11,876 bases of DNA, taken from positions 1 through 11,876 of the forward strand of contig JAIXNB010000015.1 of the NCBI GenBank assembly GCA_020697515.1. Direction: 5' to 3'. The DNA is from Nanobdellota archaeon (GTDB lineage: Archaea; Nanobdellota; Nanobdellia; Nanobdellales; Nanobdellaceae). This document shows, piece after piece, positions 1-11,876 of this stretch. The position numbers and the translations under genes were made by a program. Positions within the stretch are counted from its first letter, which is position 1. Each line of letters opens with the position of its first letter. The notes under the pieces are model-generated. The model searched no databases and was not told where the DNA came from. It saw only the letters and a list, made by a program, of their open reading frames with translations.

Positions 1-60
1 AGTGATAGGGAGGATAATAGAGGTGTATCCTAATGGATGGCAAGTTGATATAAATTCTCC
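1..60. repeat. Left arm of a 60-bp inverted repeat (pairs with 146-205)
   Basis: Base-by-base check, position i against 206-i: 58 of 60 are Watson-Crick. The two exceptions (31/175 and 55/151) are both T opposite G. The arm starts exactly at window position 1. Confidence 0.95.
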
Positions 61-378
61 ATAAGTATAATAATTATTTAGATCTGTTTTTGTTATATCT
101 ACAAATTCATATACAGCATCTCTTATTAACAAGAATCCATGGTAAGGAGAGTTTATATCAACTTGCCATCCATTGGGATACACCTCTATTATCCTCCCTA
201 TCACTATATCTCCTTTATTTGGTATATATATCCCAGATAGAGGAGTAATTTTTATTTTGTTCCCTCTAACTTCTTTTATAGCTACTGAGGATGCTACTGC
301 ATAGTCTCCAATAAAATAATAAGCACCCTCCAGCCTGTCCCCTCTTTTACCTATTACAGTCCCTGGTACCACTATCAT
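1..378 (-). CDS. rrp4: Exosome complex RNA-binding cap subunit Rrp4, N-terminal 126 codons (partial; runs off window start; the last ~20 codons lie in an inverted-repeat arm and do not look like Rrp4)
   Basis: Manual minus-strand translation from ATG at 378: MIVVPGTVIGKRGDRLEGAYYFIGDYAVASSVAIKEVRGNKIKITPLSGIYIPNKGDIVIGRIIEVYPNGWQVDINSPYHGFLLIRD... This matches the Rrp4 pattern: VVPG N-terminal domain, then PL.G.Y.P..GD.VIG.V......W.VDI..PY.A.L of the S1 domain. No stop codon down to position 1. The ATG overlaps the TGA of the upstream gene (ATGA at 378-375). Confidence 0.75.
   Translation of the reverse strand, partial: MIVVPGTVIGKRGDRLEGAYYFIGDYAVASSVAIKEVRGNKIKITPLSGIYIPNKGDIVIGRIIEVYPNGWQVDINSPYHGFLLIRDAVYEFVDITKTDLNNYYTYGEFISTCHPLGYTSIILPIT
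146..205. repeat. Right arm of the 60-bp inverted repeat; this arm is genuine rrp4 S1-domain coding sequence
   Basis: Reverse complement of 1-60 apart from two transitions. On the minus strand it encodes, in frame, IVIGRIIEVYPNGWQVDINSP. Confidence 0.95.
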
Positions 379-824
379 TCTATTTCTCTTTTTATTTTAT
401 CAAATAGATCGATTAATTCTTTTAATTTGCTCTCAAATTCGTCTAATTTCTCTTTTAATCTTTCAATTTTCTTTTCGGCAATACTTTCATCAATCATTTT
501 TATTTCTAGCGCTCCTTTACTCTTCACCAATTTCTCATAAACCTTTTGAATAATTTTTCCAGCTTCAGTTTTTCCCTCCAGATGATTTCTTATTGTTGTT
601 TCAGACCTACCTACTTCTTCCGCTATCTGCTCGATAGTCATGCCTGCTTTTCTTCTAGCGAATGCTGCGGCAGCTACAGCTAAAGAATCTACCCATGTAA
701 CTCTATCACGAGGATCCTTTATTTTCTCTATAACCTCGGGATCAAATAATGCTGCCACTAACAAGGCTGTTTCTAGTTTTTTCACATCTTCTTTACCCAA
801 AGGTTGTAGAGGTACTACTTCCAT
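375..824 (-). CDS. Helix-turn-helix DNA-binding protein with C-terminal coiled coil (function unknown)
   Basis: 149-aa ORF. The central segment RRKAGMTIEQIAEEVGRSETTIRNHLEG is a typical HTH (TrpR / sigma-70 region 4-like). The C-terminal ~45 aa are heptad-like and K/E/L-rich (EKKIERLKEKLDEFESKLKELIDLFDKIKREIE). The stop overlaps the rrp4 start. Confidence 0.7.
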   Translation of the reverse strand: MEVVPLQPLGKEDVKKLETALLVAALFDPEVIEKIKDPRDRVTWVDSLAVAAAAFARRKAGMTIEQIAEEVGRSETTIRNHLEGKTEAGKIIQKVYEKLVKSKGALEIKMIDESIAEKKIERLKEKLDEFESKLKELIDLFDKIKREIE

Positions 825-846
825 TTCCTATATGATTGTTGTTGAG

Positions 847-854
847 CTTTTAAA
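847..854 (-). promoter_or_regulatory. Candidate archaeal TATA box for the HTH-rrp4 unit
   Basis: Minus-strand TTTAAAAG, centred ~26 nt upstream of the ATG at 824. This is leaderless-type spacing. Confidence 0.4.
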
Positions 855-962
855 TCAAATATAACCGAAAAAATAATGCTTGGATTTTAAAAATGTATAA
901 CCCCTCAGAAATTGGACTGATATTAAAATTAATTAAAAATAAATCAGATCGGGGTTTTAGTT

Positions 963-2063
963 CTACAGACCTTCTTTCAAAAGCCTAGTTAATAAGTATT
1001 TTTTCTCTCTCTCGTATTTTATTTTTACCAGATCCTCTCTCAACACGCGTAACACGTTACTTATAACAGAATACAACCCATATCCCTCACTAGATGCATA
1101 TAAAGATATTTTGCTACCAATCAATCTTGCTCTTACAACAAAGTACCTAGATCGTATTTTTTTAATGTGCATTATTAATGTTGGTCTTTCTCCTATCAAA
1201 TCTGTAAACCTTTGAACTAGTTTTTCTACTCTCTTTTTTATCCATTCTATATCGTACTCATCCAAGGGTATTCCATGAATTACTAGATTGAACTCCATCT
1301 TTTTATGATATGCTATATATCCCGCTAATATCTCTTTGGCAGATATCATACCCTTTAATTTAGAGTTAACTACTGGTATAGCAAATATTTTATTTTCTAG
1401 TAATAATCTTACAACATCTTTCAATTTGCTTTTGGGTTTTACAGTTAATAGGGGTGTAGACATTATACTTCTCACCTCTACCGAAAATCTTATTTCAGCA
1501 ATCTCACCAACTTTTGGTCGTTCTTTTTCAAATAGAATGTTTCTAACAATATCTCCCGCGGTTACCATCCCTACTGGCCTATCACTCTCATCTAGGACTA
1601 CAAGTCTAGATACTCCTTTTCTCTTCATTATTGCTATTGCTTTCGTTACAGGTTCTCTTTCATATATGGTAACAACCTCCTCATGCATGTATTTCTCTAC
1701 TTTTTCATTAAGAAACTCAGAATCTTTTATTTTCTCTAAAACATCATATATATCTATAATAGCAATCTCTCCACTCGCAGATTCAATTGGAAGTACCCTT
1801 ACATTGGCAGCAACCATCTTTTCTATAACTTTTAATATATCACTAGTATCACTTTCTGATAGAGGTCTCACTCGTATTACGTAATTTCCTATTTTTGCAT
1901 CTAAATTGAAAGCAACTTTTACGAGAACATCTCTAGGCAGAATTCCATAGTATTTCCCCTCCTCATCCAAGACTATTATATGTTTATTTTCTTTTATTGC
2001 TCCAAGAATTTCTCGAATTTTTGTATCTTTCTTTGCAAAAACTATTCTATCATCAGACTCCAT
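963..2063 (-). CDS. Four-CBS-domain protein (two Bateman modules) fused to a C-terminal HPF/RaiA-like (S30AE-like) domain
   Basis: 366-aa ORF. Four CBS motifs are recognisable: HIIVLDEEGKYYGILPRDVL, VRVLPIESASGEIAIIDIYDVL, VSRLVVLDESDRPVGMVTAGDIV and IFAIPVVNSKLKGMISAKEIL. The C-terminal 111 aa follow a different pattern (next feature). Confidence 0.9.
   Translation of the reverse strand: MESDDRIVFAKKDTKIREILGAIKENKHIIVLDEEGKYYGILPRDVLVKVAFNLDAKIGNYVIRVRPLSESDTSDILKVIEKMVAANVRVLPIESASGEIAIIDIYDVLEKIKDSEFLNEKVEKYMHEEVVTIYEREPVTKAIAIMKRKGVSRLVVLDESDRPVGMVTAGDIVRNILFEKERPKVGEIAEIRFSVEVRSIMSTPLLTVKPKSKLKDVVRLLLENKIFAIPVVNSKLKGMISAKEILAGYIAYHKKMEFNLVIHGIPLDEYDIEWIKKRVEKLVQRFTDLIGERPTLIMHIKKIRSRYFVVRARLIGSKISLYASSEGYGLYSVISNVLRVLREDLVKIKYEREKKYLLTRLLKEGL
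966..1298 (-). other. C-terminal domain (aa 256-366) resembling the ribosome hibernation promoting factor fold (HPF/RaiA/YfiA family)
   Basis: Sequence: MEFNLVIHGIPLDEYDIEWIKKRVEKLVQRFTDLIGERPTLIMHIKKIRSRYFVVRARLIGSKISLYASSEGYGLYSVISNVLRVLREDLVKIKYEREKK. It follows the beta-alpha-beta-beta-beta-alpha order and the conserved positions of the family as I recall them: M.[IL].[IV].G start, K.[LV].KL...F helix, [LV].[IV]...KK strand, AS.EG..[LM]Y..I motif, and a basic terminal helix. Confidence 0.6.
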
Positions 2064-2084
2064 TTATGTATATTATGCTAAAAG

Positions 2085-2093
2085 TTTATTTAT
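2085..2093 (-). promoter_or_regulatory. Candidate TATA box for the CBS/HPF-like gene
   Basis: Minus-strand ATAAATAAA, centred ~26 nt upstream of the ATG at 2063. Confidence 0.35.
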
Positions 2094-2173
2094 CTCACAA
2101 GATGATATTCTAATCTACAACTACATTTATTACATTCTTAACCCTACAAAAGCAAAAAATAAAGAATTGGTTC

Positions 2174-2536
2174 TTACTTCTTCTTTTTCTTCGAAAGTCC
2201 TGTTTCTAACTCTCTCTCCAACTTTGCTTCAATTCTCACAGCTTTTTCCAGAATTCTTCTTATTATCCAAAAATCTCTTGCAATTATCATAATACCTAGC
2301 ATTAAAATCCATGGGAGAATAGACCAACCTACAACTACCAATGTTAATGCATGATATTGCTGAGCAGCAGTTTGGGTAATCTCTGAGACAATATTTCCTA
2401 TACCCAAAACTATTAGTAATACAATAAACGCTGTTATAATAATTATTAGGTCCTCAATGAATATCTCGAGTTTCTCCATAGCATATCTAAACCTCTGGAT
2501 TTTATCCTTTACCATAAGAATATTAATAGCCATCAT
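2174..2536 (-). CDS. Small integral membrane protein, unknown function
   Basis: 120-aa ORF with two or three hydrophobic spans (IIIITAFIVLLIVLGIGNIV; LTLVVVGWSILPWILMLGIMII) and a basic, helical C-terminal tail ending KKKKK. A TATA-like CATAAATA (2561-2568, minus) lies ~28 nt upstream of the ATG. Confidence 0.65.
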   Translation of the reverse strand: MMAINILMVKDKIQRFRYAMEKLEIFIEDLIIIITAFIVLLIVLGIGNIVSEITQTAAQQYHALTLVVVGWSILPWILMLGIMIIARDFWIIRRILEKAVRIEAKLERELETGLSKKKKK

Positions 2537-2683
2537 TGAATATAAAAGTATAGTATCGATTATTTATGTAATAAATCAACGGAGAGAAAATAAAATATCA
2601 TATAATTAGTGCATAGACCAACTAATAGTTTAGTAACTATTTGCTCTATTTTGCGGATATATGTCAAGTACTAAAAGTTCAAT

Positions 2684-2698
2684 AGAAAGATTTATATA
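2684..2698 (+). promoter_or_regulatory. Candidate BRE/TATA (AGAAAGA-TTTATATA) for the HExxH gene
   Basis: TTTATATA at 2691-2698 is centred ~28 nt upstream of the ATG at 2723 and is preceded by a purine-rich BRE-like stretch. Confidence 0.45.
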
Positions 2699-2722
2699 TC
2701 ACCACCATACAGTAATAATAAT

Positions 2723-3441
2723 ATGAGAGCATATTATAATTTCGGAGAGGATAAAAAATATCTAAAAAATATAAAAATAAAGATTGTGCATGATGATGAT
2801 ATAGAATTTCCATGTTATAGGCCTAAAGAGGAAACAATATATATTAAAAAAGTGTTTCTAAAAACCTAGATGTTATTGCACATGAACAATCCCATGCAAT
2901 TGTAGATAAAAAGTATGAAATATGGAAAAAGATAGTAGGTCCTTTCTACGAAAAGTATGAGGACGAATATAATATGATTGTTGAAACTGTTACAGATGAA
3001 ATATGGGGTTATATAGAGAAAAAATTTCATGAAGCAGATGGGAGATTGTTCAGAATAAATGAGGATAAGATACCTGCTCAAACACAATTTGAGAAGGAGT
3101 GTATAATTGATATATATTGTTATAGAGATTTTTACAAATCACTTAATAAACTAAGTAGAAAAGTTGCAGAAAGGTTTAAAGAAAAATATGGAGATAAAGC
3201 AGGAGAATTTGTGTGCTTGGTTCAAGAGATACAAGGATTAGATGAGCTTTTGGCACATGCTGTTGGAGGACAAGTATTAGGTGGAGATGCAATATTCTAT
3301 AAGGGTTATTATTTGTTTGGAGGCTCTGCTACTATTTATAAACTCCGGGAAATGCTAAATGAAAAGGGATACTCCTATGTTACTGATATACTCTTTTCTC
3401 AAAGAGTTAAAAGAGCTAAAAAGCTAATAGGAGAGATCTAG
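2723..3441 (+). pseudogene. HExxH-motif putative zinc metallopeptidase, reading frame broken by a -1 shift between ~2846 and 2866 (pseudogene, homopolymer sequencing error, or programmed frameshift)
   Basis: ORF A runs 2723-2869: MRAYYNFGEDKKYLKNIKIKIVHDDDIEFPCYRPKEETIYIKKVFLKT*. The -1 frame is open from 2848 and reads KSVSKNLDVIAHEQSHAIVDKKYEIWKKIVGPFYEKYEDEYN before the ATG at 2974 used in the ORF track. HEQSH sits at 2881-2895, so it is excluded by the track's start. A6 (2846-2851) and A5 (2860-2864) runs lie in the overlap. Confidence 0.55.
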
Positions 3442-3477
3442 AGATAAAAAATACATCGGCCTCATAAGGGATTAGTA

Positions 3478-4107
3478 TTACTTTTTCTTTGATACAGCTT
3501 CATCTAATATCTCTGCTGGGAGTACAAAATACCGTCCTACTTTCTTCTTCCAGTTTTTCTCTTTCTTTTTTTTCTTAGAGTCATCAGTTAGCCATCTTGT
3601 CAACATTATAAAAACTCCAACTAGTACTAAAAATGTAAATAATCCAGTTTCTATTAAATACTTATATAGACTTTCTAATATTAGTTTAGATATCATACCA
3701 ACTGCTGTTGGGTTCCCCTTGAATGCATACAATGCTGCAATCACTACTGAGAGTCCTAAAACTCCGCTAAATATAGCCTGCCTCTTTTTTCTAGTATCTT
3801 CACCACCTGTTGGATTCCTAGCAAAAATACTGAATGCTATGAGTACCAGTAGTATAGTAAGAATCTCATAAAAAAACATTGCAAAAAACCTTTGAGTAAA
3901 TATTATATTATTTGTACTATATATATAATAAAGACTAAATACAAATGAGATCGCTACCATGATTCTTTCTTGATTTTTAAATATCCCTATTTTGTGTAAA
4001 AGCCCATATATCATTGTAAAAATTACCAAAAATGGCCCTAATAAGGTAGATATCCCATAGTTATTCAGGAGGCTCATAAATAAAGAGAGGTTTAACTCAG
4101 CGGCCAT
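3478..4107 (-). CDS. Paralogous 5-TM membrane protein, copy 3 (unrecognised family), with a long lysine-rich C-terminal tail
   Basis: 209-aa ORF. The N-terminus LLNNYGISTLLGPFLVIFTMIYGLLHKIGIF aligns with the same motif in the two upstream genes. About five hydrophobic spans. Tail: DDSKKKKKEKNWKKKVGRYFVLPAEILDEAVSKKK. Confidence 0.8.
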   Translation of the reverse strand: MAAELNLSLFMSLLNNYGISTLLGPFLVIFTMIYGLLHKIGIFKNQERIMVAISFVFSLYYIYSTNNIIFTQRFFAMFFYEILTILLVLIAFSIFARNPTGGEDTRKKRQAIFSGVLGLSVVIAALYAFKGNPTAVGMISKLILESLYKYLIETGLFTFLVLVGVFIMLTRWLTDDSKKKKKEKNWKKKVGRYFVLPAEILDEAVSKKK

Positions 4108-4126
4108 TTTATTATATTATCTTTAA

Positions 4127-4684
4127 TTAATTACTATTATTGTTTGAGGATGTTTCGCTAGAGGAAAGCCATTTCATTAGCAACCAAAACACCACCACTA
4201 ATACAAGAATAGCTATTATATCTGGAGTTATTATTTTGCCTACAAACTGTGCAAAACCAAATCCCTCTAAATAACTTGCAGAAGTGCTTCCTCTAATCCC
4301 ATAGACTGCCAGGAGTACTATTACTATTATTGTTACAAGCGCTATTATACCACGTGCAGTATCCCCTATTTCTTCTGGTTTTATGAAAAATGCTATAGCA
4401 ATAGCAAATAGGAATAAACCTAGAATCCAAACTGTAGCATGAGGAATTAAGTATACCATCCATTCCATTAATTCCTGATGGGCTAATGCCATAAGTGTAA
4501 ATCCAAAAGCAAATCCAGCATGTAGTTTTCTACCTACACTATCGTCATTATCTATTTTAAATAGATTAGCGGCTTCCAAAAGCAAAAATACTATGGAATA
4601 TATTAAAATAAATGGTAAAATTATATTATAAAACCCATATGTTGATAAAGATGTAGTTGCTATCTCATAAAAGTTATATGTCAT
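4127..4684 (-). CDS. Paralogous 5-TM membrane protein, copy 2 (unrecognised family)
   Basis: 185-aa ORF. N-terminal motif SLSTYGFYNIILPFILIYSIVFLLLEAANLF. About five hydrophobic spans. Polar tail SSSETSSNNNSN. Confidence 0.8.
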   Translation of the reverse strand: MTYNFYEIATTSLSTYGFYNIILPFILIYSIVFLLLEAANLFKIDNDDSVGRKLHAGFAFGFTLMALAHQELMEWMVYLIPHATVWILGLFLFAIAIAFFIKPEEIGDTARGIIALVTIIVIVLLAVYGIRGSTSASYLEGFGFAQFVGKIITPDIIAILVLVVVFWLLMKWLSSSETSSNNNSN

Positions 4685-4689
4685 TTTTG

Positions 4690-5268
4690 TTAATTATTAT
4701 TTTGTTCTTGGGATTTGGGCTCTCTAACCAGCAAATAAGCAATTACTCCGAATGCTGCCAACATTAGTATAGCCCCTATATAATCTCCATATTTACTCCA
4801 GAAGCTCCCAGGAACTCCCGATCCCGAGATTCCCTTTAAGAGACCAAAATAGTTCAATATAACTAATATAAGAAGTATCGTTGCTGGTATTCCCATATAT
4901 TTTTTAAATTTAGCATAGGTATCCGTCTTTATTAGCTCTCCTTCAGGCAATGCAAAGGCTGCTACTACTAATATTATTGAAAATACTATTATTAGAAAAA
5001 TCGCTATTAATGGAACTACTCCTCTTATACTCGTTACAGCGTGATAAGACCCTATTACTATAGATGCTATTGCAAAAGCAATCATGGAGGATATGCTCCT
5101 TGCCATCTTTGCCTCTTTAACGTTATTACTATTGAATGCATCTCCAAAGATCCTTGTATTGAGGAGTATACCATATGTAAGTGCATAAACTAATATCCAA
5201 GGAAGTATTATGTTAAAAAATCCAAATTTATCTAGAAGATTAATCGCCCCTTCATAAATAGCAACCAT
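4690..5268 (-). CDS. Paralogous 5-TM membrane protein, copy 1 (unrecognised family)
   Basis: 192-aa ORF. N-terminal motif LLDKFGFFNIILPWILVYALTYGILLNTRIF. About five hydrophobic spans. Polar tail REPKSQEQNNN. Only 5 nt separate it from copy 2. Confidence 0.8.
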   Translation of the reverse strand: MVAIYEGAINLLDKFGFFNIILPWILVYALTYGILLNTRIFGDAFNSNNVKEAKMARSISSMIAFAIASIVIGSYHAVTSIRGVVPLIAIFLIIVFSIILVVAAFALPEGELIKTDTYAKFKKYMGIPATILLILVILNYFGLLKGISGSGVPGSFWSKYGDYIGAILMLAAFGVIAYLLVREPKSQEQNNN

Positions 5269-5292
5269 TTTATATTGGTATATCTAGCAAAT

Positions 5293-5300
5293 TATATAAA
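5293..5300 (-). promoter_or_regulatory. Candidate internal TATA box in front of the membrane-protein trio
   Basis: Minus-strand TTTATATA, centred ~28 nt upstream of the ATG at 5268. Confidence 0.4.
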
Positions 5301-5316
5301 ATATTATCTTTAATTG

Positions 5317-5526
5317 TTAGCCTTCTAATTCTTCTACGATTATGGCATTTGTTGGGCAAGCTTCCTCTGCTTTCTTTACAAGCATTATAGAATCCTTATC
5401 CTCCACTACTTTCCTCGTTTCTTTTGCTTTTCCATCTTTGTCAAAAATAAAAAGATCTTTAGATATTAAAACGCATGCACCACAAGCTATACATTTTTCT
5501 TTGTCTACATAAAAAAATATTCTCAT
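5317..5526 (-). CDS. Small single-cluster [4Fe-4S]/[3Fe-4S] ferredoxin (Pyrococcus/Thermotoga type)
   Basis: 69 aa: VDKEKCIACGACV...DGKA...ACPTNAI. It has the C-x2-C-x2-C ... C-P ligand pattern, and its length and layout are those of the ~65-aa archaeal monocluster ferredoxins. Confidence 0.85.
   Translation of the reverse strand: MRIFFYVDKEKCIACGACVLISKDLFIFDKDGKAKETRKVVEDKDSIMLVKKAEEACPTNAIIVEELEG
5471..5509. repeat. 39-bp exact direct repeat, copy 1 (within ferredoxin A)
   Basis: acgcatgcaccacaagctatacatttttctttgtctaca is identical to 5685-5723. Flanking bases differ on both sides. Confidence 0.95.
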
Positions 5527-5536
5527 TAAGAGAGAT

Positions 5537-5743
5537 TTATTCCTCTTCTGTAATTATTGCACCTGTTGGGCAGGCATCCTTCGCCTCTTTGACCTTCTGT
5601 ATTAGATCACCATCCGAGATTTTGGTTATTTTGGTCTGTGATTTTCCATCAGACTCAAATTCGAATATTTCTGGAGCTATTGCTACGCATGCACCACAAG
5701 CTATACATTTTTCTTTGTCTACAGAAACTACAATCTTTACCAT
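5537..5743 (-). CDS. Small single-cluster ferredoxin, tandem paralogue
   Basis: 68 aa: VDKEKCIACGACVAIAPEIFEFESDGKS...ACPTGAI. Same ligand pattern. It lies 10 nt upstream of the other copy. Confidence 0.85.
   Translation of the reverse strand: MVKIVVSVDKEKCIACGACVAIAPEIFEFESDGKSQTKITKISDGDLIQKVKEAKDACPTGAIITEEE
5685..5723. repeat. 39-bp exact direct repeat, copy 2 (within ferredoxin B)
   Basis: Identical to 5471-5509. Encodes VDKEKCIACGACV in both genes. Confidence 0.95.
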
Positions 5744-5766
5744 TCTGTATTATATTTCTAACTTAT

Positions 5767-5774
5767 TTTTTATA
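5767..5774 (-). promoter_or_regulatory. Candidate TATA box for the ferredoxin genes
   Basis: Minus-strand TATAAAAA, centred ~27 nt upstream of the ATG at 5743. Confidence 0.45.
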
Positions 5775-5857
5775 GCTTTCCATAAGAAACTTGTATAACG
5801 TTCTCAATTCTAAAATAATGGGTATAGGGGTGTCGTAGTGCCAAAATTAGTATTTAT

Positions 5858-6382
5858 TTATACGGAAGAAGTGTTGTTTTGCTTGGAAAGTACAGCTTTT
5901 ATATTCTTTTTAACATTATTATAAACTTTCCACCATTTACCAATCTCGAGCCAATAATAATAAGGTACCAAATGTATATATTTCCTGTGAACTGTTGCAA
6001 GAACTTTGTAATTTTCCTTTAGTACTTTTCTTACAAGTTGCTTAAATTTTTCTGAATAGAATTCCATTGGCCCTATCTCGTCTATTACAATAATTCTATC
6101 TCTATACAAATCGATCTTATCCAGCATATATGAAGAAAATATATCCAAATTCTCCTTTATTATGAAATACTTTCCAATTCTATAGGGTGTTCTTACATTA
6201 GTGCTTGCGAGTAAAATTTTCTCGCCCCACGTAGCCACTATCTTAAACCCAACCCTCTTTTTGTTCTCTCTAATTTCCTCTGTCCAAAACCCAAAGAAAT
6301 TGTCTATTCCGAACTCTGTTATTACTCTCCTAATAAGGCTTGTTTTACCTGTCCTTGGATTACCTGAAATAAATATTTTCAT
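5858..6382 (-). CDS. Nucleoside-triphosphatase, THEP1 / NTPase_1 family
   Basis: 174 aa: MKIFISGNPRTGKTSLIRRV (P-loop), GFWTEEIRENKKRVGFKIV, IGKYFI, IIVIDEIGPMEFYSEKF (Walker B) and VLATVHRK. Order and spacing match the THEP1 family. The P-loop is slightly deviant (GNPRTGKT). A TATA-like AATATATTTT (6404-6413, minus) lies ~26 nt upstream. Confidence 0.85.
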   Translation of the reverse strand: MKIFISGNPRTGKTSLIRRVITEFGIDNFFGFWTEEIRENKKRVGFKIVATWGEKILLASTNVRTPYRIGKYFIIKENLDIFSSYMLDKIDLYRDRIIVIDEIGPMEFYSEKFKQLVRKVLKENYKVLATVHRKYIHLVPYYYWLEIGKWWKVYNNVKKNIKAVLSKQNNTSSV

Positions 6383-6544
6383 TTTTAGAATTAAGATTTA
6401 GAGAAAATATATTATTTCTATACCAATCTAAATTTTCTGATTATACTCCCTCCATCTACAGTTTCTATGATACGTGGATATGTATTTTTGCTAACTTAGA
6501 GCTGTCCTTTAGTCTCGAAAATATTATTTATTAAAATTTTATCT

Positions 6545-7372
6545 ATGACCATTAAAATTATGGATACTTATGTTAGGGTTACTGATTTTTTAGATTACTT
6601 ATTCTGTCCTCGAAAAATATATTTGAAGAGGGTTTTGGATCTAGAGGAAGAAAGAGGGGAAAAAGCATTATTTGGTACTCTAGTACACTCTGTTTTTGAT
6701 AGATTGAATGAGGTGGAAGAGAGTATAGTTTATGAAATAGACGATGAGTATTCATTCGATTATATCCTAAAGATATATGAAATAACAGCTAATAAAATAA
6801 TAAGCGATGTTTTAAACAACTATTCTAAGGAAATTGATAAATTTTCGCTATCTAAGGAATATCTATTCATAGAGTTGAAGAAACACATCTATGATGATGT
6901 ATATGAGAGAGCCAAGAATGTTTACAACACTATGAAGACCTATCAAGAGTATGGGATCTTTCTGTGGGACAAGTTAGAACCTAAAATAAAATCAGAATTA
7001 GAACTTCTATCAGATACTTTGAAAATCGTTGGGAGGGTTGATAGGATAGAATTCTATAGAGATTACATTATTCCTGTTGAAATAAAGTCAGGGAACTATT
7101 CTAATAGCCATATTTTTCAATTACATGCATATGCACTTTTACTTAAACATAATTTTCCAAGATATATTATTGATAGAGGAATAATATATTATACAAAATC
7201 TAGGAAGAGAAAGGAAGTAAGATTAAATTATAGATGTTTTAAGAGAGTTCTTACTATGAGAGATAGAATACTTAGTATAATAGAAAATGAACAAGATCCG
7301 GGTATGAATAAAAATCTAAATAAATGTGTAAAATGCACATTCTACGAAATTTGTAAAAAATTAAAATTATGA
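6545..7372 (+). CDS. cas4: Cas4-family (DUF83) RecB-like PD-(D/E)xK exonuclease with a 4-Cys Fe-S cluster signature; no cas or CRISPR neighbours
   Basis: 275 aa. N-terminal Cys in FLDYLFCPRKIYLK, GTLVHSVF, IVGRVDRIEF (motif II), IPVEIKSG (motif III), FQLHAYALLL (QxxxY), and C-terminal CVKCTFYEIC (C-x2-C-x5-C). Confidence 0.85.
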   Translation: MTIKIMDTYVRVTDFLDYLFCPRKIYLKRVLDLEEERGEKALFGTLVHSVFDRLNEVEESIVYEIDDEYSFDYILKIYEITANKIISDVLNNYSKEIDKFSLSKEYLFIELKKHIYDDVYERAKNVYNTMKTYQEYGIFLWDKLEPKIKSELELLSDTLKIVGRVDRIEFYRDYIIPVEIKSGNYSNSHIFQLHAYALLLKHNFPRYIIDRGIIYYTKSRKRKEVRLNYRCFKRVLTMRDRILSIIENEQDPGMNKNLNKCVKCTFYEICKKLKL

Positions 7373-7388
7373 AAAACTATAGGGAAAA

Positions 7389-7757
7389 ATGGAGGTTGAA
7401 GGGGTAATAGAAGCTATTAGCTATCGAAATAAAGGAATAAAAGTTAGAGGCAAATGGTACAGTGTTTCTGAAGATGTTTTAAAACAAGTTCAAAAAAATC
7501 ATAAAGTGAAGCTGACTTTGGACGATTTTGGAAATGTAATGGATATTAAAATATTAGGTTATGAAGAAAAGATAGATAAAGATATTAAAATTGAATCTCT
7601 TAGGGCATCAATCGAGATTCTAAAACTAGTCTTTCAATATGGACAACCATATGATATCTCACCGGCCACCCAATCTAATAATTTAGAGGAACAAGTAAGA
7701 CAGTTTACAACTATTCTAGAAAAAACATACAAAAGGATTTTAAATATGTTGAAATGA
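7389..7757 (+). CDS. Hypothetical 122-aa protein (beta-rich N-terminal half, helical C-terminal half), translationally coupled to the NFACT-R gene
   Basis: ORF begins MEVEGVIEAISYRNKGIKVRGKWYSVSEDVLK... No family recognised. Its TGA overlaps the next ATG (ATGA at 7754-7757), and it starts 16 nt after the cas4-like stop. Confidence 0.65.
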   Translation: MEVEGVIEAISYRNKGIKVRGKWYSVSEDVLKQVQKNHKVKLTLDDFGNVMDIKILGYEEKIDKDIKIESLRASIEILKLVFQYGQPYDISPATQSNNLEEQVRQFTTILEKTYKRILNMLK

Positions 7758-8533
7758 TTATCGAATTAGATAAAAGAAAATCCATCTTTGAAAATGCTTC
7801 TATTTATTTTGAAAAGGCTAAAAAGCTAAGAAGTAAGTTAAAAAGATTAGAAATCCAAATAAATGCTACTAAAGAGAAGATTTCCCAAATAGGTAAGGAA
7901 ATTGAAGATGAAAAAAGAAAACTGGAGAAAAAAAGAAAGAAAAAGTGGTATGAGAAATTTAGATGGTTCCATACTTCTAATGGATTTTTGTTAGTTGCAG
8001 GAAAGGACGCAATTACTAACGAAATATTGATAAGAAAATATCTTGATCATACTGATCTTGTTTTTCATGCAGAAATTCATGGATCGCCTTTTGGCGTGCT
8101 AAAAAGGGGAAAAGATGCTAATGAAGTAGATATTACTGAAGCGGCACAATTTGTTGCATCATATTCAAAAGCTTGGAAACAAAAACTGGCATATATAGAG
8201 GTCTATTATATATATCCTGAGCAAGTATCCAAACAGGCGCCAGCTGGGGAGTATCTACCAAAAGGCTCCTTTATGATCTATGGAAAAAAAAATTATGTTA
8301 GAGCTAAACTTGAAATAGCATTAGGAGTTGATCCTAATAAAAATCCAATACCTGGGGTTCCATCTTCAGTATCGAAGAAAACTAGCGAATATGTAGTTAT
8401 AATCCCTGGTAATAAGAAGCCTCTAGAAACTGCAAAAGAAATATCAAGTTTTTTAAAAATACCTGTAGAAGATATACTACCTTTTATCCCAGGGGAAAGC
8501 GAAATAGTTAAAAAAGTTAGTGCGATTAGGTAA
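7754..8533 (+). CDS. Truncated NFACT/RqcH (Rqc2/Tae2/FbpA-family) homologue: distal coiled-coil helix, NFACT-R (DUF814) and C-terminal region only
   Basis: 259 aa. NASIYFEKAKKLRSKLKRLE followed by a K/E coiled coil, then WYEKFRWFHTSNGFLLVAGKDAITNEILIRKYLDHTDLVFHAEIHGSPFGVLK. This is the classic NFACT-R motif (F.W..S.[DN]G..[IL].[VA]G[KR][DN]...N..L......D...HA...G[SA]). There is no NFACT-N or HhH portion. Confidence 0.85.
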   Translation: MIIELDKRKSIFENASIYFEKAKKLRSKLKRLEIQINATKEKISQIGKEIEDEKRKLEKKRKKKWYEKFRWFHTSNGFLLVAGKDAITNEILIRKYLDHTDLVFHAEIHGSPFGVLKRGKDANEVDITEAAQFVASYSKAWKQKLAYIEVYYIYPEQVSKQAPAGEYLPKGSFMIYGKKNYVRAKLEIALGVDPNKNPIPGVPSSVSKKTSEYVVIIPGNKKPLETAKEISSFLKIPVEDILPFIPGESEIVKKVSAIR

Positions 8534-8574
8534 TAATATTTCCAATATTCCGTCTATACATTTGGTAGTAGGTT

Positions 8575-8590
8575 GAGAAAAGTTTATAAA
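8575..8590 (+). promoter_or_regulatory. Candidate BRE/TATA (GAGAAAAG-TTTATAAA) for the surface-protein gene
   Basis: TTTATAAA at 8583-8590 is centred ~26 nt upstream of the ATG at 8613, with a purine-rich BRE-like element immediately upstream. Confidence 0.5.
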
Positions 8591-8612
8591 TTTCTACACC
8601 CAATAGTAGTAC

Positions 8613-10196
8613 ATGAAGGCCAAATATCTCCTACCTGTATTAGCTCTTTTACTAATACCTACAGTATTTGCACAAAGCGTAGATATAGAGTTTGTAGAGT
8701 ATCCTAACTATGTCACACCAGAAACTTTACAGCAAACAACATTGTCATTAAAATTAATAGCCAATGTGAACACTGACGATCACCAAATAATAGATAATGG
8801 ATATGATATAGCAGATCCAACATTGTATGTGTATGTATTAGGAGAGGATGGTAGAATATTGTATGAAGAGAACTTATATGTGGGATTAGCGGAGGGAGTG
8901 AATACAATTGATGTGTATATTCCAGGAAGCATTATTGCAGAGAAACTGTCTCAGAAAGATGGGTCTATAAGGGTGATAGCCAATATGACAGTTGTATTTA
9001 CTAATGGTACTAATGTGATTACAAGATATGACGATACATCTATCACTATATATATAAAGGATAATATTAAATCAGGAGAGCTGGATATAATATATCTAGC
9101 ACCAAATTTAACTAAGCAAAAAGAATTTGATAGGAGGGTGTATACATTCCTAGTAGGTATAAAGAACGATGGTTCTAGGAAGGCAAACAATGTTGCAGTG
9201 TATTTGAGAGTATACGACCAATATGGGGTGAGAAAAATAAATCTAGTAAACTATATGTCCATCGGCGCGCAGAAATATGTTGAAGCAAGATTCGATGTAA
9301 ACTTTGGTATATTGGAGCCAGGACATTATAAATTAGCCATAGAGGTATATAAAGAGGGATTAAAAGTATTTGAAAAAGAATATCCAATAATAATAGCTCC
9401 CCTACAAATTAATGCTATAAAAGTATATGACGTTTCAATATTACCACCAGAATACGAACCAGGGGACTTAGTTCTTATAAAAATGACATTAAGAAATGTC
9501 TTAGATAAGCCAATAGTAGTCAAGCCAGAGCTGGTTTCTGAAGATCTAAATCTGTATAGATCTTTAAGCAGCTTTGAGTTCGCTCCAGGAGAGGCAAAAG
9601 AGTTTAAGGTAGTAGTGCCATTACCGGAAGATCTAAAACCTGGAAGATATCATGTAACATTAAGATTCATGTATAATCAGTATGTAAAGCAGGATTACAA
9701 AGTTGTATTAAGAATTCCAGGAGGGATGGGTGACATAGAACAAGAGTTAGTTACTGCTGAGTTATTAGCACCCTCGGAGATAATAGTAGGAGAGAATAAA
9801 ACTGCAAAATTAATACTAACATCACACGTAGAGGATATAATACCGGTTAAAATAGAGGCATACGCTACTAAGGTAGATATAAAATTATCGAAGGATCAAT
9901 TAATTGTTGGTGGAATTGGATTGAAAAAGAAAATAACATTAGATATAATAGGAAAACAGACAGGAAAAGATAATATAACAGTGGAAGTAATAGATTTGAA
10001 CACAGGTAAGGTTCTTGCTAAGATAGAACAACCAATAGATATACTACCCCCATCTCCTAACGAGACAAAAACAATTACAAGAACAATATTAGGTAAGGAT
10101 AAATTGATAATATTGATTGGAGGAATAATTATATTGGCAGCAATAGCATTATTCCTTATGAAAAGAAAGGAAGAAGAGGAAAAACCCTCTGAGTAG
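8613..10196 (+). CDS. Secreted, C-terminally membrane-anchored cell-surface protein with CARDB/Ig-like repeats (S-layer or adhesin candidate)
   Basis: 527 aa. Signal peptide MKAKYLLPVLALLLIPTVFAQS. CARDB-like stretch FLVGIKNDGSRKANNVAVYLRVYDQYG and further beta-rich ~100-aa modules. Several N-x-S/T sequons (NMT, NGT, NLT, NKT, NIT, NET). C-terminal TM LIILIGGIIILAAIALFLM followed by KRKEEEEKPSE. Confidence 0.8.
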   Translation: MKAKYLLPVLALLLIPTVFAQSVDIEFVEYPNYVTPETLQQTTLSLKLIANVNTDDHQIIDNGYDIADPTLYVYVLGEDGRILYEENLYVGLAEGVNTIDVYIPGSIIAEKLSQKDGSIRVIANMTVVFTNGTNVITRYDDTSITIYIKDNIKSGELDIIYLAPNLTKQKEFDRRVYTFLVGIKNDGSRKANNVAVYLRVYDQYGVRKINLVNYMSIGAQKYVEARFDVNFGILEPGHYKLAIEVYKEGLKVFEKEYPIIIAPLQINAIKVYDVSILPPEYEPGDLVLIKMTLRNVLDKPIVVKPELVSEDLNLYRSLSSFEFAPGEAKEFKVVVPLPEDLKPGRYHVTLRFMYNQYVKQDYKVVLRIPGGMGDIEQELVTAELLAPSEIIVGENKTAKLILTSHVEDIIPVKIEAYATKVDIKLSKDQLIVGGIGLKKKITLDIIGKQTGKDNITVEVIDLNTGKVLAKIEQPIDILPPSPNETKTITRTILGKDKLIILIGGIIILAAIALFLMKRKEEEEKPSE

Positions 10197-10207
10197 CTTT
10201 TACCAAT

Positions 10208-10218
10208 CTTTGTTTTTT
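10208..10218 (+). terminator. Oligo-T tract, candidate archaeal terminator after the surface-protein gene
   Basis: ctttgtttttt lies 12 nt after the stop codon. Archaeal RNA polymerase terminates at T-runs. Confidence 0.4.
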
Positions 10219-10309
10219 ACCATTAATTTATTATTTTTTAAATAATATCTAGAAATTCTCGACTTGTCACAATTTTTAGCAATTTTATCTCATAACCATT
10301 AACCGTATT

Positions 10310-10408
10310 GGGCCCGCGGGGATTCGAACCCCGGACCTCCGGCTTTCTTAGATGTACGAGCGCCAAGTCTTATAAGGCCGGCGCTCTCACCGCTGAGCTA
10401 CGGGCCCT
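10310..10408 (-). tRNA. tRNA-Ile, anticodon UAU, with a 26-nt intron at the canonical 37/38 position; CCA not encoded
   Basis: Minus-strand manual fold: GGGCCCG-TA-GCTC-AGCGGTGA-GAGC-G-CCGGC-CTTATA[intron]A-GCCGG-AGGTC-CGGGG-TTCGAAT-CCCCG-CGGGCCC-A. All stems are fully Watson-Crick, the T-loop is TTCGAAT and the discriminator is A73. The anticodon TAT is at 10375-10373. Confidence 0.85.
10346..10371 (-). other. tRNA intron (26 nt) with a bulge-helix-bulge-like context
   Basis: Positions 32-35 (CTTA) pair with the intron's TAAG to give a 4-bp central helix. It is flanked by 3-nt bulges: TA|A on the 5' side and AA|A on the 3' side. The outer helix is weak (about 2 bp). Confidence 0.7.
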
Positions 10409-10434
10409 ATATAAGTAATAAAGAGGTAGCAACT

Positions 10435-10444
10435 ATTTTAAAGA
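10435..10444 (-). promoter_or_regulatory. Candidate TATA box for the tRNA gene
   Basis: Minus-strand CTTTAAAATA, centred ~31 nt upstream of tRNA position 1. Confidence 0.45.
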
Positions 10445-10705
10445 TTTTTGGTAGGTAATCTACTTAATACCTTAAACTAATGTATTGTTGGATGATTTAG
10501 GCCGGGAACTCTCTGTTAGTATCTAATAATCTAATAAAATCCATGTATTATCCTTAAAATCAAATATAGAAGCATATTAAAAATACCCATAAAAGTATAT
10601 AGTTATTATATGGTTCTAAAAAACTAAATTATTATACTGTATCTTGAACTTGACGTATAGAAGTAGTTCATAACAATACTTAAGATTACGTAACATAACA
10701 TATTT

Positions 10706-11876
10706 ATGGATGAACAACTAGTAAAAAAGTTACAGGAGCTATATTCAATAGTTAAAGATGAAATCTCTGAGTCTCTTAAAAAAGGTAGCTGTACTATCAT
10801 TATATCCCATAAAGCAATCGCTGCCGTAGATATAAAGCTCGCAGAGGAAGTATTAAATAACCCTAAAAATACCTTAAAGGTTCTGGAAAAATTCTTTAGC
10901 CAAAAACTCGGGATTAATGTAAAAGTTAGAATAAAAGATCTACCCAAGGATCGTTGGATAAGAATTAGAGATATCCGTTCAGAGCATATAGGAAAATTAA
11001 TCGAAACTGAAGGGATAATAAAGGTATCTACTGAAGTAAGACCTGTTGTAGTGGCTGTTAAGTACTACCATAATAAATGTGGGGGAGAATTCTGGTATAA
11101 CCTGTTTGGAGAAGATAGTGACAAAGAACAGTTTATTAGATTCAAAATAGAAAAACCTAAAGTTTGTTCCGTGTGTGGTGAATCCGAAGGTAGATTCGTA
11201 GAAGTAGAAAGAAAAACTGTAGATATGCAAAGACTTTTGGTTGAGGAGACTCCTGATCAAATTGAAAGAGGGGAGCAACCCGCACAAATTATTGTGTTTC
11301 TTACAGAAGATTTGTGCGAACCTCGTATGGAAAGAAGGACAATCCCTGGTACTAGAATAAGGATTGTAGGAGTTGTAGAGGCTCTTCAAAATTCAAAGAC
11401 ACAGGCTGTGTTAGATTTAATAATAAATGCGGTATATATAGAACCTGTGGAAAAAGATATAGAGGATATCAAAATTTCAGAGGAGGATGAGCTGAAAATT
11501 AAAGAGTTAGCAAAATCAGGAGATGTTCTCAACATTCTAGCTAGATCTATCGCCCCTAGCATACATGGAAAGCATTATGAGCATATAAAAAAAGCATTAA
11601 TATTACAATTGGTAGGCGGCGTAAAGAAAATACGATCCGATGGTACAAGGGTAAGGGGAGATATACATATGCTTCTTATAGGAGATCCGGGAACTGGAAA
11701 GAGTATAACACCAGATTCTAAAATAGTCATTATTGATGAAAGTAGAAAAATAAATGTTGTACCAATAGGAGAGTTTGTAGATCAATTAATTGAAGATAAT
11801 ACGAATAAAGTAATATTATATGGTGATACAGAGATTTTAAATTTGTTAGATATTAATAGAATTTTTTATACTATAT
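10706..11876 (+). CDS. mcm: MCM replicative helicase, N-terminal ~390 codons (partial; runs off window end), interrupted by an intein after the Walker A lysine
   Basis: Manual translation from ATG 10706, with an in-frame TAA at 10691: MDEQLVKKLQELYS...WIRIRDIRSEHIGKLIETEGIIKV...HNKCGGEF...CSVCGESEG (Zn motif)...MQRLLVEETPDQIERGEQP...ILARSIAPSIHGKHYEHIKKALILQLVGGVKKIRSDGTRVRGDIHMLLIGDPGTGK. No stop codon to the window end. This gene is absent from the supplied ORF track. Confidence 0.9.
   Translation, partial: MDEQLVKKLQELYSIVKDEISESLKKGSCTIIISHKAIAAVDIKLAEEVLNNPKNTLKVLEKFFSQKLGINVKVRIKDLPKDRWIRIRDIRSEHIGKLIETEGIIKVSTEVRPVVVAVKYYHNKCGGEFWYNLFGEDSDKEQFIRFKIEKPKVCSVCGESEGRFVEVERKTVDMQRLLVEETPDQIERGEQPAQIIVFLTEDLCEPRMERRTIPGTRIRIVGVVEALQNSKTQAVLDLIINAVYIEPVEKDIEDIKISEEDELKIKELAKSGDVLNILARSIAPSIHGKHYEHIKKALILQLVGGVKKIRSDGTRVRGDIHMLLIGDPGTGKSITPDSKIVIIDESRKINVVPIGEFVDQLIEDNTNKVILYGDTEILNLLDINRIFYTI
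11702..11876 (+). mobile_element. N-terminal part of an intein inserted in the MCM P-loop (Ser-1 intein), truncated by the window end
   Basis: After GDPGTGK the expected SQLL continuation is replaced by SITPDSKIVIIDESRKINVVPIGEFVDQLIEDN... This fits intein block A ([CS]-[ILV]-x-x-[DG]-[ST]-x-[ILV]) followed by a typical 'x-I-x-E-[LF]-V' strand. The Walker A loop of MCM is a known intein insertion site. Confidence 0.7.

Follow-up and report, generated by a model that had tools for sequence, protein, structure and literature searches.

Does a CBS-domain gene of a tiny nanoarchaeal symbiont encode a ribosome hibernation factor? The question is raised by an 11,876-nt stretch of DNA (the window) in a MAG of "Candidatus Nanopusillus," whose lineage is known for its very small genomes. 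The identical locus is carried by L001 to L004, and the identical protein (P0001) is labeled "CBS domain-containing protein [Candidatus Nanopusillus sp.]" by NCBI. IMG already calls relatives from Nanopusillus with 36% identity [quoted passage not shown] Based on sequence profiles, predicted structure, and alignment with characterized proteins, we consider the gene to be, by homology, the Nanopusillus (Nanoarchaeales, DPANN) ortholog of the archaeal ribosome hibernation factor HibA (AHA), with a probability of roughly 0.85.

HibA was published on bioRxiv in October 2025 (10.1101/2025.10.11.676729) and in Nat Commun in April 2026 (Madru et al., PMC13324472), and AHA on bioRxiv in February 2026 (Souza et al., PMC12934967). 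About 47% of archaeal genomes, drawn from 17 of 21 phyla, contain HibA/AHA (PMC13324472; PMC12934967), which makes outdated the view in the initial annotation that the HPF family is not established in archaea. The genomes surveyed for HibA include those of Nanopusillus acidilobi and Nanoarchaeum equitans, according to the HibA supplements (PMC13324472). The sequence-only reading of a CBS tetrad fused to an HPF domain is correct, but it independently rediscovered an architecture that three groups had already described, in 2025-2026, as a major hibernation system of archaea.

Gene layout and the HPF/RaiA-type domain

The open reading frame at 963..2063 on the minus strand is real; its residues 256-366 correspond to nt 966-1298, and the peptide initially given for them is correct. 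The gene and its parts are as follows.

963..2063, minus strand: hibA/AHA-type gene, 366 aa, with an ATG start and a TAG stop at 965-963 (open reading frame list).
1299..2063, minus strand: N-terminal CBS tetrad, aa 1-255, two Bateman modules (Pfam, Foldseek).
1536..1700, minus strand: CBS3, aa 122-176, with motif G165..T168..D171 (canonical G-h-h-T-x-x-D); the best Pfam CBS stretch.
1485..1532, minus strand: CBS3-CBS4 extended loop, aa 178-193, EKERPKVGEIAEIRF; counterpart of the HibA "PTC loop" and AHA "loop 3."
1314..1478, minus strand: CBS4, aa ∼196-250, with motif G238-M-I-S241-A-K-E244 (Pfam and model; boundaries approximate, from the secondary structure of the AF2 model).
966..1298, minus strand: C-terminal HPF/RaiA (S30AE-type) domain, aa 256-366 (TIGR00741, profiles, hhalign, Foldseek).

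Both the whole protein (pI 9.4) and its HPF domain (pI 9.8) are basic. A word-indexed homolog search recovered 5 close relatives. The host-dependent nanoarchaeon retains a full-length HibA under purifying selection, with a dN/dS of 0.12 for the gene (versus an 80%-identical relative) and values for the individual domains (CBS, 0.13; HPF, 0.10) that place each of them under purifying selection as well.

The C-terminal domain falls short of the curated thresholds. Pfam PF02482 gave no match at E ≤ 10 to either the window protein or its C-terminal domain, and the TIGR00741 match (E = 1.3e-5, 25.6 bits) falls below the curated cutoff of 40.9. With PF02482 silent, the case for homology was made by comparing folds and with NCBIfam, profiles of the family, and hhalign. 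The PF02482 gathering score of 23.7 is passed by three relatives (P0011, P0012, and P0013; 27.6-35.4 bits), and a standalone protein (P0016) reaches 53 bits. Given scores below the curated cutoffs, we regard the window protein as a divergent homolog and not as a curated-threshold member of PF02482 or TIGR00741.

A profile built from 5 nanoarchaeal domains matched E. coli HPF in the PDB end to end (E = 3.6e-4). A 16-sequence domain profile reached 1.5e-13 with P. abyssi HibA and 2.6e-9 with E. coli HPF, and all 27 of its PDB matches are HPF/RaiA/HibA-type chains. Comparison with S30AE, which the initial annotation had put forward as a check, had a divided outcome: the PF02482 search returned nothing, whereas hhalign against a bona fide S30AE protein gave a probability of 94.7% (E = 5.9e-8). 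Among 1.8 billion proteins, an exhaustive search of representatives with the domain profile yielded only 12 matches at E ≤ 1e-3, a consequence of the fast evolution of the HPF domain. A scan of genome contigs with the 5-sequence alignment found only a chance CBS match in Propionispira.

Structure prediction led to the same family. The AF2 model of the domain has a pLDDT of 94.1, and its topology agrees with that of an HPF/RaiA domain. Its top 36 Foldseek matches in the PDB are all HPF/RaiA/pY (TMt 0.5-0.86), including 6h4n_x (E = 1.2e-6, TMt 0.85, rmsd 2.2 Å) and 4hei_A (TMt 0.86), at 16-24% identity to bacterial HPF; the structural check proposed with the initial annotation was thus borne out. 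The HPF motifs named in the initial annotation also align with E. coli HPF in HMMER, with KLVQRF opposite KLEQYF and ASSEGYGLYSVI opposite ASAEGQDMYAAI. From these sequence comparisons, the similarity of the domain to HPF is more than chance, and the claim of an HPF/RaiA-like C-terminal domain stands on sequence profiles, profile-profile comparison, predicted fold, and end-to-end homology with HibA.

Among the known relatives of this domain are bacterial and plastid HPF, RaiA (YfiA, pY), and long HPF (PF02482, TIGR00741, COG1544). The ∼95-aa HPFs of E. coli and V. cholerae align end to end, and the window protein shares their A-S-x-E-G-x-x-[LM]-Y motif and basic terminal helix. Bacterial HPF/RaiA is standalone or, as long HPF, carries a C-terminal dimerization domain, whereas the window domain is fused N-terminally to a CBS tetrad; the resemblance would carry no implication of 100S dimer formation for the window protein.

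The same results bear on a different explanation, in which the gene product is a CBS protein of generic regulatory function, acting on metabolism or as an HhpR-like transcription factor, and its C-terminal domain either is an unrelated ferredoxin-like or ACT-type domain or resembles HPF by chance. The missing Pfam S30AE match and the bare NCBI name would fit such a protein, and even the HibA chain was called "Dehydrogenase" by its PDB depositors. Against this, all significant profile matches and the top 36 fold matches are HPF/RaiA, no ACT or other family precedes rank 37 (TM ∼0.3 in Foldseek), relatives exceed the Pfam threshold while hhalign reaches 94.7%, and DNA-binding and catalytic domains are absent in Pfam and NCBIfam searches. 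We consider a generic regulator very improbable, and regard it as already refuted by the PDB profile search, Foldseek, and hhalign. An ACT/ferredoxin-like identity for the domain was rejected on the PDB profile search and Foldseek.

CBS tetrad and comparison with known ribosome factors

Pfam identified four CBS stretches in the window protein (E = 4.4e-32, 110.6 bits), and the AF2 model (pLDDT 83.5) contains a CBS tetrad that matches solved tetrads, in agreement with the four CBS motifs first described. Foldseek matched the tetrad to 3ddj, SriA (9znf_4), MJ1225, and AMPK-gamma with E values of 1e-15 to 1e-18 (best, 3.7e-18). The best match of the CBS module alone was the HibA chain 9sr9_H (1.8e-22); the next was 9zni_6 (1.9e-17), with SriC/D and MJ1225 behind HibA at ∼1e-17. 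By these scores, HibA is a nearer relative of the CBS module than any other CBS-tetrad family.

Only CBS3 (G165-M-V-T-A-G-D171) and CBS4 (G238-M-I-S-A-K-E244) retain canonical G-h-h-[T/S]-x-x-[D/E] motifs, which are conserved in relatives, and those of CBS1 and CBS2 are degenerate. Among the 14 relatives in the family alignment, G165 and D171 show little or no variation, and G238 is invariant. The CBS3/CBS4 junction probably binds AMP, ADP, or ATP, and by homology the tetrad would serve as a large-subunit-binding, adenylate-binding module. Between CBS3 and CBS4, the loop at aa 178-193 aligns with residues 190-207 of P. abyssi HibA (Pa-HibA) and is 3 aa shorter in the window protein; its EKER..GE motif is conserved in relatives. 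The AF2 pLDDT falls below 50 at 179-192, as expected if the loop is ordered only on the ribosome.

Pa-HibA (PAB0961, UniProt Q9UYR4, PDB 9sr9 series, 392 aa) is the closest characterized comparison (PMC13324472). Residues 14-357 of the window protein align collinearly with 21-381 of 9sr9_H (E = 3.2e-30), 9SR9 being a HibA cryo-EM entry; 9sr9 was absent among the 50 Foldseek matches listed from a PDB copy to 2026-04-08. In both proteins, a CBS tetrad precedes the C-terminal HPF/RaiA domain, and they have in common the extended CBS3-CBS4 loop, a basic HPF domain, and a long terminal helix. Pa-HibA is longer than the 366-aa window protein and comes from a free-living Thermococcale, whereas the window protein comes from an obligate nanoarchaeal symbiont and is known here from sequence.

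The HPF domains differ at two sites. Aligned to Pa-HibA in HMMER, the window protein is 2 aa short at beta13-alpha11 and 5 aa short at beta14-beta15, and so it is without both "archaeal-specific" HPF insertions that make the uS19 and uS12 contacts of Pa-HibA. These insertions are a described characteristic of Pa-HibA and not a criterion that defines the family. At the beta14-beta15 site, the family alignment is gapped in the window protein and P0002-P0004, whereas P0005 and P0007-P0017 have 4-8 extra residues. Deleting both insertions in Pa-HibA left in vitro inhibition unchanged (PMC13324472).

The absence of the uS19/uS12-contacting insertions is counted against orthology with HibA, as are the 3-aa-shorter PTC-loop counterpart, the missed curated cutoffs (PF02482, none; TIGR00741, 25.6 versus 40.9), and the 16-24% identity to bacterial HPF. 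We nevertheless retain the HibA ortholog reading at the level given above. In its HPF domain, the window HibA is a natural "double-deletion" variant. Together with its retention at full length under purifying selection and its place in front of the exosome genes, this could guide minimal-HibA design and work on how symbionts park ribosomes once detached from their hosts. The missing insertions and the exosome linkage are minor local departures; the biological value is incremental, and no new question is opened.

AHA of Haloferax volcanii (HVO_2384, D4GWN2; PMC12934967), compared by description, is the HibA family under a second name, with an AMPK-gamma-like CBS tetrad and an HPF domain. Loop 3 of its CBS3 enters the PTC, and two AMP lie at the CBS3/CBS4 junction, whose canonical motifs are retained in the window protein. 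AHA belongs to a halophile with an acidic proteome, in contrast to the basic window protein.

Other archaeal ribosome factors have CBS tetrads only: Dri (Thermoproteota, PDB 9e6q/9e7f), SriA-D (Methanosarcina, PDB 9znf/9zng/9zni, PMC13004131), and ARC-A/P (Methanolobus, 10.64898/2026.01.19.700304). Their tetrads are homologous to that of the window protein (E values of 1e-13 to 1e-17 in phmmer and of 1e-12 to 1e-18 in Foldseek), bind the ribosome, and have an extended loop. Unlike the window protein, all of them are without an HPF domain; Dri consists of two tetrads, and the Sri and ARC factors are separate proteins. Across genomes, HibA/AHA and the Sri/CM families are largely mutually exclusive (PMC13324472; PMC12934967).

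Proposed mechanism and adenylate control

Work on the P. abyssi and H. volcanii proteins has demonstrated the steps of hibernation, which are applied here to the window protein by homology. In hibernating archaeal ribosomes, cryo-EM shows HibA on the 50S subunit as well as within the 30S mRNA/tRNA channel, and evidence for the mechanism in these homologs comes from cryo-EM, knock-outs, and ITC (PMC13324472; PMC12934967). Only the proteins of P. abyssi, T. barophilus, and H. volcanii are known to bind the ribosome and inhibit translation (PMC13324472; PMC12934967). By analogy, the HPF domain of the window protein would plug the small subunit's mRNA/tRNA channel, and its basic character (pI 9.8) is consistent with ribosome binding. 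The tethered N-terminal CBS tetrad would occupy the vacant tRNA sites of the large subunit, with the CBS3-CBS4 extended loop able to extend to the peptidyl-transferase center. Together, the two parts would keep an empty 70S ribosome closed, silent, and shielded from degradation until tRNA and mRNA outcompete the factor.

The initial annotation further envisaged an "energy-state-gated" switch, which is a hypothesis for the characterized homologs too. In its full form, AMP at CBS3/CBS4 would stabilize the PTC loop and drive ribosome binding, ATP would release the factor, and translation in the symbiont would track a largely host-dependent adenylate pool. A point against the proposal is that its argument from host dependence derives from general knowledge of Nanoarchaeota. 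In its favor, canonical motifs occur only in CBS3/CBS4, with G165, D171, and G238 invariant or nearly so.

Nucleotides have been located at the CBS3/CBS4 junction in both HibA and AHA (PMC13324472; PMC12934967). Pa-HibA binds AMP (Kd, 12 μM), ADP, and ATP, with affinity decreasing from AMP to ADP to ATP (PMC13324472), an order that fits a switch. In AHA, two AMP lie at CBS3/CBS4 beside loop 3, and gating is only proposed, by the AHA authors (PMC12934967). The related CBS factors ARC-A/P are reported to be released by ATP (10.64898/2026.01.19.700304). Against gating, 5 mM AMP or ATP left the conformational classes of reconstituted Pa-HibA:70S largely unchanged (PMC13324472), and adenylate control of ribosome binding, unseen in those reconstitutions, is also counted against the HibA ortholog reading (PMC13324472). 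We regard a true adenylate-gated switch as a tentative proposal, somewhat more doubtful than probable.

Gene neighborhood and the exosome genes

Around hibA, the window contains the following features.

2085..2093, minus strand: TATA-like box, ATAAATAAA, at -30..-22 relative to the ATG (read from sequence).
921..945, minus strand: T-rich tract just 3' of the hibA stop, tttatttttaattaatttt (read from sequence).
375..824, minus strand: downstream neighbor, an HTH protein of 149 aa with a TIGR03879 "near_KaiC_dom" regulatory domain (Pfam, NCBIfam).
1..378, minus strand: exosome subunit gene rrp4, start only, cut by the window end (PF21266 S1_RRP4 in L001-L004).

The TATA-like box suggests that hibA may have a promoter to itself and an mRNA with a short leader or none, and the T-rich tract is a possible archaeal oligo-T terminator. 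The rrp4 gene overlaps the HTH gene by 4 nt, and rrp41 (RNase_PH) comes next after rrp4 in L007, L011, and L013. All nanoarchaeal relatives examined, with identities as low as 36%, have the rrp4-rrp41 cluster downstream of hibA on the same strand. In the window, 138 nt separate hibA from the next gene; where relatives retain the HTH gene, this gap is 25-41 nt, and in L011/L012 hibA is 1 nt away from rrp4.

This linkage invites the explanation that a HibA-derived protein has its main role in Nanoarchaeales with the RNA exosome, for example in regulating or shielding Rrp4/Rrp41 substrates, and not in classical hibernation. The position of hibA directly at the head of rrp4-rrp41 in all nanoarchaeal relatives examined, with the 1-nt gap in L011/L012, is what such a role would lead one to expect. 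The whole ∼10-kb block, however, is syntenic in these small genomes, so the hibA-rrp4 linkage may be inherited gene order and not functional coupling. Beyond Nanoarchaeales, rrp4 is not adjacent to the more distant members P0013 and P0014, and in the window the 138-nt spacer with its T-run and the TATA-like box also speak against coupling, as does the conserved HPF fold, which argues for ribosome binding. An exosome-centered role seems improbable to us, and we favor the HibA ortholog reading.

A broader scheme would combine these elements without giving up hibernation. The hibA gene of Nanoarchaeales, coding for a streamlined HibA that lacks the insertions contacting uS12 and uS19, might be transcribed first in an exosome core cluster, hibA-[HTH]-rrp4-rrp41, such that ribosome protection would be co-regulated with the RNA decay that would degrade idle ribosomes, and an AMP-sensing CBS3/CBS4 would tie symbiont translation to a largely host-supplied adenylate pool. 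We offer this scheme as speculation that is unlikely to hold. The HTH neighbor itself matched Pfam HTH_40 (E = 1.2e-7) and TIGR03879 at 78.3 bits, above the cutoff of 65.1, and its position is kept in relatives.

Relationship of the window protein to HibA and AHA

We conclude, with a probability of roughly 85%, that the product of the hibA-type gene is a member of the HibA/AHA family with a role in ribosome hibernation. Its residues 14-357 are collinear with residues 21-381 of PDB chain 9sr9_H (E 3.2e-30), which was deposited under the label "Dehydrogenase" in an entry that is part of the HibA study. The reading frame and domain mapping of the initial annotation were confirmed in full, including the start of residue 256 at nt 1298, and the four CBS motifs placed in the N-terminal part correspond to four Pfam CBS stretches (E 4.4e-32).

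Features of the hibA-type gene and its product
963..2063 (-): hibA-type ORF, ATG start, 366 aa, stop codon TAG at 965-963
Residues 178-193: CBS3-CBS4 loop, EKERPKVGEIAEIRF, kept in relatives, low pLDDT
-30..-22 of hibA: putative TATA-like box, ATAAATAAA, as read from the sequence
After the hibA stop codon: T-rich tract, likewise read out, its interpretation tentative

The premise that archaea have no established HPF family is outdated: HibA has been published (bioRxiv 11 Oct 2025, 10.1101/2025.10.11.676729; Nat Commun 27 Apr 2026, PMC13324472), and its family is carried by 47% of 4026 archaeal genomes (PMC13324472). HibA was discovered by cryo-EM in hibernating 70S ribosomes of P. abyssi and comprises four CBS domains (residues 1-269) and an HPF/RaiA-like domain (residues 270-392) (PMC13324472). 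AHA of H. volcanii, described in an independent preprint, belongs to the same family; it has 3,160 homologues in 17 phyla, and ribosomal proteins are lost in the knock-out (PMC12934967). The architecture, fold, ribosome binding, physiology, distribution, and evolution of HibA/AHA are already published, and the window protein is an unannotated nanoarchaeal orthologue whose structural and contextual peculiarities are minor.

An AlphaFold2 model (14 relatives as input, mean pLDDT 83.5) places the CBS tetrad ahead of the C-terminal domain. The CBS module alone is nearest HibA (1.8e-22, versus 1.9e-17 and weaker for SriC/D, MJ1225, SriA/B, and SSO3205), consistent with the published monophyly of the HibA CBS module. 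We also noted a 406-aa "CBS domain-containing protein" chain, PDB 9l96_a (also 9l98, 9l9c, and 9l9v), that matches the CBS part of the window protein (E 5e-11) and, through its residues 296-385, the HPF-domain profile (E 5e-5). Judging by these matches, it is probably a further solved HibA/AHA-type factor; no paper citing 9l96 turned up in the literature searched.

The identical database protein is named [quoted passage not shown] at NCBI (Nanopusillus is a member of the Nanoarchaeales/Nanobdellota), and contigs with this protein come from MAG assemblies GCA_015662215.1 and GCA_015662495.1 and JGI metagenome 3300013798. Relatives were found at 80%, 54%, 54%, and 51% identity, and Nanopusillus relatives at 36% identity carry the IMG label [quoted passage not shown] When 1.84 billion representatives were searched exhaustively with the domain profile, 12 matched; 10 of these are 363 to 390 aa long with the domain C-terminal, and 2 are standalone (~100 aa). 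Sources disagree on the clusters of two relatives, P0010 and P0013: NCBI gives only "CBS domain-containing protein," whereas IMG gives their close relatives the RaiA name or "ribosomal subunit interface protein." Relative to the 80%-identical gene, dN/dS (Nei-Gojobori) was 0.12 overall, 0.13 in the CBS part, and 0.10 in the HPF part, and selection therefore maintains both modules.

HPF/RaiA identity of the C-terminal domain

NCBIfam, profiles, hhalign, and fold searches all converge on the HPF/RaiA assignment first proposed for the C-terminal domain; only Pfam S30AE (PF02482) is silent on the window sequence, with no match even at E <= 10. TIGR00741 (NCBIfam, yfiA/HPF) matches residues 273-355, at E 1e-4 with the whole protein as query and at E 1.3e-5 with the domain alone (25.6 bits, under the curated cutoff of 40.9 bits). 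With phmmer against PDB, V. cholerae and E. coli HPF align end to end with the domain, weakly, and the motifs named in the initial annotation line up with HPF (KLVQRF with KLEQYF; ASSEGYGLYSVI with ASAEGQDMYAAI). E. coli HPF rises to E 3.6e-4 with a profile of five nanoarchaeal domains and reaches 2.6e-9 with a 16-sequence domain profile, which matches P. abyssi HibA at 1.5e-13; all 27 chains among the matches listed for the larger profile are HPF, RaiA, protein Y, S30-type, or HibA-type. The five-domain profile also aligns with the standalone HPF-type protein P0016 (hhalign probability 94.7%, E 5.9e-8, 96 columns), which scores 53 bits with PF02482, and three relatives of the same architecture (P0011, P0012, and P0013) pass the Pfam gathering score.

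For the domain-only AlphaFold2 model (pLDDT 94.1, pTM 0.82), ranks 1 to 36 of the Foldseek PDB matches are HPF/RaiA/pY structures (target-normalised TM <=0.86, rmsd ~2 A), and unrelated folds appear from rank 37 on only (TM ~0.3). The 9sr9 entry was absent among the Foldseek matches listed for the AlphaFold2 model of the whole protein (PDB copy up to 2026-04-08). All three outcomes set beforehand as speaking against an HPF reading (no profile similarity to HPF, a different predicted fold, or a match to another known family) were examined, and none was observed.

Aligned with Pa-HibA by HMMER, the window protein lacks 2 aa at beta13-alpha11 and 5 aa at beta14-beta15. The beta14-beta15 site (family alignment columns ~342-350, window aa ~305-307, HPF beta2-beta3 hairpin) is polymorphic in length within the family: P0005 and P0007-P0017 have 4 to 8 extra residues, which are absent from the window protein and P0002-P0004. 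This hairpin site is also the location of the uS12-contacting insertion of Pa-HibA. The "archaeal-specific" Pa-HibA insertions at both sites touch the uS19 tail and uS12, and in vitro inhibition was unchanged after removal of both (PMC13324472). The window clade is therefore a natural compact variant, its HPF domain being nearer in length to bacterial HPF.

Proposed mechanism and adenylate gating

[quoted passage not shown] By analogy with what has been demonstrated in homologues, the basic HPF domain of the window protein (pI 9.8) would block the decoding region and mRNA channel of the small subunit, the CBS tetrad tethered to it would occupy empty large-subunit tRNA sites, and the CBS3-CBS4 loop, 3 aa shorter than that of Pa-HibA, could reach into the PTC.

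The canonical ribose/phosphate-binding motif occurs only in CBS3 (G165-M-V-T-A-G-D171) and CBS4 (G238-M-I-S-A-K-E244), with G165, D171, and G238 invariant or nearly so in 14 relatives; these motifs coincide with the CBS3/CBS4 nucleotide site observed in HibA and AHA. Two AMP lie between CBS3 and CBS4 of AHA, whose authors proposed AMP-stabilised loop insertion (PMC12934967). Pa-HibA prefers AMP (12 uM) over ADP (65 uM) and ATP (113 uM), and its ribosome complexes showed no clear change from AMP or ATP (PMC13324472). Related ARC factors are reported to be released by ATP (10.64898/2026.01.19.700304). An adenylate-gated switch is a tentative refinement of the hibernation role, with the odds somewhat against it.

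Exosome-gene neighbourhood and other window features

Downstream of hibA on the same strand is a 149-aa HTH gene (TIGR03879) overlapping the start of rrp4, which is truncated by the window end; rrp41 is next on longer contigs. In Nanoarchaeales, hibA sits just upstream of rrp4 and rrp41 on the same strand in every case, even in relatives with as little as 36% identity (window 1-824 (-); relatives' loci L011 5001-7460, L006 6001-8989, and L013 5001-8103). The HTH gene lies between hibA and rrp4 in most lineages; the P0010 lineage has none, and 1 nt separates the hibA end from the rrp4 start. The whole ~10-kb block (RqcH C-terminal half, Cas4-like nuclease, two ferredoxins, three membrane proteins, hibA, and exosome genes) is syntenic among the nanoarchaeal genomes compared. 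The window and the loci L006 and L013 also have an NTPase gene, which L011/L012 lack. Adjacency to rrp4 was sought for the distant members P0013 and P0014 and was not found. Given this synteny and the P0013/P0014 result, the hibA-exosome linkage may be a matter of inherited gene order and not of functional coupling. In the literature searched, no paper tied hibernation factors to rrp4 synteny or dealt specifically with nanoarchaeal hibernation. The place of hibA is one that aSBDS often holds in the archaeal exosome superoperon.

Other features of the window
3478-4107, 4127-4684, 4690-5268, all (-): three tandem multi-pass membrane protein genes, 185-209 aa
5317-5526, 5537-5743 (-): two tandem small ferredoxin genes, 68-69 aa, Pfam Fer4_13/Fer4_15
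5858-6382: THEP1-type NTPase gene, adjoining the ferredoxin pair
6545-7372 (+): Cas4-family PD-(D/E)XK nuclease, TIGR00372, 100 bits, position kept in relatives
7389-7757 (+): ORF overlapping the RqcH-type gene
7754-8533 (+): RqcH C-terminal half (NFACT-R), ribosome-rescue gene, 259 aa, conserved in relatives
10309-10407 (-): tRNA, Rfam, 99 nt, 66.8 bits, full model 1-71, missed by ARAGORN

The surplus length of the tRNA suggests an intron-containing archaeal tRNA. The match of the 259-aa RqcH-type product to the archaeal RqcH model NF041120 (645 positions) is confined to positions 381-643 (311 bits, under the 400-bit cutoff), and the gene may be a split gene; Nanoarchaeota are known for split genes. 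Besides the Cas4-family nuclease, the window shows no further cas genes and no CRISPR array. Pfam gave no significant family for the membrane-protein trio and sub-threshold matches on one gene only. The trio's N-termini look alike by eye (..YGF[FY]NIILP[FW]IL[IV]Y..), and in every nanoarchaeal relative hibA follows directly downstream of the trio. In several relatives, the ferredoxin pair has been duplicated.

Follow-up and report, generated by a model that had tools for sequence, protein, structure and literature searches.

The window analysed here is a stretch of 11,876 nucleotides from a Nanobdellota archaeon, a nanoarchaeon of the Nanopusillus-like kind. Three consecutive genes on its minus strand encode small membrane proteins, named subunits A, B and C below. 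The span of the trio (3478-5268), the strand, the three protein sizes and both intergenic gaps are exactly those of the original prediction. The features of the locus are as follows.

4690 to 5268, minus strand: subunit A, open reading frame of 192 aa
4127 to 4684, minus strand: subunit B, open reading frame of 185 aa
3478 to 4107, minus strand: subunit C, open reading frame of 209 aa
4685 to 4689 and 4108 to 4126: intergenic gaps of 5 nt (A/B) and 19 nt (B/C)
5293 to 5300, minus strand: TTTATATA, candidate archaeal TATA box, placed about 28 nt before the start codon (ATG) of A and recognized by eye from the sequence
5146 to 5238, minus strand: family signature in A, residues 11-41, comprising the last part of the N-terminal helix, then the conserved Gly, then the first transmembrane helix (TM1) with its Pro-aromatic motif
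4559 to 4651, minus strand: family signature in B, residues 12-42
3979 to 4071, minus strand: family signature in C, residues 13-43
3481 to 3585, minus strand: C-terminal extension of C, residues 175-209, with the Lys-rich run KKKKKEKNWKKK followed by the predicted helix VGRYFVLPAEILDEAVSKKK

The three genes are probably co-transcribed. If TTTATATA is a real TATA box, a leaderless transcript would start at the trio. The downstream two-TM protein (2174-2536) was considered as a degenerate member of the same family and proved unrelated on comparison.

Subunit A is composed of an N-terminal amphipathic helix, the conserved Gly, TM1 with an L-P-[FW] motif, four more TM helices and a short N/Q-rich tail. 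Subunit B has the same layout with an S/N-rich tail, and subunit C adds to the five-TM core of A and B a C-terminal extension that is predicted to be cytoplasmic. The AlphaFold2 model of B (pLDDT 82.8, pTM 0.61) is all-helical, with a surface helix at residues 5-15 and five long helices (18-39, 49-67, 70-100, 108-133 and 154-177). The model of C (pLDDT 73) revealed an identical helix layout plus a C-terminal helix at residues 182-208. Hydropathy and the modelled helices thus bear out the five hydrophobic spans previously read in each protein, and the tails are of the composition claimed, N/Q/S-rich in A and B and Lys-rich in C. The Lys and Arg counts on the two sides of the membrane favour an N-out/C-in orientation (2 versus 8 in A, 2 versus 15 in C). 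The topology predicted for each subunit puts the N-terminal amphipathic helix outside and the C-terminus in the cytoplasm, with five TM helices between them. As also noted before, no Cys is present in any of the three proteins and His is rare, with 1, 3 and 1 residues in A, B and C, respectively.

Sequence comparison showed that the homology among A, B and C extends along the entire proteins. Pairwise BLASTP yielded E-values of 2e-8 for A-B, 4e-7 for B-C and 1e-3 for A-C. HMMs trained on Woesearchaeota proteins alone, to which the window contributed no sequence, match A, B and C at 1.6e-23, 2.2e-18 and 1.3e-16, respectively, and profile-profile alignment among the orthologue groups by hhalign gave probabilities of 98.8-99.3% over about 170 columns. 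Judged by these scores, the likeness is true homology and not a chance match of hydrophobic segments, and the pairwise relationship on which the original prediction had staked itself is significant by BLASTP, HMM and hhalign alike. The three versions of the N-terminal motif that it quoted as homologous are found verbatim at the signature positions of A, B and C. The Gly and the P-F of this signature are near-invariant in 98 family members and invariant in 24 proteins encoded by the first gene of the trio (position 1). In the Woesearchaeota proteins a conserved Asp and a conserved Glu flank TM1, whereas Asn or other residues stand there in the window proteins; the sole family-conserved Asp, at the start of TM1, is replaced by Asn, Asn and Ser in A, B and C, respectively.

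Subunit A is the orthologue of the first gene in the Woesearchaeota trio, as the position-1 HMM scores 73 bits against 45 and 37 bits for the other two, and hhalign of the A-type profile with the position-1 profile gives a probability of 99.7% and a score of 171. Its orthologues include Nps_03160, MJ1_0713 and YN1_2640. Subunit B scores alike with positions 1 and 2 by both HMM and hhalign, leaving its Woesearchaeota counterpart ambiguous. Subunit C is matched best by the position-2 HMM (50 bits versus 29 and 30), and its hhalign alignment with position 2 spans 180 columns, tail included. B and C thus do not pair cleanly, one to one, with Woesearchaeota positions 2 and 3, suggesting that the trio may stem partly from independent duplications.

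In an exhaustive search, 1475 cluster representatives passed E<=1e-3 and 239 passed E<=1e-10; almost all of them are 175-210 aa long. Related loci were found from an alignment of the 24 position-1 proteins and close orthologues from a small A-type alignment; a search with B alone returned only 4 matches. At least 553 loci were confirmed in nanoarchaeal species-representative genomes, and each of the best 80 of these at least 553 loci either bears a Nanoarchaeota, Woesearchaeota or Nanobdellota label or shares synteny with loci so labelled. A clean same-strand tandem trio is present in 75 of the 84 non-redundant loci, from very divergent Nanoarchaeota, with gaps of 45 and 8 nt (medians) and in a fixed order. 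The exceptions to three copies include two loci with four (L010 and L059) and one with a single copy (L041). A, B and C share the features that define the family, namely the amphipathic helix, the Gly, the Pro-aromatic TM1, five TM helices, a length of about 175-220 aa and the arrangement as three same-strand tandem paralogues. By these comparisons they are three diverged paralogues of a small membrane protein family in Nanoarchaeota genomes.

Each position of the trio carries its own conserved motifs and tails, which argues for specialised subunits. The recurrence of the trio in so many nanoarchaeal loci makes a multi-subunit membrane complex probable, and we consider it most likely that A, B and C assemble in one hetero-oligomeric integral-membrane complex. 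The original suggestion of a hetero-oligomer rather than redundancy thus gains indirect but strong backing from comparative genomics (the 75 trios, their tight spacing and the position-specific motifs), and the function of such a complex is itself deduced. It is quite unlikely that the proteins are instead redundant or alternative paralogues, each forming a homo-oligomer for different conditions. They do share one architecture, B and C are both nearest to Woesearchaeota position 2, hinting at a lineage-specific duplication, and a few loci depart from three copies; however, 75 of 84 deeply diverged loci retain three copies, which keep their order, lie close together and carry motifs and tails peculiar to each position. 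This is not what redundancy would leave behind, since redundant paralogues are expected to be lost from strongly reduced genomes.

No known family or fold could be recognized, taking as a family match a score for the whole protein that reaches the curated cut-off of a library model, or else a significant E-value, and as a fold match a Foldseek E-value <=0.001 or a meaningful TM-score. For A, B and C, Pfam gave best E-values of 0.004 or worse, far under its cut-offs, NCBIfam gave nothing above 17 bits, PHROGs gave nothing below E=0.03 and PADLOC gave zero matches. Library searches with 98 family members found no family common to more than 8 of them and nothing consistent, and a sequence-profile search of the PDB returned just designed TM proteins (E=0.04). 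The Foldseek comparison that had been proposed as a check found no match in the PDB with the models of B (best E 4.2, TMq 0.28) and C (best E 5.1), and the model of B likewise had no match in BFVD (best E 3.1). A search of IMG/VR contigs for a viral origin found no relative. In the literature, we found no discussion of the family and, by full-text search for the orthologue locus tags, no paper. The earlier verdict that the proteins fit no family thus stands across Pfam, NCBIfam, PHROGs, PADLOC, PDB sequences, PDB folds and BFVD; assignment to a known characterised family, which would have overturned it, was looked for and did not emerge. The five-TM trio family is an undescribed nanoarchaeal family, new with respect to these libraries and to the PDB and BFVD folds.

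The nearest approach to a described family came from sub-threshold matches. Eight of the 98 members, with no window protein among them, weakly match DUF2070 (PF09843), a predicted archaeal membrane protein, over their full length, with some 15 bits where the cut-off is 30 (best E=1.5e-4), the whole protein falling on profile positions ~26-177 of 561, that is, on the N-terminal ~150 positions of a family whose proteins have about 560 aa. Four members match positions 128-261 of Acyl_transf_3 (PF01757), of which P0145 reaches 32.9 bits against a cut-off of 31. There is a slim chance that the trio proteins belong, as a far-diverged branch, to one of these, either the N-terminal membrane domain of DUF2070 or part of Acyl_transf_3. 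Against this, the two candidates are mutually exclusive, both kinds of match are typical of hydrophobic helices, A, B, C and most other members match neither, and the models found no fold match in the PDB. Small, fast-evolving membrane proteins are also encoded in cassettes of Euryarchaeota (Yip1-like arCOG02054, SpoIIM-like arCOG01996 and arCOG09673; Makarova, Galperin and Koonin 2015, PMC5898192). Similar to the trio, these comprise three or four genes for small polytopic proteins, and membrane complexes were proposed for them from genomic context alone (PMC5898192). However, the cassettes mix unrelated 3-4 TM families that Pfam recognizes, whereas the trio consists of paralogues of one unrecognized five-TM family that is, as far as examined, restricted to Nanoarchaeota.

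Direct orthologues of the trio occur in the lineage of the window, termed here the Nanopusillaceae type: Nps_03160/Nps_03165/Nps_03170 of Candidatus Nanopusillus acidilobi (191/209/214 aa, 5 TMD each), MJ1_0713-0715 of Nanobdella aerobiophila (192/189/220 aa), Nst1_247/246/245, and YN1_2640 onward. N. acidilobi, Nanobdella aerobiophila and strain YN1, whose genomes are complete, have trios in which the genes overlap or abut. The three N. acidilobi proteins are listed merely as 'uncharacterized membrane protein, 5 TMD', with no arCOG and no discussion (PMC4935971, supplementary table), and proteomics of N. acidilobi did not detect them (PMC4935971, Suppl. Data 1). In this lineage the trio sits between one to three ferredoxin genes upstream and a CBS-domain gene directly downstream; the flanks in N. 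acidilobi, Nst1, Nanobdella and YN1 are as in the window, with nothing different in kind. The synteny also takes in a Cas4-like nuclease, NFACT-R and exosome subunits, so that the unrelated housekeeping genes leave little functional information in it.

The Woesearchaeota-type neighbourhood is different. A coiled-coil protein, c1, is encoded convergently downstream of the trio in 67 of 76 eligible loci, and a second one, c2, likewise downstream in 61 of 73. Both have generic coiled-coil matches only in Pfam, NCBIfam and the PDB. An ATPase of about 760 aa of the FlaI/CpaF/GspE type was found downstream in 50 of the 70 eligible loci, the other 20 having no ATPase nearby; it carries PF00437, and its best PDB matches are afGspE 2OAP (1.9e-26), CpaF and FlaI. 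In L010, L094 and L096 the ATPase gene is followed by one for a polytopic membrane protein of 700-717 aa, for which the T2SSF match is sub-threshold (E=0.018) and hhalign gives no signal. The trio forms its own transcription unit, convergent with c1 and c2 and separate from the ATPase. The genes upstream of it vary, and the link with c1 and c2 persists through wide shuffling of the neighbourhood. An Ig-like surface protein is often encoded nearby. The small ORF that precedes the ATPase gene was weighed as a candidate Flp-like pilin, but by eye its sequence resembles a ribbon-helix-helix regulator. Instead of the channel, transporter or scaffold offered in the original prediction, this neighbourhood points to a tie with the coiled-coil pair and with a type-IV-filament ATPase.

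Such an arrangement resembles the archaeal type IV pilus-like systems described as subclade 4F (Makarova, Koonin and Albers 2016, PMC4858521), in which a secretion ATPase whose N-terminus is Cys-rich is combined with TadC, a coiled-coil protein and an S-layer-like protein. Similar to subclade 4F, the Woesearchaeota trio adjoins such an ATPase, whose N-terminus is likewise Cys-rich, together with coiled-coil proteins and a large polytopic membrane protein. However, the trio proteins are unlike any described part of these systems (pilin, TadC/FlaJ, peptidase or FlaF/G), the trio is transcribed apart from the ATPase, and in the lineage of the window no such genes are adjacent. The bacterial Tad pilus offers another comparison. 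Its TadB and TadC are diverged paralogous polytopic proteins encoded in tandem and presumed to form a hetero-oligomer that works with a CpaF-type ATPase. The trio shares with them the tandem arrangement of diverged paralogous polytopic membrane proteins; it differs in having three paralogues instead of two, much smaller proteins, and neither a T2SSF domain nor any sequence or profile similarity. Since A, B and C have no match to PF00482, and hhalign of the family profiles with the T2SSF proteins of L091 and L007 and with the 700-aa ATPase-adjacent protein gave a probability below 1%, the identity as a T2SSF/TadC/FlaJ platform was rejected.

Cognate pilins could not be found for the nanoarchaeal ATPases, and two nanoarchaea have no recognisable prepilin peptidase, the common form of which has 5 TM helices (Makarova et al. 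2016, PMC4858521). The trio proteins might supply these missing parts as unusual pilins or as a five-TM prepilin peptidase, given the conserved Gly before a hydrophobic helix, the tandem paralogues and the nearby ATPase in Woesearchaeota, yet this is hardly credible. A pilin or archaellin with its class III signal peptide was expected to have a short basic leader ending in [KR]-[GA], one hydrophobic helix and a non-membrane globular domain. In the trio, DKF (A), STY (B) and NNY (C) precede the Gly, and position -2 is not basic; the N-terminus of 16-17 residues is conserved and predicted with confidence to be helical, and the Gly is followed by TM1 and four more TM helices with no globular domain. 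A prepilin peptidase (PibD/FlaK, peptidase A24) is rejected as well, because A, B and C lack the GxGD motif, a conserved Asp pair and a match to PF01478, the TM1 Asp being substituted in all three.

Taken with the neighbourhood, in which the trio is tied to the cytoplasmic coiled-coil pair and usually to the ATPase and the ~700-aa protein, an accessory role in a type-IV-filament-like machinery is the most likely of the functions considered. We propose, tentatively and at somewhat less than an even chance, that the hetero-oligomer would be a membrane-embedded accessory (an anchor, scaffold or stator-like element) of a type-IV-filament-like surface or secretion apparatus. A, B and C would join into a single membrane complex, the complex would serve the apparatus from within the membrane, and the Lys-rich tail and amphipathic helix of C would dock its cytoplasmic partners. 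The link of the trio to the ATPase machinery is deduced from gene neighbourhood. Several observations speak against it: the dissimilarity of the trio proteins to any known type-IV-filament component, the separate transcription unit of the trio, the 20 of 70 loci with no ATPase nearby, the sub-threshold T2SSF match of the ~700-aa protein, and the absence of the linkage from the 3.5-10 kb on either side of the trio in the lineage of the window.

The separate transcription units of trio and ATPase, and the retention of the trio in Nanopusillaceae with no adjacent ATPase or coiled-coil genes (homologues of c1, c2 and c3 were absent within about 3.5-10 kb of the trio in the window and in all Nanopusillaceae-type loci, namely L007, L009, N. 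acidilobi, Nanobdella and YN1), would also suit an autonomous hetero-oligomeric channel, transporter or lipid-handling complex, unrelated to type-IV-filament machinery and syntenic with it in Woesearchaeota without functional coupling. CBS proteins commonly regulate transporters and DPANN archaea need unusual uptake systems, and the CBS-domain and ferredoxin genes that flank the Nanopusillaceae trio could be read in this light. We regard autonomy as rather unlikely. The trio lacks the conserved charged or polar residues that transporters typically carry within the membrane, ligands of the Cys or His type are absent, no similarity to any transporter family or fold was found, the flanking genes belong to a synteny shared with housekeeping genes, and the link with c1 and c2 outlasts the shuffling. 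In a further reading, an unlikely one, the trio may be the membrane core of an unrecognized Nanoarchaeota-specific apparatus, in which two coiled-coil adaptors would couple the five-TM hetero-oligomer to a divergent type-IV-filament ATPase. This apparatus would act on the surface of the symbiont, for instance to attach to the host or to import lipids or metabolites across the cell-cell contact, and the protein fold would have no counterpart elsewhere.

Nanoarchaeota, like other DPANN archaea, live as obligate symbionts with reduced genomes. A fixed three-paralogue operon that persists in loci of at least 553 species genomes, however extreme their reduction, probably matters to the cell, and it bears on how DPANN membranes contact and exploit host cells. 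If the trio is truly tied to the orphan ATPases that have no known pilins, it would provide a concrete way into the nanoarchaeal surface machinery. At minimum, a set of proteins that had no family, fold, name or literature in the sources searched becomes a new protein family that spans the phylum, and the three-subunit complex predicted for it is open to tests in existing cultured systems (N. acidilobi with Acidilobus, Nanobdella aerobiophila with Metallosphaera).

The C-terminal extension of C contains 13 Lys or Arg in 35 residues, and a helix is predicted over residues 182-208. This pattern of a basic run plus an amphipathic helix is kept in the C-type orthologues and in the Woesearchaeota position-2 consensus, and the positive-inside rule places the tail in the cytoplasm. 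Contact of the basic tail with nucleic acid, one of the roles imagined for it at the outset, gained no support. The extension is probably a cytoplasmic docking element; docking of cytoplasmic partners and binding of acidic lipid head groups fit it equally well.

Open reading frame calls in the AT-rich window (GC about 32%) returned three minus-strand frames of 192, 185 and 209 aa, spaced by 5 nt (A to B) and 19 nt (B to C), exactly as in the original prediction; its quoted N-terminal strings, zero Cys, few His and tail types were also as described. In transcription order, a THEP1-type NTPase gene and two ferredoxin genes lie 5' of the trio, and an orphan plus-strand ORF, a small two-TM protein gene and a CBS-domain protein gene lie 3' of it.

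5317-5526 and 5537-5743, minus strand: tandem pair of single-cluster 4Fe-4S ferredoxin genes, adjoining the trio on its upstream side
4690-5268, minus strand: A, ORF of 192 aa
4127-4684, minus strand: B, ORF of 185 aa
3478-4107, minus strand: C, ORF of 209 aa
2974-3441, plus strand: orphan ORF of 155 aa, between the trio and the CBS gene
2174-2536, minus strand: two-TM protein of 120 aa with a KKKK tail and a weak Yip1 match (E=0.012), between the trio and the CBS gene

Pairwise BLASTP gave 2e-8 for A and B, 4e-7 for B and C over 170 aligned residues, and 1e-3 for A and C. HMMs built from Woesearchaeota only still detected A (1.6e-23), B (2.2e-18) and C (1.3e-16), and when the A-, B- and C-type orthologue groups of six Nanopusillaceae genomes were compared profile to profile, the probabilities were 98.8-99.3% over about 170 columns. 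The three comparisons bear out the predicted homology and indicate that A, B and C are true paralogues. Hydropathy revealed five hydrophobic spans in each protein, close to the earlier estimate, and the AlphaFold2 models of B and C agree. In the B model (pLDDT 82.8, pTM 0.61), a short N-terminal helix (5-15) precedes long helices at 18-39, 49-67, 70-100, 108-133 and 154-177, the last preceded by a short helical loop; the C model (pLDDT 73, pTM 0.40) shows a B-like layout plus a C-terminal helix (182-208). Loop K/R counts (outside vs inside, N-out/C-in) of 2 vs 8 in A and 2 vs 15 in C favour an external N-terminus and an internal C-terminus for these two proteins, and the count gave no topology signal for B. 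The charge pattern of the family consensus agrees: loops 1 and 3 are Lys-rich, as is the tail, and loop 4 is acidic.

Searches of Pfam, NCBIfam, PHROGs and PADLOC gave no match at cut-off for A, B or C, and 98 relatives scanned singly had no family in common. That the trio family is a divergent member of a known one seems distinctly improbable. The most frequent match, DUF2070 (8 of 98 relatives, about 15 bits), is a lead in this direction, and Acyl_transf_3 was matched by four relatives, one passing the model cut-off by 2 bits; the two leads contradict each other, and both are of the kind expected from helix-helix noise. A PDB sequence-profile search returned only designed TM proteins (E=0.04), and Foldseek found nothing better than E=3 for the B and C models against PDB or for the B model against viral structures. 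The absence of a recognisable family thus stood in both sequence and fold libraries; by the tests run here, the family and its predicted fold match nothing known. A TadC-like identity was rejected (hhalign probability <1%). A pilin or prepilin peptidase role is very improbable: A, B and C are not pilins, having five TM helices and lacking a basic leader, nor are they prepilin peptidases, lacking a GxGD motif and a conserved Asp pair.

An exhaustive HMM search with the three-paralogue alignment over 1.84 billion cluster representatives identified 1475 proteins at E<=1e-3 and 239 at E<=1e-10, nearly all of 175-210 aa. The consensus N-terminus x-F-x-x-A-I-x-F-F-x-x-x-G-[FVIL]-[YF]-D-V-[VI]-L-P-F-L-L-V-F-T-I-V-F-A-I-L-E-K-T-K is highly distinctive, and the start of TM2 that comes after it reads K-N-L-N-A-M-V-A-F. 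Scanning a single genome for each GTDB species confirmed at least 553 loci, the best 80 of which are labelled Woesearchaeota, Nanoarchaeota, Nanoarchaeia, Nanobdellota, 'archaeon' or 'uncultured Methanosarcinales'. The last set (L012, L017, L020, L024 and about 20 others, CAY*/CAZ*; L numbers denote loci fetched from other genomes or contigs) is probably mislabelled, since these contigs share the trio/coiled-coil/ATPase synteny of Woesearchaeota MAGs. In everything examined, the family appears confined to Nanoarchaeota genomes, and IMG/VR viral contigs contained no relatives. Named homologues occur in N. acidilobi (Nps_03160), Nanobdella aerobiophila (MJ1_0713), strain YN1, Nanoclepta and Nanobsidianus, all annotated as 'hypothetical' or 'uncharacterized membrane protein'. 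In Wurch et al. 2016 (PMC4935971, Suppl. Data 1), Nps_03160/65/70 appear as 'Uncharacterized membrane protein' with 5 TMD and Nst1 orthologues; an arCOG and a proteomic signal are both absent. Full-text literature searches found no paper discussing these three genes. Databases and one supplementary table already contained the genes as nameless hypothetical membrane proteins; within the searchable literature, neither their paralogy, nor the trio across the phylum, nor its link to coiled-coil and ATPase genes seems to have been described. Metagenomes from hot springs and vents, and MAG GCA_015662215.1, also contain the window contig, and a protein near the trio clusters at 90% with HIP90618.1 (Candidatus Nanopusillus sp.). 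In that MAG (L002, DQUP01000122.1) the third trio gene is annotated as 133 aa only (4519-4920); the full 209-aa ORF is intact at 4291-4920, and the annotation is a start-codon miscall in the public record.

The family HMM, run against all ORFs of the fetched loci, found exactly three same-strand tandem members in 75 of 84 non-redundant loci, with median gaps of 45 and 8 nt and median lengths of 191, 194 and 189 aa. Contig ends account for most of the remainder; the copy-number exceptions are four members in L010 and L059 and one in L041, and a fourth match in L013 is an 83-aa fragment. The trio genes abut or overlap in the complete genomes of N. acidilobi, Nanobdella and YN1. In Woesearchaeota-type trios, the canonical motif marks position 1. 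At position 2 the external loop P-H-V-x-G-x-Y-P...D-P-V is conserved and the tail is Lys-rich, with an amphipathic helix after it; at position 3 the N-terminus is shortened and a motif H-P-K-V-L-G is present. Fixed copy number, order, tight spacing and subunit-specific features over a deep lineage are the classical signature of a hetero-oligomer. The same features, kept across a deep, genome-reduced lineage, argue against redundant paralogues, which we consider improbable, and suggest that the trio products probably form a hetero-oligomeric complex. The original preference for a complex over redundancy is hence strengthened by conservation, the assembly itself being our inference. By HMM/profile comparison, A is cleanly orthologous to position 1 and C, which has the same tail as position 2, is its probable orthologue; B has no clear Woesearchaeota position, so the triplication may not be a single ancestral event.

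Neighbouring ORFs of the 84 loci were clustered and re-scored with HMMs on six-frame fragments. Upstream of the Woesearchaeota trio the genes vary (translin; SepF and a DUF11-like surface protein, the latter directly upstream in about 15 loci; others), so that the link to the three neighbours that come after the trio in these genomes, c1, c2 and c3, stands out.

c1, about 209 aa: Pro-rich N-terminus, small helical domain and coiled coil, convergent with the trio; 67 of 76 eligible loci
c2, about 148 aa: coiled coil; 61 of 73 eligible loci
c3, about 760 aa: ATPase; 50 of 70 eligible loci

Only generic coiled-coil matches were found for c1 and c2, which still accompany the trio where the ATPase is absent (L016, L056, L076, L095). 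The c3 ATPase contains PF00437, with best matches to A. fulgidus GspE 2OAP (1.9e-26), CpaF and FlaI, and has a Cys-rich N-terminal extension like that given for subclade 4F in the relevant description by Makarova et al. (PMC4858521). A 700-717-aa polytopic membrane protein, with a sub-threshold T2SSF match only, follows the ATPase gene in L010, L094 and L096. The divergent L010 locus (503-3405, GCA_029258795.1) has four tandem members, which are 161-174 aa long and lack Lys-rich tails. A 264-aa protein, apparently with a coiled coil as well as TM helices, lies before them, and after them come c1, c2, the ATPase and the 700-aa membrane protein. Immediately upstream of the ATPase, a conserved 45-49-aa ORF (KKPISATIDEELIKWI...HLIEIA; L094 12977-13114, L096 13094-13243) looks like a ribbon-helix-helix protein and is possibly a locus regulator.

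As the Woesearchaeota neighbourhood is the sole functional pointer, we tentatively propose that the trio might be a membrane-embedded accessory of a type-IV-filament-like apparatus, in which the conserved cytoplasmic tail of the C/position-2 subunit would serve as a docking site. Two points hold our confidence in this proposal down. The trio forms a transcription unit of its own, and the neighbourhood link is missing from the lineage of the window: no c1, c2 or c3 lies within 3.5-10 kb of the trio in the window or any Nanopusillaceae-type locus. The main rival, an autonomous channel, transporter or lipid-handling complex, is rather unlikely. N. acidilobi encodes several VirB11-family ATPases and TadC proteins elsewhere in its genome. 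In all Nanopusillaceae-type genomes, including N. acidilobi, Nanobdella and YN1, the trio comes after one to three ferredoxin genes; in Woesearchaeota it does not. The CBS gene directly follows the trio in those three genomes and in L009, so at least the orphan ORF, which matches no family and occurs only in close relatives, looks like a lineage-specific insertion. After its trio, L007 also encodes a protein of 127 aa that matches Yip1 weakly.

An exact 13-nt repeat, TTAAAGATAATAT, is located at 5301-5313 and 4114-4126 (minus strand), upstream of the A and C start codons and just past the preceding gene's stop codon in each case. Of 200 shuffles, only 6 produced two or more matches. The repeat lies 33 nt from the ATG at A and 7 nt from it at C, so that a shared role is only a possibility. 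A 99-nt tRNA at 10309-10407 (minus strand; Rfam, 66.8 bits) was missed by ARAGORN, and its extra length suggests an intron-containing archaeal tRNA. The 527-aa protein at 8613-10196 (plus strand) has a C-terminal TM anchor, weak CARDB/NPCBM-like Ig-domain matches and weak similarity (E=6e-4) to the DUF11-like surface protein encoded upstream of the Woesearchaeota trio, and its hydrophobic N-terminus is a candidate signal peptide. At 10706-11876 (plus strand), an intein interrupts a gene for an MCM replicative helicase that runs past the window end (L001:3-1604:-); an intein splicing domain (E=2.9e-23) comes after the MCM_OB and MCM P-loop domains.

Follow-up and report, generated by a model that had tools for sequence, protein, structure and literature searches.

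A short RqcH/NFACT gene in a Nanobdellota archaeon very probably encodes one half of a two-gene protein

An 11,876-nt stretch of DNA from a Nanobdellota archaeon (GenBank assembly GCA_020697515.1, contig JAIXNB010000015.1; hereafter "the window") carries a 259-aa ORF that resembles the C-terminal part of RqcH/NFACT and overlaps an upstream 122-aa ORF. This arrangement raises the question of whether the 259-aa product is a minimal or degenerate factor, or part of a protein whose remainder is encoded elsewhere. A preliminary description, made from the sequence alone, had offered three readings: a split gene, a partnership in which the 122-aa protein supplies a replacement module, and a solo NFACT-R protein of the CCDC25/Jlp2 type. 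Its two ORFs and their ATGA overlap were confirmed at the positions below, with amino acids numbered from the start of the 259-aa product.

6545..7372, + strand: Cas4-like PD-(D/E)XK nuclease gene (Pfam Cas_Cas4 and PDDEXK_1; TIGR00372)
7389..7757, + strand: 122-aa protein, function unassigned, OB-like (homologues; AlphaFold2 model)
7754..7757, + strand: ATGA stop/start overlap of the 122-aa ORF and the C-half gene (read from the sequence)
7754..8533, + strand: RqcH C-half, 259 aa (matches to PF05670, NF041120 and NEMF)
7754..7783, + strand: aa 1-10 (MIIELDKRKS), last beta-strand of the M domain at the coiled-coil tip (alignments)
7784..7936, + strand: aa 11-61, distal coiled-coil helix CC2 (AlphaFold2 model; NFACT_N positions 370-414)
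7955..8284, + strand: aa 68-177, NFACT-R domain (PF05670)
8291..8530, + strand: aa 180-259, C-terminal domain corresponding to archaeal/eukaryotic NFACT-C (NF041120, AlphaFold2, Foldseek)

Pfam NFACT-R_1 (PF05670) matched aa 68-177 of the 259-aa product with an E value of 2.5e-35 and 121.8 bits (cut-off 29.8), and the model was covered from end to end (positions 1-112 of 112); the strong NFACT-R match that had been recognised earlier therefore stands, as does the NASIYFEKAKK segment at aa 14-24. The conserved Asp and His of the "DWH"-type NFACT-R motif are present as D101 and H105 of DLVFH; both are invariant across both of our alignments, and the codon for H105 lies at 8066-8068. Residues 2-46 matched positions 370-414 of the 456-position NFACT_N model (26.7 bits, under the cut-off of 31), and the ORF matched positions 381-643 of the 645-position NCBIfam model NF041120 (RqcH_arch) with 311.5 bits, which by itself does not reach the equivalog cut-off of 400 bits. 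An AlphaFold2 model of the product (pLDDT 90) consists of a long helix at aa 11-61, NFACT-R and a C-terminal domain. The helix, CC2, is a single unbroken stretch of 51 residues, the C-terminal domain is a folded beta/alpha domain (aa 180-256, pLDDT >90) to which Pfam NFACT-C gave no direct match, and aa 1-10 are unstructured in this model of the isolated C-half. The best sequence match in the PDB (phmmer) was to aa 460-645 of NEMF, with an E value of 1e-31, and Foldseek with the model returned NEMF (E 1.4e-14, an alignment covering 320 columns), Rqc2, RqcH, a C-terminal fragment of FbpA, and CCDC25.

By the Pfam and NF041120 matches, the latter beginning at position 381, NFACT-N and the tandem HhH are absent from the 259-aa polypeptide, and the CC-M hairpin is incomplete, being represented in the AlphaFold2 model by a single long helix and one terminal strand. 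The preliminary description was likewise correct that the 259-aa ORF lacks NFACT-N/HhH, and the 122-aa ORF and the rest of the window have no such signal either: hmmsearch of all six frames of the window with two N-half HMMs returned nothing at E<=10.

The short form is not peculiar to this contig. Among 1111 homologues of the C-half at E<=1e-3, 119 of the best 120 are 237-276 aa long; these best 120 show 42-100% identity to the C-half, and the short homologues among them come from Nanopusillaceae, Nanobdella, YN1 and Woesearchaeota. In the alignment, 14 of 14 short homologues begin at the same position (M-x-I-x-[LI]-[DN]), whereas the Bathyarchaeia sequence extends further upstream. Residues 1-10 align with "LxFxLNLRxS" of unsplit Bathyarchaeia proteins, with "LTLNINQS" of a Woesearchaeote (L204) whose unsplit 626-codon gene has the N- and C-parts abutting, and with "LVDVDLSLS" of NEMF. 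The gene break falls in the hairpin turn of the small M domain, which caps the distal end of the antiparallel coiled coil. Human NEMF has a charged insertion of about 40 residues at the site of the gene break, and to judge from this insertion the break site is a permissive loop. The full-length archaeal proteins used for comparison came from a search seeded with a partial Bathyarchaeia RqcH, from which the best 120 matches were listed; no nanoarchaeal N-half was among those 120. With the C-half alignment as query, IMG/VR gave a sole locus, on a giant-virus-like contig that bears its own full-length 495-aa NFACT and is of no relevance to the split.

If the 259-aa ORF is half of a split protein, the genes for the other half should be found. 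A stand-alone N-half (L080) matched positions 1-377 of NF041120 with 265.1 bits, and the bit scores of the C-half and this N-half (311.5 + 265.1) are together above the 400-bit cut-off. On the Pfam NFACT_N model, N-halves span positions 3-365 and 3-354, and the C-half begins at 370. A DNA-pattern scan of metagenomes yielded 51 NFACT-N loci, of which approximately 30 are full-length ORFs of about 600-730 codons that served as a positive control. Eight further ORFs have just 353-387 codons from stop to stop, one of them cut at its 5' side by a contig edge. These eight finish with "...K-x-[IV]-x-[IV]-x-L", immediately before the point at which the C-half starts; the stand-alone N-halves stop one beta-strand short of where the C-half ORF begins, and they contain the CC1 helix and the remainder of the M domain. 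The C-half gene is absent from the locus in all eight cases.

We also scanned GTDB genomes with six N-half seeds and confirmed 269 matches. The best 80 of these are the nearest to the Woesearchaeota-type seed, exclude Nanobdella and N. equitans, and are labelled Woesearchaeota, Pacearchaeota, Nanoarchaeota, "archaeon" or "uncultured Methanosarcinales", with one Buchananbacteria as the sole non-archaeal label. An N-half-only ORF was found in 78 of the best 80, again with no C-half within 6 kb, a proportion that is not an unbiased frequency because the peptide pattern of the scan was derived from split N-halves. The search from the C-half side gave the same picture. In nine loci, a six-frame HMM search reaching up to 10 kb from the C-half detected no N-half gene, and Pfam annotation shows none in a further JGI C-half locus; in all, an NFACT_N gene is absent within 4-10 kb of the C-half in eleven loci (Nanobdella, YN1, Nanopusillaceae, Woesearchaeota and JGI contigs). 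The lack of an N-half beside the C-half in the loci examined fits unlinked halves. Among the scan matches, with the best 80 of 269 representing the N-half side, no assembly or contig supplied both halves, and no N-half gene was found for the source organism in its 11.9-kb window, or for any hyperthermophilic Nanoarchaeales genome among the best 80 of 269 GTDB matches.

The ORF therefore has the domain content of an RqcH C-half and begins at a conserved break point, and exactly complementary N-half genes exist within the phylum. We conclude that the 259-aa ORF is very probably the C-terminal half of an archaeal RqcH/NFACT that is encoded by two unlinked genes in Nanoarchaeota (Nanobdellota), and we infer that the source organism has an N-half gene. 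Of the three original readings it is the split gene that is borne out, by the complementary N-halves that are common in the phylum, by the conserved break and by a split already published for N. equitans and Nst1. For N. equitans, a split "predicted RNA-binding protein" is reportedly described in Waters 2003 as well as in Podar 2013. Table 1 of the latter lists a "Predicted RNA-binding protein" as split at the same site into NEQ438-506 and Nst176-251, and both halves are stated to be in the same genome for N. equitans and for Nst1 (PMC3655853). The old name of COG1293 opens with the same words as this published label, so NEQ438/NEQ506 and Nst176/Nst251 probably encode NFACT, an assignment tempered by the fact that several COGs carry similar names; in the literature we found no direct statement on NEQ438/NEQ506 or on NFACT in Nanoarchaeum. 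Thus, a split in Nanoarchaeota-type archaea was reported already in 2013, and the present case is largely explained rather than new.

How might two such polypeptides function? In RqcH of B. subtilis, NFACT-R and the distal CC-M region make the sole contacts to the 50S subunit, NFACT-N/HhH is flexible and dispensable for 50S binding, and the "DWH" motif of NFACT-R is required for it (10.1101/2020.09.03.281279). Given this division of contacts, both modules stay intact when the break is at the tip. The N-half, of about 350-380 aa, comprises NFACT-N and HhH, then helix CC1 running out to the tip and the larger part of the M domain; the C-half contributes the final strand of that domain, helix CC2 running back, NFACT-R and NFACT-C. 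In the likeliest mechanism, the two polypeptides would associate non-covalently, CC1 and CC2 zipping into a heterodimeric antiparallel coiled coil while the two M-domain strands pair. Such a heterodimer would do the work of an ordinary RqcH/NEMF on large subunits with peptidyl-tRNA still bound, with NFACT-R and the coiled-coil tip providing the anchor to the subunit and NFACT-N/HhH engaging tRNA for template-free C-terminal tailing.

A different outcome of the same fission would be two factors that act separately. The C-half would dock unaided on obstructed large subunits, where H105 would release or hold the nascent chain; in this lineage it would work with the overlapping, probably co-translated 122-aa protein, and the N-half would join for tailing only. 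We regard this as a speculative and rather unlikely extension; if true, the separately acting halves would be a natural dissection of NFACT function in Nanoarchaeota and would give prokaryotes an equivalent of the Jlp2 release pathway. Alternatively, the C-half might be an autonomous large-subunit binder, whether or not the cell also has an N-half, perhaps a Jlp2-like peptidyl-tRNA release factor working through the NFACT-R histidine, and not part of a tailing enzyme at all. NFACT-R and the distal CC-M region are indeed the only 50S contacts of RqcH, NFACT-N/HhH being dispensable for binding; H105 is invariant and aligns with CCDC25 H41, equivalent to Jlp2 H44, which is essential for peptide release; and unlinked halves could be expressed independently. 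However, the same histidine occurs in unsplit archaeal NFACT, in NEMF and in RqcH, belonging in RqcH to the "DWH" motif needed for 50S binding, and is therefore no mark of a function special to the split form. Moreover, complementary N-halves are kept under selection across the phylum, and the C-half retains half of a coiled coil that would be unpaired if the protein acted alone. We consider an autonomous C-half improbable, and the solo CCDC25/Jlp2-like protein of the preliminary description fails on architecture and on its closest relatives, which are NFACT proteins.

The 122-aa ORF is the other candidate for a partner. Twelve close homologues share 57-89% identity with it, with conservative substitutions, and relatives at E<=1e-3 number only 9 among 1.84 billion representatives; we conclude that the protein is real and fast-evolving. 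Neither profile nor structure searches gave a significant fold or family match. Its AlphaFold2 model (pLDDT 84) combines an OB-like five-strand barrel (aa 2-58) with a two-helix hairpin (aa 64-121). That it might be a diverged NFACT-N/HhH was considered and rejected: HMM searches gave no signal, in accordance with the preliminary description, and the OB-like barrel predicted for it differs from the NFACT-N fold.

Comparison of C-half neighbourhoods shows that the 122-aa gene has a restricted distribution. A Cas4-like gene, whose product in the window matches TIGR00372 (cas4) with 100 bits (cut-off 65), is the conserved upstream neighbour of the C-half in all Nanoarchaeales sampled. In Nanobdella, YN1 and a Nanopusillaceae MAG it overlaps the C-half gene directly; these three have the short C-half gene and lack the 122-aa gene. 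In two Nanoarchaeales lineages (loci L208-L210 and L211-L213), the Cas4-like gene precedes the small ORF, which lies between it and the C-half. The 66%-identical relative at L208-L210 has a 4-nt stop/start overlap as here, and in L211-L213, where the small protein is 39% and the C-half 54% identical and the flanking genes are different, the overlap is 16 nt (L211). The small gene is also absent from four of four Woesearchaeota-type C-half loci inspected, and the remoter family members lie away from NFACT genes, in unrelated contexts, one of them near a resolvase. The AMMECR1/Mut7-C neighbourhood that has been reported for archaeal NFACT is absent both around the C-half of the window and around N-half genes.

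The ATGA overlap suggests translational coupling, and the 122-aa protein could be a dedicated subunit of the C-half, for instance a tRNA- or rRNA-binding cofactor like RqcP or eIF5A, that adds to or replaces the N-half. A stop-start overlap is kept in the 66%-identical L208-L210 relatives and in the diverged L211-L213 lineage, and an OB-like fold, if correctly predicted, would suit nucleic-acid binding. Yet the gene is missing from Nanobdella, YN1 and the Nanopusillaceae MAG despite the same Cas4-like/C-half arrangement, it is missing at the Woesearchaeota-type loci, its remoter relatives are not beside NFACT genes, and the protein has no similarity to NFACT-N or HhH. In addition, adjacency is weak evidence, because gene overlaps are frequent in these compact genomes and synteny extends over the entire block. 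We give a dedicated subunit little credence. The 122-aa gene is a lineage-restricted insertion that separates the C-half from the Cas4-like gene, and its product is at most accessory and does not stand in for NFACT-N. Hence, the replacement module proposed earlier is for the most part unsupported, through the lack of NFACT-N/HhH similarity and the patchy presence, and keeps a possible accessory role, given the overlap conserved in two divergent lineages; the pairing itself, which the preliminary description had suggested checking in related genomes, holds in those two lineages and not in Nanobdella, YN1 or the Nanopusillaceae MAG.

Finally, that the ORF is a decaying fragment, or a full-length gene cut short by misassembly or a frameshift, has nothing but its short length in its favour and can be set aside as highly implausible, since the family is highly conserved with an identical start, the AlphaFold2 model is confident, the frame upstream is taken up by an unrelated conserved protein and, before it, the Cas4-like gene, and two complete genomes, AP019769.1 (Nanobdella) and AP031373.1 (YN1), have the same arrangement. 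The short architecture recurs in many independent assemblies, so that neither misassembly nor a frameshift accounts for the truncation, and neither the decaying duplicate nor the upstream error envisaged in the preliminary description was found.

We suggest that a "truncated" RqcH in these genomes be annotated as half of a two-gene protein and not as a minimal or degenerate factor. The fission published for N. equitans and Nst1 now extends widely through MAGs of Woesearchaeota, Pacearchaeota and Nanoarchaeota, although at least one genome keeps the gene unsplit, and is therefore old and stably maintained. Its position at the very tip of the CC-M hairpin, in the loop where human NEMF has its long disordered insertion, points to a natural heterodimeric RqcH. 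The tRNA-handling and ribosome-anchoring modules should be separately expressible and purifiable, which would make them a convenient test system for the little-studied archaeal RQC.

The closest known parallel is the split protein of N. equitans and Nst1, where, as here and in the same phylum, one gene has been divided, at a conserved site, into two that are unlinked; the NEQ and Nst proteins were compared by published label and site, so their identity is presumptive. The gene order of the window agrees with that of Nanobdella and YN1, both Nanoarchaeales. Here the split extends to Woesearchaeota and Pacearchaeota MAGs, and the 122-aa gene upstream is an addition of this lineage. Unsplit archaeal RqcH is about 595-685 aa in Bathyarchaeia proteins and metagenome ORFs, and the C-half is 45-50% identical to the C-terminal 260 residues of the Bathyarchaeia proteins, with the same order of CC2, NFACT-R and NFACT-C and with invariant W65, D85, N89, D101, H105 and others in common; the C-half polypeptide differs in being without NFACT-N, HhH, CC1 and the bulk of the M domain. 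NEMF, the best solved-structure match (TM 0.63, normalised to the query), shares the archaeal-eukaryotic C-terminal domain and has a long disordered insertion exactly at the gene break of the C-half, but its roughly 1000 residues form one chain, which works with Listerin. To our knowledge, Listerin is not known in archaea.

CCDC25 and Jlp2 are also short proteins centred on NFACT-R, and the histidine is common to all (H41, H44 and H105); in an hhalign alignment, DLVFH(105)AE of the C-half pairs with DIWFH(41)VD of CCDC25, whose sequence was checked against 7eof. In CCDC25, however, NFACT-R is N-terminal and followed by a coiled coil, without NFACT-C, whereas the C-half has a helix, NFACT-R and a C-terminal domain in that order, and CCDC25 arose by partial duplication beside an intact NFACT, not by gene fission. 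The likeness is also more distant: CCDC25 was not among the phmmer matches of the C-half at E<=0.01, as against 1e-31 for NEMF, a BLASTP comparison of the C-half with CCDC25 gave no match, so that only the profile alignment is informative, and in Foldseek CCDC25 scored an E value of 2.8e-5 versus 1.4e-14 for NEMF. Other split genes of Nanoarchaeota (reverse gyrase, GatE, alanyl-tRNA synthetase and DNA polymerase B) share with the NFACT split a fission site that allows reconstitution in trans, unlinked halves and a background of genome reduction; no intein or known joining device is evident for NFACT, and the interface that we propose in its place is an antiparallel coiled coil.

The preliminary description had drawn attention to a short ORF with an NFACT-R motif, devoid of the N-terminal half of RqcH/NFACT (a ribosome-quality-control, or RQC, protein; NEMF/Rqc2 in eukaryotes) and overlapping a 122-aa ORF by ATGA. 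Coordinates, Pfam and AlphaFold2 agree with that picture, and an HMM search found no N-half signal in any frame of the window. We consider it very probable that the 259-aa gene is the C-terminal half (C-half) of a split RqcH/NFACT. The window (11,876 bp, 32% G+C) contains the following features, the small ORF and the C-half being read from the sequence:

1-396, minus strand: partial Rrp4-like exosome subunit gene, at the window edge
3478-5268, minus strand: three consecutive genes for multi-pass membrane proteins (185-209 aa), no Pfam match
6545-7372, plus strand: stand-alone Cas4-like PD-(D/E)XK nuclease gene, immediately upstream of the small ORF and C-half
7389..7757, plus strand: small ORF, 122 aa
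7754..8533, plus strand: C-half ORF, 259 aa, its start sharing ATGA with the small ORF's stop
8613-10196: 527-aa secreted or anchored protein, after the C-half
10309-10407, minus strand: tRNA, anticodon UAU (Ile)
10706-11875, plus strand: partial MCM helicase gene, at the window edge

Residues 68-177 of the C-half match Pfam NFACT-R_1 over its full length (E 2.5e-35), and its first 46 residues cover only positions 370-414 of the 456-position Pfam NFACT_N model. The AlphaFold2 model (pLDDT 90) consists of 10 unstructured residues, a single 51-residue helix (aa 11-61), the NFACT-R fold and an additional folded domain (aa 180-256). Foldseek matched it to NEMF, Rqc2, RqcH, an FbpA C-terminal fragment and CCDC25; the best relative of solved structure is human NEMF residues 460-645 (E 1e-31). 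A search of 5.8 billion protein clusters returned 1111 relatives, and among the best 120, 119 are 237-276 aa long (from Nanopusillaceae, Nanobdella aerobiophila, strain YN1 and Woesearchaeota), the single exception being a Bathyarchaeia RqcH truncated by its contig. All 14 short proteins aligned start at the same column, M-x-I-x-[LI]-[DN], upstream of which the Bathyarchaeia sequence in the alignment continues. Compared with Bathyarchaeia proteins of 591-618 aa, which have both halves, residue 1 of the C-half corresponds to the last beta-strand of the middle (M) domain, which is directly followed by the conserved N-A-x-x-Y-[YF] segment and the helix in which the coiled coil returns. Judged from these alignments, the short form is a conserved family rather than an accident.

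No NFACT-N gene lies within 4-10 kb of the C-half at the Nanobdella, YN1 and Nanopusillaceae MAG loci, on three Woesearchaeota-type contigs or on one JGI contig. To look for N-halves in metagenome contigs, we used a degenerate DNA pattern that spells the conserved NFACT-N motif E-x-[FY]-x-x-G-N-[IV]-[IV]-L in A+T-rich codons. NFACT-N was encoded at 51 of 120 loci (HMM from Bathyarchaeia proteins); ~30 of these were ordinary full-length ORFs of about 600-730 codons, and eight were ORFs of only 353-387 codons from stop to stop, one of them 5'-cut by the contig edge. All eight terminate in the strand preceding the first strand of the C-half, '...K-x-[IV]-x-[IV]-x-L', and none has a C-half in the same locus (0/8). 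A scan of GTDB (one genome per species) seeded with six of the eight gave 285 pattern matches, 269 of them confirmed as relatives. Among the best 80 of the 269, 78 have a stand-alone N-half ORF that matches the N-half model from end to end and lacks a C-half in the 6 kb around it. Because the pattern was derived from split proteins, this is not an unbiased frequency. Of the remaining two, one runs off its contig and one (locus L204) is unsplit. Labels of these 80 genomes are mostly Woesearchaeota, Pacearchaeota or Nanoarchaeota ('Nanobdellota'), some only 'archaeon'; ~24 'uncultured Methanosarcinales' and one 'Buchananbacteria' we take to be mislabels. In the N-half flanks (L128-L207, gene identities judged by eye), 19 loci have a P-loop kinase gene (~168 aa) directly upstream, 19 have a class I aminoacyl-tRNA-synthetase-like gene downstream, and 13 have a SAM-methyltransferase-like gene (~298 aa) directly downstream; the AMMECR1 and Mut7-C neighbours described for archaeal NFACT did not turn up there.

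The idea that the N-terminal half is encoded elsewhere is thus borne out in the phylum by stand-alone N-halves, and the halves are complementary on two models. On NF041120, the NCBI archaeal RqcH equivalog (645 positions, cut-off 400 bits), the C-half covers positions 381-643 (311.5 bits) and the stand-alone N-half at locus L080 positions 1-377 (265.1 bits); on Pfam NFACT_N, N-halves cover 3-365 and 3-354, and the C-half begins at 370. The 626-codon RqcH of L204 (5908-7785, JAGVYC010000023.1, Woesearchaeota RIFCSPLOWO2_01_FULL_Archaea_34_35), the only unsplit one among those 80 genomes, has a shorter M domain, and its N and C parts abut around '...TFTMAL-KGSN-LTLNI...'; it may have survived from the ancestral state or have arisen by re-fusion. 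Human NEMF has ~40 extra residues at the break point, charged and of low complexity and flanked by '...NHVTMLLRNPYLL' and 'LLVDVDLSLS...' (in part a weak profile alignment), and hence the break sits in an interruption-tolerant loop.

Other NFACT variants were encountered. Thirteen of 15 Bathyarchaeia RqcH in alignment A2 (e.g. P0145, P0146, P0152) have their first residue at M-A-L-R-K-H-L or no more than a few residues away, without the first ~75 NFACT-N residues that P0215 has, and match NF041120 from position 74; either their start codons have been systematically miscalled, or the genes underwent a second fission or truncation of a different kind. C-terminal RqcH fragments among relatives of the Bathyarchaeia query fall into discrete length classes on long contigs (P0138 and P0144, ~322 aa; P0234 and P0245, ~278 aa), and P0242 is a 422-aa fragment on a 487-kb contig, which hints that RqcH has been broken independently at further points in other archaea. 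A 90-kb contig classed as viral (L007 5251-6738, IMGVR_UViG_3300024302_000833) encodes a compact full-length NFACT of 495 aa beside a PIF1-like helicase gene, probably giant-virus or eukaryote-derived. At L047 (6148-8236, minus strand, MDTB01144032.1, 20% G+C), the N-part (314 codons) and C-part (386 codons) occupy adjacent overlapping ORFs in different frames; it is not a split of the nanoarchaeal kind, and the likely cause is a frameshift, an intron or an error of sequencing, the contig being eukaryote-like and very rich in A+T.

A second proposal was that the 122-aa protein supplies a substitute module. It has 12 close homologues (57-89% identity, conservative substitutions) and, on sequence grounds, is the product of a real gene. 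In its AlphaFold2 model (pLDDT 84), five strands form an OB-like barrel (aa 2-58) in which a short helix separates strands 3 and 4, and two long helices come after the barrel. Foldseek gave nothing significant (best E 0.01, assorted OB-fold proteins), Pfam, NCBIfam and PHROGs gave no match, and only nine proteins among 1.84 billion representatives reached E<=1e-3 with its profile. Pairing with the C-half is conserved in part: the small gene again follows the Cas4-like gene and overlaps the start of the C-half in a 66%-identical relative (L208-L210) and in a second lineage (L211-L213; small protein 39% and C-half 54% identical, surrounding genes different). Nanobdella, YN1 and the Nanopusillaceae MAG lack the small gene, and their Cas4-like gene directly overlaps the C-half. 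Three remoter relatives have no adjoining NFACT gene. Given this patchiness and the NFACT-free context of the remoter relatives, the 122-aa protein does not replace NFACT-N; an accessory role with the C-half is possible. The remote relatives (110-122 aa; L217 4785-5153, L214, L215/L216) lie on short contigs among small unannotated ORFs, one adjoining a resolvase gene, which suggests that mobile elements may also carry the family.

The third proposal, a CCDC25/Jlp2-like short NFACT-R protein, was rejected, since the domain order of those proteins is unlike that of the C-half (helix before NFACT-R, C-terminal domain after it) and the closest relatives are NEMF-type; the one common feature, the histidine H105 of DLVFH, which aligns with CCDC25 H41 (Jlp2 H44), also occurs in unsplit archaeal NFACT, NEMF and RqcH, in the last within a motif required for 50S binding (10.1101/2020.09.03.281279), and is therefore no mark of the split form.

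In the Nanoarchaeales sampled, the Cas4-like gene is always immediately upstream of the C-half, overlapping it or the small ORF (L001 9201-10013; L218 and L219 3190-4017; L211 4213-5025). Gene annotation of the window and these loci revealed no CRISPR array or other cas gene, and the neighbourhood may be mere conserved synteny of compact genomes. Relatives have a 632-659-aa protein in place of the 527-aa protein. The membrane-protein trio is kept in Nanobdella, YN1 and the Nanopusillaceae MAG, beside two or three small ferredoxin genes. The tRNA (Rfam 66.8 bits; no call by ARAGORN in bacterial mode) is interrupted by 27 nt immediately past the anticodon loop; a tRNA-Ile with an intron would be in line with the cis-spliced tRNAs that Podar 2013 (PMC3655853) gives for Nanoarchaeota.

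For the split RqcH, the simplest model is that, with the break at the hairpin tip, helix CC1 stays with the N-half and CC2 with the C-half, and the halves would reassemble in trans through a heterodimeric antiparallel CC1-CC2 coiled coil; two M-domain strands, one per half, would also pair, and the heterodimer would then function as a normal RqcH. In the B. subtilis RqcH-50S complex the sole ribosome contacts are those of NFACT-R with the A-site finger and of the distal CC-M (the coiled coil with the M domain at its tip) with the uL11 stalk base; 50S binding does not require NFACT-N or HhH, both of which are mobile, and the coiled-coil helices can scissor apart (10.1101/2020.09.03.281279).

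The fission is probably already on record for Nanoarchaeota under an old name. Table 1 of Podar et al. 2013 (PMC3655853) includes a 'Predicted RNA-binding protein' that is divided at the same site in N. equitans (NEQ438-506) and Nst1 (Nst176-251). RqcH is COG1293 (10.1101/2020.09.03.281279), whose old name ('predicted RNA-binding protein...') is attached to fibronectin-binding protein A (PMC9670130); from the COG name we infer that the published protein is a split RqcH/NFACT. Our literature search found no paper describing it as such or noting a split outside Nanoarchaeales. Relative to that record, what is added is modest: the proposed assignment of the old split gene to RQC, the breadth of the split across the phylum with one fused exception, location of the break at the CC-M tip, and the coupling of the C-half to an OB-like gene that is restricted to certain lineages.
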